Origin: a virus | Lineage: Duplodnaviria; Caudoviricetes | Virus record (IMG/VR): IMGVR_UViG_3300036984_000039 | Location: 1-64,000 of that record | Direction: 5' to 3' (one strand) | Length of the DNA: 64,000 nucleotides | Shown here: positions 1 to 64,000 of the stretch, piece after piece | Numbering within the stretch: the stretch's first letter is position 1 | How the letters are laid out: each line of letters opens with the position of its first letter | Notes under the pieces: generated by a model | What the model was told of the DNA's origin: nothing | The model's input: the letters and a program-made list of their open reading frames with translations, nothing else | Databases searched by the model: none | Program-made: the position numbers and the translations under genes

Positions 1-35
1 TCGACACGGGTGGCGACAAACTGACTGCCGATACG

Positions 36-3000
36 ATGACGAAGATCGGTGAATGGCTGTTGGCCGTACTGACCGAGTTCGACAAAAAGAGCGTTGTGTG
101 GGGCAAAGAGACGGCGGCCCGGCTGCAAGCCATGTGGCAGAACGCCCTGGATGAGTGGGCCATAGAGCGCGACAAGAACAGGGCCTTGCAGGTAAAGTCG
201 CTGGAGACCTGGTGGGAAAGTCTGCTGGCGGATTGGGAGGTGGAGCGCGACAAGAACAGGGCTTTGCAGGCAAAGTCGCTGGAGACCTGCTGGCAGGGCA
301 TATTGGATGCCTGGGGGGTGGAGCGCGACAAGAACAAAACATCGACCTCCAAGTCTCTAGCAGAGTGGTGGCAGGGTGTCATAGCAGATACTAACGAGCT
401 AGTGGCGTGGGATAAGGCGCTGAGCAAGGCTGGCACGGATGTAATTACGGGTCTCATCGACGGCCTCGACAGCCAATTCAAAGATTTGGAAAGGAAAATC
501 AAAGAGGTCGCCAAGACGATTCAGGATGCCATCCCCGACCCGTTGCAACTGCTCTATAACGTCGGGCGCGACATCATCGCCGGCCTGGCGCAGGGCATCG
601 TTGATATGAAGGACCACCTGCTGCGGCGGGCGCAGGAGTTATTCGACGCACTGCCGGTGTGGGCGCGTAAGATATTAGGCATCGCCTCGCCATCAACGGT
701 GTTTGAGGCGCTTGGGCGCGACACGATGGCCGGCTTTGCGCTGGGGCTGACGGCCGGCGCTGTGCCCGTGCTCGGTAGCATCACCAACACGATCCAGGCG
801 ATCATCGCGGAGTTTGCGGCGCTGGCGGGGTGGGCGGCCTCGCCGAATAGTGGCTTTGGCAGTGCCAAGGCGGTGCTCGAACCTCTGAGCGACATGCTGA
901 CCGATCTACAGGGCATCCTGGAAGGGCTGGATGCTTTGGCGGACTTCGTGCCACGGACAAACATTGCGGCGAAGCTCCCGACACTTTTTGAGGGCATCAA
1001 GACCATCGTGCGCGGGTTTGCCGACCTGTCTGGCTGGGCGGCGGATCCGGCGCATGGCTTCTGGGGCGCAAAGGCAGTGCTGGTTCCGCTGGGCGAGATG
1101 CTCGAAAGCCTGCCGTCAATTCTGGATGCCGTGGCGGCTATAGCGGCCTATGATACGAAGCTGGCAAAGGCGCAGGCGGGTGCGGCGCTCGTGATCGAGG
1201 CGATCCAGGTGATTATCAGTAAGCTGGCGGAGTTGAATCGAAAATTGGTGCCAGCCGAACTGACCGATGCGCTGGATTTGGCACGTGTGCTTGGGCAACT
1301 GGCCGAGGGCCTGGCAGCCGTGCCAACGCTGCTAGAGGTAATCAATGGCGCGCTGAGCCTGAGTGAGCGCCTGTTGCGCGGCTTTGTGATTCCTGACATT
1401 GCGCAGTTGCGGCGGGTGGGCACGTTCATCGCCCAACTGGTGACGGCGGTCGGCGAAGCGGCGGCGCTGGTGGATGGGGAACTGCGTGCGGCAGCTATCC
1501 AACTGGCGACGAGCGTAGGGCCGGTGCTGACTATCGTCGGCGACGCCATTGATTTGATCAGCTATATCGGTACATATGTCTGGAAGAATCAACAGGCATG
1601 GGCCAGACTAACGTTCGATAGCTACCAGATCGCACAGTTTATTTATTATCTCATCGCCTGGCTAGGGAACATGAGCCTCCAGTTGAGGTCGGGTCTGCTG
1701 CCTGCGGCGCGCGAGTTGGTGGACGCGGCCGGGCCGGCGTCGGCGCTGGTCAAAACGGCGTTGGAAGCCATCGGCAATATCGGCACGTATGTCTGGAAGG
1801 ATAAGTATGCATGGGCCAGACTAACGTTCGATGGCTACCAGATCACACAGTTTATTTATTATCTCATCACCTGGCTAGGGAACATGAGCCTCCAGTTAAG
1901 GTCGGGTCTGCTGCCTGCGGCGCGCGAGTTGGTGGACGTGGCCGGGCCGGCGTTGGCATTGGTAAAAACGGCGCTGGAAGCCATCAGCTATATCGGTACG
2001 TATGTCTGGAAGGATCAACAGGCATGGGCCAGACTAACGTTCGATGGCTACCAGATCGCACAGTTTATTTATTATTTCATCGCCTGGCTAGGGAACATGA
2101 GCCTCCAGTTAAGGTCGGGTCTGCTGCCTGCGGCGCGCGAGTTGGTGGCTACGGCCGGGCCGGCGTTGGCGTTGGTCAAAACGGCACTGGAAGCCATCGC
2201 CGCAGTGCGCGATTACGTGCCGGTGCCCAGCCTCAATGCCATCGACAAAAGCCTACAACAGTTGGTGACGTTCGTTCAGCGGCTAGTGAATTTGCTCGGC
2301 ACGGCGACGGCGCTGATCACCGATAAGCTGCTGGAAGCGGCGCAAAAGTTGACGACCGCGGCCGGGCCAGCGTTAGGACTTATCAAGACGGGCATCGACG
2401 CGCTAACAGCGATCAAGGATTACGTGCTACTGCCCAGTCTAAACGCGGTGGACAAAAGCCTACAGCAACTCGTGACGTTTATTCAGAGGGTGGTCAACCT
2501 ACTGGGTACGGCTACGGCGCTGATCACCGACGAGCTAATAACCGCGGCGCAAAAGTTGACGACAGCGGCGGGGCCAGCGTTAGGGCTTATCAAGACGGGC
2601 ATCGACGCGTTGACGGCAATCAAGGGCTTCGTACCACTACCTACTCTCAACGCGGTGGACGTAAGCCTGCAACAGTTGGTAACATTCGTAAAGCGGGTGG
2701 TCAACCTGCTCGGTGCGACCTCCGCGCTGGTTACCGATGAGCTAATGACAGCAGCACAAAAAATGGCAGCCGCGGCGGGGCCAGCATTAGGGATTATCAA
2801 AACGGGCATCGATGCGCTGATGTCAATCAAGGATTACGTGCCATTGCCCAGTCTCAACGCGGTGGATGTGAGCTTGCAGCAGTTGGTGACGTTCGTCAAA
2901 CGAGTGGTGAATTTACTCGGTGCGGCCTCTGCGTTGATCACCGACGAGCTAATAACCGCAGCGCAAAAATTGGCAACCGCGGCGGGGCCGGCGTTAGGAC

Positions 3001-4613
3001 TTATCAAAACGGGCATCGATGCACTGGAGTCAATCAGGGATTACGTGCCATTGACTAGCCTTAACGTGGTGGACGTGAGCCTCCAACAGTTGGCGACGTT
3101 CATCAAGCGGGTGGTGAATCTACTGGGAGCGGCTTCCGCACTGATCACCGACGAGCTAATGACCGCAGCGCAAAAAATGGCGACCGCGGCGGGGCCAGCA
3201 TTGGGACTTATCAAAACGGGCATCGACGCACTGATGTCAATCAAGGACTTCATTCCGCTGCCCAGTCTCGACGCGGTGGACGTGAGCTTGCAACAGCTTG
3301 CGGAATTCGTGCAGCGGGTGGTGAACTTGCTCGGCGTGACGGCAGCGCTAATCAGCGACGAACTGCTGGTTGCGGCACAAAAGTTGGCGACCGGTGCCGG
3401 GCCGGTGCTCGGTATCGTGAAGTCGGCTGTTGACGCGCTGATGTCGCTCAAGGATTACGTATCACCAGCGGCATTGGCTCTCGACGCTTTTACAGCCGAT
3501 ATAGGCCAATTGGTGCTGCGCCTTAGCACGTGGGCGGCCGGTAATCTAACTGATGCACTCGTCAAGGCCGCACAGAATTTCGGCGCGGCAACGGCAACGC
3601 TATTTAGCGGGCTGGGCGGTGCGTTTACCACCTTGACCAGCGTGCAGGAGTATGTCGGGCCGACCGAAGATGCACTGAACCGTTTCATGGCGGACGTTTT
3701 TGCACTGGTAAACAAGATAGCGATATGGGCGGCGGGCAATCTGACCGAGGAATCAGCCAAAGCAGCAGGTTTATTCGGTGATGCCACAGGTGGCTTGTTC
3801 GGCGGACTCGCGGATGCTGTAAGCGTCTTCAAGGATTTGCAGAGCTACATTCCGGTGCTCAACAGCCGCATCCAGGGCTTCCTGGACTCCGTAACCTACG
3901 CTTACAGCCTGATCGAGGACTATGCATCTCACGCTGGCGTACAGGCCGCTACAGCGGCAACTACGGCGTTTGCCACGGCTGCTGGTGGGGTGTTCGGGAT
4001 GCTGGGCACGGCGCTGGGCGTCGTCAAACAACTCACAGATGGCGCGGCAAGTTCGGCGCTGACCTTCAAAATCCGCATGGCCGATCTAATCGAGCGCATC
4101 GCAGGCACGCTGAGCGCCTGGCGCGCATATGTGGCAAAGGAGAATCTGGTAAGCTGGCTACCGACCGCGACGGAGTTTGGCACGGCGCTCGAACAGGTAT
4201 TTGGTGTGCTGGAACGCGCGCTGAATCTGTTCACAGCACTGGGCGAGCATGGCTTACCGAGTATGGCGCAGTTCCAGGATTTCATCGACTACGTGGCCAA
4301 GATCATGCAGTCGATTGCTGGAGGTCTGGGCGGCGGCGGGGATGCCGAGAGCCTGGGCGCGGGGTTGGGCAGCGCCATTGGGCACGGCATGGCGCTAGGG
4401 CTGGCCGGGGCAACCGCCGAGGTGCAGGCGGCGGCGCGCCAGTTGGCGCTGGCGGTGGAGCCGGGGCTACTGGGCGGCAGCTATACGGTGACGAGCGAGC
4501 GGCGCATCGTCGTGGAGTTCACGGGGCAGGCGGGCGGCGGCGTGCCGCTCAATCCGGCGCAGTTCGAATTGCTAAAAAACGAACTCGCCTACGCCATAAG
4601 AATTGGGGCCTAG
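36..4613 (+). CDS. Phage tail tape measure protein (5' part lies outside the window)
   Basis: Long Ala/Leu-rich helical ORF, open from the window edge. Contains the LGIASPSTVF motif typical of tape measure proteins and internal tandem repeats; lies upstream of tail genes. Confidence 0.85.
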   Translation: MTKIGEWLLAVLTEFDKKSVVWGKETAARLQAMWQNALDEWAIERDKNRALQVKSLETWWESLLADWEVERDKNRALQAKSLETCWQGILDAWGVERDKNKTSTSKSLAEWWQGVIADTNELVAWDKALSKAGTDVITGLIDGLDSQFKDLERKIKEVAKTIQDAIPDPLQLLYNVGRDIIAGLAQGIVDMKDHLLRRAQELFDALPVWARKILGIASPSTVFEALGRDTMAGFALGLTAGAVPVLGSITNTIQAIIAEFAALAGWAASPNSGFGSAKAVLEPLSDMLTDLQGILEGLDALADFVPRTNIAAKLPTLFEGIKTIVRGFADLSGWAADPAHGFWGAKAVLVPLGEMLESLPSILDAVAAIAAYDTKLAKAQAGAALVIEAIQVIISKLAELNRKLVPAELTDALDLARVLGQLAEGLAAVPTLLEVINGALSLSERLLRGFVIPDIAQLRRVGTFIAQLVTAVGEAAALVDGELRAAAIQLATSVGPVLTIVGDAIDLISYIGTYVWKNQQAWARLTFDSYQIAQFIYYLIAWLGNMSLQLRSGLLPAARELVDAAGPASALVKTALEAIGNIGTYVWKDKYAWARLTFDGYQITQFIYYLITWLGNMSLQLRSGLLPAARELVDVAGPALALVKTALEAISYIGTYVWKDQQAWARLTFDGYQIAQFIYYFIAWLGNMSLQLRSGLLPAARELVATAGPALALVKTALEAIAAVRDYVPVPSLNAIDKSLQQLVTFVQRLVNLLGTATALITDKLLEAAQKLTTAAGPALGLIKTGIDALTAIKDYVLLPSLNAVDKSLQQLVTFIQRVVNLLGTATALITDELITAAQKLTTAAGPALGLIKTGIDALTAIKGFVPLPTLNAVDVSLQQLVTFVKRVVNLLGATSALVTDELMTAAQKMAAAAGPALGIIKTGIDALMSIKDYVPLPSLNAVDVSLQQLVTFVKRVVNLLGAASALITDELITAAQKLATAAGPALGLIKTGIDALESIRDYVPLTSLNVVDVSLQQLATFIKRVVNLLGAASALITDELMTAAQKMATAAGPALGLIKTGIDALMSIKDFIPLPSLDAVDVSLQQLAEFVQRVVNLLGVTAALISDELLVAAQKLATGAGPVLGIVKSAVDALMSLKDYVSPAALALDAFTADIGQLVLRLSTWAAGNLTDALVKAAQNFGAATATLFSGLGGAFTTLTSVQEYVGPTEDALNRFMADVFALVNKIAIWAAGNLTEESAKAAGLFGDATGGLFGGLADAVSVFKDLQSYIPVLNSRIQGFLDSVTYAYSLIEDYASHAGVQAATAATTAFATAAGGVFGMLGTALGVVKQLTDGAASSALTFKIRMADLIERIAGTLSAWRAYVAKENLVSWLPTATEFGTALEQVFGVLERALNLFTALGEHGLPSMAQFQDFIDYVAKIMQSIAGGLGGGGDAESLGAGLGSAIGHGMALGLAGATAEVQAAARQLALAVEPGLLGGSYTVTSERRIVVEFTGQAGGGVPLNPAQFELLKNELAYAIRIGA
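1557..3452 (+). repeat. Coding tandem repeats in the tape measure gene: 3 x 213 bp (71 aa), then 6 x 207 bp (69 aa)
   Basis: TATGTCTGGAAG at 1575, 1788, 2001 (period 213). GATTACGT-type anchor at 2211, 2418, 2832, 3039, 3453 (period 207). Also 3 x 78 bp at 165, 243, 321. Confidence 0.9.
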
Positions 4614-4647
4614 ACGCCATGCTGCATAGTGTATTGCGGAGCGTGAG

Positions 4648-5511
4648 ATGAGCCAGGTGACGGTAATCGTGCCCAGCCGCAACGAGCAATTCCTGACGGC
4701 GACGCTGCGCGACGTGCTGGCGAACGCGCGCGGCGACATCGCCGTGTATGCCATGCTCGACGGCTACGATTTACCAGCGCAGGAGGTCATTGACGATGCG
4801 CGGCTGACCTATCTACACCTACCGACGCAAAGCTACACCCAGAAGCGCCATGCCATCAACTGGGCGGTCGAACTGGCGGCGGGGCCGTACATCATGGCGT
4901 TGGATGCGCACTGCCTGGTGGCTGAGGGTTTCGACGTGGTACTGGCGGAGAACTACGAGCCGGATAGCGTGATGATCCCGCGCCGACACCGGCTGGACGC
5001 GGAAAACTGGTGCTTGCAGACGCAAAGCGACGACCGACCGCCGATTGACTACGAGCATACCATGTTCCCGCTAAAGTTCAGCCCGGTGGGGCTGCACGGC
5101 TTCCGTTGGGATGCGCGCACGCACGAGCGTGCCGAGATCCCAATTGACGAGACGATGCACTTCCAGGGTAGCTGCTGGTTTATGAGCAAAAGCTGGTTTG
5201 CGCGCTGCGGTTTCATGCAGATCGAAGGATATTCGGGGTGGGGCCAGGAGGCGGAGGAAATCGGGTTGAGCACCTGGTATCACGGCGGGCGGGTGCTGAC
5301 CAACAAACTGACCTATTATAGCCACTTGCACAAGGGGCAAAGATACGGGCGGGGTTACTACATGAGCAATGCATCGGTGCACGCCTGCAACGCCTACTCC
5401 TATAACCTGTGGGTGTACGAGCGGCGCGCGTTCTTCGAGAAGTTTGTGGAGCGGTTCTGGCCGATACCGGGCTGGCCCACGGACTGGGAGCGGCGGCTGT
5501 ATGACCTGTAG
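4648..5511 (+). CDS. Glycosyltransferase family 2
   Basis: N-terminal VIVPSRNE, MLDG, DxH (LDAHC) and GWGQEAEE GT-A motifs. Confidence 0.85.
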   Translation: MSQVTVIVPSRNEQFLTATLRDVLANARGDIAVYAMLDGYDLPAQEVIDDARLTYLHLPTQSYTQKRHAINWAVELAAGPYIMALDAHCLVAEGFDVVLAENYEPDSVMIPRRHRLDAENWCLQTQSDDRPPIDYEHTMFPLKFSPVGLHGFRWDARTHERAEIPIDETMHFQGSCWFMSKSWFARCGFMQIEGYSGWGQEAEEIGLSTWYHGGRVLTNKLTYYSHLHKGQRYGRGYYMSNASVHACNAYSYNLWVYERRAFFEKFVERFWPIPGWPTDWERRLYDL

Positions 5512-6013
5512 AACGCGGTTCGGCAATCCTGAGCCAGTGGCTAGCCACCTCGTGCTGCTGACCAGAGTGTTCGATCTCTCCAGCGGGCCGGTGTTGGAAA
5601 TCGGCACCGGTTATTTCAGCACGCTGCTGCTGCACTGGCTGGCGACCACCTATCGGCGCGAGGTCGTGTCACTGGAGAATAGCCCTGGCTGGTACGAGCG
5701 GGCGAAGAAGTATTGCAACGACTATCATCGCGTCGAGTTCGTCACATCCTGGGCGGTCGCTGATCTGGAGGGCCGCCACTGGGGCATGGCGTTTGTCGAT
5801 CACTCGCCAGGCATGAAGCGACCAGTGGAGGTCAAGCGCCTGGCGGATCACGCCGATTATATCGTGATCCACGATACGCAGATGGTCGCGACGGATGGTG
5901 AGTTTTGTTTCAGCACGGCGTTCCCGGCTTTCAAGTGGCGCTACGATTACACCAAGACGCTGCCGTGGACTTCCGTGATGAGCAACTTCAAGGATTTGAG
6001 CAATGTGCCGTAA
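5501..6013 (+). CDS. Class I SAM-dependent methyltransferase-like protein
   Basis: VLEIGTGYFS motif I, then FVDH and IVIHD. ATG at 5501 overlaps the end of the upstream GT. Confidence 0.7.
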   Translation: MTCRTRFGNPEPVASHLVLLTRVFDLSSGPVLEIGTGYFSTLLLHWLATTYRREVVSLENSPGWYERAKKYCNDYHRVEFVTSWAVADLEGRHWGMAFVDHSPGMKRPVEVKRLADHADYIVIHDTQMVATDGEFCFSTAFPAFKWRYDYTKTLPWTSVMSNFKDLSNVP

Positions 6014-6785
6014 GCCGTTAGTTTCGGTGGTGATTGCAATCTACAACAGCCACGAAATCGTACTGCGGCAGGCTATGTGGCTGGCGCGCATGGGGTTGAC
6101 CTCAGACGTAGAATTCATCTTCGTGGATGACGGAAGCATTCCGCCACTTGACGAATGCGCGTATCGACTCCCTGGACTGCGTATCTTGCACACTGGAAAC
6201 CAGTTAGCGTGGACGCAGGGATTGGCGCGCAACCTGGGGGCGGAACAGGCGTGCGGCGAAAACTTGCTGATGACCGACATCGACCATATCTTGTCACGGG
6301 CGGCTATCGAGGCGGCGTGCCATTATCAGGGTCCTAAAATGATCTTTCGTCGGCAGATCGGCATCCTGGATGCACAGGGCTATCTGCGGCAGGATCGGGC
6401 GACGTTGGCGGAGTGGGGCTATGTGGGGGACAAGCTCGACGCTTCAGTACACGGCAACACGTGGGCCATGCCGCGGCGCGACTTCCTGGCACTCGGCGGC
6501 TATGAGCGGGCGACATGCGAGCGGGGTTATCACCCGGCCAGCCGCCAGGGCGACGATTGCTATTTCAACAGCAAGTGGAACAAAGCGCATCGGGGCGAGA
6601 CGCTGCACACGGGGCCGGACATCTATCTGTTTCCACTGGGGCGCTTCAACGTGACCGGCGAATTGAATCCTTTCGGATTATTTCATGGTTTGCATCAGCG
6701 GGAGGAACGGGCATGGAAGGGGCAGGAGGTGCAACCGGGCACGTTTCCGGTGTCATCACTAGGCAGCGAGGCGGCGTATGAGTGA
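6003..6785 (+). CDS. Glycosyltransferase family 2
   Basis: VSVVIAIYN, FVDDGS, ARNLG, TDIDH (DxD), LGGYE motifs. Confidence 0.88.
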   Translation: MCRKPLVSVVIAIYNSHEIVLRQAMWLARMGLTSDVEFIFVDDGSIPPLDECAYRLPGLRILHTGNQLAWTQGLARNLGAEQACGENLLMTDIDHILSRAAIEAACHYQGPKMIFRRQIGILDAQGYLRQDRATLAEWGYVGDKLDASVHGNTWAMPRRDFLALGGYERATCERGYHPASRQGDDCYFNSKWNKAHRGETLHTGPDIYLFPLGRFNVTGELNPFGLFHGLHQREERAWKGQEVQPGTFPVSSLGSEAAYE

Positions 6786-6985
6786 ACTGGCGACGGAGTG
6801 GCGCGTGGCCGACCTTTGGGATAGCCGGGGGGCCGAGGAATAGCATTGAAAGCATTTAGCTCAGCGTCGGTGATCACCCACCGTCCACCGACCTTGCTAC
6901 CCAGCCGGCCCTGCTGGCAGAACTTGCGTAGCAGGGCCGTGGACACACCAAGGAGAAGAGCGGCTTGGGGAATAGACATCATCAT
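6695..6985 (-). CDS. Helix-turn-helix (excisionase/MerR-like) DNA-binding protein with an AT-hook-like tail
   Basis: SIPQAALLLGVSTALLRKFCQQGRL...GGRWVI and PPGYPKGRP. Start overlaps the upstream small ORF. Confidence 0.7.
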   Translation of the reverse strand: MMMSIPQAALLLGVSTALLRKFCQQGRLGSKVGGRWVITDAELNAFNAIPRPPGYPKGRPRATPSPVHSYAASLPSDDTGNVPGCTSCPFHARSSR

Positions 6986-7194
6986 GATTTGGCTGCATCC
7001 CGACTTTTCAGGAAAGCGACCCACGTGTCATGCATGGCTGCGCTGGCCGCCTGATATTCTGGATTGGTTTCCAGGCCAACCTTGTGCAGATCGGGGAAAA
7101 GCTGATCGTGAATATTCCACAAAGTGGTTCGGGCTGCGACGTGAGCAGCGTATAGCGCATCGGTCTGGGTGGTCTGAGTGGTAGGAGTCTTCAT
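6982..7194 (-). CDS. Small hypothetical protein
   Basis: RBS GGAAAGGA before the ATG; directly downstream of a consensus promoter. Confidence 0.65.
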   Translation of the reverse strand: MKTPTTQTTQTDALYAAHVAARTTLWNIHDQLFPDLHKVGLETNPEYQAASAAMHDTWVAFLKSRDAAKS

Positions 7195-7211
7195 GGTAGT
7201 TTCCTTTCCGG

Positions 7212-7282
7212 TACTAGAATTCTGTTACTAGAATTCTGTTTCGATCTTTTTATACTATAGCATAACTGCAACAGTTTGTCAA
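7212..7282 (-). promoter_or_regulatory. Sigma70 promoter (TTGACA-17-TATAGT) plus a 14-bp tandem repeat, a putative operator
   Basis: -35 at 7282-7277, -10 at 7259-7254. TACTAGAATTCTGT x2 at 7212-7239. Confidence 0.8.
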
Positions 7283-7310
7283 GGTATCTACTGAAACGTT
7301 AAGGTGCAAA

Positions 7311-8966
7311 ATGCGAGATTTAGCCATACTCATTCCAAGCCGCAATGAGATGTTCCTGGCGCGCACCATCCAAGACATCCTGGAGCATAGCGAGGCCGAT
7401 ACCGAGATCCTGGCCGGGCTTGACGGCGCGTGGGCCGAGCCACCCATCGAGGATCATCCACGGGTGACGCTGCTGCACGTTTCGGAGAGCATCGGACAGC
7501 GCGCCATGACCAACCAACTTTGCAGACTGACTACGGCCAAGTACGTGATGAAAACGGACGCCCATTGCGCCTTCGATCAAGGCTTTGATCGCAAGATGCT
7601 CAACAAGATGCAGGACGACATCACAATGGTTCCGATCATGAGGAATTTGTGGGCCTTTAATTGGGTCTGCCCCAATGGTCATACGCGTTACCAGGGGCCA
7701 TCGGGGCCGTGCACGGAATGCGGCGCGCTGACAGAGATGGACGTGGTATGGATCCCGAAGCGCAACCCGCAGAGCACCGCCTATCGCTTCGATAGCACGA
7801 TGCATTTCCAATACTGGAACGAGTTCGGCAAGCGGCAAACCGGCGACCTGACCGAGACGCTTTCGATTCAGGGTTCGTGCTTCATGGTCTCCAGGGCGAA
7901 GTATTGGGCGCTGGATCTGTGCTCGGAGGAGTTCCACTCGTGGGGACAACAGGGCGTCGAAGTGGCCTGCAAGACGTGGCTCTCTGGGGGCCGGGTGCTG
8001 GTGAACCGGACGACCTGGTATTCCCATCTTTTTAGGACTCAGGGCGGGGATTTCTCATTTCCGTATGAATTGCCACAGCGCGAGGTGGACGAAAACCGAG
8101 AGCTATCCCGTGTGCTGTTCCAGCGCGACGGCTGGCCAGGAGCGATCCACCCGTTCCAATGGCTGATCGACAAGTTTCAGCCACCCGATTGGGTGACGAC
8201 GCCAGTGCCAGCGGAACCCAGCGCGGTTAAGGTTGAGGCTGAGGCTAAGGCAGCGCCGGCTGTGGCCGGCGAGGTTGAGCCAACGAAAGGCATCCTCTTC
8301 TACACCGACAACGCGCTGAACATGCGGCTGGCCCGGCTGTGTCGCTCTTATATCGCAGCGGCGGGGTTGCCGATTACCAGCGTGACGCTCAAGCCGACGA
8401 ACTTCGGGCGCAACATCGTGCTGGCGGAGGAGCGGGGCTATCGCACGCTGTTCCGGCAGATCGAGGCGGGGCTGGCGGCCATGACCGAGGATATCGTGTA
8501 TTTTTGCGAACACGACGATCTTTATCATTCGGCGCACTTTGAATTCACGCCTCCGGACGACAAGACGTTCTACTACGCCGGCAACTGGTGGCAGGTGCGA
8601 CTGAGCGACGGCCTGGCGGTGCATTACGATCTGACGCCATTGGCGGGACTGGTGGCATATCGTGAGCCGCTGTTAACGCACTTTCGGGAGCGCAATGCGC
8701 TGATCGCCGAGAAGGGCTTCGGCTATTGGATGGGCTTCGAGCCGATGACGCACGGTCGGGTCAAGTGGGGCAATTGGTATAACTTCGAGGTCTTCCAGCC
8801 GAATGCGCCGAATGTTGACCTGGCGCACCGGGGCAACCTCACGGCGAAACGCTTCACACAGGAGCGTTTCATCCGCAAGCCGAAATTCTGGGACGTGGCG
8901 GACAGCGCGCACGTACCCGGCTGGCCGCAGCTTGCGGAACTCCTGGCGCCGTGCAGCGGTGCATAA
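7311..8966 (+). CDS. Two-domain glycosyltransferase (GT2 plus a second GT-A domain)
   Basis: N domain is a paralogue of 4648-5511 (ILIPSRNE, TDAHC, SWGQQGVE). A Pro/Ala linker leads to a second domain with GILFYTDN and FCEHDDLYH. Confidence 0.85.
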   Translation: MRDLAILIPSRNEMFLARTIQDILEHSEADTEILAGLDGAWAEPPIEDHPRVTLLHVSESIGQRAMTNQLCRLTTAKYVMKTDAHCAFDQGFDRKMLNKMQDDITMVPIMRNLWAFNWVCPNGHTRYQGPSGPCTECGALTEMDVVWIPKRNPQSTAYRFDSTMHFQYWNEFGKRQTGDLTETLSIQGSCFMVSRAKYWALDLCSEEFHSWGQQGVEVACKTWLSGGRVLVNRTTWYSHLFRTQGGDFSFPYELPQREVDENRELSRVLFQRDGWPGAIHPFQWLIDKFQPPDWVTTPVPAEPSAVKVEAEAKAAPAVAGEVEPTKGILFYTDNALNMRLARLCRSYIAAAGLPITSVTLKPTNFGRNIVLAEERGYRTLFRQIEAGLAAMTEDIVYFCEHDDLYHSAHFEFTPPDDKTFYYAGNWWQVRLSDGLAVHYDLTPLAGLVAYREPLLTHFRERNALIAEKGFGYWMGFEPMTHGRVKWGNWYNFEVFQPNAPNVDLAHRGNLTAKRFTQERFIRKPKFWDVADSAHVPGWPQLAELLAPCSGA

Positions 8967-8975
8967 GGACGACCC

Positions 8976-11900
8976 ATGTTAGCGTATGTTTCATCATCAA
9001 GCGCGGTGCAAGAGAGCACTGCCAACTCGCTGACGGTCACCGCGCCGGCCAGCATCCAGAACAATGATATTCTGATCGGGATGCTGCGCGTGTACACCGC
9101 GGACGGCAGCGCCAGTGGCACGTTGCCCGCGGGCTGGACGCAGATTACAACAGCCGCACCGAATACCTATCGCTACTACATCGTCGGTTGGAAGCGGGCG
9201 GCCAGCGAAAGCGGCAACTATGCCTTTGGCATGGCGAGCGACAGCATCGGCATCGCGACGATTTCGGTGTTTCGGGGCGGTAAGTTGTCGGGGTCGGTGG
9301 TAGACGTCTACTCAAATACCGCCTACATCACCGATAATACGACGATGCGCGCGGCGCAAGTCACCACGACCGTTGACAATGCCATGCTGTGGGCGGTCGG
9401 CTGCTCGGCGGACGGCCCAACATCGACAACGCCACCGGGCGACATGACGGAGAGCGCCGATCTGTACTCCGCCACTAATGCGCAAGCCATTGCCGCGGCC
9501 TATGTATTGCAGGCGTCGGCGGGCGCATCGGGCAACAAGGATTTCACGCTCTCGACCAGCAATACCAATAAACACGCGTTCCTGATCGCCCTGTTGCCTG
9601 AGTCGCCTTCGGCTAGCCGGTCACCGTCAAGCTCAATCTCGCCATCGCAATCGCCGAGCCAGTCACCCTCACGGTCACCAAGTCAGTCACCAAGCCGGTC
9701 GCCCTCCCAGTCGCCGTCGCAATCGCCGAGCCAGTCGCCGTCGAGCTCAATTTCACCGTCGCGGTCGCCGTCGCAATCGCCGAGCCAGTCGCCGTCAAGC
9801 TCGATTTCACCATCCCAGTCACCATCCCAGTCGCCTAGTCGGTCGCCGTCGCAGTCGCCGTCGCAGTCGCCGAGTGTTTCACCTTCGACGTCGGTCAGTC
9901 CGAGCGAGTCGCCCAGTGTTTCTCCGTCAGCGAGTGCGTCACCATCTGCAGTGCAATCGTCTTCCGTTTCGCCCTCGCAGTCACCGAGCCAGTCGCCGTC
10001 AGCGAGCGAGTCGCCATCCGAGTCGCCAAGCATTAGCCCTTCGGCGTCGATGTCTCCGTCGATGTCGCCGAGCGAGTCGCCCAGCGTTAGCCCTTCGGCG
10101 TCGATGTCTCCGTCGATGTCGCCGTCGCAGTCGCCGTCGCAGTCGCCCAGCGTCAGCCCTTCAGCGTCGGTGTCACCATCCCAGTCGCCGAGCCGCAGTC
10201 CGTCCAGTTCCGTTTCGCCGTCACAATCGCCCAGCCAGTCGCCGTCGCAGTCACCATCGCAGTCGCCCAGCCGCAGCCCGTCAAGCTCAATTTCGCCCAG
10301 CCGCAGCCCCTCTGGTAGCCGCAGCCCCTCTGGTAGCCGCAGCCCTTCGGCGTCGGTATCGCCATCGATAGCCGTAGAGGTTCAGGCGCTCACGTTCTCG
10401 CTGACCGTCGCCGGTACGGAGCGCATTACGCTATTGCAGCAGGGGAGTTTTCAATGGGTGGATGTGGCTGGCAGCCAGGTGGACACACTGCGTTTCACCA
10501 TTGATGATGTGACGAACAGTTTCACGGCGGTGGAGTGGCAGGAGGTGATCTTTAGGGTAGACAGCGTGGTGGAATTCGGCGGCTATGTCGTCAAAGCGCA
10601 GCCAACGCTGGTGGCCAACGGCAACCATCGCGCCTGGGCGTTGACATGCGAGAGCTACGCGACACGCCTGAAACGCGCGCCACTGATTCGAGACACCTGG
10701 ACAAACACCACGACAAAGGCGATCATCGCGGCGGCTTTCACCGCAGCGGGCTTGACGGAATTCAACGTCAGCACCTATGTGGCGACTGGCCCGACGCTGA
10801 CAACGTACACGGCTAACGGCGAAAGACTTGACAGCCTACTGGATCGTCTAAAGGCGCTGGCATCCGAGGATGCTGGCACGGATTGGGAGTGGCAAATTCG
10901 GGCGGATAAAAGGCTCTATTTCCGGGCGGCCAGCGCCGATGTCGCACCATTCGGACTGGCGATGGCGACGACCGCCGACTGGGTGAACGATTTTCCGGTA
11001 CTTACCCTGCCCACGCTGAACCGGGATGCCAGCCTGATCTACAATCGCATCACGGTGCGCGGTGGCACAGCACCCTCGGCGGAGATCACGGACACGTTCA
11101 CCGGCAACGGCAGCACGGTGTTGTTCACTTTGACCACGCAGCCGATCCGGGACATCGTGCGCATCACCGTCGCGGGCACGCTGAAAAGCCACGGCGTAGA
11201 CTGGTATGACAGTTTTGGCGGCAGTTATGATGTGCTAGTCAACTACACCGCAGGTACGATCCGCTTCCCGGATGCCAGCCCACCGGCTGGCGGTGCGGCG
11301 CTGGTCGTGGTCTATCGCAACGACACGGCCGTGGTAGCCACGGCGCAAAGCAACGCCAGTTACACGCAGTACGGCAATTTGTGGTTCGACAAAGAGGTTT
11401 CGGATACCAGCATCACGGCGCTGGCGGATGCGCAGAATTTGGCGGATGCGCTGCTAGAGCAGTATGCGCTCGGCAGCGTTTCTGGCACAGCCACGGTAGA
11501 GCGGTTCGGCATCCGGGCGGGACAACAAGTCGCGGTGGACTTTGCGACATTGGGCCTGGTGGGTGACTACCCGGTGCGCAAGGTGACGATGAGCCTGACG
11601 CCCGGCGAACTAGGCATCAGCGCCACGGTCAATTTCGGCGGACAAAGCGATAGTCTGTCGGCGGCAGTGGACGGCGACGGCGAGGCGGCAGCAAGTGCGC
11701 CGATAGTGCAGGGCGAGGTGGGCATCGTGCGGGTGCGCAATCGCATGGAGTTGATTGATCCGACGACGCACTTTACCTCAGCAGGCGACTACGGCAACGC
11801 CACGGGCTGGGTAGGGTTGTATGATCCGGCGACGCGCACGGGCAAATGGTTGGGCCTGAACAGCGGGGCGCTGCAAGCGTATCTGGATTCGGACGGCAAA

Positions 11901-14600
11901 ATCAAGGCGAGCGGCGTGACCATCGACGCCACCGGCATCACAGTGACGCAGGGCAGCATCACGGCCGGCGCGTTGGCGATCACGGCGGGCGGGCCTAATC
12001 TGCTGCTCAACAGCACCATGCAGGTAGACGCCGACGCGGATGGTACGGCCGACGCCTGGGCGGCTTACAACGCCTCGGCCGGACTCCAGCCGACGACGCT
12101 CACCGTGCCGCTCACTGGTGGCGTGGACAACCGGGCTTATCAACGCATTGTGTGGGCGGTCAATAATACCACGGTGAAGGGCCTCTACACGACGACGGGA
12201 GTAGCTGGCGGCGTGCAGGGCGGCTGGCGAGCGAGCGGCACCTACAGTGTCTCCTGGTACGCCAAAGGGTCGGCGGGGTTGGTCGGCACGAGCATGGCCT
12301 GCTACTGGACTACGGCGCCGGCAACGACAACCTGGTTGGCGCAGCCGGCGCTGACCACTGGCTGGCAACGGTATGTGGCGCGCATCGTCTGGGGCGGGTC
12401 AGTCGAGGCGCTGGGCGGGCTGTATATTTCGATCACCAGCGGGGCAGCGGTCAAGGGCACATTGGACATCGATCACGTGCAGGTCGAGGAGGCCGACACG
12501 CCCAGCGGCTGGAAGCCATTCCCGTCCGAGTTAGAGCCGGGCAGTATCACCGCTGACCTAATCTCCGTGACGAGTCTGGCGGCCATCAACGCGGATATGG
12601 GCAGCATCACCGCCGGGCAGATCGTGGTCGGTTCCGCCAATAAGCTGTGGCTCAACGACGCCGCGGATGGGGCGTTGAACATCGGCGGCGGTACCAAAGC
12701 CTCGGCGCCGTTCCGAGTGACGGCGGCGGGCGCGCTGACGGCGACGGGCGTGACGATCACGGGGGCCCTGACGCCGGGCGTGGGCAGCGTCTTGGACGGC
12801 ACATATTTGTCGCCAGGCACGGTGGCCGCGGCGAAGTTGATCGTCACGGCGGGCGGTGCCAACCTGCTGCTCAATAGCACCATGCAGATCGACCTCGCTA
12901 ATGATGGCATCCCGGACACGTGGATTGTCTACTCCGCCAGCGAAACCGGCGTGCTGGCGCAGATTGACACGGGCGGCGTGGACAACCGGGCCTTTGCGCG
13001 CGTCAGTTGGGCAGGGACGAACACGGGCGTCAAGGGCATTACATCGGGCTTAGATACAACCGTGGGCGGTGTGCAGGGTGGCTGGCTTGCCAACACGACT
13101 TACATTGTGTCGTTTTGGGCGAAAACTTCCGGCATGGGCGGCGCACCAGAATTGCCGAGCCTGACCTGGAATACCGCGCCGGCTACGACAACCTGGATCG
13201 CGCAGCCGGTCATCAGCGCGACGTGGCAACGCTATGTGGCGCGCATCGCCTGGGGCGCGAGCGTCGAACCCAATGGCCGCGTTTACATCTACATATATGG
13301 CGCTATTACGGGATCATGGGACATCGATCACGTGCAGGTCGAGCAGGCGGATACGCCCAGCGCATGGAAGCCGTATCCGTCCGAGTTGGAGCCGGGCAGC
13401 GTCACCGCCGACAAAATCTATGTGGCGAGCCTGGCGGCGCTTGTGGTGGACACCGGCGCGCTGAATATGAGCGGCTTCCTGACCATCGGCGTGGCGGGCG
13501 GCATCTACCAGGGCACGGGCACGGCGGCCAGTCCGACGACGGGGCTGAAGCTCTGGAATGACGGCGGGGTGGGGCGCATCGCTGGCTACAATGCGACGGT
13601 AGAGCAGGCCGGCTTCGGCACGGACGGCAAGCTGTATGCGGGCGCGGGCAAGGTCACTATCGACGCGAGTGGTGTGCGCACGATAGCTTCTACAGAGACG
13701 GATGATTACGATGGGCCAAGAGCTTTCACAATCACGACAAGCACGGGCGCGCCATTATTCCATATGCGTTCCTATGTATCTGAGACCTCGACATCTAGCC
13801 GACTAACCCAAGACCCTGTCAATGGACTAGAAAGCAACCTATTCATCAGCACCACCTCACCGAGCACCTACGGGGCAAATATTTATCTACAAGCTGGCAC
13901 GGCAACGGCTGGAACCTCAGCACTCTTACGAATCGCGGGCGGGGCTGCCCCATATATTCGGGCTTACCATCCATTCGTGGTTTCAGCCATCCGCCCCACG
14001 TCCGACAGCACCACGGCCCTGCAACTCGGCAACGCGGCGGGCACGGCGATTGTCACCGTGGACACCACCAACGCGCGGCTGGGCATCGGTGCCACGCCGG
14101 GCGAAATGCTGCACGTGTCGGGCGCGGCGGCCAGCGGCGGCACGATCACGGTGCGCATCGAAAACACGTCTGGGGCTGGCACCACCGCCAGCCCGAATTA
14201 TATCCGGTTGCTCTACACCGGCTATACCGGCTATCAGAAAGCCGCGATTCGCACGACGGAAGAAAGCGCCAGCCGCTACGAAAGCATCATGACATTTCTG
14301 GTCAACGCGGGCGCGAGCAGCACCGATCTGCAAGAGCGGCTGCGCATTGATCCGACTGAGGTAGTTGTCAACGAGGGCGCGGCCAACGTCGATTTCCGGG
14401 CCGAGACTGACAGCGGCTACAATGGCCTCTTTGTGGACGCCTCCAATGACGCCGTCAATATCATGCATCACGGCAGCGGGAAAGTCGGTTTTTACGGCGC
14501 GACACCGATCACGTGTGCAGTGCTGGCAACCGGCGCAAGCGCGACGGTGGACAACGTGATCAGCGCGCTGCAAGCCCTTGGGCTGGTCAAACAGAGCTAG
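8976..14600 (+). CDS. Large tail/host-recognition protein: N-terminal beta domain, Ser/Pro linker, hub-like region, two carbohydrate-binding-like repeats, fibre C-terminus
   Basis: 1874 aa, Thr/Gly/Ala rich. Duplicated NLLLNSTMQ...DIDHVQVE..DTPS.WKP modules and GSITAD fibre repeats. Follows the tape measure gene. Confidence 0.85.
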   Translation: MLAYVSSSSAVQESTANSLTVTAPASIQNNDILIGMLRVYTADGSASGTLPAGWTQITTAAPNTYRYYIVGWKRAASESGNYAFGMASDSIGIATISVFRGGKLSGSVVDVYSNTAYITDNTTMRAAQVTTTVDNAMLWAVGCSADGPTSTTPPGDMTESADLYSATNAQAIAAAYVLQASAGASGNKDFTLSTSNTNKHAFLIALLPESPSASRSPSSSISPSQSPSQSPSRSPSQSPSRSPSQSPSQSPSQSPSSSISPSRSPSQSPSQSPSSSISPSQSPSQSPSRSPSQSPSQSPSVSPSTSVSPSESPSVSPSASASPSAVQSSSVSPSQSPSQSPSASESPSESPSISPSASMSPSMSPSESPSVSPSASMSPSMSPSQSPSQSPSVSPSASVSPSQSPSRSPSSSVSPSQSPSQSPSQSPSQSPSRSPSSSISPSRSPSGSRSPSGSRSPSASVSPSIAVEVQALTFSLTVAGTERITLLQQGSFQWVDVAGSQVDTLRFTIDDVTNSFTAVEWQEVIFRVDSVVEFGGYVVKAQPTLVANGNHRAWALTCESYATRLKRAPLIRDTWTNTTTKAIIAAAFTAAGLTEFNVSTYVATGPTLTTYTANGERLDSLLDRLKALASEDAGTDWEWQIRADKRLYFRAASADVAPFGLAMATTADWVNDFPVLTLPTLNRDASLIYNRITVRGGTAPSAEITDTFTGNGSTVLFTLTTQPIRDIVRITVAGTLKSHGVDWYDSFGGSYDVLVNYTAGTIRFPDASPPAGGAALVVVYRNDTAVVATAQSNASYTQYGNLWFDKEVSDTSITALADAQNLADALLEQYALGSVSGTATVERFGIRAGQQVAVDFATLGLVGDYPVRKVTMSLTPGELGISATVNFGGQSDSLSAAVDGDGEAAASAPIVQGEVGIVRVRNRMELIDPTTHFTSAGDYGNATGWVGLYDPATRTGKWLGLNSGALQAYLDSDGKIKASGVTIDATGITVTQGSITAGALAITAGGPNLLLNSTMQVDADADGTADAWAAYNASAGLQPTTLTVPLTGGVDNRAYQRIVWAVNNTTVKGLYTTTGVAGGVQGGWRASGTYSVSWYAKGSAGLVGTSMACYWTTAPATTTWLAQPALTTGWQRYVARIVWGGSVEALGGLYISITSGAAVKGTLDIDHVQVEEADTPSGWKPFPSELEPGSITADLISVTSLAAINADMGSITAGQIVVGSANKLWLNDAADGALNIGGGTKASAPFRVTAAGALTATGVTITGALTPGVGSVLDGTYLSPGTVAAAKLIVTAGGANLLLNSTMQIDLANDGIPDTWIVYSASETGVLAQIDTGGVDNRAFARVSWAGTNTGVKGITSGLDTTVGGVQGGWLANTTYIVSFWAKTSGMGGAPELPSLTWNTAPATTTWIAQPVISATWQRYVARIAWGASVEPNGRVYIYIYGAITGSWDIDHVQVEQADTPSAWKPYPSELEPGSVTADKIYVASLAALVVDTGALNMSGFLTIGVAGGIYQGTGTAASPTTGLKLWNDGGVGRIAGYNATVEQAGFGTDGKLYAGAGKVTIDASGVRTIASTETDDYDGPRAFTITTSTGAPLFHMRSYVSETSTSSRLTQDPVNGLESNLFISTTSPSTYGANIYLQAGTATAGTSALLRIAGGAAPYIRAYHPFVVSAIRPTSDSTTALQLGNAAGTAIVTVDTTNARLGIGATPGEMLHVSGAAASGGTITVRIENTSGAGTTASPNYIRLLYTGYTGYQKAAIRTTEESASRYESIMTFLVNAGASSTDLQERLRIDPTEVVVNEGAANVDFRAETDSGYNGLFVDASNDAVNIMHHGSGKVGFYGATPITCAVLATGASATVDNVISALQALGLVKQS
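9603..10367 (+). repeat. Low-complexity (SPSx)n coding repeat, ~255 aa
   Basis: SPSQ/SPSR/SPSV/SPSA tetrapeptide reiteration with varied synonymous codons. Confidence 0.95.
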
Positions 14601-14608
14601 GAGCAATC

Positions 14609-14791
14609 ATGACCTTTACCATCACGATCAAGATCGTCAATGACGCCCTCGCTGGCGTCGAATTCGGCGACAATGCGCAGCCGGTCAGCATCGGCGCGGC
14701 GCTACAGGCGCTTGACGCGGCACGCGCCGCACTGCTCAACGTGCCGATTGCACAGCCACAGCAGGCAGCGCCGCCAGCAGTACAGCCGTGA
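14609..14791 (+). CDS. Small hypothetical tail-associated protein
   Basis: AGGAG RBS immediately after the tail gene stop. Confidence 0.6.
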   Translation: MTFTITIKIVNDALAGVEFGDNAQPVSIGAALQALDAARAALLNVPIAQPQQAAPPAVQP

Positions 14792-15012
14792 GTCTGGCGG
14801 ACTGGACGGGCGCGGGCGTGGGCGAGGGCGTGACGCTGACAAACCTTTACGCACGCGAGGCGCCAGACACGTCCGCACCGGCTATCACGCTGTGGGAAAC
14901 AGGTATCACACTGCTGCTGTGGCATGTGCACGATAACTGGCTGTTCGTTAGCGACCTGCCCTGCGCGATATTCGGGTGGAGCAGTGGGGCCTACATCAGG
15001 AGGACGTTGTGA
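14788..15012 (+). CDS. Small protein, possibly SH3-like
   Basis: GTGA overlaps at both ends; NLYAREAP...W...GWSSGAYI pattern resembles bacterial SH3. Confidence 0.45.
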   Translation: MSLADWTGAGVGEGVTLTNLYAREAPDTSAPAITLWETGITLLLWHVHDNWLFVSDLPCAIFGWSSGAYIRRTL

Positions 15013-15668
15013 CACTACATAAGGGGCAATGGATCGACGCGCTGAATGCGCAAATCATCCCGTTTGAATTACGACCGGACGCGGCGCGTTGGAAGAACGA
15101 TGGTATACACTACCGTATCGTGGAAGCCTTCAACTTTCGCGACGGACGATGGGACTTGGAGAATCAGGGCGAGCGCGGCTGCATTGATCCGTGGGCGTCG
15201 GCGGAATGGCACATGGGCAGCACCATCGAAGGCAGCGGCGGAGCGACACACTTCTTTCTGGTGGCGCTAGATAAGGACGGTAAGCGCATCCCCGACAAGG
15301 GCATGTGGTTCTTCGATCAACCCATGACGCCCGACTTCGTGCCGATCAACACCAAGAACGCCAAACAGGACGGCACGGAAAACATCCCGCTGAATGGCAA
15401 CTCCTACGTCCCGGAACGCGACGAACAGGGCGCATGGCGCGGCTGTCTGTTTGGACGCTCGGACGTATTTCAGGGCGCGGGACTACCTGCCAACGAGCAC
15501 ACCTCGTGGGTGATTGTGTTTCAGGAAACGGTTGAAGAAACACCCGATCCCGATCCTGAGCCGGAAATCGGCGACTACGCCGCGCTTCTGGAACGCATCG
15601 CAGTTGCCAGCGAGCGCACGGCCACGGCCTTCGAGACGCTCATCGCGAAGATTTGGGGGACGCCGTGA
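15009..15668 (+). CDS. Hypothetical protein in the lysis module
   Basis: Translationally coupled ORF with a PDPDPEP linker. Confidence 0.65.
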   Translation: MTLHKGQWIDALNAQIIPFELRPDAARWKNDGIHYRIVEAFNFRDGRWDLENQGERGCIDPWASAEWHMGSTIEGSGGATHFFLVALDKDGKRIPDKGMWFFDQPMTPDFVPINTKNAKQDGTENIPLNGNSYVPERDEQGAWRGCLFGRSDVFQGAGLPANEHTSWVIVFQETVEETPDPDPEPEIGDYAALLERIAVASERTATAFETLIAKIWGTP

Positions 15669-16738
15669 CCACGTCGAAGTTAAGTTATCACTTCCAATTG
15701 TTGGGCGGCGAGGAAGCCAACATCGCCGCGGCGTCGGAGGCCAAGTGGATCAAGGTCATCGATCCACCGAATGATAATCCGTTTCCCGGCAAACAGATCA
15801 TCGGGCGCACCTATGTCGATGACGGCGAGGCGAACGCGATGGTCGCGCTTGGCACGCTCGGCGGGGAACTGTGGTATGCCAAGTGGCGCGACTTCTACAA
15901 GTCCCGGCCCTACGTGACGCTATGGGAAGGCCCGAACGAGCCGCAGCCGATCCACGACGCGGCTTTCCGCAAGCAGTTGGTGGACTTCACGCTCAGATGG
16001 GCGCAACTGATGCACGCCAATAATATGAAAATATTGGCGCTGTGTCTCTCGGTCGGTTGCCCGGACATCCCGGAGTTTCCCGACTTCCTGCCGCTGATCG
16101 GCCACGTGGACGCTATCGCCAACCACGAGTACAGCGCGCCCGCCATGTGGGACGGCCAAAGTTGGTACTGCCTGCGTTACCGGCGCTTCTTCGAGATCAT
16201 CCGCGCCGCGGGTAAGGTCGTGCCACCGTGGTTCATCACCGAGGCTGGCATCGACGGCGGGGTGCTCGACCCGCCACGCACGAAGACCGGCTGGAAGACC
16301 TTCACGACGCCAGCAGGGTACCTGGCGCAATTGGCATGGTACGACGCGGAACTGCGCAAAGACCCGGAGATCGTGGCGGCGACCGTGTTCACGTCACGCC
16401 CGAATGCTGACTGGCAGGACTTCAACGTAGACCCGGACATTTCGCGCCGTATCGCGGCGCACCTGGCGGCCACGCAGGACAACCCACCGACCGACACCCT
16501 GGCGACGCGGCTGCGCCTGGCCGCGGAAGCCAATGACGTGCTACAGGTCAACCCGACCGCGGCGTTGTGCAAGGCCGGGGCCGCGCGCAACCTGTGGCCG
16601 ACCAGCAACGAATTCAGCGTCGTCTTCGGCGGAAGCACGTACATCGCGCAGCGGTTTCGCGATCCGCGCTCCAACGCCGTGACGGTGCTGTACTGCCTGC
16701 TCGGTCAATGGGACGTGGTGCGAGAGATCAACTACTAA
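15665..16738 (+). CDS. Clan GH-A-like glycoside hydrolase, putative lysin
   Basis: GPNEP acid/base, NHEY and FITEAG nucleophile motifs; adjacent to a holin-like gene. Confidence 0.65.
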   Translation: MTTSKLSYHFQLLGGEEANIAAASEAKWIKVIDPPNDNPFPGKQIIGRTYVDDGEANAMVALGTLGGELWYAKWRDFYKSRPYVTLWEGPNEPQPIHDAAFRKQLVDFTLRWAQLMHANNMKILALCLSVGCPDIPEFPDFLPLIGHVDAIANHEYSAPAMWDGQSWYCLRYRRFFEIIRAAGKVVPPWFITEAGIDGGVLDPPRTKTGWKTFTTPAGYLAQLAWYDAELRKDPEIVAATVFTSRPNADWQDFNVDPDISRRIAAHLAATQDNPPTDTLATRLRLAAEANDVLQVNPTAALCKAGAARNLWPTSNEFSVVFGGSTYIAQRFRDPRSNAVTVLYCLLGQWDVVREINY

Positions 16739-16814
16739 GCGCCGATGAGCGGGCGCGACGCGCGGCTGCCTCAAGACGCCTGGGGCACGCTTTGGGCAAC
16801 CTTTGGAGGCGACT

Positions 16815-16952
16815 ATGCAACGGTTCAATTCTGTTGGTTCGATCCTGGCGATCATCTTGCTGATCCTCGCCATCGTCCTGGCAGTCATCGGGAAGTTGCC
16901 GATGCTGGAAGCGGTGTTATTCATCCTGGCGGCGCTTGGCATCCTACTCTAA
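16815..16952 (+). CDS. Holin-like membrane protein (45 aa, two TM segments)
   Basis: Not in the ORF track. GGAGG RBS; MQRFNSVGSILAIILLILAIVLAVIGKLPMLEAVLFILAALGILL. Confidence 0.65.
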   Translation: MQRFNSVGSILAIILLILAIVLAVIGKLPMLEAVLFILAALGILL

Positions 16953-16995
16953 GCCGTAGCGGCCAGAATGATAATATCAAATTAGGAGACAGATC

Positions 16996-17202
16996 ATGGG
17001 TACACTTCTGGAACAAATCGCGGCGATAGTGGCAACGTTGAACGAGGTCAAGGCGCTGTGTGAGACAATTGTCGCAGCGTCAGCGAAGCAGGCAACGGAT
17101 TACGCCGCAGCGGAGGCGGCGCAAGACACGGCGGGAGTTTCATCCTCGGAGATCGTGGCCCTGGCGCAACAGGTGATCGCGAAGATCGGGGCCGTCGCAT
17201 AG
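16996..17202 (+). CDS. Small helical hypothetical protein
   Basis: AGGAG RBS; last gene before the terminator. Confidence 0.65.
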   Translation: MGTLLEQIAAIVATLNEVKALCETIVAASAKQATDYAAAEAAQDTAGVSSSEIVALAQQVIAKIGAVA

Positions 17203-17226
17203 GACGGAATGATAATCTGCCAGCAC

Positions 17227-17260
17227 AAGGCCCGCTGTGGATCGGCGGGTTTTGTGTTTC
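17227..17260 (+). terminator. Rho-independent terminator of the tail/lysis operon
   Basis: GGCCCGCTG-tggat-CGGCGGGTT stem followed by TTGTGTTT. Confidence 0.75.
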
Positions 17261-17434
17261 TACTCAGAATAAGACCGCCCTGCACCGACGCCCTCGAAAG
17301 CGCCGAAGCAGGGCGGCTGTGCGGTACGGGTTGCGACTCGGCCCCAAGCCGTCCAGCCAACCCGCCTTTGCCAAGACCTCAGCCGCCACAAGCCCACCTG
17401 GGCGTCGTAGCGAGCCGCTACGCAACGCTACGCC

Positions 17435-17511
17435 GCGTAACGTGAAATCCTACGTGCTGCGCTCACCAAGCTCCACCGGCGCAGCCGTCACGGTGGAAGC
17501 CGCGGGACAAA
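17435..17511 (-). repeat. Degenerate attC-like site
   Basis: Shares CCACCGGCGCAGCCGTCACGGTGGAAGC with the intact sites. R' is GTTACGC; R'' is lost. Confidence 0.6.
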
Positions 17512-17685
17512 ACCGTCTGACCAATTCCCACGGGCGGCGAGGCACGCGGCCTGCACGCCGCCGCATGGCGCAAAGTCCGCTTGTCCCAGGCCACAGCCGC
17601 ATTCGATCTTGCCATCCTCGACAACGCATAGGCCGTCGTATCCATGTTCTGCTAGATACGCTGCTGCAATTTGAGTTACATCCAT
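17488..17685 (-). CDS. Cassette ORF 3, Cys-rich, 65 aa
   Basis: Starts after GTTAGGC and GAGGA; YLAEHGYDGLC..ECGCG..DFAPC. Confidence 0.7.
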   Translation of the reverse strand: MDVTQIAAAYLAEHGYDGLCVVEDGKIECGCGLGQADFAPCGGVQAACLAARGNWSDGFVPRLPP

Positions 17686-17711
17686 TATCTCACATCCTCG
17701 CCGGTAGTCCG

Positions 17712-17808
17712 GCCTAACGGTTGGGTTCACCTGCGGCTGCGCCGTCGTCAACGTTCGGTGCGGCAAGATCCACCGGCGCAGCCGTCACGGTGGAAGCGAT
17801 GGTTAGAC
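17712..17808 (-). mobile_element. attC recombination site (97 bp)
   Basis: Minus strand: GTCTAAC-5-CTTCCACC...palindrome...GGTGAAC-6-GTTAGGC. Confidence 0.85.
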
Positions 17809-18006
17809 GGGACGGTCCCACTTTTCACCAGGCTTACCTGAGCCAGCACAGGGATGGTGGTCGTGCCCGCTGGCAAGTTGCGGCATGTTTACCCGATACC
17901 CTCCGCGCTTCACGCGGATGAAACCATGACGTACAGCCTTTCCGTTTTTCGTGGCACATACATCGAAACCACAATGCGCGCAGATCACTGTCCCGTATTT
18001 CCCCAT
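17803..18006 (-). CDS. Cassette ORF 2, Zn-finger-like, 67 aa
   Basis: GAGGTG RBS after GTTAGAC; CAHC...H...CAGSG. Stop TAA lies inside the attC R'' box. Confidence 0.75.
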   Translation of the reverse strand: MGKYGTVICAHCGFDVCATKNGKAVRHGFIRVKRGGYRVNMPQLASGHDHHPCAGSGKPGEKWDRPV

Positions 18007-18027
18007 GACTCACCTCGAAGCAGTCCC

Positions 18028-18124
18028 GTCTAACGGTTGGGTTCACCTGCGGCTGCGCCGTCGTCAACGTCCGATGCGGCAGAATCCACCGGCGCAGCCG
18101 TCACGGTGGAAGCCGTTGTTAGAC
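18028..18124 (-). mobile_element. attC recombination site (97 bp)
   Basis: Minus strand: GTCTAAC-aacgg-CTTCCACC...GGTGAAC-ccaacc-GTTAGAC; near-identical to 17712-17808. Confidence 0.85.
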
Positions 18125-18293
18125 GGAGGCTGGTGCAGATACCACTTCGTCCGATGACAATGTGTTTCAGGTTGCAAGCATTCCATCCCCCCTGTGTATC
18201 ACTATGCAGGTTGTTCGCGCAGTCAAGTTCATTGCAGAGCACCTTTACTATCGGTTCCACGTCGAAGGTGACTGATAAATGTCCTGGCCCCAT
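18030..18293 (-). CDS. Cassette ORF 1, Cys-rich; reads through its attC
   Basis: GGAGG RBS after GTTAGAC; C-x4-C-x2-N...C-x6-I...C pattern. Confidence 0.65.
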   Translation of the reverse strand: MGPGHLSVTFDVEPIVKVLCNELDCANNLHSDTQGGWNACNLKHIVIGRSGICTSLRLTTASTVTAAPVDSAASDVDDGAAAGEPNR

Positions 18294-18308
18294 GTTTCCT
18301 CCAAAGCC

Positions 18309-18349
18309 GTCTAACTCCATATAGGCGGAAACTTTCCGCCTAATCGCCC
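18309..18349 (-). repeat. Partial short attC-like site (L''/L'/R' present, R'' absent)
   Basis: Minus strand ATTAGGCG-gaaagtttc-CGCCTAT-atgga-GTTAGAC. Confidence 0.55.
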
Positions 18350-18450
18350 ACCTGGGCGTCGATTGCTGCGATAAGCCGTCCCTGCCTGTGGTCGGAACGC
18401 ATTTCGTTACACAGGCAGAGCGGCGCCAGCAAAGCGGGTTCTGCAGCCCG

Positions 18451-19437
18451 CTAGTTGCCTCTGAAAACGAACGGCAGATACAGCCGCCATACCTGCGGCG
18501 GTGCCTCGCGATACTGGATGTTGTAGTCTCTGCATCCTGCGAGGTCTCCCGTCATGTACACCTCGGCCATCACGTCGCCGTCGAACGCTATGTCATCCCA
18601 GACTGCTTCGAGTTTGCCGTTGCCTATGCTGGCAAACTTCGTCCACTCCCCGGTAGCGTCTTGCCGATAGAGCAGGATCACGGGATAGACGCCCGGAGCG
18701 CCAATGGCTGACAGCGTCCTCGTGTACCCCGGCGAGTGCACGAGCCGGAAGACGTCTACGAAGTCGCCCTGCATGTTTGTGCTGTCATCTTGAGGCACGC
18801 CGGGATACAGCGCCACGGCGGTGCTGGCCGTGTCGTTCGGCTCCCGCTCCGCGCCGGCGCATAGCGCACGCGGGAGCGTCGGACGTGCGCCCGTGATGGT
18901 GCCGCCGACTCCGCCAGCCTGCCAGCGGATCGCGCCACCCTCGTGGGTGCCGCGATACACCACCCCGAACATGCGCACAGACTCCGAGCCGATCGGTAGC
19001 AGTTTCAGCGCCGGGCCAGCGACTGTCCAGGTCATCGGCCCGTTGACTTCGGTCACGGCGGCGGTATCAGTCCACAGAATAAGCGCAGGCGCGGCGCTGG
19101 TGCGTAGGGTGTACAGGAAACCAGTGTAGCGTTCCCCCGCAACCTCGAACATGTTCGGGCCGCTCAGATATTCCAGCGTCGGGGTAATGCCCGGCGTCGG
19201 CCAGGCCACCGGCCGCAGACTCAGACTGCTCGACGCACTCAGTGTGCGCAGGCCAACCGCGTTCGGCGGCGGGGTCGGCGTGCATTCCGGTATCGTTATG
19301 CCGGCTGGTGCGTTAGCACTTGTGAAGGCATGGGAGCTTTCGACACGATCTGCTGGCGGGGTCTTGGCCGACCCCGCCATTGTCGTTACTGGTACGGCCA
19401 CCAGCATGAGAGCCAATATTGCCACGATAATCCCCAT
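18451..19437 (-). CDS. Secreted protein with a PPC-like domain and a Chloroflexota-type C-terminal motif
   Basis: Signal peptide, PTP linkers, EREPNDTASTA, C-terminal RLYLPFVFRGN. Confidence 0.75.
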   Translation of the reverse strand: MGIIVAILALMLVAVPVTTMAGSAKTPPADRVESSHAFTSANAPAGITIPECTPTPPPNAVGLRTLSASSSLSLRPVAWPTPGITPTLEYLSGPNMFEVAGERYTGFLYTLRTSAAPALILWTDTAAVTEVNGPMTWTVAGPALKLLPIGSESVRMFGVVYRGTHEGGAIRWQAGGVGGTITGARPTLPRALCAGAEREPNDTASTAVALYPGVPQDDSTNMQGDFVDVFRLVHSPGYTRTLSAIGAPGVYPVILLYRQDATGEWTKFASIGNGKLEAVWDDIAFDGDVMAEVYMTGDLAGCRDYNIQYREAPPQVWRLYLPFVFRGN

Positions 19438-19697
19438 TATTCACCTCCGAGAATGGATTCAATGCGCCCCTCGATACTGGCGCAACGTACCCGTAAAACA
19501 TTGTCATTACCAGCGCGTAGGGACAGGGCCGCGACATCGGCCTGCCAGGCGCGCAAGCCGTTCTCAAGCTGCAAGACGCGCGCCTGTGCGTCGAGCAGTT
19601 TCCCCGCGTAGCGGTTGGCCTCCAAGTGCGTTTTCGCTACCTCATTCCGCAGGTCGGCCACCTGCTGGCGACACTGTTCCAAGTCCTCTTGAGCCAT
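19437..19697 (-). CDS. Coiled-coil hypothetical protein
   Basis: AGGAGG RBS; heptad pattern; TAATG coupling to the next gene. Confidence 0.65.
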   Translation of the reverse strand: MAQEDLEQCRQQVADLRNEVAKTHLEANRYAGKLLDAQARVLQLENGLRAWQADVAALSLRAGNDNVLRVRCASIEGRIESILGGE

Positions 19698-19790
19698 AAG
19701 CCTCCTATATGAACCAACCACTGCTGACGTTCAGCTTTACCGGCTGCGCGATGCCCGCCGCGGTCACCGCGTCTACGGGCGCGGGTTTGG

Positions 19791-20570
19791 TTACAGACTT
19801 GGGCATGAAGCTCCTTCTAAGGTCAGCAGCGGGCCAACCGTTTGCGTTAGATACTCTTGGCACAAGTCAACGCCGATGCCGCGTCGCCCGTTCGCCTCGG
19901 CAACGTGCACGGTCGTTCCTGAGCCGACGTAGGGATCAAGCACGGTGTCACCAACAAACGAGTACAGTTTCATCAAGCGCCGCGGAATCTCGGCGGGAAA
20001 CGGCGCGGGGTGCCAGGAAGCCGACACCGGCTTGATCGTCCATACCGAACGTGTCCACTCCAGAAACTCGTCGCGTGTAATATCGTTCTCACCAGGGCCG
20101 CGCCCGGACGTGCCTTTGTGCGCTACGATGATTTCCTCATGCCCATCGCGCAGACTCGGATCGCTGGCGGATTGCCATGATCCCCAGGCCGTACCGTTGT
20201 TTTGATTCGCCAAGCCCATTTTGGCCCAAATGATATGCCCGCGCAACTCAAAGCCCGCCGTCTGCAAGGCCAGTGTCGTATGCGCGCCGATAGGTTTATA
20301 GCCTCCCGGCAATGAGGGTCGGTCGTAACCCATCGGCACGTTGACGGCGATACGTCCACCGTCGCAGAGCACCCGGTAACACTCCCGCCACGCTAGGAGC
20401 ATATCGGCAAGGTACGCGTCATAGGTCGGCCATGACGCGTATTCCTCTTTGGCGTTGTAGTAGGGCGGACTCGTAATAACAAGCTGGACACTACCTGGCG
20501 CGATTTGATCCAGGTCGCGTGCGTCGCCCTGCCAGAACTCACTATGCTCAGACCGATAGTGCAAACGCAT
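19791..20570 (-). CDS. DNA methyltransferase, N4C/N6A beta class
   Basis: ITSPPYY, HPAPFP, VLDPYVGSGTT. Confidence 0.92.
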   Translation of the reverse strand: MRLHYRSEHSEFWQGDARDLDQIAPGSVQLVITSPPYYNAKEEYASWPTYDAYLADMLLAWRECYRVLCDGGRIAVNVPMGYDRPSLPGGYKPIGAHTTLALQTAGFELRGHIIWAKMGLANQNNGTAWGSWQSASDPSLRDGHEEIIVAHKGTSGRGPGENDITRDEFLEWTRSVWTIKPVSASWHPAPFPAEIPRRLMKLYSFVGDTVLDPYVGSGTTVHVAEANGRRGIGVDLCQEYLTQTVGPLLTLEGASCPSL

Positions 20571-22621
20571 TATGTCACATCTCCTACCTGGAAGTGCGGC
20601 GCGTCCAGGAATTGCCGAAACGTACCGGTCGGGCCAAGCGTGTTTTTGTCAAGGCGCACGTCGATGACGCCTTCGTGGTTCTTGTCGGGATGTAACAGGA
20701 TCACGACGTTCGCCTTGTCAGTCTTTTGCCCTGAACCGCGAATCGCGCCGCGATCCAACTCGCTGAAACTGACGTTTTTGCCGTATTTAGTGAATTGACT
20801 TAGCGCCAGCAAAGGCACTTCATGCTGCTCCGACCAGCTTTTTAGCATCTCAACATCGGCGGCTTCGCGCTTCTCGCCATCCGAACCATAGGCTTTGAGT
20901 TGCGCGGCAGCCGGCGCGGCTTTCTCCAGGTAGTCGATAATCACGGCGTCACATTGCCCGGCAGCGCGCAAGGGAGCCAGCGCGCGCAAGACTAACTCCA
21001 ACGACTGCCCTGGTGTATGCAGGTACGTGATCTCGCCGGGCCAGGCCAACAGGCGCGCCTTGGCTTCTTCCAGCGCGTAGAATTCGGTCGGCGTCAATTC
21101 ACCCGCCAGCTTGAGGCGGCGGCGTGCGATGGCCGTGTGGCGCGCGGCGCGCCGATCCAGCATGATGATCTTGCTCAACTCGAAGTGCACGAAGACGACA
21201 TGATGACCGTGATGCGCCCAATGCTCGGCAATGCACTCAGCGTAAGAACTGTTATGCGTTACGGTCATGTCGCCTAACAAGAAAAGCCCATCGCCATCTA
21301 GTGTAAATCCAAAGAAGTCATCAACTCCGGCTTCATCAACCGTAATACCTGTTACGCGCCAATCTTTATTAATCGTGCGTGCCGCAGGTATTTTGCGCGC
21401 TACGCGCAGCGGAATGCGCGTTACGTCGCCACCTATCATGACGCGCCATACCGTGCAGCTAAAGTCACGCGCCTTGATCGTGGCTTGTTTTGCGGCGATA
21501 TGCGTGCGAAAGCCTAACGAATCAGCCAGGAACTTGATCTGACGCGCCAGATACTCGCGCTTTTGCGTAATCTCGAAGCCCTTACGAGCGTAGCTACCAT
21601 CGCTGTCCAGCAGACCGGCTAATAAGCGCAGACGCACATCGGCACTGTTATACAGGTATTGCGGCGGAATATGCTTATTGTCAAGCACGCCTAATTCACC
21701 CAACTTGCGCGTCGGCGTATTAGCGTTGCGTTTTTCACCACCGCCGCGCCCGTTTGATATCGTGATTTTCCAGCACGTATCGCGGTCGTTGTTGGATGTG
21801 ACCTTGATGCCGCAATCCATAGTAGTTGCGAAGGCGCGCAACCACTCGATAATCTCGTAATCCGGATTGTAGATAGTTGATGTTTTGCTCGCACCATCAC
21901 CCAACCATAAGCCCAAAAAGTAGGGATCGAGCGGAACGTCTTGGGTGGGAAACTCAACCGGGACTTTATACCCCTGGATATAGCGTTGCAGATAGCCATG
22001 CTTCAACTGACGTACTTCATTCACCGTCATTTCAACGAGTGTCTTAGAGCCGTCCTCATTGCGCCGTAATAGTGCCAGAACATGGTTACCATTGACCTGA
22101 TAGTCCATACCAGCGGTTTGACGTATCCAGTACATAGGTTCGCGACCACGACTGAGTGACAGGATGCGCCGCGCCTTAGAATCCGGCCCTAATAGCACGT
22201 CACCCACTTGTAGGGTTTCAACAGGCCGTATCGTGCCGTCGAACATCAGCACTGGCGTACCGCGGCCTAAGCACTTGCCGCTACCATCCGGCCCGGCCAG
22301 GATTGCCAGGATGCCCGCCTCAGCCGGATCAATGAAGTTATTCCAGCTTGTCCAGGGCCAGTTGAAGGACAGGCGTTCTTCCGGTGGCAGCTTGGACAAC
22401 GCCACGCGGCGCGCAATCTCCTGCGCGTAAAGCTCGAAGCTCTGCGGCCAAGTCATCACGGCGCTGCTATTATCATCCGGGCGTAGTTTGCCAGTCTTGG
22501 CGGTCAGCCAGTCGTAGATGGCCTCCGGCGCTTCGAGCGCATACGTGCGCCGATACAACTCCTGGGCAATCTGCATCCACTGTTCGTGACGCGGATCTTC
22601 AAAGAAGGATGTGCTATCCAT
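20570..22621 (-). CDS. dnaB: DnaB-like replicative helicase with an intein
   Basis: Walker A GPDGSGK|S, IIDYL, LSQF, IRGSG, KN motifs. Confidence 0.88.
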   Translation of the reverse strand: MDSTSFFEDPRHEQWMQIAQELYRRTYALEAPEAIYDWLTAKTGKLRPDDNSSAVMTWPQSFELYAQEIARRVALSKLPPEERLSFNWPWTSWNNFIDPAEAGILAILAGPDGSGKCLGRGTPVLMFDGTIRPVETLQVGDVLLGPDSKARRILSLSRGREPMYWIRQTAGMDYQVNGNHVLALLRRNEDGSKTLVEMTVNEVRQLKHGYLQRYIQGYKVPVEFPTQDVPLDPYFLGLWLGDGASKTSTIYNPDYEIIEWLRAFATTMDCGIKVTSNNDRDTCWKITISNGRGGGEKRNANTPTRKLGELGVLDNKHIPPQYLYNSADVRLRLLAGLLDSDGSYARKGFEITQKREYLARQIKFLADSLGFRTHIAAKQATIKARDFSCTVWRVMIGGDVTRIPLRVARKIPAARTINKDWRVTGITVDEAGVDDFFGFTLDGDGLFLLGDMTVTHNSSYAECIAEHWAHHGHHVVFVHFELSKIIMLDRRAARHTAIARRRLKLAGELTPTEFYALEEAKARLLAWPGEITYLHTPGQSLELVLRALAPLRAAGQCDAVIIDYLEKAAPAAAQLKAYGSDGEKREAADVEMLKSWSEQHEVPLLALSQFTKYGKNVSFSELDRGAIRGSGQKTDKANVVILLHPDKNHEGVIDVRLDKNTLGPTGTFRQFLDAPHFQVGDVT
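21251..22273 (-). mobile_element. Intein with LAGLIDADG homing endonuclease (341 aa)
   Basis: Begins CLGRGTPVLMFDG and ends VTHN followed by Ser; LGLWLGDG and LAGLLDSDG blocks. Confidence 0.95.
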
Positions 22622-23556
22622 TATGTCGTGACCTCAACAGGGTCACTATCGCCAAATACAACCTTGAAGGTCGCAGGTTTAGCGTGCTGCCCGTTGCGCC
22701 CGTTGCGCTTATTTAGCTGCTCAAGAGCGAAAGCCGCGAATTGCTCAGGTGTGCCGCCGCCGTCCTTGCCGCGCCAATCTTTAGCCCATTTAGGTTCTAA
22801 ATCAAGTATCTGTTGCTCGGTCTGGTATTTCTTCGTCTTCCACAAGGCATCCGCATATTGGTGCGCCTCGTTTTTTAGACGTGTACCCATAGGCGTATCT
22901 AAAATATCGTCAACCAATTGGCGCTTACCGATAATGTCCAAGATGATGTTTGCTAACGTCGTGCGTATCTCCGGTGGACAACTTAGATTTAGTTCTCGCA
23001 TGGCAGCGGCCTCGCGCCGGCCTGCGGACGCTGATGGTATGGTGTAAAAAGCAGCGGGCGATTCTTCTTTCTCCCTACTCTCTTCTCTCATTGCAGGTGA
23101 GGTACTGTTCGGTACGGTACTGTACGGTACTGTTAATGGTAAAACGGACGCATTCGTTATGCTTTCGTTATGCATAACGGGAGCGTTACGTGCGCGCCAC
23201 TCCTGCGTACGTTTCACGTTCTCTTTGCGCTTGTCCATAAGCTTCCCGGCGTACTCATACCAGTCATGGACAAGTAGCTCCCCGTCGTCTGTGCGCTCAA
23301 GAAATCCGGGCTTTCCAGACTTGCCGCAGGTCAGGAAGGCGGCAATCAAGTCGCCTTCGCCATCCCAGGCCGCGGCGTCTGCGATTTCTTCCGTGTCGTA
23401 TCCGGTCAGGTCGCCGTCTTGTGCGTGATCCAGACACCACCACCACAGGCAATGCAGATGACCGAGCACCTGCGCAACATGGATACCGAGTAGACGCGCG
23501 GCCTTTTTCGTCTTTGGGTGGTCGCGCAATTCCTGGTGACTTTCGATCCATGCCAT
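22621..23556 (-). CDS. Phage replication initiator (replisome organiser-like)
   Basis: MAWIESHQELRDHPKT...LWWW...HDWYEY N-terminus; lies upstream of the helicase. Confidence 0.75.
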   Translation of the reverse strand: MAWIESHQELRDHPKTKKAARLLGIHVAQVLGHLHCLWWWCLDHAQDGDLTGYDTEEIADAAAWDGEGDLIAAFLTCGKSGKPGFLERTDDGELLVHDWYEYAGKLMDKRKENVKRTQEWRARNAPVMHNESITNASVLPLTVPYSTVPNSTSPAMREESREKEESPAAFYTIPSASAGRREAAAMRELNLSCPPEIRTTLANIILDIIGKRQLVDDILDTPMGTRLKNEAHQYADALWKTKKYQTEQQILDLEPKWAKDWRGKDGGGTPEQFAAFALEQLNKRNGRNGQHAKPATFKVVFGDSDPVEVTT

Positions 23557-23558
23557 AG

Positions 23559-24149
23559 TTACGCCTCTTGCGCGCTTTTTGTCGCTTCTTGCCAGCGGTG
23601 CTGCCATTCCATGCCCAGGCACGTCCCGGTATAATACTGTGCTACGGGGCGTAACAATCTGACAAGGGCGGGCGATCTTTGGTGATATTCGGATGCGCGC
23701 TTAGTTTGCTCAGCTTCCCGGATAATGAACTCACCGTTTTCGTCCAGACGTGCAACAAGCGACCACCCAAACTCGGCAAGAGAACGTAAGGCAACCGGGG
23801 TAAATTCCGGGGCAATGACTACGCATTGCACGCCATCTTCTCCGTGCAGCCAACGCGCCTGTTCGATGCTCCAACCAATATCAAGACACAGATTGGCAAA
23901 TACATCCTGCACGGCATTCCGGTAGCGCATCACCTGTTCGACTACTTTTGCTGTTGTTGTGACGGCTTTCAGTTCAATGACAAGTGGACGATTGCTGATA
24001 ACGCCCAGGACGTCGATGATCCCGGTTTCACAGCGCACTTGAGAACCGAGCAACTTGACGTTTTGCAGAGATGGACACCACTGAGAAAGGCCGTCCTCAA
24101 GATGTCTTTCGACGTAGGCTTGCAATTGCGCTTCGGTGTATGGACGCAC
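23559..24149 (-). CDS. PD-(D/E)xK endonuclease, NucS C-terminal-like
   Basis: EAQLQAY...GIIDVLG..LVIELKA...QVMRY. Confidence 0.7.
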   Translation of the reverse strand: MRPYTEAQLQAYVERHLEDGLSQWCPSLQNVKLLGSQVRCETGIIDVLGVISNRPLVIELKAVTTTAKVVEQVMRYRNAVQDVFANLCLDIGWSIEQARWLHGEDGVQCVVIAPEFTPVALRSLAEFGWSLVARLDENGEFIIREAEQTKRASEYHQRSPALVRLLRPVAQYYTGTCLGMEWQHRWQEATKSAQEA

Positions 24150-24150
24150 G

Positions 24151-24369
24151 TTACGCCTCGGCTTCTTGCTGCGTCTCGGCAGGTTCGGTCGGCGTCTGCA
24201 TCGCGGCAAGCGCGCCTACTGACTGCTTCCAGATACGACGATGCTCGCCACCTGGAATACGAAAGCCGCTTAGCTTCCCTTCGTCAAACAACCTGCGGAT
24301 GGTAGCAGGCGAGACGTTGAGACGCTCGGCGGCCTCTTGTACCGTGTAATACGTTTTGTTCGCGTTCAT
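24151..24369 (-). CDS. Excisionase-type HTH protein, likely leaderless
   Basis: YTVQEAAERLNVSPATIRR...GGEHRRI; promoter at 24377-24405. Confidence 0.85.
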   Translation of the reverse strand: MNANKTYYTVQEAAERLNVSPATIRRLFDEGKLSGFRIPGGEHRRIWKQSVGALAAMQTPTEPAETQQEAEA

Positions 24370-24376
24370 GTTTCCC

Positions 24377-24405
24377 ATCTTACTACAAGCTGCTTAGATT
24401 GTCAA
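24377..24405 (-). promoter_or_regulatory. Sigma70 promoter TTGACA-17-TAAGAT (replication operon)
   Basis: Direct match to consensus. Confidence 0.75.
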
Positions 24406-24421
24406 ATCGCGGCATTGCGCA

Positions 24422-24658
24422 TCACGGCAGCAGACTCAACTGCGTAGCGGCCTTCGTGACCAGCGGCACGTCCTCCAGGCGCTTGTTTTGCTTGGCAAGT
24501 TGGGCGCGCAGCGGCGTGTGCGGCAGCCACACTATCGGCTGCTCGGCCCACCAGTCGCAGGCCAGGCAGTACCAGGCGATTAGCTGCGAGCCGTTACTGG
24601 TGATCTGGCGACGGAGAACGGAATCACCATGACAGCGGGCGCAAGTTGGGCGGTTCAT
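24422..24658 (-). CDS. Zn-ribbon hypothetical protein
   Basis: CARC...CLAC; ATGA coupled to the primase. Confidence 0.6.
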   Translation of the reverse strand: MNRPTCARCHGDSVLRRQITSNGSQLIAWYCLACDWWAEQPIVWLPHTPLRAQLAKQNKRLEDVPLVTKAATQLSLLP

Positions 24659-25560
24659 CGCTGCCAGCCGTGCTGCTGTGCTAACGCAAACAGCGAACCG
24701 ATGCCGACGCGGCCCGTCGCATTGCCATTGACGTTGAAGTAGTTCTGCCACATGCGTTCGACCTCGCCGGGCTTGCCATCGGCCCAGGCCAGCGCCATCG
24801 GCAGGCCGCTGGACGGGAACTCTGAATGCAACGCCATCAGCACGGCCAGCCACTCATCGTAGCCGATCTGCCATGCGGGAATCTTTTGCAGAGCCGCCAT
24901 GACCTCCGCTTCATCGGCATTGCCGGGCGGGTAGGTGTGCGTGACGTGCTGCTTGGCTTGCAGGCCGGAAAGCTGGTAACGGGCGATCAAGTCCTTGACC
25001 AACGCTAGCGGCAATTCTCCGCCTAGCCACTCCATTTCGCAGGCGTTCGGCTTACCGCCATACCAGAAGCGCACGGCGTCACGACACGCGCTGTCGGCGT
25101 CACCGAATAGCCACAGTAGCGCCGTTGCGGCCAGGATGTAGTTTTTAGCCTGCTGGATCGGCTGATCGAGTAGGAAAACGACGCGGGCACGCGGTGCATC
25201 CGGGGTATGACTCATGGTGGTGTAGAGCAGGGCGGCGTGACGGGCGATAAAAGGTTCCTGCTTGAGTGCTACGATGGTGGAACGGGCGTCTTTGGTGTCA
25301 AAGTCCAGACCTATCGCTTGACCGAGTATGAAGTTCTTGCCGACGCGCCAGTGGTTGGCGTGCCAAACGGTGTATGGGTGCCCGGTGTAGATCAGGTCAG
25401 CTAATGCCAGTTGGGTGACTTCGCGGTTCTCGAATGCGCCATTGAAAGCGCGCCAGGTGGGGTCATTCGGGGGAAGGTCGCTTTGCCGGGGGATTTTCGC
25501 CGGCGTGATCGGGCCAACGGCGATCTTATACGTGGCGTCAAGGATGCGATCTGTAACCAT
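24655..25560 (-). CDS. Prim-pol-type primase with a C-terminal PriCT-2 domain
   Basis: GLDFD, YTTMSH, RARVVF; YDEWLAVLMALH...IGSLFALAQQHGW. Confidence 0.82.
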   Translation of the reverse strand: MVTDRILDATYKIAVGPITPAKIPRQSDLPPNDPTWRAFNGAFENREVTQLALADLIYTGHPYTVWHANHWRVGKNFILGQAIGLDFDTKDARSTIVALKQEPFIARHAALLYTTMSHTPDAPRARVVFLLDQPIQQAKNYILAATALLWLFGDADSACRDAVRFWYGGKPNACEMEWLGGELPLALVKDLIARYQLSGLQAKQHVTHTYPPGNADEAEVMAALQKIPAWQIGYDEWLAVLMALHSEFPSSGLPMALAWADGKPGEVERMWQNYFNVNGNATGRVGIGSLFALAQQHGWQR

Positions 25561-25569
25561 TGTAGCCGC

Positions 25570-25731
25570 CTTAAATATAAACCCGCTCTGCGTAGAGGGT
25601 GTCCAGGGTGAAGGCGAGCATCGCGCTTGGCAAGCGCAAAGTCCCCGACACCCGCTACGCACAGCGGGTCTATATGCTCGCCTTCACCATATCGCCTACA
25701 GTGGACTACCGGGTTGCCACGCCCGCCACTG
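25570..25731 (-). ncRNA. Structured leader RNA, C4/CI-like antisense switch
   Basis: 15-bp perfect inverted repeat (25607-25621 / 25674-25688) interleaved with a ~30-bp inverted repeat (25575-25607 / 25643-25675). Confidence 0.65.
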
Positions 25732-25737
25732 ATTATC

Positions 25738-25766
25738 ATTCTAGCGCGAGTCGCGCCGTTTGTCAA
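25738..25766 (-). promoter_or_regulatory. Sigma70 promoter TTGACA-17-TAGAAT
   Basis: Direct match, with TG/GC context before -10. Confidence 0.8.
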
Positions 25767-25773
25767 GACTTGG

Positions 25774-26265
25774 CTAGAAGCCCAGGTCGGCGGCGTCCAT
25801 CATGCGCTGTTCGCGCCAGTCCTCGCGCTGCGCGTATTCGGCCAGGCGCAACAACATGCGCAGTTCATCCACACGAATCTTTGCCAGGGCGAGGTCGCAT
25901 TCGGTTTCGGCGGTGTAGATGGCCGCTAACTGCTCGCGCTCACGTGCAATGGCCGTACCCGCGCGCATCGTCGCTTTGCGCTCAGTCTCATTACTACCGG
26001 GCCATACCTGCGCCTCAGCGTCCTTCAACGCGACGCGCGCCTGAGCCAGTAGCGATGCGGCGTTCATTGCATTGGCGGTCGCGCGGTAGAGTTCGCGATA
26101 GGCCGCGCGCAGATCGGCGGCGGTGGCTGGCGCTTCCGGCGTCGGCGGCGTGGTCGATTCGATGGGCGGCTGCGCGCCGACCTCGGATTCCGACAACGGA
26201 TCGCACGCATCCAGATCATCCCTTCCCATACTTCGCGCCAGCGCCGCGACTAGATCATTGGTCAT
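25774..26265 (-). CDS. Helical hypothetical protein
   Basis: GGAGG RBS; GSNETERKA motif. Confidence 0.6.
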   Translation of the reverse strand: MTNDLVAALARSMGRDDLDACDPLSESEVGAQPPIESTTPPTPEAPATAADLRAAYRELYRATANAMNAASLLAQARVALKDAEAQVWPGSNETERKATMRAGTAIAREREQLAAIYTAETECDLALAKIRVDELRMLLRLAEYAQREDWREQRMMDAADLGF

Positions 26266-27697
26266 CGTTGTCCTCCGGGTTGTCGTCTTCCGTTTCAACG
26301 GTCTGCCTGGACTCGTTCAGGATCGCCGTGGCCTCGTTCAGCGCGGTCGGATTGATAATCGTCTTGTCACCCTCCTGGCGTAGCCAGTAGAACGTTGCCG
26401 CGGCCTGGCCGCGCGTAGTAAACTCATCGGCGTCGAAGATGGCGTGAACCAGCGCGGCAAGATCGGCTTCATCCCAATCCAGGAGCCGCAGCTTCTCCCA
26501 GGCGCTTGCTAACTGCGCGGCGCTCGGCTTGTGGGCCTCGCCACCGTCGCGCGTCTTGGCGTCAGCGCGGATGCGCTCGATCGCCGCGGCCACGTCGATA
26601 GCGGGCAGCAGGTCGGTTTCGGGTTCCTCGGTTTCTGTCAGGACACCCGCGGGTTCCGGCTTCGGCTCAGGCGGCGGGCCATACGCACCCTTGCGCATGG
26701 TATCCAGAACTTTCGCCTTAGCGTCCTCCGGCATACTCTCGATTTCGTTCGCGGCTTCCAGGCGGCGCATCTCGGCTTCCTCGGCCTCGATCAATTGCTT
26801 GCGGCTGACGATAGTCGTGCCGGGTAGGTCGAACGTCACACCTTCACCGATCTTTGGCCCAAGTTCGTCCTGGCGCAGCGCACCAGGGATGCGGCGCAAG
26901 GCGGCGCGCACGGCCCGATTCTCGCACTTCTTTTCCCATGACCAGTTTGTGAAGTCTACGTCCTTGCGCTTGCCCCACTTCTCAGGTGGATTCTTGCCGG
27001 TGGTCTTCTCGTATTTCCCGTACTTGCCATCTACGAGCGTCTTGATGTAAACGCCATCGTACATCTGCTCGGCCAGCACGATGCCCAGGCCGCGCACCGG
27101 CTGATACTGCAAAACCGGCTGTTCCGGCAGGTCGGCGGCCTGCAACTTCGCGTCAAGCGCCGCGGCCCACTCGCGTTTTGCTGAGATAGCTTCGCGCCAC
27201 GCGCCCATCTCGGCGCGATAGGCTTCCACCGCCGCCGTGCGGTCGCGCTGCACGACGAACTCGACGGCCAGCACCATGTCGGCATGATCGCCGGACACAT
27301 TCAGATCATTGGCTGCGATTTCTGCATCGGTCGGCGTCTTGAACTCGTAGGACACCGCGCCGATGTTCTTCGTAGCCTCATCTAGCATCCGTTCGGTTGC
27401 CTGAATGTAGCCGATGGCCGGGTCCCACCAGAAGTCCCGATAGTACCGCTCGCCTGAACGCGCCTCATGATCGGCAATCGCGTAGGCCAGATAGAACGGC
27501 AGACGCGCTTTCTCGCCGCCCTTGCCCATCGGCGCACCGGCGACCAGGGCCAACACACGCAGCGCCACGTCCTCATGATTCTTCGCCAGAATCGACATGA
27601 TTTGCCGGGCATCGGGTGGCAACGCTTCGAGCGCACCCCACGCATCCAGATTGCCATTCTCGGCTTTGGCTAAAGCCACCTGCTTCGTTGCGGACAT
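26255..27697 (-). CDS. Putative RecT/Bet-like single-strand annealing protein
   Basis: W...KKCENRAVRAALRR resembles the RecT/Bet helix; next to SbcD. Confidence 0.5.
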   Translation of the reverse strand: MSATKQVALAKAENGNLDAWGALEALPPDARQIMSILAKNHEDVALRVLALVAGAPMGKGGEKARLPFYLAYAIADHEARSGERYYRDFWWDPAIGYIQATERMLDEATKNIGAVSYEFKTPTDAEIAANDLNVSGDHADMVLAVEFVVQRDRTAAVEAYRAEMGAWREAISAKREWAAALDAKLQAADLPEQPVLQYQPVRGLGIVLAEQMYDGVYIKTLVDGKYGKYEKTTGKNPPEKWGKRKDVDFTNWSWEKKCENRAVRAALRRIPGALRQDELGPKIGEGVTFDLPGTTIVSRKQLIEAEEAEMRRLEAANEIESMPEDAKAKVLDTMRKGAYGPPPEPKPEPAGVLTETEEPETDLLPAIDVAAAIERIRADAKTRDGGEAHKPSAAQLASAWEKLRLLDWDEADLAALVHAIFDADEFTTRGQAAATFYWLRQEGDKTIINPTALNEATAILNESRQTVETEDDNPEDNDDQ

Positions 27698-27698
27698 C

Positions 27699-28985
27699 CT
27701 ACCCTCCCTGTTCCGAATCCACCTGGCGCATCAGCGCCCCGCCTGCGGCCCGCAACGCGGCACGATTATCATTCGACATGCTGGTTTGCAGGCTCAAGTA
27801 TTTCTCGAATGCTTCCGTGGGCGTCAACGCGGCCACCTCGCCCACGTCCTCGCCCAGACGCAAGCGCGCCGGACGGTCAATCTCCTTCATAAACGGGGCC
27901 ACCGTCCAGGCCCCGGCCAGTGCCGCCGTGATCTCGCTGTCACGCCAAAGCGCCTCCTGTTCCGGCTTCAGCCACACGCGCACCCGCACGACGCACTCGC
28001 TCAGATCGCCGCGGTCGCGGATGCAGCGCAGCGTGTGAGCGGTCGGGTCGGCCTGCTCGCGGCAGTCGGCGGTCACGTCCACGAAGCGCCGCGCCGCGGT
28101 CATCCGACCCTCAACCATGTGGATCACGGGCGATACCTCTCCGCCCAACTCCACGATGAGCCAGCCCTTCGGATCGTCAATCTCACCGAAGTCAACCCTG
28201 TCCATACTCCCGGCGTAGTTGATCCAGGCCGGGCCAAGGCCCGTTTGCCGGGCGAAACCCTGCACGCGATGGTAGTGGCCCAGGCCCACGTAATCAAAAA
28301 CGTCTTTGTGCTTGCGAAAGACACTCAGGGGCAATTGCACCTCGCGGCCCAACATCATGCCGGATTCACTCCCGGCTTCGGCCTCGGAAACGCCGATGTG
28401 CGCCAGGAGAATCGCAGCGCCCCGGTTGTCAGCGGCGGGGGCCTGTGCGATCTGGCGCGTCAGAGAGTCGAGTTCCATTTCCAGATACGCGCCGAGCAAC
28501 GCATCGCGCTCGGTCAGTAATCCGCCGCGTATTGCCTCAGTCGTCCAGTTCTTTGTAGGCCAGGGCAGCCCGGCTATGGCCAGCCGGCCATGTCGCGTCT
28601 GAAACCACAGGACGGTCGGTCGGTCAATGACATGCACACCTAGCACTTCGAGCGTCTGGAACATGCTCAGCGCGTGCACCCGGCCCGCCGTTGCCGTTAT
28701 GTCATGGTTGCCAGTCAACAGGACAACCGGGATACCGGCGTCGGCTACGAGCTTGACGCCGCGCGCAAAAGCATTTTGGCAAGCGATGGTGGGCGACGGA
28801 TACTCAAACGCATCGCCCGCGAACAGGAAGGCGTCCACGCGCTCGTCTACCGCCGATGTACAACAATCCAGCCAGCGGGCGGCTAAATCCGCCACGCGCA
28901 CGTTCATGCCAGTTGCCGGATCTAGGCGATTGCCGCTGTGGGTCGTGACGCCAAGCTGAAGATCAGCACAATGCAGTATTTTCAT
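27699..28985 (-). CDS. sbcD: SbcD/Mre11-like metallophosphoesterase nuclease
   Basis: HCADLQLG, AGDAF, GNHD, LGHYH, YAGS..RVDFGE. Confidence 0.88.
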   Translation of the reverse strand: MKILHCADLQLGVTTHSGNRLDPATGMNVRVADLAARWLDCCTSAVDERVDAFLFAGDAFEYPSPTIACQNAFARGVKLVADAGIPVVLLTGNHDITATAGRVHALSMFQTLEVLGVHVIDRPTVLWFQTRHGRLAIAGLPWPTKNWTTEAIRGGLLTERDALLGAYLEMELDSLTRQIAQAPAADNRGAAILLAHIGVSEAEAGSESGMMLGREVQLPLSVFRKHKDVFDYVGLGHYHRVQGFARQTGLGPAWINYAGSMDRVDFGEIDDPKGWLIVELGGEVSPVIHMVEGRMTAARRFVDVTADCREQADPTAHTLRCIRDRGDLSECVVRVRVWLKPEQEALWRDSEITAALAGAWTVAPFMKEIDRPARLRLGEDVGEVAALTPTEAFEKYLSLQTSMSNDNRAALRAAGGALMRQVDSEQGG

Positions 28986-29134
28986 ATTATCCCTTCCGCA
29001 GAGGACGCCGGGCGACTGGTGGGGCCGCCCGTGAAGATGCCTCATCGGTTGTCCTTGACCTGGAATCGTTCACCATTGCCTCCTGCGCTGCTCGGCCTAC
29101 CCAAAGGGTGGCTGGCTGAAGACCCACTAGCCCG

Positions 29135-30296
29135 GTCAACTGTTCTCGACTTCATCCGAGGGCTTGTCCCTACTCTTGCGGCACTTGATTCAGGAGCGAG
29201 ATGTCTGGCCGGTTGACGGCGGCCCGGCTGATATTCACAGCCGCGTTAGTATCGGCGTTCGCGGAGAACCCGCACGATACACAAGAGAAGGTGCTTTGAT
29301 TTCGACGATTGCGCTTATCGATACACCCACAGACTTGACATCTTCGACTGGTATTCCGTGGATCGACGGCGATCACTGGCACACCAGAAAGCGCCGCTTT
29401 GTAGGTTATCTTTGCGCGCAGATCGTTGAATGACCATGAGCTATGTTGCCTCCGCTGAGCTTTGTGTACCGTTACCCGATCACGGATGCCCGTTAGTTCT
29501 TCAAGGGCAATCCCACGTCCGGTGTCTTTTGCTCTTGCAACAAGTTCTTTTGAGATGCGATGGTTTTCCTGTTTGGCGAAGCGCGATTCCTTACGGCGGC
29601 GTTTTACCAATAAACGCCGGGCCGCTTTCGTGCCCTTGCGTTGTAGACGTTGACGCAAGCGTGCATGACGGTGACGCAATCCATTTACCTGGCCGCCTGC
29701 ATATTGGTTGCCGTCCGAGTCCGATGCGATATTCTTGATACCCATATCTACACCAAGAAACTCAGTTACATCATCTGGTGTAGGTTCCAAAACCTCGCAG
29801 GCTGTCAGTAAGTAAAACTCGCCATCAATCAGACACAAGTCGGATTCACCGCGCTGCCCGGCCAGAAGATCGAGCGCGCGCGCATAAGCAACGAATGGTA
29901 TTTTCTGCCGACCGTCTACCGTCCAAATCGACACTTCGCTCTTGGCGAGTTTCCAGGATAAGATACGACTGTCGAAGGCGATAGACCCTAACGGTCTGAA
30001 TACGCGCTTAGCATTGGAATCGAGTCTATAGGCGTCAGTCACCTTAGCGATACAACGAATGACGACTTGGGCGGTCAGCGGGAAGGCGGCACGCACGTCA
30101 TGGTAAACCAGGGATTGCAACTGAAACTTACCAAATGTGCGAGTATCCCACGCCACTTCGCTGATATAGTTACAAGCGAAGTTCGCTTGCTCAAGCGTGC
30201 GCTTCAAGGCATCACCTTGCGCGGTAGTTGGTTGAAGTTTTACCTTAGAAGTCAGTCGCATAAGCACATCATAGCACACTATCACTATAGTGACAA
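29135..30296 (-). mobile_element. tnpB-only IS200/IS605-type element
   Basis: Right end GGGACAAGCCC...AGTTGAC; promoter TTGTCA-17-TATGAT at 30268-30296; no tnpA. Confidence 0.7.
29170..30261 (-). CDS. tnpB: TnpB RNA-guided nuclease (intact RuvC)
   Basis: GVDMG, ALEEL, TSRRC..C...C..C, NADTNAA. Confidence 0.92.
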   Translation of the reverse strand: MRLTSKVKLQPTTAQGDALKRTLEQANFACNYISEVAWDTRTFGKFQLQSLVYHDVRAAFPLTAQVVIRCIAKVTDAYRLDSNAKRVFRPLGSIAFDSRILSWKLAKSEVSIWTVDGRQKIPFVAYARALDLLAGQRGESDLCLIDGEFYLLTACEVLEPTPDDVTEFLGVDMGIKNIASDSDGNQYAGGQVNGLRHRHARLRQRLQRKGTKAARRLLVKRRRKESRFAKQENHRISKELVARAKDTGRGIALEELTGIRDRVTVHKAQRRQHSSWSFNDLRAKITYKAALSGVPVIAVDPRNTSRRCQVCGCIDKRNRRNQSTFSCVSCGFSANADTNAAVNISRAAVNRPDISLLNQVPQE

Positions 30297-30570
30297 ATCG
30301 GCAGGTGACGCCGATTGGCCCTGCGCCGTCTGAGCGCCTATTATCAGCTTCCCAAGGATACCACGGTGGACATTTCGCAGTATGCGGATGGCTTGCCGGG
30401 CCACCCGCTGGCCCACCGGTCGCGACTCAGACGGCTACTTTGCCATTGATGAACAATCCGGGCGGGGAGAAGATCATTGTCTTCTCGTTCTAGCTTGCGA
30501 AGCTCTTTTGTCGTCTACTCTACGGACTCGCGACTTCCGTTACCCTCGACCCAGGAGCCGGTTTTCACGG

Positions 30571-30726
30571 CTACCCCCGCCCGGACTGCTCACCAATGAA
30601 CGTGGCGAGCAGGTTGATTAGACGCACTACCTCACGATGCCGCGCATCGGCTCGCGTTTCCAACACCAACGCTGCGACAGACCCAACGACGATCACCAGG
30701 ATTGCGATGGCGAGACCCTCAGTCAT
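30571..30726 (-). CDS. Small membrane protein (51 aa)
   Basis: MTEGLAIAILVIVVGSVAALVL; ATGA overlap. Confidence 0.55.
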   Translation of the reverse strand: MTEGLAIAILVIVVGSVAALVLETRADARHREVVRLINLLATFIGEQSGRG

Positions 30727-30959
30727 ACCGTCGCCTTACGGGCCAGATATCGCATTCTTACGCGAAATTCAAACTGCCAATAACCCCCAGGCAGCATTTT
30801 CTCAACTTCAGCATCGACCTCAGCATCATTACGGCCAATAAGCTCGTCAAGGAACGCGCCGTAACTCAGTTCCAACAAATCCCGCGCATCGTCTATGGCC
30901 TTGCGTTCGCAAGCATATTGCGCTATTCGTGCAACCTCACCATCCGTAAGATGCGTCAC
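30723..30959 (-). CDS. Hypothetical protein
   Basis: Coupled ORF (GTGA/ATGA overlaps). Confidence 0.55.
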   Translation of the reverse strand: MTHLTDGEVARIAQYACERKAIDDARDLLELSYGAFLDELIGRNDAEVDAEVEKMLPGGYWQFEFRVRMRYLARKATV

Positions 30960-31327
30960 GCATTCACCGCCTTCCTGGTCACGAGCCACACACCCTGGCT
31001 CGATCCGGCCATCGCCCGCTTCTGGCGACGGGCCGCTGCTTCGCTCGCGTAGGCCCGTGCCGTGCGCCCGGTCTCCCCGGCGCACCAGTTGATTGCGGCC
31101 AGGACGTGTCCGCAGACGATCAGGCTGTTGGCCTTTTCGGCGTGCTTGGCAAACTTGGCCCACTCGCAGGTGCAGCGCCCGCCGCTCAGGTTTTCGTTCA
31201 ACGACACGCTGTACTCGTTGCCGCTTGGCGAGGCCACCTTGAAGCTGTAACCGCTCAGGTATTCCACCGAGCAAGCCTGCGCTTTGGCGTTCAGGGTTCC
31301 GGCGTTTCGGGTATTCCAGCGGGCCAT
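30956..31327 (-). CDS. SWIM zinc-finger protein
   Basis: VASPSGNEYSV...CTCEW...CGHVLA. Confidence 0.75.
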   Translation of the reverse strand: MARWNTRNAGTLNAKAQACSVEYLSGYSFKVASPSGNEYSVSLNENLSGGRCTCEWAKFAKHAEKANSLIVCGHVLAAINWCAGETGRTARAYASEAAARRQKRAMAGSSQGVWLVTRKAVNA

Positions 31328-31359
31328 GTCAACCTCCGTCACTCAATCTACTATGGCCT

Positions 31360-31388
31360 AGTATAGCAGATTATGGCCCGTTTGTCAA
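31360..31388 (-). promoter_or_regulatory. Early-type sigma70 promoter TTGACA-17-TATACT
   Basis: Member of the repeated promoter family. Confidence 0.85.
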
Positions 31389-31417
31389 GTGGCAATATGG
31401 GCCAATTTAGGATCAAT

Positions 31418-31675
31418 TTAGGGCCGCATGGATTCCGTTTCCCACTTACCACATGCGACCCACTTAACGCGCCAATCCGTTCCAGGCCCGCCCGTCTGCC
31501 GCGTCAGGTCGCATTTCTGCCAGCGCGTACCCTGCTTGAACCGCTGGAAGTGGCGACAGTCGCCGCAACGTTTGCCCTCCGCCACCCCAAAGCTGCGATG
31601 CATATCCGCAAGGCGAGACGGCTCAGGCGCGTCCTCGGCGGGCAGATCGACAAACAGCGCGTCTTGTTCAGGCAT
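31418..31675 (-). CDS. Cys-rich hypothetical protein
   Basis: CGDCRH...KC...ACGKW. Confidence 0.6.
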   Translation of the reverse strand: MPEQDALFVDLPAEDAPEPSRLADMHRSFGVAEGKRCGDCRHFQRFKQGTRWQKCDLTRQTGGPGTDWRVKWVACGKWETESMRP

Positions 31676-31991
31676 CGGACGCCTCGCGCTTGAGTGCCTC
31701 ATTTCGCAACACGGCGTTTTCGTTCTCAACGGCTATCATGCGTTCGCTTTGCGCCTTCGCGCGCCGATAGGTCAGCCGTCGCTCCGCGCGCAACTGGTCG
31801 GCGTTCGCCAGGTAGTACGCGCGATTGTGCTGCTTCGTGCGCGCGGCCTTGCACGCGGGATGATAACGCACGTGCTTCTCCGCGTCGGCGGGCAGCGGGC
31901 GCTCCGGGTCATGGCACCACTCGCAAAGGCGTGCCCATGACGCAAACGAAATCACTTCCGGCACGACAACATCTGGCTTATCATTCCTCAT
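31668..31991 (-). CDS. Zn-finger/basic-helix hypothetical protein
   Basis: CEWC...YHPAC followed by a basic helix. Confidence 0.55.
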   Translation of the reverse strand: MRNDKPDVVVPEVISFASWARLCEWCHDPERPLPADAEKHVRYHPACKAARTKQHNRAYYLANADQLRAERRLTYRRAKAQSERMIAVENENAVLRNEALKREASDA

Positions 31992-32289
31992 CGGTTTCCT
32001 CGCTCTCTTTCGTATCCGCGCCGGTCGGCGCGGCGTCCTTCCAGCGCAACGGCGAATCGCCCGCCATCAGATTGAAAATCCAACGCGCCGGATATTTGTT
32101 CGGCGTCATACCCACCGCTTCCAGGGCGGCCATCGCGCCACTCAGGAAATCGGCGTCGTCAATCTCACCGCGGGCCTACAAGCGCGCCTTGCCGCGCCGT
32201 TCGACGTGCTGGATAATCGCGGAGTATTGCTCGGCGGACATCGTGTCAAAGTCCAATTGCTTCAGATCAGGCAGGTTCAGTAGGTTCAT
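31981..32289 (-). pseudogene. ~102-codon ORF interrupted by an in-frame TAG at 32176-32178
   Basis: Coupled start and stop; normal codon usage on both sides of the amber codon. Confidence 0.5.
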
Positions 32290-32720
32290 CTTGTTTCACC
32301 CTTTCGCCTCTCGGCATAGTCCTTCGCCTTCTTCTGGCGCACCGTCCGGCAGGCCGGGCAGACCGCCGCGCGCGAGTTGACCGGCAAGTCCTTGCCGCAG
32401 TCGTCGCACGTTTTCAGGGAGAACGACTTGGCCTTGAACATCGACGGCAATTTCACCTTCGCGACCTCGGCCACCTGCGCCGAAGTCACCGGCACGGGCA
32501 CGCCGTTGCCCAATAGCTTGCCAATACCGCGTTGGCATTCGGCAAGCTGGTTGCCCATGCGCCAGGCCAGGTTGCTCGGCAACCCACCGGCATACTGCGT
32601 CAAGATTTCGTTGATCGTCTCGACGGCGGCATTCAACCGCACAACCATCGCCTCATCGTCCAGCAGGCCGTGGCCCGCGGTATCCTTCGCGACGACAATC
32701 TCGGATAATGCGATTCTCAT
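32286..32720 (-). CDS. Hypothetical protein with a C-terminal Zn finger
   Basis: GGAGG RBS; CDDC...CPAC. Confidence 0.65.
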   Translation of the reverse strand: MRIALSEIVVAKDTAGHGLLDDEAMVVRLNAAVETINEILTQYAGGLPSNLAWRMGNQLAECQRGIGKLLGNGVPVPVTSAQVAEVAKVKLPSMFKAKSFSLKTCDDCGKDLPVNSRAAVCPACRTVRQKKAKDYAERRKGETR

Positions 32721-32870
32721 TCATCACCTCCCACAATGCCCGCCAGGGCCTCGTAGCGCCTTGCTACGCCGCGCTACGGGCCAAACGTGACATTCCATAC
32801 GGGCCGCTGGCTAAACGGCCTATTTTGACACAAACTACACTTTACAGCGGCCCGCTGACTACCGGGCGAC

Positions 32871-33733
32871 GACACTCCGCATAGACTAAATCCAGCGGCT
32901 TCTTGAACTTACGTCCAAGCTACGGGTATTACTACCTGGCCCGTGTCCGGGCGTCTACGCATACTCCGCTTGCCAAAGGCAGCCGGTCTACGATGCTTGA
33001 TTTCCGTGGGCATCGGCAATCGTCCTGGCTCACCATGTTTGTATGACGAGAGGATATTGATTTGCCCTACTATGTCGCGGTGCCCACGGAAGCCACAGAC
33101 CGAGCAACGATAGACGCGCCCCTGTGGTTTATGTCGATTACCGCAACTTGGACAAGTTTGACTTGTATACGCTTCGTTTTGCAGTTTCACGGCGATACCC
33201 TCTGCCGCGGCCTTATACGTGGTATACTTGCGTACCTGACCGTGATTCCAACCGCTAACTTTCTGATTTGTGCGCTTGCCGAGCGCAACTTCATCGGCCA
33301 CGTCGCGCACATCGCCGTAGACGATAGTCGCCGCGCCCAGGACAACCGCTTCGTCTACAATCGCCCGGCTGATTTTGTGTTCCATATCGCGCAACACGCG
33401 GTTGTGCTTGGCTTTCATACGAGACTTGACACGCACCAACTTCTTATAGGCTCGACTACCGCGCTGCTTGCGGCTCAGGGACTTATCCAGAGATGCCAAT
33501 CGCTTGGCGTGACCTTGCGCTTCGTGCCGACGTTCGCGACAAGTGATGATAGTCGCACTGCTTTCATCACCAATTACAGCAGGATGAATCTCACCCGGAT
33601 CGACGCTTACTACGTTCATGCCCGGTGCTGACTTGGGTTGCTTGCCGTTTTCAACGACCACGTGCCAGGTGTAGCGCCGGTCGCGCTTGTCGAAAACCAA
33701 CCGCTGCACTGGTTCATATTCCGAGTAGCGCAT
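32871..33733 (-). pseudogene. tnpB: N-terminally truncated tnpB with its right end
   Basis: SVDPG, YGDVR, TSQTCPSC, HRDIVG. N-terminal HTH/REC region missing. Right end AGAAGCCGCTGGATTTAGTCTATGCGGAGTGTC. Confidence 0.8.
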
Positions 33734-33992
33734 TACGCTCGGCTTCCGGCAGAAACATCGGACGATACCATGCGCGCGGCATGTTGGCGTCAATCCAGGC
33801 CAGGGCTGTAGTGCTAACCATGAGCCAAACAACGGCCAACATGGATGACGGGTATCCTTCGATATCATCCGTCCAGCGAACCATTGCCTTGTTGGCGGAA
33901 TCGCCTTTGACGGCGGAAAGCACGGCATCAGCCTGTGATTCAAACATGCCGTTTGCGACCAGTTCTTTCCTTGCCCACTGCTCAAATGTCAC
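33714..33992 (-). CDS. Conserved-type small phage protein
   Basis: AAGGAG RBS; ALAWIDANMPRAWYRPMF. Confidence 0.6.
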   Translation of the reverse strand: MTFEQWARKELVANGMFESQADAVLSAVKGDSANKAMVRWTDDIEGYPSSMLAVVWLMVSTTALAWIDANMPRAWYRPMFLPEAERNALLGI

Positions 33993-34069
33993 TTTGATCT
34001 CCTTTCCTGCGAGCGGGTGATCGGCCCTTCCGCCCGATGAGGTACGGCGCTCAATCACCCGCCCAATGG

Positions 34070-34240
34070 TCATTCCTCGTCGCCGTCTTCGTCGGCGTAT
34101 TCCGCGATTTCCTTGCAGACCTCGATCAGCCGCTTGCGCGCCCACGCCTCGTCTTCGCTCAAATCGTCGTCCATGTTGTCGCGGCAGTCCCGAAGGTCTT
34201 CCAACGTGTTCTGAAACCTGCAATAGCTCATGTTCGCCAT
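34070..34240 (-). CDS. Small phage protein (MANMSYCRFQNT type)
   Basis: AAGGAGG RBS; recognisable N-terminal motif. Confidence 0.7.
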   Translation of the reverse strand: MANMSYCRFQNTLEDLRDCRDNMDDDLSEDEAWARKRLIEVCKEIAEYADEDGDEE

Positions 34241-34254
34241 CTCACCCCTCCTTG

Positions 34255-35128
34255 TCGATCCGCACGTAAAACGGGCGGCTGGTCGGTCTCTGAAACACCG
34301 ATGCGTTGTGCCCGCGACCTTACTTGATCGGTCGCATTCATCACTTTTGAACAAGTTGGATCGGCAGCCAGCAACGCCAAGAAACTGGATCAATCCTTTG
34401 CTATCAGGTGCGCGCCCGTGTCGGATTTCTACCGCAGCAGCCGCCGCGCTTCAGGCATTTATGCGGGCGGGTTGTACGGGATGCCACTCCCGGCCAGGTC
34501 GCTTCATTCCCCGGCTGACCGACGCGCACCTGATAGAAAAGGATTCGATTTAGGCTCACGACACTTGCTCCGAGGTCTGCCTGTTAGCACACCTGCGCTT
34601 GACTCGTCCACATGGGTACTATGCCTACGCAGCCGGGTTCCATATCGGTGTCGGCTTGCCTACGATTATCATTCTTACTTATCCCTCATCACGCCGCGCC
34701 TCACGCTACCGAGTAGTCCTACGGTAACGGTCTGCTTGGGCTGTACCTGTCCGGGTTGCTATCTGCGGCTGCCTCACGGCATGACGCTCTTACCAGTCCG
34801 TCAACTCGCTGGCGTGTTAGCCCGGTGTCAGCGTTTGAACCTGCGCCACGGTTGCCCGTGCTTCGTGTCCACGCGCCTCCTGTTCATTACAGGGTATCAC
34901 CCGCGCTCACCGATCTGCTCTCGCCAAGTCACCGATCCGCCAGAACGGGTCGGGTGGCAAGTTTTGCGATTCGCGCTTTGTGATTCGAGAACTATGTGGA
35001 AGCGCCTGCAAACTGGTGGCTACGAGGTTCCGGTAAGAGGCCATCTGCTGTCATCCTTGCGGTGGCCCCCGCCATTCCTCTCGCCTGCGATGCGCTTCGG
35101 TTGTCAAGGTGCCTGCTACCCACCTACA
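34255..35128 (-). ncRNA. Large structured non-coding RNA (~880 nt), family unassigned
   Basis: Own promoter, no credible ORF, several long-range helices and GNRA hairpins. Confidence 0.7.
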
Positions 35129-35133
35129 AACAC

Positions 35134-35162
35134 AGTATAGCACAACCCGCTATGTTTGTCAA
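35134..35162 (-). promoter_or_regulatory. Sigma70 promoter TTGACA-17-TATACT
   Basis: Repeated promoter family. Confidence 0.85.
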
Positions 35163-35205
35163 GTGGGTAAACAGGGCAATTTCAGACCAATTTCAACGAG
35201 CTTGT

Positions 35206-35493
35206 TCAAAACTCTACGCCTTCTTCGGCCATGCGGGCGCGGCGTAGCTTGGTGTACTCGGCGCGCCCTTCGATGGTCATGCCGGACATCATGCGCCCGC
35301 GACAGGTGCGCCGATAGTAGTCCTCTCCTTCAAGCGGCTCGGTTTCGATGGCTTTGCACGCCGCGATGTAGGCGAGATATTCTTGCGTCCATGCCGCGCT
35401 AGGCCAAAATCCCGACCCGGTGTGCATCAACACAGGTTGCCGTGTACCCCTGACGTGTTGCTTCTGCCAACGCATGGCCTGGGCGTAACTCAC
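35206..35493 (-). CDS. Hypothetical protein
   Basis: GGAAGGA RBS, GTG start. Confidence 0.55.
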   Translation of the reverse strand: MSYAQAMRWQKQHVRGTRQPVLMHTGSGFWPSAAWTQEYLAYIAACKAIETEPLEGEDYYRRTCRGRMMSGMTIEGRAEYTKLRRARMAEEGVEF

Positions 35494-35610
35494 GCTTGTC
35501 CTTCCTTCGGCGGTTTGGGCGTCATGGCCGCCAGGGTCTCCTTGAGCGACCGCTTCGCCCAATCGAGGACTTGACGTACTCCCACGGCTAAAGCTCGTGG
35601 GATTCTGGGG

Positions 35611-36756
35611 TCAAACAGCAAGCGCCGGGCTTACCGGTCTTACCTCACCTAACCCAAGAGAGCACGCCCGCTCTCCTTCACTACGAATGTTCTTAGCTGC
35701 ATTATGGTCGCGGTCATGGATCGCGCCGCAGTTGGCGCATGTCCAGCGCCGTTCGGTCAAGCGCAACCCCTGATACAGCCATCCGCAGTCCGAGCATGTC
35801 TTGCTCGACGGATAGAAGCGATCCACCAGTGCCACGAGCTTGCCTTTGGTGCTGGCGACATAGCTTAGAATGCCCATGAATTCCGACCGGGCCAGATCGC
35901 TCACTTTGCGACCCCACAACCGAACCATGCCGCGCATGTTTAGATCCTCAAAGTACAGGTAATCGTACTGGTCGGTGAGCATGTGTGCCAGCTTGAAGAA
36001 CCAGTCCCGGCGCTGGTTGACTACTCGTTGGTGAATGCGTGCGACGCTCAGCTTGGCCTTACGCCAACCATGCGACCCTTTTACCTTGCGTGCTAAGTTC
36101 TGTTGCGCCAACTTCAACTCAGACATGACCTTCTGATAGTACAGCGGTGACTCGATCACCAGTCCCATGTCCGTGGTGATAAACGCTTTCAGCCCAAAAT
36201 CGAAACCTGCGCTGTTACCCGACATGATTCGGTTGCTTTGGTCTTCCGACATTTCTACCACGAAATAGAGCCAGAGCGCGCCCAAGTTATCGCGCTTGAT
36301 CGTCAACGTCTTGACCTCGGCCGGAATGTCACGGCTCTTGCTGTACTTATAAACCCGACCGCGAATCTTGATTCGATTGCCATCCAGCAACTTCCAACTG
36401 TTATGCTTGAGCGTGAAGCTACTGTATTTCTTGACCTTTTTAAAGCCGGGTGGTGAAGCCTTGACGCCCACTTTCAGGTTGTGAAAGAATAGCTTGTACG
36501 ACCGCTCAATGCGTTCCGCGATGCCTTGAATTGCTTGGGCATCAACTTCGTTCCAAAACGCGTAGCGTGGTCTCTGTTTGAGTTTGGCAATATGCTTCTG
36601 CAAATCGTACAAATTCAAATGTTTACCAGTCAAACGATAGTAGCGCCGATGTAAAGCAATTTCGTGGTTCCAGATAATACCAGCAATGTCGATCTGCTGG
36701 TTCAAGAACCGATTCCGCTTCGCCTTGTAGAGTTTGAACTTGTACGTTTTTATCAT
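35611..36756 (-). CDS. tnpB: TnpB RNA-guided nuclease (intact)
   Basis: KTYKFKLY, GFDFG, FEDLN, PSSKTCSDC, DRDHNAA. Right end GAATCCCACGAGCTTTAGCCGTGGGAGTACGTCAA ends at 35571. Confidence 0.93.
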   Translation of the reverse strand: MIKTYKFKLYKAKRNRFLNQQIDIAGIIWNHEIALHRRYYRLTGKHLNLYDLQKHIAKLKQRPRYAFWNEVDAQAIQGIAERIERSYKLFFHNLKVGVKASPPGFKKVKKYSSFTLKHNSWKLLDGNRIKIRGRVYKYSKSRDIPAEVKTLTIKRDNLGALWLYFVVEMSEDQSNRIMSGNSAGFDFGLKAFITTDMGLVIESPLYYQKVMSELKLAQQNLARKVKGSHGWRKAKLSVARIHQRVVNQRRDWFFKLAHMLTDQYDYLYFEDLNMRGMVRLWGRKVSDLARSEFMGILSYVASTKGKLVALVDRFYPSSKTCSDCGWLYQGLRLTERRWTCANCGAIHDRDHNAAKNIRSEGERACSLGLGEVRPVSPALAV

Positions 36757-36797
36757 CGCGTTGCTCGGTTAAATGACAAGCCGCCCGGTGAAGCCAT

Positions 36798-36928
36798 TCT
36801 TGTCGAGGGAATGTCTGTCGGACGGCCTGTGGTTAGCCCATTACTGGACGATCACCCTATTCAGCTATGGCCTCTTACTACATTCCCTCGACAAGACTTA
36901 TTCTAACACGTCTCGCTCTTTTTGTCAA
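36798..36928 (-). promoter_or_regulatory. Promoter TTGACA-17-TAGAAT (36900-36928) and a leader closed by a 17-bp stem
   Basis: TCTTGTCGAGGGAATGT at 36798-36814 / ACATTCCCTCGACAAGA at 36880-36896. Confidence 0.75.
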
Positions 36929-37190
36929 TGCCTTTTCCCTTCATGTGTGCAAACAACTGCGCAGTACTTTCACGTATTGCTAGTTTGGCCCAAGCTTCGA
37001 CGTACTGCTGCGCGCCCGCGATGGCAAGCGTAATCATGGCCTGGGCCAGCGTAGACCACGGCGCGGGACTGTCCGACTGAGCCGCGATAAACTGTAGCAT
37101 CGGCACGGCGGCGGCGGGCAGTTCGGCTCTATGCTCGCTGTCGCACCCTTCCAGGCCGATGATCCTCACGGTGATGGTTGCCACGGTCAT
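36903..37190 (-). CDS. Hypothetical protein with an apparently replaced C-terminus
   Basis: AAGGAGG RBS, ATGA overlap. Confidence 0.6.
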   Translation of the reverse strand: MTVATITVRIIGLEGCDSEHRAELPAAAVPMLQFIAAQSDSPAPWSTLAQAMITLAIAGAQQYVEAWAKLAIRESTAQLFAHMKGKGIDKKSETC

Positions 37191-37495
37191 TCCTCCTTGC
37201 GACTCAGGCCAGGATACCACGCCGAAGCCGAGAGGATGCCCTGCTGGTCGTCGGCCCACTGGCGAGCCATCAGCGCCACGACGCGCGCCCACGTGCCTTG
37301 CGGCAGCGTATCGTGCAGTGCCGCGACTAGCGCCTGGGCATCGATCAGCATAGCTTCGTCTACCACGTGTTGCGGCGCACTTGGTGCAAACGCATTACTG
37401 GAAAGCGACTCAAGCATTTCGATTTTCAAATCGGGCGGCGGCGTGTCGCTCCGCCGAACTGTAGCTGCCTTGAAAATGTAAATATTACGTTGCAT
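37187..37495 (-). CDS. Hypothetical protein
   Basis: Coupled ORF in an operon. Confidence 0.6.
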   Translation of the reverse strand: MQRNIYIFKAATVRRSDTPPPDLKIEMLESLSSNAFAPSAPQHVVDEAMLIDAQALVAALHDTLPQGTWARVVALMARQWADDQQGILSASAWYPGLSRKEE

Positions 37496-37496
37496 G

Positions 37497-38306
37497 TTAG
37501 GCCGCCTTTTTACCTTGCTTCAACGAATACCCGTCCGCCGCCACCGCGTTCAGTACGGCCACCAGATCAGGCCGCAGGAAACGCAGATGCAGATTGCAAT
37601 TGTGGCAGGCGCGGAACTCGAAGTAATCCGTCATGCCTGTGCCGTCCGCCGACGTTTCAATGGCGTCCGCCAGCGGTGACGTATAGCCGTCCATCACGCC
37701 CTTGCCGTCAAGCATGTGGAACACGCGATCCACCTGCACCAGATCAGTGCGCCGGTAGTAATTTACGCGAAACTTGCTGGCATAGCCGTTCTCAACAAAG
37801 CTGCTCAAGATGACTTTCGGGCCGACGCCGTAACGCACATTCGTGACGAGCTTCTGGCCGCGCGCCCGCGCGCCTGGCGTAAGGATGCCGTAGGCTTCCA
37901 TTGCCGCCTCACGTTGAATCTCCGGCATATTCTGTGCATAGGCTTGCAACAGGTCGTACACGTTCGTCAACGTCAGGGCCGGCATCGCGTCGTCATCGAT
38001 CTTCTTGGAGATTTCCTCCCACCGCTTGACCGACGCGATCTTGCGCATTTCGATGCGTTCCAGGATTACGCACCAGGCGTCTTTAGTAATGCCGGCGATA
38101 ACATCCGTGACGGCGCGTTCCGGGTTGTACGACCGCTCTGATAGTACGCGGGTATACTTGCTGAATGCGCTTTGCAAGGCGACCTCAGCCACCTGCAAGG
38201 CCGCATAAGCCGTGCGCACGTTGGCGCATTCGGTTTCATAGACGCCGACCAAATCGGTCAGCGTCTTGCGAATTGCCAGGTCAGTCGGTTGCTGCATCGG
38301 TTCCAT
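37497..38306 (-). CDS. DUF4942-like protein
   Basis: VDRVFHMLDGK...TDYFEFR...NLHLRFLRPDLV..LN. Confidence 0.7.
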   Translation of the reverse strand: MEPMQQPTDLAIRKTLTDLVGVYETECANVRTAYAALQVAEVALQSAFSKYTRVLSERSYNPERAVTDVIAGITKDAWCVILERIEMRKIASVKRWEEISKKIDDDAMPALTLTNVYDLLQAYAQNMPEIQREAAMEAYGILTPGARARGQKLVTNVRYGVGPKVILSSFVENGYASKFRVNYYRRTDLVQVDRVFHMLDGKGVMDGYTSPLADAIETSADGTGMTDYFEFRACHNCNLHLRFLRPDLVAVLNAVAADGYSLKQGKKAA

Positions 38307-38534
38307 CTCCCTCGTCCTCATCCTCTACGGAAATCGTCGTCCAGCACTCCGGGCAGATGTGCGTGATGGCCCACTCGCGCTGATCTACGTCAAGCCATTG
38401 CCGGCGCGCTGCCTCCAAAAACTGCTGGCTACACTGGAGGCAGCGATCTGCGGCGTCCGCTTCCGCCTGCGTCGGCAGGCCCAGGCTGCGGGCCATGCCG
38501 TCGAGGAACTCCTGCAATGCGCCGGTACGTTGCA

Positions 38535-38927
38535 TCATTGGCATGTTAGCGCCTCCGCGTCCAGGATGGTCAGCGCCCACTCAGCGCGCCGGTCGCGTTC
38601 CCGCATGGCCTCCAGTTCGGCGCGTGGTAGCTCGCACCACTGGCGGGCGTCTGTGTCGGCATCGTCCCAACTGCGACCAGCCTCCAGCCAGAAGCCGTAC
38701 CGGGCCTCTTCGAGCTTGTCGGCAGGCAGCAGGTCATAGCGCCAGATGCGGTCAAACTCCAACGGCTCGACGTAGGCGACTACGGCGTACAGGTTGCGAT
38801 TGTCCACGCGCTTGGGCGGCCAGTGGCTTTCGACGATGGTCGCGGTCAACGGGTGGCCGGCGTTGTCGCGGTCGGGATAGCAGCCTATCGAGGCTGGCCG
38901 GAGCGTCAAAATGTAGTCAGGCATCAC
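38535..38927 (-). CDS. DarA C-terminal-like domain protein (possible anti-restriction)
   Basis: Y.L..RPASIG.YP...YAVVAY.EPL....I.RYDL.P pattern. Confidence 0.45.
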   Translation of the reverse strand: MMPDYILTLRPASIGCYPDRDNAGHPLTATIVESHWPPKRVDNRNLYAVVAYVEPLEFDRIWRYDLLPADKLEEARYGFWLEAGRSWDDADTDARQWCELPRAELEAMRERDRRAEWALTILDAEALTCQ

Positions 38928-39965
38928 GCCCTCCAGTCGTATTGCGCGGCGATGGTCGGGAACAGCGCCACCGCAGCCGCCTCACGGAGCTTGTCGCCGC
39001 CACTCGCGACTTCCTGATCCGTCCAGTCGCTATTGCCCAGGTACGCGGCCCACGAGCCACCGTGCCCGATAACCGCCACGATCTTGCAGGCGTAGGCTTC
39101 GTCGGGTTTGAACTCACTCTTGTTGTAATACTCGGCGTAGGTGCGAATCTGCTTAGACATTATCATTCTCCTAGGCCGGACTTGCGCCCGGCCCGACGTG
39201 CCTACTGGCGCTTGGGCAGCGTGCCCTGCGCCGTGTACAGATCAAAAAGTTGCGCCTTGAGGTCGCGCACCGCAATCTTGGCGTCGGACAACTCGTCACA
39301 CAACGCGTTGCGCTCGATTGTGAGCTTGAGGTACTCGGCATCGCGAAAGTCGATCTCAGCATACGCCTCGGTACGGGCGGCGATCAGTTCCGCGACATGC
39401 GCGTCACGCTCGCGAACCTGCATCCGCAGTGCCTCAACCTCACGCTTCTCCGCCTCTGCTTGGGCGACTACCCGGCGCAACTCGGTCTGCGCTGCCTGCG
39501 CATCCTGTCCGCGCTGGCGCTCGGAGAAGTCCAGCACGGCCACCAGATCGGTGTTCATGTCGCTGGTGGTCTGGATGCGAAACCACTCGATCAGGCGGGT
39601 GGAGAACAGGCTTTTGAGATACGACTGCTCCGGCAATGACGCGGCGGCCTCGGCCAACCATGCCACCTCGTCGGCCTTGCTGATCTGCGCGCCGGTCTCG
39701 GCGGGTTCATCTACGGCGGGGAACTTGCGCTTGGCGGTCATTGTGACTCCTTCATAAACTGCACCGCCTCGCGCATGGCGGCGCTACAATTGAATGCCTT
39801 GAAGGGCAGAGTAGAGGCATCCACTACCTGCGCCTGATATAACCCGGCGCAATTGATTAGTGCTTCGTGCATCGTCTCCCAAGCGTATATCTCGCCTGCA
39901 TCTCGATCATGGAATACGGGGTGCGACTGATACTCCAGTCTGTCAAAGTAGACTACGGCGTACAT
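38924..39965 (-). other. Three small early ORFs (38924-39160, 39202-39741 coiled coil, 39738-39965)
   Basis: RBS-led, coupled ORFs downstream of the 40001 promoter. Confidence 0.6.
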
Positions 39966-40000
39966 TGCGTCCCTCCGTGATTGATCTGACCTACAAGGGA

Positions 40001-40029
40001 AGTATAGCAGAACTCGCTTGCTTTGTCAA
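40001..40029 (-). promoter_or_regulatory. Sigma70 promoter TTGACA-17-TATACT
   Basis: Repeated promoter family. Confidence 0.85.
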
Positions 40030-40063
40030 GTGGGCAACATGACCAATTTGAGACGAGTTTTCC

Positions 40064-40240
40064 TCAGTCCCATGCGCAAGCCGCGGCGTATGACGTGCCT
40101 ACGGTCGTAACATGCTGTCCCTGTGGACACACCGCCTCGCCCATGCTGCCCTTTGTAGGCCAGCCGGATTGTTCTTCTCCGCATGACGCTGCGATACACA
40201 ACAGCGCCAGAACCGCCAAAATCGCAATGAGCCTTTTCAT
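40064..40240 (-). CDS. Small lipoprotein
   Basis: MKRLIAILAVLALLCIAASC signal with lipobox. Confidence 0.6.
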   Translation of the reverse strand: MKRLIAILAVLALLCIAASCGEEQSGWPTKGSMGEAVCPQGQHVTTVGTSYAAACAWD

Positions 40241-40253
40241 GACGAATCTCCTT

Positions 40254-42500
40254 TTAGCCTCGATAGTCGCGCTCGCAACTCGGCCCGCAGCAGGGTTGCG
40301 ACACGCGCAGCGGCTTGAAGGCCGCGCCACACCACGCGCATTCGCGGAATAACTTGCCTTCCTTGATCCGGCGCAGCAGGCGCGCCGTGGGCGAGCGCCG
40401 ATCCACGCGATAGCCGCCCAGGCCGCGGTTGCAGTGGTCAGTGACCATATCGGCATAAAACTCGCGCACGATCTCCTGGCCCGTCACCGGCCACCAGCCG
40501 CCCAAGCCATGCTTGAACGTGGTATCGGGCTGCGCCTTCGCCGCCTTGATGCCCGCGACGTAGGCCGCCAGGCCGACCCGATTGCCATTGCCCAGGACGA
40601 TGTACTTGTCGCTCATAGCAACCTCTCCTGCACGGCAGCCCGCCGCGCCTTGTCATTTTCCTCGCGCACCAGCTTCGCGCCCAGGTGGGCGACATGGTAC
40701 GGCACTTGACGGTCATGCAATTCAATATCCGACGCCAGCACCCGATAGACCAGCCCATGCCAATTTGCAGGCACGGGCGTGTCCAATAGCCAGGTGTCGG
40801 CAAAGTCGAAGACCTGGATGGTGAACGGCCCACGCTGTTCCTCGCGAATCACGGTGACGGCGCGTGACATCATGCGGCTCCGATCACGCGTACCAACTAC
40901 AATACTCCGGGCGACCATCCCACAGGCTACAATAGCCGTACTTCATCGGGATGTTCCAGGATGTGCCATTATCACCCGGCTGGCACTGCGGGCGCTTGAC
41001 AAACGACTCGGAACTGACCAGGAAGTCATCCTTGACCGCCACGCGCGTATCACTCATGCTGCTACCCTCGCAGCTGACCGACTTGGCGGCAATCTCGCGC
41101 AGCGTCACAGTTCCCTTCGAGACAGCGACCACCTGATAGAAGTCGCAATTGGTCTGTTCCCAACCCCACGACCAGTGGAAGATGTCACCCGCCTTGAACG
41201 GGTGGCCCTCGCCGCGCGCGGCCTGCTTTGCAGCGCGATTGGTGGCCTTCATCTGTTCGACATCCCGCATACTCACGAGCCAACGATTGGCCGCCGCAAG
41301 CGCATTCGCCTCGTTGCCATATTGATAGTGCCACGCTGAGGTATTGGCTTTGCGAGCGTAGGCGATGCCGGCGTAGAGCTTGCCGAACGGATAGACGTAA
41401 ACCACAGCGAAAACATCGGCCAGGGTTACGGGCGTGCTATCCTTCGGGATGTAACGAGTCTTGGTAATGGCGCTCATGGTCAATCCTCCTGGGCTGAGCT
41501 TGTGTAGCAGGCTGCGTACTCGGCCAGCGCCGCAATACGCTCCGGTGTGCTCGCGAAGCGGTAACCGATGCCATGCGAGGTGTTGGTGCTTGACCAGTTG
41601 TCGCCGTCCGCACCGTTGCCACGCACCCGCCAGATGTGTTGCTTGGTAACGCAGATCTCTTCACCGCCACCGTAGATGGTGAAACCGCTGCCGATCTTGA
41701 TCCAGCGACCGGCAAGTTGGATCGGCTTACCATCCAGCGCGAATTCGTACACGCCATCTTCAGTCTTGAAGAGGCGCTGGATAGCCCGCTGTGCATCCGT
41801 GCGTTTGGACTTGGCGGCGAACGCGGCCTGTTCGGCCTTCCATACCGGCATGTATTCTTCCACGGTTGCCACGCGGCAGATGGCGAAATACAAGTGGCCG
41901 CTGTCGTCACCGACGCCGAAAGACAGCCCGTCCTCCCGGTAGTATTCGCTCCACGCGGTACGCACCACCACGTAGCGCATGTCAGCGGGATCGAGGAAGA
42001 TCGAACCTACGGTATAAGGTTCGCCGCCGTTGCCTTCACCGCGGCAGAGCTTGCGCTCGCCAAATGCAACCGCGCGATCTGGTGTCTGCGTTCTTGCGTA
42101 CTGCGCTTTCATATCTCAATCCTCCCAGGGTGGTTCGCCTCTCCGCATTCGCCGGGTTGACGGCGCTCCGCGGAGAGGCTGGCAAAACTCAATCTGAGTA
42201 ATCGCGATAGTAACGTGCGGTGCCGAATGTCACCGGGCAGCCGCCGAAGCGATACGTCCCATCACTTTGACGCCAAGCAACAATTTCCTCGGTCGTGTAC
42301 GTCGCATTGGCGAACTCAGCGGGCGTGAAGCGGTGATCAAAAACCGGGAAGTCAGCATTCTTGCCCTCCGGTTTCAATCCCGCCGTGCTGACGCCTTGCA
42401 GCGTTACCTTCCGGCGCGACGGAGAGACGGCGACTACCGCAAACGGATAGCGATCGGAAGGGCAAATCAGTGTTGCGCCTTGGCCTACTTTGGGTTCCAT
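40254..42500 (-). other. Operon of small early ORFs (40254-40616, 40613-40870, 40884-41477, 41480-42112, 42189-42500)
   Basis: GGAGG-led ORFs. 40884-41477 has the GDIFHWSWGWEQTNCDFYQVV motif common in phage and plasmid leading regions. Confidence 0.65.
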
Positions 42501-42533
42501 CGGTGCCTCCTGGTGGTCTCTAACTACATGCTT

Positions 42534-42562
42534 AGTATAGCACCGTTCACGTCGTTTGTCAA
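42534..42562 (-). promoter_or_regulatory. Sigma70 promoter TTGACA-17-TATACT
   Basis: Repeated promoter family. Confidence 0.85.
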
Positions 42563-42685
42563 GCGGGTAAATGAGGTATTTTTACATGAGTTTTGAGGCT
42601 GCGGCGAGAGATTTGCCGGGCCGGAAGCGACTCGATGCTTCCACCTGCCAGGCCCGTCGTGGTGGTCGCGGTGCGTGAAACGAGG

Positions 42686-43123
42686 TCAGCCAGAATTGAG
42701 CTTGTGTACCTGGGTCGGGCGCGCCAAGTGCCAGTCGCGCCGTCGCTTGTCGTAACCCTTGCGGTAGTCAACCACGCGCGCCACGAATTCCACCACATCG
42801 CCCGGTTGCAGGTCGGCCAGCGCCAAGCCCTGCGTGAGATTGAACCACAGGTGGTCGGTGACAATCTCGCCATCCGGCAGACTGATATCGCGCAACAATA
42901 CTGTCCGCTCATGAGCGCCGCGCCAGCCGCGCTTTATCCCATAGCGCACAAAGACGCCGCGGAAGGTGCGCCGCTGTTCATCCATCGCGCGCAAGGCTAC
43001 CCGCTGGCCTTTGGGTGCAGGCGCAGCCTTCTTGACTTCGGGCGGTTGCTCTCTTAGACGCTGCTCTGCCTCCGCGAAACTGGCGAGCAATTCAGGTGAC
43101 GGTACAATAGGTTTGCGGGTCAT
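42686..43123 (-). CDS. OB-fold-like hypothetical protein
   Basis: VTDHLWF...LQPGDVVEFVARV..YRKGY. Confidence 0.65.
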   Translation of the reverse strand: MTRKPIVPSPELLASFAEAEQRLREQPPEVKKAAPAPKGQRVALRAMDEQRRTFRGVFVRYGIKRGWRGAHERTVLLRDISLPDGEIVTDHLWFNLTQGLALADLQPGDVVEFVARVVDYRKGYDKRRRDWHLARPTQVHKLNSG

Positions 43124-43149
43124 CCGATCAATTCCTTCCTACTGCTAGG

Positions 43150-43600
43150 CAATGCGGTGGTCGCGGCGCGCCTTGCGGTCGCGGCAGGTCACGCGCGCCC
43201 GTTGCTTGTCGTGCATCCCAGGTTTTGGGCACAGTGCTCCCAACGCTTAGAAAGCGGTCGTTGAGTACAACCGGCGACAGGTGTCGCAACATGCCTCTTT
43301 ACCCGCCCTGCCGAGCCGATGATTTCGCGGGAAGCGGTCTGAGTGCCGCTTGAGCATGTCCTCCGGGCTTGCGCCCACTCGTGGGAGTCACTTGGTTTTC
43401 TTGCAGGTACGAGCATCAGTCCCGTCTTACCGGGAATGCCGTTTCCGACCGCCGTGCTCGTCTGTTTGAAGCCGCACGTCTTCCAGGTTCTCCGGCTGTT
43501 TCCCGCCTGGAGGGGCAGCGGGCTGGCAATGTTATGAAGGCTGACAGGACGTGCGCCTGTGCCACATGGTAGCGGGTTCTCAGGCCCGCCATAGCGCCAG
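43150..43600 (-). ncRNA. Putative structured ncRNA (~450 nt)
   Basis: GNRA hairpins (GGGC-GCAA-GCCC, GTCG-GAAA-CGGC, CC-GCAA-GG) and nested helices; no credible ORF. Confidence 0.5.
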
Positions 43601-43634
43601 AAAGCAAAACGCCCGACCGTTAGGTCAGGCGTTG
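43600..43634 (-). terminator. Terminator-like hairpin
   Basis: AACGCCTGACC-taac-GGTCGGGCGTT followed by TTGCTTTCT. Confidence 0.65.
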
Positions 43635-43858
43635 GGTACAACAGTAAATTCAATGCCAATGGCGTCAGCCGAAAGCGCCGCAAAGGCAGCGCGGGCCACG
43701 ACCGATGCCGCAGCCAGCCGTTCGTATTCGGCTGGCTCAAGCGCGTCGACAGCTTCGTGCAACAACAGGCCGAAGTTGTCTACGACGACGCGCAGGCTCT
43801 CCATATCAACAGCATGGCTGTCAGACAGCGTGACCCGTTTGGCGTAGAGTGGTGGCAT
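43625..43858 (-). CDS. Hypothetical protein (77 aa) behind a structured leader
   Basis: AGGAG RBS lies inside the antisense-target segment. Confidence 0.6.
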   Translation of the reverse strand: MPPLYAKRVTLSDSHAVDMESLRVVVDNFGLLLHEAVDALEPAEYERLAAASVVARAAFAALSADAIGIEFTVVPNA

Positions 43859-43861
43859 AAG

Positions 43862-44035
43862 AAAAGCTCCTGTGCATTCGTCCGGGAGACGACCTAGCCG
43901 ACAGACAGACTCGCGCCGGGTAGCGCTTGGCAATCGGTCGGCTCCCGACGAACGAACAGGAGCCTTATCTGTCTGTCTACTGCGTACTGTCCCTCGTCCT
44001 CTGCCAGTTCCCAGGCTGGCGTCGTCAGTTCAGCA
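43862..44035 (-). ncRNA. Structured leader RNA, C4/CI-like antisense switch
   Basis: Closing stem 43900-43909 / 43968-43977. Inner hairpin 43942-43966 is complementary to 43864-43888. Confidence 0.65.
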
Positions 44036-44042
44036 CGTTTCT

Positions 44043-44072
44043 ATCTTATCACAACTCGCTTGGAAATGTCAA
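44043..44072 (-). promoter_or_regulatory. Sigma70 promoter TTGACA-18-TAAGAT
   Basis: Direct match. Confidence 0.7.
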
Positions 44073-44109
44073 GTACCTGCGAGGGCAAATTTTCAAACTC
44101 GTTGCCGAA

Positions 44110-44125
44110 TGTTTCACGTGAAACA
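44110..44125. promoter_or_regulatory. parS: parS centromere site (perfect consensus TGTTTCACGTGAAACA)
   Basis: Exact 16-bp chromosomal parS palindrome, extending to 22 bp (44107-44128). Confidence 0.88.
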
Positions 44126-44137
44126 TTCCAGGCGAAT

Positions 44138-44166
44138 TTGACACCCGCCGCGACCTCTGCTATACT
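44138..44166 (+). promoter_or_regulatory. Sigma70 promoter TTGACA-17-TATACT (plus strand)
   Basis: The only plus-strand consensus promoter noticed in the 17-64 kb region. Confidence 0.85.
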
Positions 44167-44169
44167 CCC

Positions 44170-44407
44170 GTCTGGTTAGGTAAGCTAGTACTGGAGCAGT
44201 CGGGTCACGTTGCGATAACGTGTGAGGAGCACGGCGGCGGCGGAGTAACGGAAAGGTTACACGGCGCACCGGAAACCGAAGACCGGCAAGTCGGGAAGCA
44301 CGATCTGAGCGTGCCAGCGATATCAGACAGGCGTAAATGACGCCCTCCATCTCGCCCAACTAACACGACAACGCCGCCCAGGTTCGTCCTGGCGGCGTTG
44401 CTGTTTC
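44170..44407 (+). ncRNA. Stand-alone structured small RNA (~235 nt) with terminator
   Basis: Lies between a promoter and a terminator with no ORF. 5' GTCTGGT pairs with ATCAGAC; several hairpins; terminator stem 44369-44400. Confidence 0.75.
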
Positions 44408-44413
44408 TGGCGC

Positions 44414-45377
44414 TCACGGCTTCCACACGCGGATTTTCAATTCCTCTCGCGGTTCCTCCGCCTCGGCCTCCGGTGCATCCGGTCCGATCAGCGGCGCATC
44501 GTTCGGCTTCCGCAGCGACGACTCAAGGCCGTGCTCGTTGTCGATCAGCACGGCGATGATGGCCGCCACGCACAGGGCCACCGCCAGGAATTGCGCCAGC
44601 AGATTCGTCACTTTTTACCGGTCATCGCCACGCCGCACACGCTCGGCGGCGATGACGGGATGTTTTCCGTCAAACGAGCATATATCTCTGGCGATAGCAG
44701 GAGGTCGGCAAGCTCCCGATGCATTTCCAGCAGCTTCCCAAGATTGGCGAGCGCCGTTTGCAGATCATCGGCGGGCCGCCCTATGATGTCGTCGCCAAAT
44801 ACGGCCAGCCATCGGCCCTGCTCATTGCGCGTCAGTGTGATTAAGTAGCTCAGCGGTAGCATAGTGTCTCCGGTCAAGAGAAGAACTCCTTGAGCGCCTT
44901 GCCGATGCCGGACTTGCGCGTCGGCTCAGGCGCGGACTTGCGCCGCTTGCTGCGGCCCGGTTGCCGCGGCTGATCCTTCCAGGGTGTCGGCATGGGATTG
45001 AGATCGATATGTCCGATGACGCCCCCGGATGGTAACTTTTCCCCAACGTGATTACTGTCATACCAACCGTTTTGGCGCGCCGTCCCGGTCTGCCAACGCT
45101 CGGCATATTCCAGGTTCTTTGGATTGACCGGCGTGGATTCTAAACCGAACCCGGCTCGACATAATAGATACTCAGCCCATTCTGCGGCTTGATCATGCAC
45201 GGCAATGTGAATCTTATTGTATACTCCGCGCTCATCATTCTTGACCGTTCCGCCATCCCACACAATCGGATGCTTGAAGTCATAGGGCGCAAGCAGCTTA
45301 TTGTTGATGCCGCTAACGTAACTGCGCGCGGGCGCGCACAGCGGCGCGGCTATCGTGATTGTCCTGTAGCCAAACAT
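44414..45377 (-). other. Three hypothetical ORFs (44414-44611 membrane, 44608-44877, 44874-45377)
   Basis: Coupled ORFs. Confidence 0.55.
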
Positions 45378-45423
45378 CTCAGCCGACCCCAAGCAGCGCG
45401 AATGCCGTGACACTCCGCACGGA

Positions 45424-45621
45424 CTAAAGTCCGGCGGCTTCTTGGCGCACGCCCGCCCCAACTTCAGGCCACGTTATGCGCCAGGCGCGCTGTCCGCGCG
45501 CCAGCAGATTCAATGCGGCGTTCTCGTCCCGATCCATACTCAGGCCGCATTCACAACGCACCCAACGCTCTGCCAACGTTAGATGCGCAAAGATGGCCCC
45601 ACACTGCGAGGCGTAACTCAT
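45424..45621 (-). pseudogene. tnpB: tnpB C-terminal fragment (Zn ribbon and RuvC-III)
   Basis: SQCG...LTLAERWVRCECGLSMDRDENAALN. Confidence 0.85.
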
Positions 45622-46139
45622 GTTCTTCTGCTTACCAATTGGCACATCTTGATGAATTCTATTTCAGACAGGTTGCCCTTCATATTGTTTATTCGCCAAG
45701 AAACTAAAACAACATTTCCTTTTACGTATCCACACCCGGAATCTTTCCTGTCCAGGCTAACACCAGAATCTCCAGTTTCAAAAGTTAGAGGTTCCCCGGT
45801 GTAATAGCACAAGTAACTCTGCAAATCTAGTTGCGTGAGGAGATAATCTATATCAATGTCAAATATCCATCCTTCTGACTTAGAACGAGTTTTTGCAGAA
45901 TTGAGTAGGCGTAATAGGCGACCACGAAATCCACTACGGTACGCGGCATTTGATGCAGCAACGTCACAAGTTTTGCACCGACTAGACGGATTGGTAACAA
46001 GACTGCCTGGTTGCTTATGAACCTGATAGAACTGGTCAATGGGAAGGTTTTTCCCGCAACTAATACAGACCTTGTTTGTTCTATGGCGGGTTGCTTTGTG
46101 TCCTAGTTCTTGGCAAACTGAACAACGTTGCATTGACAT
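45618..46139 (-). CDS. HNH-like endonuclease with N-terminal Zn fingers (low GC)
   Basis: CYYTG...SLDRKDS..GYVKGNV.LV...IN.MK. Confidence 0.8.
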   Translation of the reverse strand: MSMQRCSVCQELGHKATRHRTNKVCISCGKNLPIDQFYQVHKQPGSLVTNPSSRCKTCDVAASNAAYRSGFRGRLLRLLNSAKTRSKSEGWIFDIDIDYLLTQLDLQSYLCYYTGEPLTFETGDSGVSLDRKDSGCGYVKGNVVLVSWRINNMKGNLSEIEFIKMCQLVSRRT

Positions 46140-46140
46140 G

Positions 46141-46278
46141 CTATTGCTCCGTCTCCCACGCATCCTTGCGCTCAGCCAGGCAGACGTTGTACCAGCGCCG
46201 GCACGTCTCCAGCGTCTGGTTCAACAACCGTTCCTGACTCTTGCTCGGATAGAGACGGTAGCGAAAAGTGGCAAGCAT
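46141..46278 (-). pseudogene. tnpB: tnpB N-terminal HTH fragment
   Basis: MLATFRYRLYPSKSQERLLNQTLETCRRWYN. Confidence 0.85.
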
Positions 46279-46652
46279 TACAGGCCCTTCTGCGCGTCGA
46301 TGTACTTCTGGTCGGGTTGCATCGTGAGCCACCACCGAGGATTTGGCTTGTCTCGATTGCCTTTCGAGCCATTGCACGCAGCGCACAATGGTTGCAGGTT
46401 GCCATCTGTGTTCGTACCACCAACAGTCAACGGGGCGATGTGATCTATGCAGATGTACTCGCATGATCCACAATGGGCACATTTACCATCATGGGCCGCC
46501 AAAACGTCCAACCATCCCTGCAAGGTGATAACCTCATTGGGGCGTCCCATGTTACGAGCCCGCGCGTTTTGACTTCCGACGCGCATCGACCACATACGAC
46601 GCACTTCCCAATCTGACATACCGTCAGTCGTTCTGATGAGAAAGCTGCGCAT
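46278..46652 (-). CDS. HNH endonuclease fused to a TnpA C-terminal remnant
   Basis: CAHC...DHIAPL..GGTN...NLQPLCAACNGSK, ending QKYIDAQKGL. Confidence 0.8.
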   Translation of the reverse strand: MRSFLIRTTDGMSDWEVRRMWSMRVGSQNARARNMGRPNEVITLQGWLDVLAAHDGKCAHCGSCEYICIDHIAPLTVGGTNTDGNLQPLCAACNGSKGNRDKPNPRWWLTMQPDQKYIDAQKGL

Positions 46653-46800
46653 TCTCCGTCTCCGTTTCCAGCCTTTCCCATTCATCTCGCGCCAGTCGTT
46701 CGATGACTGCCACCATCGACGTGTCGGTGGCGGCAGCAATGCGGCGCAGCAAACGTCTTGTCTTGAGCCAAACCTTGATTGTCGTAAATTCTTCGCTCAT
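46624..46800 (-). CDS. Ribbon-helix-helix protein, leaderless (promoter 46808-46836)
   Basis: FTTIKVWLKTRRLLRRIAAAT..SMVAVIERL. Confidence 0.75.
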   Translation of the reverse strand: MSEEFTTIKVWLKTRRLLRRIAAATDTSMVAVIERLARDEWERLETETENAQLSHQND

Positions 46801-46884
46801 GGTTGTAATTCTACAACGATAACAACAGGTTGTCAAGTTACGAGCGAGGCTGCAAGCACCGAGAAACCCGCCTATCCGCTCGGC

Positions 46885-47532
46885 CTAAAGGCCGGTGGCT
46901 TGCGGCGGGTTACGTCCCGTCAGTTTGATTTCCGGTTCTTTGCGCCCACAGGATAGACAAGTGTAATCGTATTCGGCCTTCAATGACTCCCATTGCGCAA
47001 TCGAGTAGTGCTCTCCTGCCTGTTCAATGCGAAGTCTGCGCTTATGCGTTTCGCGATTTCGTATCATTTTGCCGCGTTCTGGATTTTTCTTGTACCAGTT
47101 ACGGACGCTGGTGAGATTGCGTTCTGGATGGGCTGCCCTCCAACGTCTATTGCGCTCATTTGCCTCATCGCGGTGAGCACGCGCATATTCTTTCTTGTAA
47201 GCCCGAATATCATCTCGGTGAGCAGAATGCCACGCCTTAATCTTCTCGTCTTGTTCTGCCCGGTGAGCCAAGCGCCATACCTTGCGAGCCGCGACGCTTC
47301 TTTCCGTATTGGCTTGATGCCAAGCCTTGCTCTGAGCACAAATCTGTTCGCTATGCTTGGCATAGTAGGCTTTCCTTCTGGCCTTGATTTTATCAGGATG
47401 TGCTTTTCTGTAGGCTGCATCCGCAATGGCGACACACGCCTTACAACGATATTCAAGTCCATCCTTGCTACGTGACCGTTTTCTGAATTCAGATTCTAGT
47501 TTTTCGGAATGGCAAACGGAGCAGGTTTTCAT
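46885..47532 (-). pseudogene. HNH endonuclease truncated by the IS left end
   Basis: CSVC..CKAC, basic helices, then CLSCG..EIKLT stops just before the expected DH motif. Confidence 0.75.
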
Positions 47533-47678
47533 ACGACTTCCTCCCGTTTGGCCTTCTCTCGGATAGCGATCTCAATAATGGCCGCCATCGATACACCGGT
47601 CTTTTGCGCCAGCAATTTGAGCAGCCGCTTGGCCTCTGGCGTGAGGCGCAAGCTTGTGGACTTGGCTTCTTTTACCAT
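47529..47678 (-). CDS. Ribbon-helix-helix protein (49 aa), leaderless (promoter TTGACG-17-TACAAT at 47685-47713)
   Basis: Not in the ORF track. KSTSLRLTPEAKRLLKLLAQKTGVSMAAIIEIAIRE. Confidence 0.8.
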   Translation of the reverse strand: MVKEAKSTSLRLTPEAKRLLKLLAQKTGVSMAAIIEIAIREKAKREEVV

Positions 47679-47717
47679 AACGCTATTGTAACGCATATTG
47701 CGCTATGCGTCAATTCC

Positions 47718-49574
47718 CTATTCTTGCAGTTTGCGCCCACGACGCGCTTCCATCTCCGCGACCGCAGAGCGAACCCAGTAGAATTTGATGCCGCCTTTTT
47801 GACCCGTTACCCCATCCTCGCGCTTGTAGAGTTCCGCTTCGGTGGCGCTGAGCGAACCGCGGTTTTTCTTCCATGTGCGCCAGATCGTGAGTTTATCGAC
47901 TTCGGCACTGGGCGGTACGTCCTGCGGTACGGAGGGCGGTATACCGGCGCGGGGGGTGCCATTTCCGGGTAAAACCGGGGTCTCGGAGCGGTATACCGCC
48001 TCTTGTACCGCCTCCTGTACCGCCTCGCGCACCGGTTGCACGGTGTAGGGCGTACCTGCGAACGAGGCAATGGCAAGCCGTAGCCGATCTTCGATGTCGG
48101 GCACATCGTCAGGAAGGTACTGCACGGCGCGCTTGGCTTCGGTCGCGCTGTAGCCAAGCGAGGTCAGGCCGTCGATTACCACGGCGTCGGCCTCGATCAG
48201 CGCAGCGGGTTTCTCGTGGCCATTGCCAGAAGCCATACTCAGGCCCAGGCGTTGTTCGGCGGCGAGCAGCCCCGCGGGTGTGCGTCGCGGCAACGAGAAC
48301 ATGAATTTGTCGAAGCGACCATCACTCAGGCCGGAGTAATACGCCTGCGCCGGATACAGCGCATCGCGCCGAATCAGGCAGCGCCCGCGGATGTCCGGCA
48401 GGGACGCCGCGCCGCCATCGTCCAGAATCAGGCGGGATTCGATGGGCGTGGCCGTCTTGAACGCGATGCGCGTATCCGCAATGCCGGTGATCTGCTTCGG
48501 CAACACGTCCGCGGACGGGCGCTGCGTTGCCAGAATCTCAATGATGCCCGCCGCGCCGCCGAGCGATCCGAGGCGTTGTATCAATTTGATGAATTGCTCG
48601 CGCTTGGCGGTATCGCGGTGCGTCGTCAGTTCGGCCACCTCGTCTACAATGATAATCAGGTACGGACAATGCGCGCCGCGGCCTCGATTCCACTGATTCA
48701 GGTTCTTGACGCCCGCACCGCTGAAAGCCGTCATGCGCGCATCCATCTCGGTTTCTGCATCAGTCAACATTTGCATGGTCTCGTCCGGGCTGTAGGCGAC
48801 CGGGCCGCGCAGCAGCGCCAGGTCGGGCGGCAGCAGCGCGAAGTCCATCCGTTTCAGGTCACTCAGCGCCACCTGCGCAATGCGCCCGGTCGGGTCTTGT
48901 TGCGCCAGGGCCGCGATGATGGAGGCGATCAAGGTCGTCTTGCCGCGCCGCGGCGAGCCACCGATCAGCACGTGCCCGGCATCGCCAAGCTCCAGTGTGA
49001 TCGGCCCGTTTTCACCCATGCCCAGGAGCAGGGACGGCGTAGCCAGCCGCGGCGCGTTGAACACGTCGATACGTTCCGGGAGCGATGCGCCCGGCTCAAT
49101 CATCAGCGGCGCGTCGTATTCCGGCAATGCGGGCGGTTTGACGGCGGCGGCTGGGAGACGTGTTACGACGCCATGCACCAGGGCGTGATTGCGCATGGCC
49201 TGGGCGTCCAGGTGTGAGGCGTCCAGCACATGTCCTCCAGCGACGGCGGGCAGGGAACCATCTTTCGGGTAGACGTTCCAGATGCCCACCAGAAGCCAGT
49301 GTAGGCCCCAGGCGACGAATTTGAGCGCCACGCCGATGCAGAAGCCAAGGCCCGCCACGCCGAGGCCCACGGCGACCGCGCCGGCTGCGACCAGGGCGAC
49401 CTGCTTGACGGTGAGCCAGAACGGGGCAAGCTCGCGTTGCTGCGCCATGCCGAGCGCGGCCGCTTGCTGGCGTGCGATGACGGCGCTCGGATCGGACCAG
49501 GCGAGGCCGAGCGTGGCGAGTAGGAATAGCAAAACCGCGCCCGTTAGGAGCACGGCAAAAGCACGTCCAGACAT
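47718..49574 (-). CDS. Membrane-anchored FtsK/SpoIIIE ATPase with a RuvA C-terminal-like domain
   Basis: TM segments, HVLIGGSPRRGKT, DLK, IIVDE, LATQRP; then GLTSLGYSATEAKRAV..IEDRLRLAI. Confidence 0.85.
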   Translation of the reverse strand: MSGRAFAVLLTGAVLLFLLATLGLAWSDPSAVIARQQAAALGMAQQRELAPFWLTVKQVALVAAGAVAVGLGVAGLGFCIGVALKFVAWGLHWLLVGIWNVYPKDGSLPAVAGGHVLDASHLDAQAMRNHALVHGVVTRLPAAAVKPPALPEYDAPLMIEPGASLPERIDVFNAPRLATPSLLLGMGENGPITLELGDAGHVLIGGSPRRGKTTLIASIIAALAQQDPTGRIAQVALSDLKRMDFALLPPDLALLRGPVAYSPDETMQMLTDAETEMDARMTAFSGAGVKNLNQWNRGRGAHCPYLIIIVDEVAELTTHRDTAKREQFIKLIQRLGSLGGAAGIIEILATQRPSADVLPKQITGIADTRIAFKTATPIESRLILDDGGAASLPDIRGRCLIRRDALYPAQAYYSGLSDGRFDKFMFSLPRRTPAGLLAAEQRLGLSMASGNGHEKPAALIEADAVVIDGLTSLGYSATEAKRAVQYLPDDVPDIEDRLRLAIASFAGTPYTVQPVREAVQEAVQEAVYRSETPVLPGNGTPRAGIPPSVPQDVPPSAEVDKLTIWRTWKKNRGSLSATEAELYKREDGVTGQKGGIKFYWVRSAVAEMEARRGRKLQE

Positions 49575-49615
49575 CAGTTTCCTGCGCCGTCAGGCGGCGT
49601 CATGGCTGACCTCAG

Positions 49616-49960
49616 CTATGGGGCATCGTTGAATAGTGCTTCCAAATCGAGCAGGCGGTTGACTACCTCGTCAAATGACAAGTCGTGGGCAAGCGCCTTG
49701 CTCGCGGCCAGTCGTGCATGGGTCGCCGGTTGCAAATGTACGGATACGCGTGCATCCCGCTCGGTCGGCAGGGCCAGGGCCTCGCGCAAGCGTGCCTCCG
49801 CTTTTACGGATACGTGATCGGCTTTGTTGCGCATCACGTCTGACAGTAGTCCCGCGGCGGACGGCTTGAGCTTCAGCCGCTCGGCCATCTGTACCAGCGT
49901 CAGGTGCGGCGTCTCGGAGCACTGCAAGGCCATGACCGCGGCCCGCGTCGAGCGTTTCAT
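49616..49960 (-). CDS. HTH/RHH DNA-binding protein
   Basis: LTLVQMAERL; SVHL...HARL...SFDEVVNRLL. Confidence 0.6.
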   Translation of the reverse strand: MKRSTRAAVMALQCSETPHLTLVQMAERLKLKPSAAGLLSDVMRNKADHVSVKAEARLREALALPTERDARVSVHLQPATHARLAASKALAHDLSFDEVVNRLLDLEALFNDAP

Positions 49961-49961
49961 G

Positions 49962-50543
49962 TTACGCGTTCATCCGCACGAAAAAGGCTGGTGCAAGGTG
50001 CTGGTGCTCAAACTTGTCGGCGCGCCTCTTGCCGTGCGCCCAGGAGTTCGACGGAACGTCCTCGGCTTTGACATAACACACGCGCGGATCCGCGCGGGAC
50101 ACGAAGTCCGGGCCGCAGTATGGGCCGCCGTGCTCCTGCATCCAGGGGCAATCCAGATTACAGCAGCACATATCACCTTCATGCCCGACGACAGTCGGCA
50201 GACCACCACGAATCACCCACGGCGCACCACAGCGCGGACAGACCGCGCCGACTACGCCATCGGCGGAGGGCACGTCGATCTGGCCGAGCGCCTTGAGCGC
50301 GATGCCGATGCCACGGGCCAGGTTCTCGCGCCGGGCGTAGCGCCCCGACTTCGGCAGCCGAAACAGCGGGATCGCCTTGCGCGGCACGAACAGCACGCGC
50401 CCGCCGCTCATCTTGATGCCGGGAAGAAAGCCGTTGGTGATCCACGCGCCCAACGTCGGGCGCTTGACTTGCTTGCCAAGATGCGCCGACAGCAGGGTGA
50501 TTGCCGTCTCCGTATCCACAAAATCTACTGGATTGATTTGCAT
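49962..50543 (-). CDS. HTH protein with a C-terminal Cys-rich domain
   Basis: TLGAWITNGFLPGIK...; CPRC, CCCNLDC. Confidence 0.6.
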   Translation of the reverse strand: MQINPVDFVDTETAITLLSAHLGKQVKRPTLGAWITNGFLPGIKMSGGRVLFVPRKAIPLFRLPKSGRYARRENLARGIGIALKALGQIDVPSADGVVGAVCPRCGAPWVIRGGLPTVVGHEGDMCCCNLDCPWMQEHGGPYCGPDFVSRADPRVCYVKAEDVPSNSWAHGKRRADKFEHQHLAPAFFVRMNA

Positions 50544-50558
50544 TTACCCTCCTAAAAA

Positions 50559-50619
50559 TATATCGCAAAGTGAACGATCCACTTTGCGATATAGTATCAC
50601 GTTATCACAGGCGTGTCAA
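50559..50619 (-). promoter_or_regulatory. Promoter TTGACA-17-TACTAT with a 14-bp inverted repeat over the start site
   Basis: TATATCGCAAAGTG at 50559-50572 / CACTTTGCGATATA at 50580-50593. Confidence 0.75.
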
Positions 50620-50635
50620 TAGCGAGTTTGCAACA

Positions 50636-51507
50636 TTATTTTTCTTTCGTCAGCACCCCACCACGCGCGGCCTCGTTGCGCGACCACCATTCATAGTGGC
50701 AAAATTTGCAGCGCACCAGGACGGCTTTTTCTGTGCGACGCACCTCGCGCAGATCAAAGCCGAGGCGGTATTTGCGATTGCACCTACAACGCGGGCAGCG
50801 GGGTACGGGATACTGCGTGTACAGGCTCATGTCATTCTCCCGCCGAGTGCCGCGGGTCATCAGACCAATGGCGGTCGGGTTGCGAAGGTTCCTGCAATTT
50901 CCATAGCCGCGCGACTTCCGCCAACAGCGCGGGTACGTCCTCGCGGGCACGGGCCATGAATTCGCCATCATTGACTGCCTGTGCGAAATCTGCCAGATCA
51001 GTGCCGTAAACCTGCTTGCCCCAATCCGGCCCGTTGATCCATGCAAAACGTGGTTGATGAGCGCCGTTATTCCCTTCCTTCCACGGTGCAGGCGTGGCAG
51101 CCGCAGCGCGGGCGGCGATATCGTCAAATTCCTGTTGCGTCATTGGTTTGTTCATTATCATTCCTCTCTTAGTCTACCGGCTGCCCGCTCAGGACGCAGC
51201 AGTCGCCTTCCGCCTTCTCAATAGCGTCCTCAACCACTGAGCGCCAGTCGCCCGATCCAGGATCAAGCGCGAATTTCAGCGCCGCCAGCATATCCGGCAC
51301 GGCCTCCGGGTTGATGCCCTCGCAGGCATTCGCCACAGCCACGATGCGCGCCGCCGTGGCCCGTTGGCGGCCTTTGGCATCGCCACGCTGAGAAGTCGCT
51401 TGAATGATAATCTCATGCGGCCCGTTCGGGTTGCCACGGGCGATGGTCGATGTTCCTGGAATGAGGAACCACGGCGTAGGCCAGGGTTCATGCGATGCGT
51501 TGCTCAC
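50636..51507 (-). other. Three small ORFs (50636-50830 Zn finger, 50832-51161 Ead/Ea22-like, 51169-51507)
   Basis: AAAATPAPW...EFMARAREDVPALLAEV; RIVAVANACEG. Confidence 0.6.
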
Positions 51508-51989
51508 GGTATGTCTCCTAGCGGAAAATTCAGTCTAGCATACTCACCGAATCGTTCCTTTGCGGCTGCGTCATAGACTCTCGCGGCTTGTACTTCGTCG
51601 TCGAATACACCTAAGTATTTATGCTCTATCCATGCCGTCCATTTGCGTCTTTGACGGTGCCGCGTGACGCCCTTGAAGCGCGACGATCTGTTGTTGCTCT
51701 GACGCCCCTTGTTGCGTAGATTCTGCTGGCGCGTACAGACGCGCAAGTTACCACGTTGGTTATTTAATCCGTCACGGTCAACGTGATCCACCTCCGGGTA
51801 ATTGCCATTCTCCCCGCGCGGATTGCGAACTTCTGGTAACCCCATAATCTGGCGATGCATGTAGATACCATTCCCACGCGCTGCATATCTATCGCCTGCA
51901 GCGCAATGCCATCTCCATTGGCACAGCCAGTCATAATCTGCGTCATCTACCAAGGCAGTTTTGCCTTTTGTCAGCGGGATTTCCTTCAT
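51504..51989 (-). CDS. HNH-AP2 homing endonuclease
   Basis: MHRQIMG, VDHVDRDGLNNQRGNLR, SRFKGV, AARVYDAAA..FGEYARLNF. Confidence 0.92.
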   Translation of the reverse strand: MKEIPLTKGKTALVDDADYDWLCQWRWHCAAGDRYAARGNGIYMHRQIMGLPEVRNPRGENGNYPEVDHVDRDGLNNQRGNLRVCTRQQNLRNKGRQSNNRSSRFKGVTRHRQRRKWTAWIEHKYLGVFDDEVQAARVYDAAAKERFGEYARLNFPLGDIP

Positions 51990-51992
51990 GGT

Positions 51993-53540
51993 TTACTCCA
52001 CGATCCCGCGAAAGCGCGGATGCCACAACTTGTTGAATTCCGTTATGCCTTGACTACAAACTTCAATCAAGTACGGTTTACCTTCGGCGTTGGCTTTTGC
52101 AAGCCCATCCAAGAGGTCTCGCTGTTCTGATTGAGTAAACCCGGTTCCTACACTGCCGAGACCCGCACCAGTGACAGGATCAGCAATCTGGATTGCCGCG
52201 AATAAACGCACAAGTTTGGTTGCTCCGGTATCTGAAAACCCCGTTACGCGTACCGTAACAACTAAGAGATGTTTCGTGCGGACGATAGGTTCCATGTGAC
52301 CGGCTCGCCCATTGGCGAGCTTGCCGCCTGTGTACGGAGCGTCCAGAAGCCGCCAAACTTCGCCTTCGCGACCCTCGGTGTGCTGCGCCTCAGCCAAGGT
52401 GTATTTCTCAGGCGCGCTATAGGCCGGCTCCAAGAACTCGAAGTATGCCGCGCCACCGTAATCGGCCAGCTTGAGCACGACCATGCGCCCATACTCAAAA
52501 CGCTTTGCCATGCGGCCTTCGGTCAAATCGCGACCGCCGTAGTACAACGCCTCGAAGATCGCGATCTTGGGCGGTGTCAGCGCGGTGGGTTGACCGAGCG
52601 TCGCGTTGGCCTGCGCGGCCTGGGCACCGGTGCGATGTTCGCCACCCGCCACGTCCGGCCACCATAACTCAGCGTCCAGGATGAACGGGCCACAGCTTAC
52701 GGCCGTAGCGGTCAGCAGCCGCGTAACGGCGGGCGACGGTTCGGCCCATAGCGCCAGAGAGCGGCTTTGATAGGCTACGGCTCGCGACGTAGCGAAGATC
52801 ACCATTCTCTTGCCGTCCCGCTTAGGCTGCCCACAGTAGGCCGGATTGCCTATGTACCACGCCCGGTTATGGGCGGCGTCCACCGGCTGCATGGTCACCA
52901 ACGTGCCCGGCCGCAGGTGCGCCGGGAAGTCCGTCCAGTCCTGGGTGCTCGCCACTTGGCCCGGCAGATCACGCACGGTCAGTTTCGGCGCGGTGACCGT
53001 AGCGGGCACTACGGGCGCGCCCTCAGCTTTTGGGTAGCACGCCTCATGTGCATAAGTGAACTTGCCGTCGACCTTACCGTAGACGATTACGGTATCGGTA
53101 TCGAAGTCTTCTGGTCTAAATTCACCCTGGCACACCTGACATACTTGACCACTCAGCATCATTGTTCCGACAAGCGCCGTGTACGGGGATTCATCCGTCT
53201 GTGGGCCAGGCGTCTCAGCCGCCGCGCGGTCGGCGTTTGGAATCACGTTCTCGCCAGTCTGCATGATATAGGCCGTCTCCCAAAAGTAGTCGGCCATCTC
53301 TGCCGCACCTTGCCCGGTGTCGAAAACGTGAAACTCGCACGTGCGCGCCAGGGCGATCAACTTGGCAACGCCGATGCCCTTGCCGTAGCGACTCAGGTAG
53401 GCTGCGCCACCGCAGCGTCCCTGCCGCACAAGACCCTGGGCCACGATGCGCGATTGCCAGCGTTCGGCAATGTCGCTCGGCACCTTGAACGGTTGGCCGC
53501 TACCCTGCGCGGCCTTGAATTCCGAGAATGTTTGAGACAT
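51993..53540 (-). CDS. ATP-dependent DNA ligase with an N-terminal extension
   Basis: PKRDGKR (KxDG), LDAEL, IFEAL, EGEVWR, GSVGTGFT, HPRFRG. Confidence 0.85.
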   Translation of the reverse strand: MSQTFSEFKAAQGSGQPFKVPSDIAERWQSRIVAQGLVRQGRCGGAAYLSRYGKGIGVAKLIALARTCEFHVFDTGQGAAEMADYFWETAYIMQTGENVIPNADRAAAETPGPQTDESPYTALVGTMMLSGQVCQVCQGEFRPEDFDTDTVIVYGKVDGKFTYAHEACYPKAEGAPVVPATVTAPKLTVRDLPGQVASTQDWTDFPAHLRPGTLVTMQPVDAAHNRAWYIGNPAYCGQPKRDGKRMVIFATSRAVAYQSRSLALWAEPSPAVTRLLTATAVSCGPFILDAELWWPDVAGGEHRTGAQAAQANATLGQPTALTPPKIAIFEALYYGGRDLTEGRMAKRFEYGRMVVLKLADYGGAAYFEFLEPAYSAPEKYTLAEAQHTEGREGEVWRLLDAPYTGGKLANGRAGHMEPIVRTKHLLVVTVRVTGFSDTGATKLVRLFAAIQIADPVTGAGLGSVGTGFTQSEQRDLLDGLAKANAEGKPYLIEVCSQGITEFNKLWHPRFRGIVE

Positions 53541-53554
53541 GGAATTGTCCTCCC

Positions 53555-54043
53555 TTAGCGGTAGATCACCGCCGATGGCGCGGTGTACTGCGGCGTGCCG
53601 ACCAGTCCGTAGACTTGCGCCCAACGGGTAACACCGTGCCAGTCCGACATCTTGACGGTATCGACCACGGCATCGGCCAGGGCGTCCAGCCGTTTTTCGA
53701 GCAGCCGACGCTCGTCACTATAGCGTCCCGGCAAGTCACAGAAGGCCATGACCGGCATACACTGGTGTTGCGCGATGGGCGAGATCATGAAGGCCACGAA
53801 TCGCCAAACGTAAGCCGTCATACCCGCCTGTCGCCCGGCGTCATCGGCATAGTCGTAGTCGCCGTCACCGGGGAAGCGCGCCACGGCGGGATCAGCCTTG
53901 TAGAACTTCTTGCGCGACAGCGTCGGCTTGGATGCGCGCAAGCAGCCGGTACGGGTGTTGACAATCCCGGCGACCAGGACGTAGTCTTCGGCGCTCAGAT
54001 GAGCCTGCAACTTCTCCAGATCGATCTTCGGCATGTCAGGCAT
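53555..54043 (-). CDS. Hypothetical protein
   Basis: AAGGAG RBS; GCLRASKP...AYVWRFVAFMISP. Confidence 0.65.
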   Translation of the reverse strand: MPDMPKIDLEKLQAHLSAEDYVLVAGIVNTRTGCLRASKPTLSRKKFYKADPAVARFPGDGDYDYADDAGRQAGMTAYVWRFVAFMISPIAQHQCMPVMAFCDLPGRYSDERRLLEKRLDALADAVVDTVKMSDWHGVTRWAQVYGLVGTPQYTAPSAVIYR

Positions 54044-54220
54044 TAGATGTCTCCTTTTTAACGTCTGCGCTTTTGGTAACATCTTCGCTCAAAGCAGCGA
54101 GACGTTTCGCCTCAGCGGCACGCATCGCACGGGCGACGTGCGCTTTGCGTAATCGTTTTGACATCGGAACTAATTTCTTGGACATCGGGAACCTCCTGGG
54201 TGATCTCTACCTACACGCCA

Positions 54221-54249
54221 ATCATAGCACAAGTCCGCCTGTTTGTCAA
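54221..54249 (-). promoter_or_regulatory. Sigma70 promoter TTGACA-17-TATGAT
   Basis: Repeated promoter family. Confidence 0.85.
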
Positions 54250-54264
54250 GTGGGCAATATGATA

Positions 54265-56348
54265 TTACTTCATCGGCACTTGCACCATGCCGACGAAAAG
54301 CGCGCCGCGATATAGCAGGAGTGGATGTCGCCTATTGCCGCGCTTCAGGGTGTCGGCTTTGGTCAGATGCACCGCATAGGCCAGCTTCGCCGCGGGCACG
54401 GTGAATTCCTTCTCAAGAAAGTAATCGGGCACCGCGTAACGCAGGAATGCTAACTCACTGGCGCAGCCCAAGAATTCGACTTCCGTCAAACCTTTCGGGT
54501 CAGCCAATTCTCCGGCGACGAGCTTGTCCAGACGTTCGGCCTCTGGATCATTCATTGCCATTTTGGGCTTGGGCCACTTGGCGTGATTTTCCAGATAGAC
54601 CCGGTCACGCTTCGTAATGCGGTCGGCCAGTACCAGCACCGCGCCGTCACAGGCCCACTTGTCGCCAAGATGCACGGTGCGCCCCCAGCCGTCCTTGACG
54701 GACGGCATTGGCAACGGGGTGAGATGTTCGAGATTCGTGGCGATTATCATTGTAGCACCTCCGCGGCTTCCGGGAAGACCATGCCCACATACCAGGGCGT
54801 GCGCCCGCGCAGGATCGGTTCTTCCGTCTCCCAAACACGCGAGCGCCATTCGTAGACTTGTTCGTGCAGATCATCCAGCGAGGCCGCCGCGAAGCGCATG
54901 GTCGCGCTGGTCGGGTGGTCACTGGTGTCGCGATAGCGGTGCAGATTGATCGGGACGCTGTAGCGGATCATGACTCCTGCTCCAGAATGGCGTAACCACT
55001 CACGATCTGTTTCAACGTGAACCCTTCAGCGATAGCCTCGCGAACTTTGATAACTGCGGCCTTCTCTGCGTCATCTGGTTCGGACAGTCCTGTGGGCATT
55101 CCCGATGTTGCCCGATAAAATACCACGGCAGTAAACGTCAGATACACGTATTTTCGCGGGCGCAACTGCTCAGACAGCCACGATGAAAATAGCCGGTCGG
55201 TTTTGTCATACATCTCTCATTCCTCGATTTGAAACACGGTGCACGCCTGGCCGAACCCTTGCCAGTTGCCCAGGCCGCGCGTATTGCCGTAGCCGTACTG
55301 CCCGATGCACTCGGCCTTCGCCGGTGCGATCTTGCGCCACAACTTCCAAGACTTGACGCCCGCCTGCGCGCCGCTGCCCGTGAAGACGCCATCGCAGAAG
55401 ACGGCCTCGACGGGCACATCGCGGAACAACTTCGCCGTCCCTACGGGCGGGGTCTTACTGTTGCTTGCCATCTCACGCCTCTTTCTTTGGCTCGACATAG
55501 CGTCGTGCGGCGACCAGGGCCGCGCGCAACTCGTCACCGCCGACTCCGGCCTCGACAAGCAATTCAGCCACGGCCTGCACCAGCGGCGCGGGAAGCAAGG
55601 CCCAGTCTATGTGACTGACGCGGGAGGCTAGGCCGCGCTTTACGGCGCGCTGCTGCGCCTCAGCGAACACGACCTGCGCCTCAGCGTCAAAGACGTAGGC
55701 ATACTGACCATCATAGGTGTCAGAGCCAACCTTGCGCCCGTTCTTTTTCCAGTAGCGCACCTCAAACTTGTCGTATTGCACAACGATCTGCGTTGGCGTG
55801 ACGCGCGCAACTTCTTTCACTCTCCAACCGGGACTCAGGTCAAGTAGTATTTTGTCGCCCGCCTGGACTTGCCACAGTTCACTATTCAGAGCCATCGTGT
55901 TTCTCCTGGGCCTGGGCCAGCGCCTTGCACGTCTTGCACTCAATCATCGTCATGATCCACCAATTTGCACACCAGTTGAAGGTGCCTACGCCGACCCGTG
56001 CGCCGCAGATCGGCGCGCCGTCCACGGCGGCGTGCACTTTCGTGCGTAGGCCGCGCTTGGTCACATAATATCCAGTCTGTTTCATGCGATCCTTCCTTCG
56101 TCATGGTTTATCCAGCGCCAGAAACTCGCGATGCGCTTGGAGCGCATGGCCGAAGCGGCCTGTCTGATAACGCGCCGGGCATTCCCGCGATGTGCTTGAC
56201 AGTGCCAAACTGTGCGCGAGAGCGGAGGCGCATCGGGATCGAGCGGCTCATTTTGTGACCAGTAAGCCGCGGGTTGTTTGCAAAATTCACAGGTATGATC
56301 TTCCCAATCTGCCCATCGGTTGCGATTCATACGGTGCGTGCGTATCAC
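54265..56348 (-). other. Operon of seven small early ORFs (54265-54750, 54747-54971, 54968-55213, 55217-55471, 55473-55895, 55882-56085, 56082-56348)
   Basis: Coupled, RBS-led ORFs behind the promoter at 56385. Confidence 0.6.
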
Positions 56349-56384
56349 TGCAAGCCTCCTGCGCTAGTTTCTACCTACATTTTC

Positions 56385-56413
56385 ATTATAAGCGAAGTCG
56401 GCTTATTTGTCAA
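56385..56413 (-). promoter_or_regulatory. Perfect sigma70 promoter TTGACA-17-TATAAT
   Basis: Exact consensus. Confidence 0.9.
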
Positions 56414-56666
56414 GTGGCAATGTGGGCAATATCAGGGCAATATCACGAGGATTGAGGGGAAGTTTCGGGGTTGCCAGGAGAAGACGACGCGGGCGGAGAC
56501 TCCGCGCGCAGAATGGTATCTAGGTCTGCGGCACTGAGACGCACTTCCTGATGCTCGGCTTTGTCCCACAGCGCCAGGCCGCCCGGCACAACCCGCGCCA
56601 AGCGCGTGCGGGTCGGCAGGGCGACCAGCCAGTCGCCGTCGAGCACCCAACGATTGTGCGGCACGG

Positions 56667-56864
56667 TCAGGCGGCCTTGCTCTTTGGCGCGGCTTCGTCG
56701 GCCCAAAACGCCTGCCACTCGGATTTCCATTCGGCCTCGGTCGCATCGTCCTTGAAGCCGTCACCGGCGAGCGCCTTGCCGAAATTGCGCACCCATGCCT
56801 TGTAAGCGGCCAGGCTCTTGTCCTTGGGCCGACCGAGCACCAGTTGCGGTTTGCTGTCAGGCAT
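56667..56864 (-). CDS. Small hypothetical protein
   Basis: Coupled to the end of the MuF-like gene. Confidence 0.55.
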   Translation of the reverse strand: MPDSKPQLVLGRPKDKSLAAYKAWVRNFGKALAGDGFKDDATEAEWKSEWQAFWADEAAPKSKAA

Positions 56865-58086
56865 ACACAGTCTCCATTGCTTTCAAGTCAAAAATGGCAA
56901 GCTGACTGTGCTTCTTTGCCAGGGTCAGCGCCTCGGCCTTGCTGCCACGCCGCACCGAGATGTCGATGTAGGCTTTGCCGTCATCCACCCAACCACCCAT
57001 GTAGTGATCCTTCTGCGTCAATAACTTGCGGTGGCCGCGCATATACTTCATCAGTTTCAGGCCCGAAACCTCAGCGACGGGTAACACGAATTCACAGTCT
57101 TTGTAGGGGCTGACCATGAAGCCATCGGACGGCGACTCGTTGAGTAGCGGCTGATAGGTGAAACCGCCGTTGTCCTTGAGCAGTTGGCGCAACATGCCCG
57201 TTTCGCCCTTGTCTACGATGTCCGGCACATCAGTCGTGCCCGCCGTGCCCTTCTTCGCGAACTGGCCGCCTTTGCGCGATCCGGCAGGCTGGTGCGCGGC
57301 GTTATACAGGTCGGTCGTCCAGTCCGCGCCGAGCACGCGGTCAAGCAGGGTGTCAGTCATGGTTGCCTCCATAGGCATTTCGCTCGCGTTCCAGTCCGGC
57401 AGCGGGCCACTTCCGACCAGCGCGGCGGCCTCCGCTATCGGCACTTCTTTGATCTCCAGATGGCAACGGCAATGGCCGTCGCATTCAGATGTATTTGGCT
57501 CTCCCGGCATCGGGACTTGAGCGATGGGCCGGAAGCCCGCACGACTATACATAACGCAAGAATTGCAATGTTCTGCGATGCCGAGCCGCCTGGCAGCAAG
57601 CACGACGAAACCGGGCTTACTCGTCAAGGAGCGTCGCTCTTTGACGGCATCATAGTATTGCCAACGCGCCTGGCCCAAATAGCCAGTCAAGCGCGCGAGC
57701 GCCTGAGCCTCGGATATTGAGCCGTCTGCAAGGCCATTCGCGAAACCAATCAGGCGGCGATAGCTTTCCTTGATGTTCGCGCCGATAACCCCGTAATCGT
57801 GGAAACCAAGTTTATCAAGGCCGCCTGCTCCAAGTGCCCTGTTTTCGATTGCCGCGCGTCTTAGCTCGTCGCGCATGGTCGCGAGCCACGTCGAGGCGTC
57901 GAGCACGCCGGCCTTGTAGTCCAGCGTCAGCCGCGCCAGCCGGTCGCCGCGCGCCTGCACCTGCGCGTCGAGCAATTCCACGATCTTCGCGCGCGCCACG
58001 GTACGCCCGGTCGTTAGGTTGCGATAGGCGTGCAACCTGGGATCGAACGTGTATCCCGTAAGCAGGGACGTGCGGCTAGACGGCAT
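56857..58086 (-). CDS. MuF-like minor head protein with a C-terminal extension
   Basis: EHCNSC...PMPG...CDGHCRC; HQPAGSRKGGQF; QLAIFDL domain. Confidence 0.7.
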   Translation of the reverse strand: MPSSRTSLLTGYTFDPRLHAYRNLTTGRTVARAKIVELLDAQVQARGDRLARLTLDYKAGVLDASTWLATMRDELRRAAIENRALGAGGLDKLGFHDYGVIGANIKESYRRLIGFANGLADGSISEAQALARLTGYLGQARWQYYDAVKERRSLTSKPGFVVLAARRLGIAEHCNSCVMYSRAGFRPIAQVPMPGEPNTSECDGHCRCHLEIKEVPIAEAAALVGSGPLPDWNASEMPMEATMTDTLLDRVLGADWTTDLYNAAHQPAGSRKGGQFAKKGTAGTTDVPDIVDKGETGMLRQLLKDNGGFTYQPLLNESPSDGFMVSPYKDCEFVLPVAEVSGLKLMKYMRGHRKLLTQKDHYMGGWVDDGKAYIDISVRRGSKAEALTLAKKHSQLAIFDLKAMETVYA

Positions 58087-58855
58087 TGACAACCTTCGGT
58101 TCACCCAAGGATGGATTATAAACCCAACGATTCCCGGCATTCCAAGCATCTGCATACATCTGCGCCGTCACTCGCCAGGGGCGACCTTCGTACGTGCCTT
58201 TTTCATCATCGGTTTGTCGCAACACGCCAGGGGGATCATGCTTACCGTCGCCCCATTCAGCCAACACCATTCGCTTCTGTTTATACTCGCCTTCGTATGT
58301 GGTAAAAATTCCCGGCTTTGCAAAGCGCGTGAGCGGAACGACATCAGGATGCGGCGGAGTTGCCCATTCGTAAGGCCCAACCTCCTGTTTTCTAGCCATG
58401 TATGCGCGCATCCGTTGCGCTTCTACCTTGGACGCCTGTTCTATGCGCTGCTCAGTGGTGGATGGCAAGAATTGTCCACCACGATAGATACGCTCATTGA
58501 TACCAAGAGTTCCAGCACCGCCACGTGCACGGCCTTCCTCGCCCTGAGGATACATCTTTTCGCCGCCGACGTTTACCCATTCTCCCCCATCCGGCGATCC
58601 GGCAGGTATACGCGGTTGATTCACTGCCATCAACTTTGCTTCTTCGCTGCCCTTGCCACCCATCTGCGCCTCCGCTTGACCAGGATTATCATTCTCTAGT
58701 ATAGCGGAAGTCGTGGTATTTGGCAAGTCGGAACCACGCGGCGCGCCCGGCCCGTACTTGGCGACGTGCGCGCGCCAGCGGCGCAGGAAGATCGCCTCCT
58801 GCCGGTCAAGATCGGCGGTGAGAGCCGCTACTGCCTTGTCAAGCGCCTCACTCAT
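58076..58855 (-). CDS. Head-associated hypothetical protein
   Basis: NQPRIPAGSPDGGEW motif, YRGGQFLP. Confidence 0.6.
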   Translation of the reverse strand: MSEALDKAVAALTADLDRQEAIFLRRWRAHVAKYGPGAPRGSDLPNTTTSAILENDNPGQAEAQMGGKGSEEAKLMAVNQPRIPAGSPDGGEWVNVGGEKMYPQGEEGRARGGAGTLGINERIYRGGQFLPSTTEQRIEQASKVEAQRMRAYMARKQEVGPYEWATPPHPDVVPLTRFAKPGIFTTYEGEYKQKRMVLAEWGDGKHDPPGVLRQTDDEKGTYEGRPWRVTAQMYADAWNAGNRWVYNPSLGEPKVVNAV

Positions 58856-61152
58856 GGTTGCGCCTCCCGGTCAATCTCCCACGTGCCCACGTAGGCATCC
58901 TGATACGTGCGCGCCAACTGATTCCACCCGATGCGCGCATGGAAGCCGGGAATCAGCCAGGCGTCACCGCGCCGACCGTCCGGCGCTAGGATCACGCCGA
59001 GCGTGTAACCCTGCATGTCACCGCCGATGATGGTGCTCATCTCGCGCAGCATATCGGCCTTGCGCTCCATGACGAGTTCTTGCTTGATCTGATTGTACTC
59101 GGCTTTCTCCGCCGCGGTCAGGCCGCGCATGGCCGCCTTTTCTTCGCGACCCGGCTCGCCTATCGTCGCCCGCCAGTGCTGTGCACTCGCGCCATTGGAC
59201 GCCAGGCCGGTCTTGACCTCGACGGCTACATGATCGCCCGCCACGTCGAGCGGCGCGTTATTGAGGCCCTGATTCAGCGTCTCAAAGCGCGCGCCGAAGC
59301 GTTGACTCAGCACGTGCGCGGCCAGCGCCTCGCCCAGTGCGCCCGTGGTCTCTTTGCTCAGGTCGCCGGCGGCGGGTTGGCTCTTGCCCGTCCAGACGCG
59401 CTCGGCGGTCGGCGCGAATGATAATCCGGGGCCGGAACCGCCGATCTCGCCAGGTCTGCCCTTATGCCCATAGTTACCAGAACCGGGGCCACCGAATGCG
59501 GCTTCGGACAAGCCGATCTCGTCGGAGATGGTGCCAAGCGTCGCATCAATGAAGCGGCCAGAATATAGCGACCAACGAAATGGTGTAGTCGGCGGAAATC
59601 CCGCACGGATAAGGCGGCGCGCGGCTTCGGCCACAGCAGGCCGTGCGGTAGTATCCCAGGCGGCTGCTGTCCGAGTACGCTCCATTCCCTCGGAATCTAT
59701 CTTGCGCTGAAGTTTGCGCGCCGCTGCTACGGGAATTGCCCACGGCGTAGAAATCTGTATCGGTGAAAGTGGGCCATTTTCCACGGAGCGCCATACGTGT
59801 ATGCCCTCATCCTCCATTGTCTGGCGCAACGCGGCTTGTTCCGGCGTCGAAATAGATGCCAGAAGATTGTCGTGACTCTTACCCTTGAAGCTCCTACCAG
59901 AAATCACGGTGGCGTCACGCGTAATGGTTGCCACGAAATCATAGGACTTTTCCGTGACTTGAACGGGAAGCGTTTGCCCTATCTTGGCGATATAAACAGG
60001 CCCAAGCGACGTACTCAACTTTACGGCTTTGCCAGAAACGGTACGTTGCGAGTCAATGGCTGAGGGGGTGCTATCCGATGCACTACCGCCGACTCCGACA
60101 CCCGGTCTGCCTGCATGGCCGTAGTTGCCGCTGCCAGGGCCACCAAGCTCGGCAAACAGCGCCTCCCAGTCCATGTCGAGCCATTTGCGGAGAGCCGCCT
60201 GCTGTGACGGACTACCGCGCAGCGCCACGACGAACGCATCGGCGTATAATTCGCGAGCATTGCTGATCGAGTAATTGCGCAAGCCGCCACTTTCCAATGG
60301 CCGCGGGATATCCATGCTTCGGTAGTCAAACTTGTCGTTCAACAAGCTGCGCATCTCTCGTGCGTCGTGTTGGCGATACATGACGTGATGACCGACTTCG
60401 TGGATAACCGTATCGGATGCGTTTACAGACGCGGGTGCAATGTGAATGGTATCCGTGCTCGGCACGTATAGGCCGTTGATGTTTGGAAGGGGATCGACTG
60501 GATCAAGAAAACTGCCATTGCCAGCTAGGCGGTAACCGTATGGCGGATCGGTTGAAAACTGAACGCCCTCAAGATAGCGTCGCGGGATGCCGCTGTGTCC
60601 AATCGTCCAGGCCAGCGTATCGGCATCGCCCAGGTGCGTCATACCAGAGCCGGATATTTTGATATTATCATTGACCCAGGCATAATCGGCTACCGGCCCG
60701 ACTAGTTGCGGTGATTCTTCGCCGTCAGCGACAATTTGATGCTCTGGCCCGATGGTCGCATAGCGGCTCGGCGCGGAGCCGCCCACCCCTACGCCCGGCC
60801 TGCCTGCGTGTCCGTAATTGCCCGAACCAGGGCCACCCAATTCGACATCCTGCGCCGGATCATAAAACACCGCCTCGCCCAGGCCGACCGCCTCTTGCGG
60901 CGGGCCGAGGTCATCCAGCAGCAGCTTGTATTCCAGCGGCGCGACCACGTACCAGTCGGCGCGGGCGTCCTGCACCGCGGCCTCGTCAATCACGGCGCTC
61001 AGGGCGAACGCGCCGGGATCGGGCAGCCACGTGCGCGGGTCAGCACCTTCCGGCACGGCGGCTGCTGCTTCGCGCACCCAACGCGCGGCATCGCCCGGCG
61101 TGAAGCCCGCGGCGATGATGGCGGCGACTTGCGCCGTGGCGCGGTCAGGCAT
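58852..61152 (-). CDS. Modular head-associated polyprotein (zincin HExxH domain, unknown domain, PD-(D/E)xK-like domain)
   Basis: Three GGPGSGNYGHxGRPG repeats; IHEVGH..ELYAD; GALGE...LDV...AVEVKTG. Confidence 0.7.
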   Translation of the reverse strand: MPDRATAQVAAIIAAGFTPGDAARWVREAAAAVPEGADPRTWLPDPGAFALSAVIDEAAVQDARADWYVVAPLEYKLLLDDLGPPQEAVGLGEAVFYDPAQDVELGGPGSGNYGHAGRPGVGVGGSAPSRYATIGPEHQIVADGEESPQLVGPVADYAWVNDNIKISGSGMTHLGDADTLAWTIGHSGIPRRYLEGVQFSTDPPYGYRLAGNGSFLDPVDPLPNINGLYVPSTDTIHIAPASVNASDTVIHEVGHHVMYRQHDAREMRSLLNDKFDYRSMDIPRPLESGGLRNYSISNARELYADAFVVALRGSPSQQAALRKWLDMDWEALFAELGGPGSGNYGHAGRPGVGVGGSASDSTPSAIDSQRTVSGKAVKLSTSLGPVYIAKIGQTLPVQVTEKSYDFVATITRDATVISGRSFKGKSHDNLLASISTPEQAALRQTMEDEGIHVWRSVENGPLSPIQISTPWAIPVAAARKLQRKIDSEGMERTRTAAAWDTTARPAVAEAARRLIRAGFPPTTPFRWSLYSGRFIDATLGTISDEIGLSEAAFGGPGSGNYGHKGRPGEIGGSGPGLSFAPTAERVWTGKSQPAAGDLSKETTGALGEALAAHVLSQRFGARFETLNQGLNNAPLDVAGDHVAVEVKTGLASNGASAQHWRATIGEPGREEKAAMRGLTAAEKAEYNQIKQELVMERKADMLREMSTIIGGDMQGYTLGVILAPDGRRGDAWLIPGFHARIGWNQLARTYQDAYVGTWEIDREAQP

Positions 61153-61154
61153 GG

Positions 61155-61352
61155 CTAGGCTGGCTCCGGCTGGTCTTCGATCTGCACGACATAAAAATAC
61201 GGTACGCTCTTGGCCGTCTCAAGCTCGCCGGGATCAGTAACCTTGCGCAAGATCATCGGGATCGCGCCATTCGCATCTGGCGGGCCATCCTTGATCTCAA
61301 ACAGCGGCAGGTTCCGGTGTAGCGTCGGGTTGTAGTCCTCGTAATGAGTCAT
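61155..61352 (-). CDS. Small hypothetical protein
   Basis: AAGGA RBS. Confidence 0.55.
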   Translation of the reverse strand: MTHYEDYNPTLHRNLPLFEIKDGPPDANGAIPMILRKVTDPGELETAKSVPYFYVVQIEDQPEPA

Positions 61353-61492
61353 TGGATATTTCCTTAGCAGGCGGTGCGCAAAACGTGCAGCGCCAGACGA
61401 TGGGCTTGCCGCTCGGCTCATAGCCGACCACCTGGCCGGCGACCAGGCCACAGTTGCGCGGCGCATGGTCGGCGTACTGGCAATAGGCCAAC

Positions 61493-61885
61493 TCAGCCAT
61501 CGGCCACGTCATTCGGCCACAGGTCGGCGGGTAAGTCCAGGTACGCGCAGATCAGCCGCGCGGCGGTCAGCCAGTCGTAACATACCGCCGTGTGCCAGCC
61601 TTGCCGGGCGAGATAGGCCAGATACAGCTTTTGCTCCGGCGTCGGCTTGTTGCGACCGCTCTTAAGTTCAATCACCATGCCATTGCAGCCGTGCGCCCGT
61701 TCGCAAATCCAGACGTCCGGTACGCCTCTCCGCGTCCCAAGCCGCTGCATGTTGGCCGCGGTCGCCTTGCTGCGCATCCCGCCATTGGGTGGGTGAAAGG
61801 CAAAACGCAGCGCCTCTACCTCACCTTCGCGGGCGCGAATCCAGGCAAACAGCGCGGCTTGCTGCTCATCTTCGTCGTGTCTCAC
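61493..61885 (-). CDS. VRR-NUC domain nuclease
   Basis: HPPNGG, GVPDV, IELKSG, TPEQ. Confidence 0.9.
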   Translation of the reverse strand: MRHDEDEQQAALFAWIRAREGEVEALRFAFHPPNGGMRSKATAANMQRLGTRRGVPDVWICERAHGCNGMVIELKSGRNKPTPEQKLYLAYLARQGWHTAVCYDWLTAARLICAYLDLPADLWPNDVADG

Positions 61886-62241
61886 GGCTGCACGTCCACG
61901 CGCGCCAGACTATCACCTACCGAGAAGCCGTTCGGGTAACGCACCCTCAGCTTGGCGATGTTGGCGGCCATGATCTCGGATAGGTCAAGGCCGGTCAGCG
62001 TGCAGATGGCGGCCAAATACCACAGACAATCGCCGGTTTCGTCCGCCAGTTTCGCCATATCCAGGCCATGTCGATGCCAAACTTGCTTCTTAATCGCATT
62101 ACACATTTCGCCCGCTTCACCTGCAAGGCCCAGGGCGTGAAACAGCAGCGCAATTTCCTCCGGCGTGAAGGCTTGCGGCTCATGGTGCAGCGTGCGCGCG
62201 GCGGCGATCTGATAGGCGCGGGCGTCCAGCGGCTCAGGCAT
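61882..62241 (-). CDS. mazG: MazG-like nucleotide pyrophosphohydrolase
   Basis: LGLAGEAGE, DETGDCLWY, NIAKLRVRYP. Confidence 0.92.
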   Translation of the reverse strand: MPEPLDARAYQIAAARTLHHEPQAFTPEEIALLFHALGLAGEAGEMCNAIKKQVWHRHGLDMAKLADETGDCLWYLAAICTLTGLDLSEIMAANIAKLRVRYPNGFSVGDSLARVDVQP

Positions 62242-63895
62242 GGGCGAATAACTCCACGTCGGCGTCCGCGCCCTGCCCACCCACAATCCTCTCAGCGGCC
62301 ATTAGCAGGGCGCTACGCACGACTTCCGGGTAAATGCCGGTCTCAGGCGCGGGTGGCTCAGATAGGCTCGCTACGGCGTCCTGCGCCTCACTCGCCTTGA
62401 CCTCTGCCTCCGGCTGTTCCGTGCCCGCCTGCGCCTTCTGGCCCGGCGCGGTCGCGGGTGGCTCTTTGGTTGGCTTACCGTTACCCGCAGCGGCATTGGC
62501 GGCAGCCGCGGCGCTCTTGGCAAGCTGTGGCGGTACGACGCCCGGCGTATTGGGCGGCAACTCGCCGGCAGCAGCCTGCGCCGCCAACTGCTTCGCCGCT
62601 TCCGCCGCCGCTTTCTCGGCATCCGCTTTCGCCAGCTTTTGCGCTTCCTCGATATCCTTCGCGCTCTTGTACGGCATATTGAAAATCGCGCGCAACCACT
62701 CGGCATCTTCCGGCGCGGCGACGTTCAGGAATTCCGTGATATTGGCGAGCCATTGCGCGGTCGCGGGCGGCAGGACGGTGACGCGGGAATGGCTGATACG
62801 GGGATGATCGGAGATGCTGCCAAACTTACCGGGGTTGTTCGCCAACATACGCGGTACAAGATGCCGATTCCACACGTCCTGGATGCGATCCAGTGCGCCG
62901 TCCACGCCCATCGTAAACGCATCGTACATCGTGCCGCCGAGCGACTGCGTACCGCGCTCGGTGCTGCCCAAGCGCACGAACGTCGCAGCTTGCAGCGCGG
63001 CGATCTCCCAACGCAACTGGTCGATCCAGCCGCGAATGTCGCCCAGGTTGGAGAGTGAGACGGTCTTGAGGTCGCCGTCAACCATCGGGCCGGGCAACTT
63101 GACGTACTGCAACTCGCCCGCGGCCAGGCCCTCGCCGATCTCATCGACGGCGTTCAGGATCTTGTCATCGGGCGGTGAGAGGAATTTGAACCACGGCAGG
63201 CCGGTGCCGCCGCGCTGCGCGGTCGCGCCGCCGATCTGTTCAAGCTGCTCAATCAGGTACGCAATCCAGTACGCGGGTTCGAGCCAACCCAGGCCCTCAA
63301 TGCTGCCGCGCTCGTCGCCACCCACGTAATGCAGGAGCTTTTCAATGGGGATCGGCTCGGTCTGTTTGCCGGTGTTCGGGTCGGTTTGAATCATGGCTTG
63401 CAGGCCACCCGTTTCGTCAAGCTCCCATTTGTAGAGCGTTTCCTGGCGGCGCGTGGCGAGCTTCTTGAGGCCGATCAGCCCATCATCCCATTTGCTCGGC
63501 GCGGCGTCCTTGCCGGTGGGATTCTGACCGTTGCGCTTCTTCCAGACGATTTCGTGGTCGGCCCACCCGAAGGCCCAGGAGGACAGTGCAAATTGCACTG
63601 CGGACGCCAGGCTGGTACTAGTATCCTGTAAGCATTGATCCACGAACTCCGCGGCGTCCTGGTCAGCTTTGCTTTCGGCGGCGGGCGTCACCGTCCAACG
63701 CACTGACGAAGCGGCCAGGGTAACCATATTCCATGAGGTGTAGGCAGAAGGTTCACGACGCAAAACGCGGGCCATCTTGGCAATTCCCGATGGCCCGCGA
63801 AGAATTTCTGCATAGCGGTCACTGAGCAGACCGGCATACTCTTGCACACCGGTAACGCCCATAGACGCATAGAGGTTGAATTTCTTAGTCGGCAT
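62234..63895 (-). CDS. Portal protein (DUF935 / Mu gp29-like)
   Basis: FGWADHEIVWK, R.QETL..W..D..GGL, IPIEKLL, followed by MuF-like genes. Confidence 0.8.
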   Translation of the reverse strand: MPTKKFNLYASMGVTGVQEYAGLLSDRYAEILRGPSGIAKMARVLRREPSAYTSWNMVTLAASSVRWTVTPAAESKADQDAAEFVDQCLQDTSTSLASAVQFALSSWAFGWADHEIVWKKRNGQNPTGKDAAPSKWDDGLIGLKKLATRRQETLYKWELDETGGLQAMIQTDPNTGKQTEPIPIEKLLHYVGGDERGSIEGLGWLEPAYWIAYLIEQLEQIGGATAQRGGTGLPWFKFLSPPDDKILNAVDEIGEGLAAGELQYVKLPGPMVDGDLKTVSLSNLGDIRGWIDQLRWEIAALQAATFVRLGSTERGTQSLGGTMYDAFTMGVDGALDRIQDVWNRHLVPRMLANNPGKFGSISDHPRISHSRVTVLPPATAQWLANITEFLNVAAPEDAEWLRAIFNMPYKSAKDIEEAQKLAKADAEKAAAEAAKQLAAQAAAGELPPNTPGVVPPQLAKSAAAAANAAAGNGKPTKEPPATAPGQKAQAGTEQPEAEVKASEAQDAVASLSEPPAPETGIYPEVVRSALLMAAERIVGGQGADADVELFAHA

Positions 63896-63961
63896 GACGC
63901 CTCCAATCAGGCGGACGAGGCGTCAACGCGCCTTTGGCGGGTGGATATTTGCATAAGTGTT

Positions 63962-63990
63962 AGTATAGCACTTCCGTTGCATTTTCGCAA
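63962..63990 (-). promoter_or_regulatory. Promoter TTGCGA-17-TATACT upstream of the portal gene
   Basis: Near-consensus, with GGAGG RBS downstream. Confidence 0.6.
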
Positions 63991-64000
63991 TAGGCAAAAT

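Follow-up and report, generated by a model that had tools for sequence, protein, structure and literature searches.

A CALIN, as IntegronFinder defines it, is a cluster of at least two attC sites from which an integrase is absent (PMC9024848). Qi et al. (2023; PMC9892861) found 3 complete integrons and 17 CALINs among 10,705 phage genomes and showed that IntI1 recombines phage attC sites; the premise of our first-pass annotation, that phages have few or no integrons, is therefore outdated. Phage CALINs being known already, the array reported here reveals no new mechanism and is a further, well-supported example. In the CALIN of Tetrasphaera phage TJE1, a palindrome with inverted GTTRRRY motifs lies upstream of the sites (Qi et al., PMC9892861). 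The present phage resembles TJE1 in being a tailed phage without integrase that carries a short, same-orientation attC array of single-gene cassettes, with a palindrome bearing R-box-like arms just upstream, and its site family shares with TJE1 the frequency of DNA methyltransferases as cargo. The wording of the L box is likewise common to TJE1 (GTTCGACCTGAC) and most members of the present family (GTTCCACCTGAC), and both are matched by the covariance model R2 described below. Sites are longer here (97 nt, against ~55-65 nt in TJE1); moreover, unlike the TJE1 sites, they belong to a highly homogeneous family found on many uncultivated viral and metagenome contigs that are unrelated to one another, where arrays reach 7 cassettes.

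Two other systems offer a comparison. In T4-type phages, Arbiol et al. 2010 reportedly described PeSLs, repeated promoter/stem-loops that flank small genes in plastic regions; these are said to carry promoters and to have been proposed as a means of modular shuffling via homologous recombination. Unlike PeSLs, the sites described here are promoterless, have integron cores and break at G|TT. Class 1 integrons sit in a plasmid or transposon context, with IntI1, attI1 and a Pc promoter, and their cargo is resistance genes, whereas the genes here encode small Cys-rich proteins of no assigned family.

The array lies within a tailed-phage genome of 107,546 bp, of which a stretch of 64 kb (the window) supplies the coordinates used here. 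On the minus strand, two intact attC sites, a lone core and a decayed third site bound three one-gene units (Table 1), and a search of the whole genome confined attC copies to this array. It occupies the 3' end of the minus-strand block of replication genes, at the point where the lysis/tail block converges. The locus agrees with the CALIN definition in having two intact attC sites 316 nt apart on one strand, along with the decayed site, in a genome without an integrase. We consider it highly probable that the array is a genuine integron-type CALIN in a tailed phage, dependent on an IntI acting in trans. The first-pass annotation had described two full-anatomy 97-bp sites on the minus strand, a partial site at 18309, a decayed one at 17435 and three promoterless units of 277-316 bp, each with one ribosome-binding site and one small Cys-rich ORF; all of these were recovered, as was the stop codon that it had placed inside R'' (the TAA that ends ORF 2), and no sigma-70-like promoter was found between 16900 and 18800.

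Table 1. Features of the attC array and its boundaries (window coordinates).
Feature	Position	Strand	Description
Direct repeat CGACGCCCAGGTGGGC, upstream copy	18346..18361	-	Perfect, 16 bp
Palindromic hairpin TAGGCGGAAAGTTTCCGCCTA	18322..18342	-	From sequence and fold; just upstream of cassette 1
Lone R'-type core GTTAGAC	18309..18315	-	Left boundary of cassette 1
Cassette 1	18034..18314	-	281 nt, from TT of the first core to G of attC A R'
ORF 1	18293-18030	-	87 aa, Cys-rich
attC A	18028..18124	-	97 nt; R'' GTCTAAC (18124-18118) to R' GTTAGAC (18034-18028)
Cassette 2	17718..18033	-	316 nt; sole unit between two intact sites
ORF 2	18006-17803	-	67 aa, Cys-rich; stop TAA inside R''
attC B	17712..17808	-	97 nt; R'' GTCTAAC (17808-17802) to R' GTTAGGC (17718-17712)
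Cassette 3	17441..17717	-	277 nt
ORF 3	17685-17488	-	65 aa, Cys-rich
attC C, decayed	17435..17500	-	5' half 17500-17467; R' GTTACGC 17441-17435
Direct repeat CGACGCCCAGGTGGGC, downstream copy	17392..17407	-	Perfect, 16 bp

Short-read assemblies break at repeats, and in the source run the Logan unitigs stop at every attC copy, as they might if bacterial integron DNA had been misjoined into a phage contig. Such a chimera is nevertheless barely credible, for the array sits 17 kb into the 107-kb contig and is flanked on either side by phage genes (for tape measure, portal and DnaB helicase), unitigs of run X1 (records 1 and 4) join the unique flanks to the boundary sites, and independent viral contigs carry arrays of their own, one of them a 41.8-kb genome that has direct terminal repeats.

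Over 105 nt, sites A and B share 91% identity, and the cores of both conform to RYYYAAC (R'') and GTTRRRY (R'). Between them lie, in order, a 5-nt spacer (AACGG in site A), an 8-nt L'' box CTTCCACC with one extra C, the stem CGGCTGCGCC/GGCGCAGCCG, the 7-nt L' box GGTGAAC and the 6-nt spacer CCAACC. L'' pairs with L' leaving one C unpaired, and further bulges (G, A) occur on the same arm, so that the bulged bases read on the bottom strand would be G, C and T. Class 1 cassettes (aadA1, aadA2, cmlA1) have the same R''/L''/L'/R' boxes with spacers of 5 and 6 nt, and the extra L'' base follows GTT in aadA1 (GTTCAAGC/GCTTAAC) as it does here. On each strand, the predicted single-stranded fold of site A was better than that of 200/200 shuffles (z -4.3 and -5.5); that of site B was less clear (z -2.3 on both strands), with 5/200 and 2/200 shuffles equal or better. 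The decayed site C keeps only its 5' half (97% identity to site B); it has lost its R'' core, its 3' half is divergent and its R' degenerate, and neither covariance model (R1 or R2) called it as a full site. By analogy with characterised integrons, the bottom strand of each site (the plus strand of the window) would fold into an imperfect hairpin, whose R and L boxes an integron integrase would bind before cutting at G|TT of R'; the portion of R' past the cut would therefore belong to the next cassette. An inner hairpin in competition with the long stem (CCACCG...CGGTGG) was also considered and was dropped as not conserved across the family.

As a stand-in attC covariance model we used R2, which was built solely from 11 attC sites located behind a true IntI in the bacterial metagenome-assembled genome (MAG) G008. 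R2 scored site A at 53.9 bits on the minus strand, against 13.6 bits on the plus strand, and site B at 49.6 bits, with nothing else above 13.6 bits in the 64 kb; under model R1 the two sites scored 96.4 and 90.5 bits. The training sites of R2 were chosen and aligned using R1, and R2 is for this reason not fully independent of the phage sites. This partial dependence is offset by the TJE1 and class 1 controls. In phage TJE1, R2 found three sites (41, 32 and 29 bits; next match 12 bits) just after orf1-3, in agreement with the published CALIN in number and layout. Applied to the class 1 integron of a P1 isolate, R2 found seven sites, which lie at the ends of the annotated cassette genes except for one that has no annotated gene before it, with scores (25-64 bits) that span those of the phage sites (50-54 bits). 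On an IMG/VR contig, five sites were found divergent from an IntI. The covariance-model check proposed in the first-pass annotation thus came out in its favour.

Each unit would be a promoterless cassette made up of one small gene followed by attC, and each has a Shine-Dalgarno-like motif, which in cassette 1 is GGAGG, 5 nt ahead of the ATG. ORF 1 reads through attC A to a stop, TAG, inside R'. The start of cassette 2 (GTTAGACGGGAC) is complementary at 12/12 positions to its own end (GTCCCGTCTAAC), the 12-bp match noted in the first-pass annotation, as opposed to 10/12 in the context of the array. Since only cassette 2 has intact sites on both sides, it would be the only unit formally excisable now; cassette 3 would be fixed in place by the decay of its site. 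The leader GTTAGGCCGGACTACCGGCGAGGAT at the start of cassette 3 is also present on unrelated cassettes elsewhere. None of the three cassette proteins matched a Pfam or PHROG family, and the cassette 2 protein has two homologues in public assemblies (96% and 77% identical).

Arrays of the same site family, with 2-7 sites on a single strand, were found in ~35 viral and metagenome contigs. The median family cassette is 522 bp long, and in 48/54 cassettes the longest ORF runs in the direction of the sites. Across 73 family sites, CTAAC and GTTAG are near-invariant. Pairing is kept in 96.5% of inner-helix cells and 95% overall, compared with 28-42% overall when the partner strand is slid, and compensatory changes occur in 15/19 inner pairs, in an alignment that was fitted to the model and so leans somewhat towards the structure; 7 covarying pairs emerged from an independent alignment made with MAFFT. 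A separate set of matches, those of genome contigs to the inner-stem 20-mer, was set aside, as 41/42 were chance matches in GC-rich genomes and only contig L012 was real.

Comparison of arrays within the family also located the points of exchange. The 14 nt from R' are complementary at 6.0/9 positions to the R'' of the next site downstream, whereas against the R'' of the same site the value is 3.9/9, equal to random pairing (3.7/9). Complementarity of a cassette to its own end was greater than that in context in 38 cassettes and smaller in 9 (Wilcoxon p = 2.6e-7). Where different arrays share an identical cassette, their sequences part at G|TTA(G), and one cassette was found behind two unrelated attC types, with identity beginning 2 nt before G|TT. 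The halves of a site stay complementary while the distal part of R' goes with the next cassette, which confines crossovers to ~12 nt around G|TT. The sequences are those expected of crossover at G|TT of R' by cassettes that could each re-form their own site as a circle.

These data bear on whether the sites could instead be phage-specific intergenic hairpins, acting as terminators or in RNA stabilisation or regulation and shuffled by homologous recombination, with no relation to integron integrases. The sites are indeed hairpins at gene ends, no integrase lies nearby, an Rfam 15 scan of 16.5-19.5 kb gave only chance-level matches with no family matched, and attC sites are themselves thought to be weak terminators (Qi et al., PMC9892861). 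However, there is no T-run, the R'' and R' cores are the integron consensus, the IntI-linked model matches these sites together with canonical class 1 and TJE1 attC sites, and the crossovers are narrowly placed, including in the cassette that occurs with two unrelated site types, where homologous recombination would have no homology to use. We regard intergenic hairpins of this kind as very unlikely.

We next considered which recombinase could act on the sites. Searches with TIGR02249 and PF00589 (E <= 1) found no tyrosine recombinase in the 107,546-bp genome, and hence neither the intI of a complete integron nor a small tyrosine recombinase beside the array. This extends to the whole genome the absence of an integrase that the first-pass annotation had recorded for the window, and its suggestion that a phage-encoded IntI-like recombinase might shuffle the cassettes fails. 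Excision, capture and reshuffling would therefore need an IntI in trans, most plausibly from an integron-bearing host during infection. Such a putative host IntI may recombine the sites as folded single-stranded DNA, for which the true IntI next to related sites in MAG G008 (see below) is indirect support.

No IntI-like recombinase was found in 240 kb of array-bearing contigs. Three related viral contigs do encode generic tyrosine recombinases, one of them ~2 kb from an array, as might be expected if a non-IntI enzyme, encoded by the phage lineage or Xer-like and supplied by the host, ran the sites. Yet none of these enzymes is adjacent to an array, their scores on the IntI model (8-44 bits) fall short of its cut-off of 265, the phage's own genome has none, and the sites are canonical attC with relatives that sit behind true IntI. 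A non-IntI recombinase is accordingly a most improbable agent.

A true IntI with related attC sites, the pairing that the first-pass annotation proposed to look for, was found in MAG G008 (titled uncultured Acidobacteriota bacterium), where the enzyme scores 462 bits on TIGR02249 against the cut-off of 265. It is encoded on contig C33 of this MAG, with an attI-like junction and at least 12 cassettes, and the integron is chromosomal, with MFS/acyltransferase and TetR neighbours. The site type is in this way tied to a real chromosomal integron. The C33 sites share the attC architecture and related sequence (CTAAC-AACGG ... CGTTAGGC), there is one gene per cassette on a single strand, and the core GTTAGGC recurs at the attI-side junction; unlike C33, the phage lacks an integrase and has only two intact sites. 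Under R1, the bacterial integron sites that match score 24-60 bits, compared with 80-115 bits for phage-type sites. By these scores the matching bacterial sites are a related but distinct subfamily, and in the contigs searched IntI never appears next to the exact phage site family.

Related attC sites were present in 17/151 genomes from the phylum of G008 (best 63.5 bits; 16/150 without the unpublished genome G057) and in 5/151 genomes of a Chloroflexota sample (best 44 bits), and in the order of G008 no match exceeded 51 bits except the sites of G008 itself (60.5 bits); these searches scored 26 candidates per genome, and the tallies do not identify the host. In the sampled genomes of Chloroflexota, in which the first-pass annotation had proposed to look for hosts, the related attC type scored more weakly than in the phylum of the Acidobacteriota-titled MAG.

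We then examined the boundaries of the array. At its head, the lone GTTAGAC stands behind the palindromic hairpin, without a promoter-like site; we know of no general model for attI sites. The arms of the hairpin resemble the R'/R'' extensions TTAGGCGG and CCGCCTA, and the hairpin may have been an entry site for cassettes. The first cassette, we infer, entered at a secondary site or at the hairpin. IntI is reported to insert cassettes at non-att genome sites with little needed beyond GWT (Loot et al., 10.1101/2022.09.11.507474). A perfect 16-bp direct repeat, CGACGCCCAGGTGGGC, brackets the array, coinciding with the ends that the first-pass annotation gave to it; its 2 copies in the 64-kb window compare with 0.11 expected by chance, and it is absent from the other array-bearing loci. 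Because IntI chemistry does not produce 16-bp direct repeats, they suggest that at least one acquisition step took place by a different kind of recombination.

Relatives of the locus were sought in several ways. Blastn of the array region against 50,697 deposited phage genomes gave no match, no relatives of the flanking 328-aa protein were found in IMG/VR, and tblastn of all flanking proteins against array-bearing loci showed no synteny, with a 29% helicase match on contig L012 as the only hit. The identical locus is therefore not comparable in assembled relatives. Of the comparison proposed in the first-pass annotation, the variation of cassette content stands, since related arrays differ in content with breaks in the R' core; an assembled relative of the locus itself did not emerge. 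One contig of run X3 that aligns with the unique flank upstream departs from the window sequence directly after GTTAG (18311), which suggests that a close relative has other content at the first-core boundary. Logan contig depth over the cassette bodies is low in runs X2-X4, and missing contig cover there carries no evidential weight.

The boundaries raise the question of whether the array is a fossil, that is, a block of bacterial-integron cassettes that entered once by illegitimate or microhomology-mediated recombination and is now inert and unshuffled in the lineage. The perfect direct repeat around the array is consistent with this, as are the decay of the terminal site, the reduction of the first boundary to a lone core and the lack of a recombinase in the phage, and the proposal has been made that CALINs as a whole represent degraded integrons (PMC9024848). 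Against it, sites A and B are intact, with canonical attC scores and all paired positions kept, the run X3 contig diverges exactly at the first core, and same-family arrays in other phage contigs clearly swap whole cassettes. On balance we find an inert block rather unlikely, and we retain a CALIN served by IntI in trans.

One attC family is common to many unrelated uncultivated phage contigs, and its cargo is skewed, with DNA methyltransferases making up 16/50 cassette genes, a bias that would aid phage escape from restriction. These observations support the idea that phages carry and profit from the integron cassette pool, and they provide concrete sites for recombination assays. We also put forward, tentatively and as something short of an even chance, that unrelated uncultivated phages of lakes and sediments may have a pool of canonical attC cassettes to themselves, with sites of one homogeneous family and traded via host IntI in trans. 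About one third of the pooled cassettes would be orphan DNA methyltransferases, and many of the pooled cassettes would have a 5' leader in common. If this were true, the integron machinery would serve phages in the exchange of counter-defence genes, and the cassettes would not be occasional bacterial hitch-hikers.

The window covers the opening 64 kb of an IMG/VR record of 107,546 bp, rated complete by CheckV, from a tailed phage with genes for tape measure protein, portal, SbcD-like nuclease, DNA ligase and FtsK-like protein. The phage also encodes a DnaB-type replicative helicase with an intein (window 20570-22621, minus strand), which comprises a Hint domain and a LAGLIDADG homing endonuclease between the N-terminal part and DnaB_C. 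The gene-cassette array is bracketed by a perfect 16-bp direct repeat, whose copies lie at the ends given in the first-pass annotation (17392 and 18361) but were not named as a repeat there; the two 97-nt attC sites, partial site and decayed site described there were confirmed in all details.

Features of the cassette array and its surroundings
Feature	Position in window	Strand	Remarks
328-aa gene	end at 18451	minus	followed by several small hairpins, then the lone core of the array
Lone core GTTAGAC	18315-18309	minus	precedes three short units
attC A, end of unit 1	18124-18028	minus	97 nt
attC B, end of unit 2	17808-17712	minus	97 nt
Shared cassette leader	17694-17718	minus	also in contigs L012, L052, L006, L077, L083, L090
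Decayed site, end of unit 3	5' half intact 17500-17467; R' 17441-17435	minus	R'' lost; R' = GTTACGC

attC A and attC B are 91% identical over 105 nt and share the order R'' (GTCTAAC), AACGG, L'' (CTTCCACC), a 10-bp stem and loop, L' (GGTGAAC), CCAACC and R', the last being GTTAGAC in attC A and GTTAGGC in attC B. As single-stranded DNA, attC A folds better than 200 of 200 shuffled sequences on both strands (z -4.3 and -5.5); attC B is the weaker case (z -2.3; 5 and 2 of 200 shuffles equal or better). The bulges lie on the top-strand 5' arm. Across 73 sites of the same family, compensatory changes affect 15 of 19 pairs in the helix formed by L box and stem, where 96.5% of cells are paired (95% overall, against 28-42% overall for a slid partner). 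A MAFFT alignment fitted to no model gave 7 covarying pairs. In the outer R''/R' pairs of the family CTAAC and GTTAG are almost invariant, and more distal R''/R' positions are often unpaired within one site as placed in the array. Rfam matched nothing in the array region.

Exact and degenerate pattern scans traced this family to 7 other IMG/VR contigs, one 7.9-kb contig of the bacterial MAG G008 (record title Acidobacteriota) and 30 metagenome contigs. A covariance model from 38 family sites (R1) recovers ~90 sites, in same-strand arrays of 2 to 7 at a spacing of 180-1470 bp, and over the window's whole genome it finds A and B only. G008 carries a true integron integrase (TIGR02249, 462 bits against a cut-off of 265) in a chromosomal setting, and under R1 it is followed, on its own strand, by 12 attC sites, with one ORF before each. 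On the contig of this integron (L109, G008:C33, 4262-14922) intI and the cassettes share a strand, the less common 'inverted' integron layout, and the first cassette begins ...ACATTAA G|TTAGGC ATTTAAT ATG.

A second covariance model, R2, was built solely from 11 of the 12 G008 integron sites; these were selected and aligned with R1, so R2 is not wholly independent of it. When R2 was run on the 64-kb window, the proposed attC identity held, with A at 53.9 bits and B at 49.6 bits, both on the minus strand, and all else at or below 13.6 bits. Three controls show that R2 works as a general attC model, more than an echo of the phage family. In Tetrasphaera phage TJE1, R2 found 3 sites directly after orf1-3 (41, 32 and 29 bits; next match 12 bits), which agree in number and layout with the published CALIN (an attC cluster lacking an integrase); two attC sites of TJE1 were assayed with IntI1 (PMC9892861). 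In a P1 isolate with class 1 integrons it found 7 sites (25-64 bits) at cassette-gene ends, one of them with no annotated gene before it. In an IntI-encoding viral contig (IMGVR_UViG_3300000053_000025) it found 5 sites, divergent from the IntI gene and outside the window's family. This contig holds a complete integron of classical layout (4935-8969), its five sites adjoining intI on the opposite strand and its integrase 57% identical to that of G008.

The 14 nt from R' pair with the R'' end of the next downstream site at 6.0 of 9 variable positions (mean run 8.3 nt), against 3.9 of 9 for the R'' of the same site, a level equal to random pairing (3.7 of 9). Pairing with the cassette's own end exceeded that with its context in 38 cassettes and fell below it in 9 (p = 2.6e-7). 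Such across-cassette pairing is the signature of units cut at G|TT that can circularise and rebuild their own attC. Cassette 2 of the window starts GTTAGACGGGAC, which is complementary to its own end at 12 of 12 positions, against 10 of 12 for the corresponding match in attC B as placed in the array, in keeping with the complementarity between leading bases and own R'' noted in the first pass.

Shared cassettes in other contigs have different neighbours, and related arrays differ in the cassettes between their sites. A 615-nt cassette occurs in two contigs with different upstream and following cassettes, identity stopping after G|TTA; a second is identical in two contigs whose sequences part at G|TTAG; and a third is found in tandem, preceded by two unrelated attC types, with identity from 2 nt before G|TT onwards. 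At this last junction there is no homology on which homologous recombination could act, and the junction comparisons agree with cutting at G|TT. Since the halves of every site remain complementary, crossovers are confined to ~12 nt around the R' core.

In each of the three units a Shine-Dalgarno-like motif precedes a single small Cys-rich ORF, and no promoter-like site was found in any of them, which upholds their earlier description as promoterless units with one RBS and one such ORF each. The cassette ORFs matched no Pfam or PHROG family. ORF 1 runs through all of attC A (window 18030-18124, minus strand), gaining ~31 residues (…LTTASTVTAAPVDSAASDVDDGAAAGEPNR), and by tblastn this attC-encoded tail also ends cassette ORFs in several other contigs. 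A leader, GTTAGGCC-GGACTACCGGCGAGG(A/G), opens at least eight unrelated cassettes, including cassette 3 of the window; it contains a small CCGG hairpin and ends in the ribosome-binding site, and at the ORF the cassettes cease to match. A translation leader common to several cassettes is unusual for integron cassettes. DNA methyltransferases make up 16 of 50 distinct family cassette ORFs (11 N6_N4, 3 MT-A70, 2 C5); an ECF sigma factor and a phage endonuclease I homologue occur once each. This methyltransferase-rich cargo fits the expectation for phage-selected cassettes and matches the methyltransferase cassettes described by Qi et al. (PMC9892861). The methyltransferases of the family are orphan, with arrays in L006, L053, L062, L065, L070, L076, L080, L082 and other contigs.

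Beyond the integrase already noted as missing from the window, no tyrosine recombinase of any kind was found in the phage genome, and the element is therefore a CALIN: canonical attC sites without a recombinase in the genome. This removes a phage-encoded IntI-like enzyme, one of the shufflers first proposed. No IntI was found in 240 kb of array-bearing sequence, and generic integrases in three related viral contigs do not adjoin arrays and score far under the IntI threshold. For mobility the element must rely on an integrase provided in trans. We infer this to be a host IntI because the sites are canonical, related sites in G008 are IntI-linked, and published work shows that IntI1 can recombine attC sites carried by phages (PMC9892861) and can place cassettes in non-att genome sites needing little beyond GWT (10.1101/2022.09.11.507474). 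With few candidates scored per genome, R1 matched 17 of 151 genomes sampled from G008's phylum (best 63.5 bits; the tally takes in unpublished genome G057) and 5 of 151 from Chloroflexota (best 44 bits). Matches are commoner and stronger in the former, and neither sample reaches the 80-115 bits of the phage-type family.

Integrons and CALINs of phages have been known since 2023, from 21 phages among 10,705 genomes (PMC9892861), and the initial premise that integrons are rare or absent in phages is therefore outdated. New here are a clean CALIN carried by a large uncultivated phage, evidence for one homogeneous attC family with methyltransferase-rich cargo circulating among many unrelated viral contigs, and a link from phage-type sites to an IntI-bearing bacterial genome.

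Immediately before the array lies a palindrome, TAGGCGGAAAGTTTCCGCCTA, whose arms resemble the R' and R'' extensions; it recalls the upstream palindrome with inverted GTTRRRY motifs of the TJE1 CALIN (Qi et al., PMC9892861). IntI chemistry does not account for the 16-bp direct repeats that flank the array; these may be the trace of a distinct recombination event or of the duplication of a terminator-like hairpin. In the sediment run from which the record derives (X1), Logan contigs include both unique flanks and are interrupted at every attC copy. In sediment run X3 the flanking genes are present at ~95% identity, and one contig matching the unique upstream flank switches to unrelated sequence as soon as the GTTAG of the first core ends, which hints at a relative with different content at this boundary. 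An X3 contig joins 16725 to 17274 via 30 other letters, so that the holin-like gene and the 68-aa gene of 16726-17273 are replaced, and contigs of runs X3 and X4 skip 18365-18471, a stretch with the hairpins after the 328-aa gene; the flanks therefore also vary among relatives.

In the family site at L012 1705-1774 (minus strand) the central loop runs the other way round from that of the window's sites, a flip between stem arms, and L' and R' have been lost. In L053 (G004), a viral genome of 41.8 kb that has direct terminal repeats, the site at 3346-3447, at one end of a four-site array, is in the opposite orientation, and 38431-38524, at a distance of 35 kb, is a solo site.

Follow-up and report, generated by a model that had tools for sequence, protein, structure and literature searches.

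What does a phage encode in ~880 nt that follow a consensus promoter and hold no credible gene? The question arose from a sequence-only reading of the window, the 64-kb stretch of DNA analysed here, which forms the first 64 kb of a 107.5-kb phage record in IMG/VR and appears to originate from a sediment metagenome. This reading had proposed that positions 34255 to 35128 specify one ~880-nt structured noncoding RNA, recalling giant phage RNAs such as GOLLD or ROOL, or perhaps several RNAs in tandem. Comparison of the locus with its relatives indicates that the stretch is a mosaic of separately inherited modules and not one 880-nt RNA. With slightly better than even confidence, we read the locus as an uncatalogued, clade-restricted, modular phage noncoding RNA that is probably cut away from the downstream mRNA. 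Its conserved functional part is most likely the ~470 nt from 35127 to 34660, which comprise a domain A, an optional domain B and a junction C, the remainder being exchangeable.

The relatives used for this comparison were four metagenome contigs, L006 to L009, obtained in one metagenome scan, and read-derived variants, X22 and X3, from public runs; in runs X2, X3, X8 and X22, the parts of the stretch without contig cover carry no information. Neither blastn against GenBank phages and plasmids nor tblastn with the 56-aa protein encoded downstream of the locus revealed further homologues, and scans of viral contigs with six patterns or proteins and of genome contigs with two patterns returned none. 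Members of the RNA family have so far been found only in a few related phages of sediment and freshwater.

Coding capacity of the locus

Genes for a portal protein, a DnaB-like helicase, an SbcD-like nuclease, a ligase and an FtsK-like protein were found in the phage, whose cultured relatives are distant, with portal proteins no more than 30% identical to its own. Near the locus, nearly all genes lie on the minus strand. The ~890 nt behind the promoter on this strand (35127-34241) contain 11-16 stop codons in each frame, with all three kinds represented in every one, and recoding of stop codons was rejected. A search of the minus strand of the locus for a conserved small ORF with a ribosome-binding site found none. 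The untranslated stretch is probably co-transcribed with the 56-aa gene that follows it (Table 1), a position at which contig comparison showed a different gene in the relatives. No terminator was predicted over 33800-35700, so that formation of a discrete RNA would hinge on processing, a candidate step taken up below.

The plus strand carries a 240-aa open frame (34418-35140) that was absent from the earlier reading. With a single stop in 295 codons, compared to ~8.5 expected from base composition by our own estimate, this frame might be taken for a gene; it is also open in L006 and was called by a gene caller on an ENA contig (protein P0002). However, the low A content of the plus strand (16.7%) makes stops scarcer, and the frame lacks a ribosome-binding site, runs antiparallel to all neighbouring genes and is broken by indels in L006 and X22, the diverged copy in X22 having 8 net inserted letters. 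Comparison with four relatives revealed substitutions distributed 21/25/35 by codon position, 38% of them synonymous, and 19 gap letters, whereas the flanking genes showed second-position depletion (5/38, 9/55 and 5/44) and 0-3 gap letters. The frame matched no Pfam or PHROG family, and searches of 5.8 billion and 1.84 billion proteins returned only P0002, which is the translation of the same locus on another contig. Given substitutions that are not codon-like, the gap letters and the lack of a family or of independent relatives, we rejected the frame as a gene and consider a plus-strand protein hardly credible. The absence of a credible gene, as read earlier from the letters alone, therefore holds for both strands.

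A promoter of the phage's own family

The consensus promoter of the earlier reading was borne out (Table 1) and is the sole promoter-like site in the 1.9 kb scanned. The stretch made up of its upstream part and the -35 element occurs in five near-identical copies in the window, all on the minus strand, compared to 0.01 expected by chance, and their likeness does not extend past the start predicted near 35127. This recurrence, together with the end of similarity at the start, marks the site as one of what look like the phage's own standard promoters. The promoter is kept in L006 and L009, and the conserved upstream part of the copies suggests a site for a shared regulator. A further stretch resembling the promoter family lies at 99383-99446 of the phage record.

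Shortly past the predicted start lies a motif that we judge, by eye, to resemble the boxA of rRNA leaders. Its core, UU[G/U]AC(A)AA[C/U]CG, is retained in L006 and L009, that is, in three lineages including this phage. A contig from an RNA library (metatranscriptome) spans 34732-34964 in a diverged form; it may be DNA carry-over and gives a weak hint of transcription.

Two further features were noted around the promoter. The region from the upstream gene to the promoter, 35206-35502, holds ~100 codons here, a 185-aa gene in L006 and nothing in L009, a variation typical of promoter modules at which small cargo genes are swapped. An inverted repeat of 11 nt without mismatches (TTTTGAACAAG at 35201-35211 and CTTGTTCAAAA at 34345-34355, minus strand) has its copies where homology to L009 begins (35203) and where block D homology ends (34355). 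Were the intervening cassette removed, the copies would meet in a perfect palindrome of 22 bp; with ~0.1 expected, the arrangement may be due to chance.

Mosaic layout of the untranslated stretch

The minus-strand order of the modules is promoter, A, B, C, a phage-only segment, a palindromic module, block D and a phage-only leader (Table 1). Domain A is present in L006, L009, X3 and, with its 3' part, X22. Domain B is present in L006, L007, L008, X22 and apparently X3 (its 5' hairpin at the contig edge) and absent from L009. Junction C was found in L007, L008 and L009, the sequence after it differing in each lineage, and the ~420 nt 3' of C are specific to this phage save for the 33 nt of block D. 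Thus, the relatives show A, an optional B, C and then lineage-specific segments, a layout that speaks against the proposal of one ~880-nt structured RNA; the other possibility raised in the same reading, several RNAs in tandem, comes closer to the data, given that the modules are inherited separately.

Table 1. Positions of the features described in the text (window coordinates unless a contig is named)
Feature	Position	Strand	Remarks
Sigma-70-type promoter, TTGACA-17-TATACT with extended -10 TG	35134..35162	-	11/12; start predicted near 35127
Promoter copies (TTTACCCACTTGACAAAC and variants)	31380-31397, 35154-35171, 40021-40038, 42554-42571, 54241-54258	-	near-identical stretches
BoxA-like motif (CACCUUGACAACCG)	35095..35112	-	16-33 nt past predicted start
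Domain A	34873..35127	-	conserved; common to all lineages covering A
Domain B	34703..34871	-	optional; invariant core 34830-34732
Direct repeat GAGGCGCG	34695..34702 and 34872-34879	-	copies flank domain B
Junction C (GCGUGAYGAGGGA...AAUGAUAAU)	34665..34702	-	conserved in all lineages
Phage-only segment	34546..34664	-	no counterpart in L007, L008, L009
Palindromic module	34392..34545	-	branched 98-108 nt closed by 23-28 bp stem
Block D	34355..34387	-	33 nt, 94% identical to L007 and L009
Phage-only leader	34241..34354	-	runs into AAGGAGG ribosome-binding site of 56-aa gene
56-aa gene	34073..34240	-	PHROG 8760, E = 7e-19
tRNA-Ala-like element	L007:1505-1600, L008:2612-2702, L009:182-307	-	cloverleaf-like

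Identity of the noncoding blocks to those of the relatives was 86-100%, compared to 80-87% for most flanking coding stretches, and A and B are more conserved than the flanking genes; part of this high identity could stem from recent recombination and not from selection. Domain A is 92% identical to its counterpart in L009, and L006 matches 34727-35185 of the window at 86% overall, with the differences mostly in the first ~150 nt. Within the phage, the blocks resemble nothing else, the flanks of the TnpB genes included, and paralogy with those flanks was rejected because no similar sequence occurs elsewhere in the phage. Iterons or a replication origin were likewise rejected, the direct repeats being only weak and short.

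Analysis of domain A revealed a 5' subdomain with a closing helix (35098-35092/35005-34999), followed by a highly conserved linker, a second subdomain with two helices (34956-34951/34903-34898 and 34948-34941/34917-34910) and a hairpin at 34893-34879. Domain B consists of a variable GNRA-capped hairpin (34860-34847), a core and a terminal hairpin (34726-34722/34711-34707); the 99 nt of the core (34830-34732) are identical in five lineages that vary elsewhere. L009, which lacks B, has one copy of GAGGCGCG, and the pair of copies that flank B in this phage could reflect either insertion of B with an 8-bp duplication or, conversely, deletion of B via microhomology.

Junction C holds GAGGGA-N9-AUG. 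This conserved GAGGGA-N9-AUGAUAAU (34665-34685, minus strand) looks like a ribosome-binding site and start codon, and the frames that follow junction C in the different lineages encode unrelated peptides of 15 aa, ~25 aa and ~115 aa (the latter two read by eye). The motif could mark a module boundary or the start of a leader peptide.

Evidence for conserved RNA structure in domains A and B

Folding energies of A, B and the other blocks outside the palindrome gave z-scores of 0 to -1 relative to shuffles on the transcribed strand, with A and B at about -0.3 to -0.5. Since only the palindrome beats its shuffles, the values for the whole region (-2.5 on the minus and -2.9 on the plus strand) reflect the palindrome alone.

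Comparison of the lineages revealed several changes within predicted stems. The closing helix of A, GAAGCGC/GCGCUUC here, is CAUCACGCA/UGCGUGAUG in L006, where the subdomain inside it keeps its shape and the distal hairpin differs. Elsewhere in A, UCG/CGA becomes CCG/CGG in L009 (a U-A to C-G pair), a U.U mismatch in this phage is U-A in three other lineages, and a G-C pair becomes G.U among the relatives. In B, UACCG/CGGUA is replaced with UGCCG/CGGCA in L007 and L008 (A-U to G-C), and the pair 34839/34741 is U.G here, U-A in L006-L008 and C-G in X22. The GNRA hairpin CACGG-GCAA-CCGUG, which the earlier reading had pointed out, is indeed present at 34860-34847, and two lineages have GAAA or GGAA loops on other stems: the hairpin is GUGCUUGC-GAAA-GCAGGCAC in X22, and the X3 contig starts the same stem as X22 with a GGAA loop.

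Among the changes, five turn G.U into Watson-Crick pairing or the reverse, and each of them works on the minus strand alone, in agreement with the direction of the promoter; both observations uphold the earlier choice of the minus strand as the RNA strand. In total, there are ~5 compensatory events among ~5 lineages, most of them near-identical in the core, and there is consequently no statistical covariation; variable columns in A make up 18% of paired and 27% of unpaired positions, a weak contrast. Overall, the comparative evidence for a conserved RNA structure in A and B is thin but points in one direction only, and we grade it as moderate.

In contrast, the long-range helices proposed from the sequence alone fared poorly in the relatives. 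The 15-bp helix joining 35030-35044 to 34781-34796 can be drawn in this sequence, but in L006 its 5' arm is replaced while the 3' arm is unchanged, and L009 keeps the 5' arm yet has no 3' arm, since it lacks B. For the pairing from ~34995 to ~34600, the 3' arm occurs only in this phage and the 5' arm competes with the closing helix of A, which is kept in L006 with different letters. The third helix, the stem 34392-34414/34523-34545, is real, but it closes a 154-nt module that the relatives are without. Because these helices are not kept or are found only in this phage, they lend no support to a single 880-nt fold.

The variable 3' part and a tRNA-like element in relatives

The inverted repeat of the palindromic module (34392-34419/34518-34545) extends over 28 nt with 89% complementarity, and the module on its own has a folding z-score of -5.8. 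It is single-copy in the phage, is missing from L007 and L009, in which 125 nt separate block C from block D, and had no match in viral contigs. The module is probably an insertion, and its stem, by analogy with known substrates, is a likely target of RNase III. In L007 and L009, block D serves as the 5' arm of a long hairpin, the 3' arm of which is seen in L009 and absent from the window.

In the phage-only segment, UAUGG (34640-34644) and CCUAAA (34549-34554), both on the minus strand and flanked by complementary CGA/UCG, resemble the 11-nt GAAA-tetraloop receptor. Downstream of the 56-aa gene, before the tnpB-like gene, lies a 78-nt intergenic element (33998-34075) with a GGGUGAU...AUCACCC hairpin, which L007 and L008 conserve at 87-90% despite having other genes on both sides of it.

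The noncoding stretch of L007, L008 and L009 closes, immediately before the next gene, with a cloverleaf resembling tRNA-Ala. It combines a canonical T-loop (UUCGACU) with an anticodon-like loop (CYRGCAA), an acceptor-like stem of 9 bp and a weak D arm. In L009, ~35 nt are inserted in the D region, and the three sequences show 3 compensatory pairs. ARAGORN finds the element of the relatives only at the relaxed -ps80 setting. Applied to the window and the whole phage, it found no tRNA, no tmRNA and no tRNA-like element; for the window, all of these were rejected, as was an array of decayed tRNAs.

TnpB genes near the locus

Three TnpB-type genes lie within ~6-8 kb, all on the minus strand (29170-30285, 32909-33985 and 35611-36756). 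The middle one (358 aa), which comes after the 56-aa gene, has a short and atypical N-terminal part. The third belongs to a TnpB element at 35571-36984 (Pfam OrfB_IS605 and Cas12f1-like TNB) that is absent from L006 and L009; at this empty site, matches to 35570-35503 join matches to ~36985-37195 directly.

A guide RNA of an IS200/IS605 TnpB element (omega RNA) overlaps or trails the 3' end of tnpB and ends at the right end of the transposon. The locus lies at least 350 nt downstream of that end in one tnpB element (near 35571) and precedes the next tnpB-like gene. An omega RNA was rejected because the locus has its own promoter and no similarity elsewhere in the phage.

Comparison with known RNA families

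Rfam searches of the window gave nothing at the gathering score, a separate search of domain A gave no match, and the region gave noise only at E <= 10, including matches to isrK and HOTAIRM1 that were discarded as such; the earlier reading's failure to assign a family, for which it had asked for this check, was thus confirmed. No match to GOLLD (RF01998) or ROOL (RF03087) was found in the window at the gathering score, in the region at E <= 10 or in the relatives at E <= 1. Since no known family fits, GOLLD and ROOL are resemblances in size and setting only, and it is to this extent that the likeness drawn earlier stands, whereas the covariance models do not match.

GOLLD and ROOL are phage-encoded noncoding RNAs of 0.5-0.9 kb with conserved and variable parts (doi 10.1101/2024.12.08.627333), they often adjoin or link to tRNAs, and some GOLLD loci carry a tRNA-like element (Kretsch et al., doi 10.1101/2024.12.08.627333). 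The locus is similar in its phage location and in the 3' tRNA-like element of its relatives, this phage itself being without a tRNA, but differs in that its modules are inherited separately. A further difference concerns polarity: the locus is conserved 5' and variable 3', the reverse of GOLLD. The GOLLD model has a conserved 3' half with pseudoknots.

Several other families were considered and rejected. RNase P RNA (RF00010) was searched for because the core of B contains GGUAAGAGCG, presumably as in conserved region II of that RNA; the whole phage gave none at E <= 10, compared to matches in 11 of 14 control genomes. The JUMPstart or ops element (RF01707), the core of which is GGCGGUAGCGUG, scored 13.3 bits against a gathering score of 35 (E = 3), and the U of its essential G-U is C in L007 and L008, within a compensatory change of the stem. 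At 16.7 bits (E = 0.3), a weak match to c4-a1b1 (RF03163) inside the palindromic module fell below the gathering score of 46.7.

Two known systems resemble the locus in layout. In the immI operons of P1 and P7, a constitutive promoter drives a leader RNA that is processed (the c4 antisense RNA, with its a1/b1 targets), and the locus is similar in having a promoter-driven leader RNA followed by a small ORF and a larger gene; however, the palindromic module is missing from the relatives, and there is no match to c4 RNA. With rRNA-operon leaders, the locus shares a strong promoter, a boxA-like motif close to it, a long untranslated RNA and a stem of more than 20 bp, but it is without rRNA, the boxA likeness was judged by eye and the long stem occurs only in this phage.

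Discussion

In the reading that we favour, an untranslated minus-strand transcript would start near 35127 at the phage's own strong promoter, and the unit would work like a small rRNA-type operon, the strong promoter and the boxA-like element letting RNA polymerase traverse ~0.9 kb of untranslated RNA and escape Rho. RNase III would cut the long stem in this phage, and RNase P or RNase Z would cut the tRNA-like element in the sister phages; either cut would free a stable ~0.5-kb RNA acting in trans, separated from the downstream mRNA. The tRNA-like partner in the relatives hints loosely at a role connected with tRNA or translation, of the sort suggested for GOLLD and ROOL. Transcription, processing, antitermination and action in trans are steps that we infer. 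A candidate processing signal always lies between the conserved RNA and the next gene, namely the stem in this phage and a long hairpin with the tRNA-like element in the relatives. Perfect stems of more than 20 bp are typical substrates of RNase III, and tRNA-like elements are typical substrates of RNase P and RNase Z. Counting against this reading, domain B is dispensable in L009.

A bolder form of the same reading, which we put forward tentatively, is that A, B and C make up the core of a new large-RNA family of phages, functionally analogous to GOLLD and ROOL, in which a stable ~0.5-kb RNA would be made from an rRNA-like unit, released by RNase III or tRNA-type processing, and would partner a tRNA-shaped module.

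A reading that we consider rather unlikely, though worth weighing, is that of a long 5' leader acting in cis, in which A modifies the transcription complex or the stability of the message, for instance by processive antitermination of the boxA/Nus or put type for expression of variable downstream cargo, with no function as a free RNA. Such a leader would fit the placement of A, which in every lineage follows straight on from the promoter irrespective of the sequence beyond it, the lack of a terminator before the 56-aa gene, the boxA-like motif near the 5' end in three lineages and downstream genes that vary among the relatives as exchangeable cargo would. However, the other four promoters of the family appear, from their positions and the nearest ORFs, to have shorter leaders of tens to a few hundred nt, and known antitermination RNAs are shorter than 100 nt, compared to ~470 conserved nt here with a 99-nt core far from the start. 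The candidate processing signals, standing between the conserved RNA and the next gene, also argue against a leader that acts only in cis.

That the stretch is non-functional mosaic debris, consisting of scars left by recombination between phages and remnants of small mobile elements that are transcribed incidentally, is quite unlikely. Sharp breakpoints, the 8-bp direct repeat around B and the loss of B from L009, a palindromic module that is an insertion, a block D that is a truncated hairpin arm, the TnpB-type genes nearby and unremarkable folding energies are all consistent with debris. It would not account for A and B outdoing the neighbouring genes in conservation, for stem changes that are either compensatory or run via G.U intermediates possible on a single strand, or for a GNRA loop retained on a wholly different stem, and the blocks resemble neither the TnpB flanks nor any other part of the phage. 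The single giant, ornate ~880-nt RNA of the GOLLD or ROOL kind, with long-range helices, is very unlikely: its size, phage setting and own promoter fit, as does the tRNA-like element of the relatives, which some GOLLD loci share, but RF01998 and RF03087 do not match even at E <= 10, the relatives fail to keep two of the three long-range helices, B is optional and ~420 nt other than block D are absent from all relatives.

The weight of the locus is limited by its very few known relatives. It offers natural variants for tests of the modules, with and without B and with either an RNase III-type stem or a tRNA-like end. Large phage RNAs such as GOLLD and ROOL are abundant and form striking assemblies, yet to our knowledge no function has been assigned to them. 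Every additional unrelated family that behaves likewise, combining a strong promoter with folded domains of modular make-up, a tRNA-shaped partner and signals for processing, supports the view that such RNAs are a general class of phage equipment and not oddities. If the bolder form of our reading is true, an RNA composed of A, B and C together with a tRNA-shaped module may serve, for example, in a takeover related to tRNA or translation, or in counter-defence.
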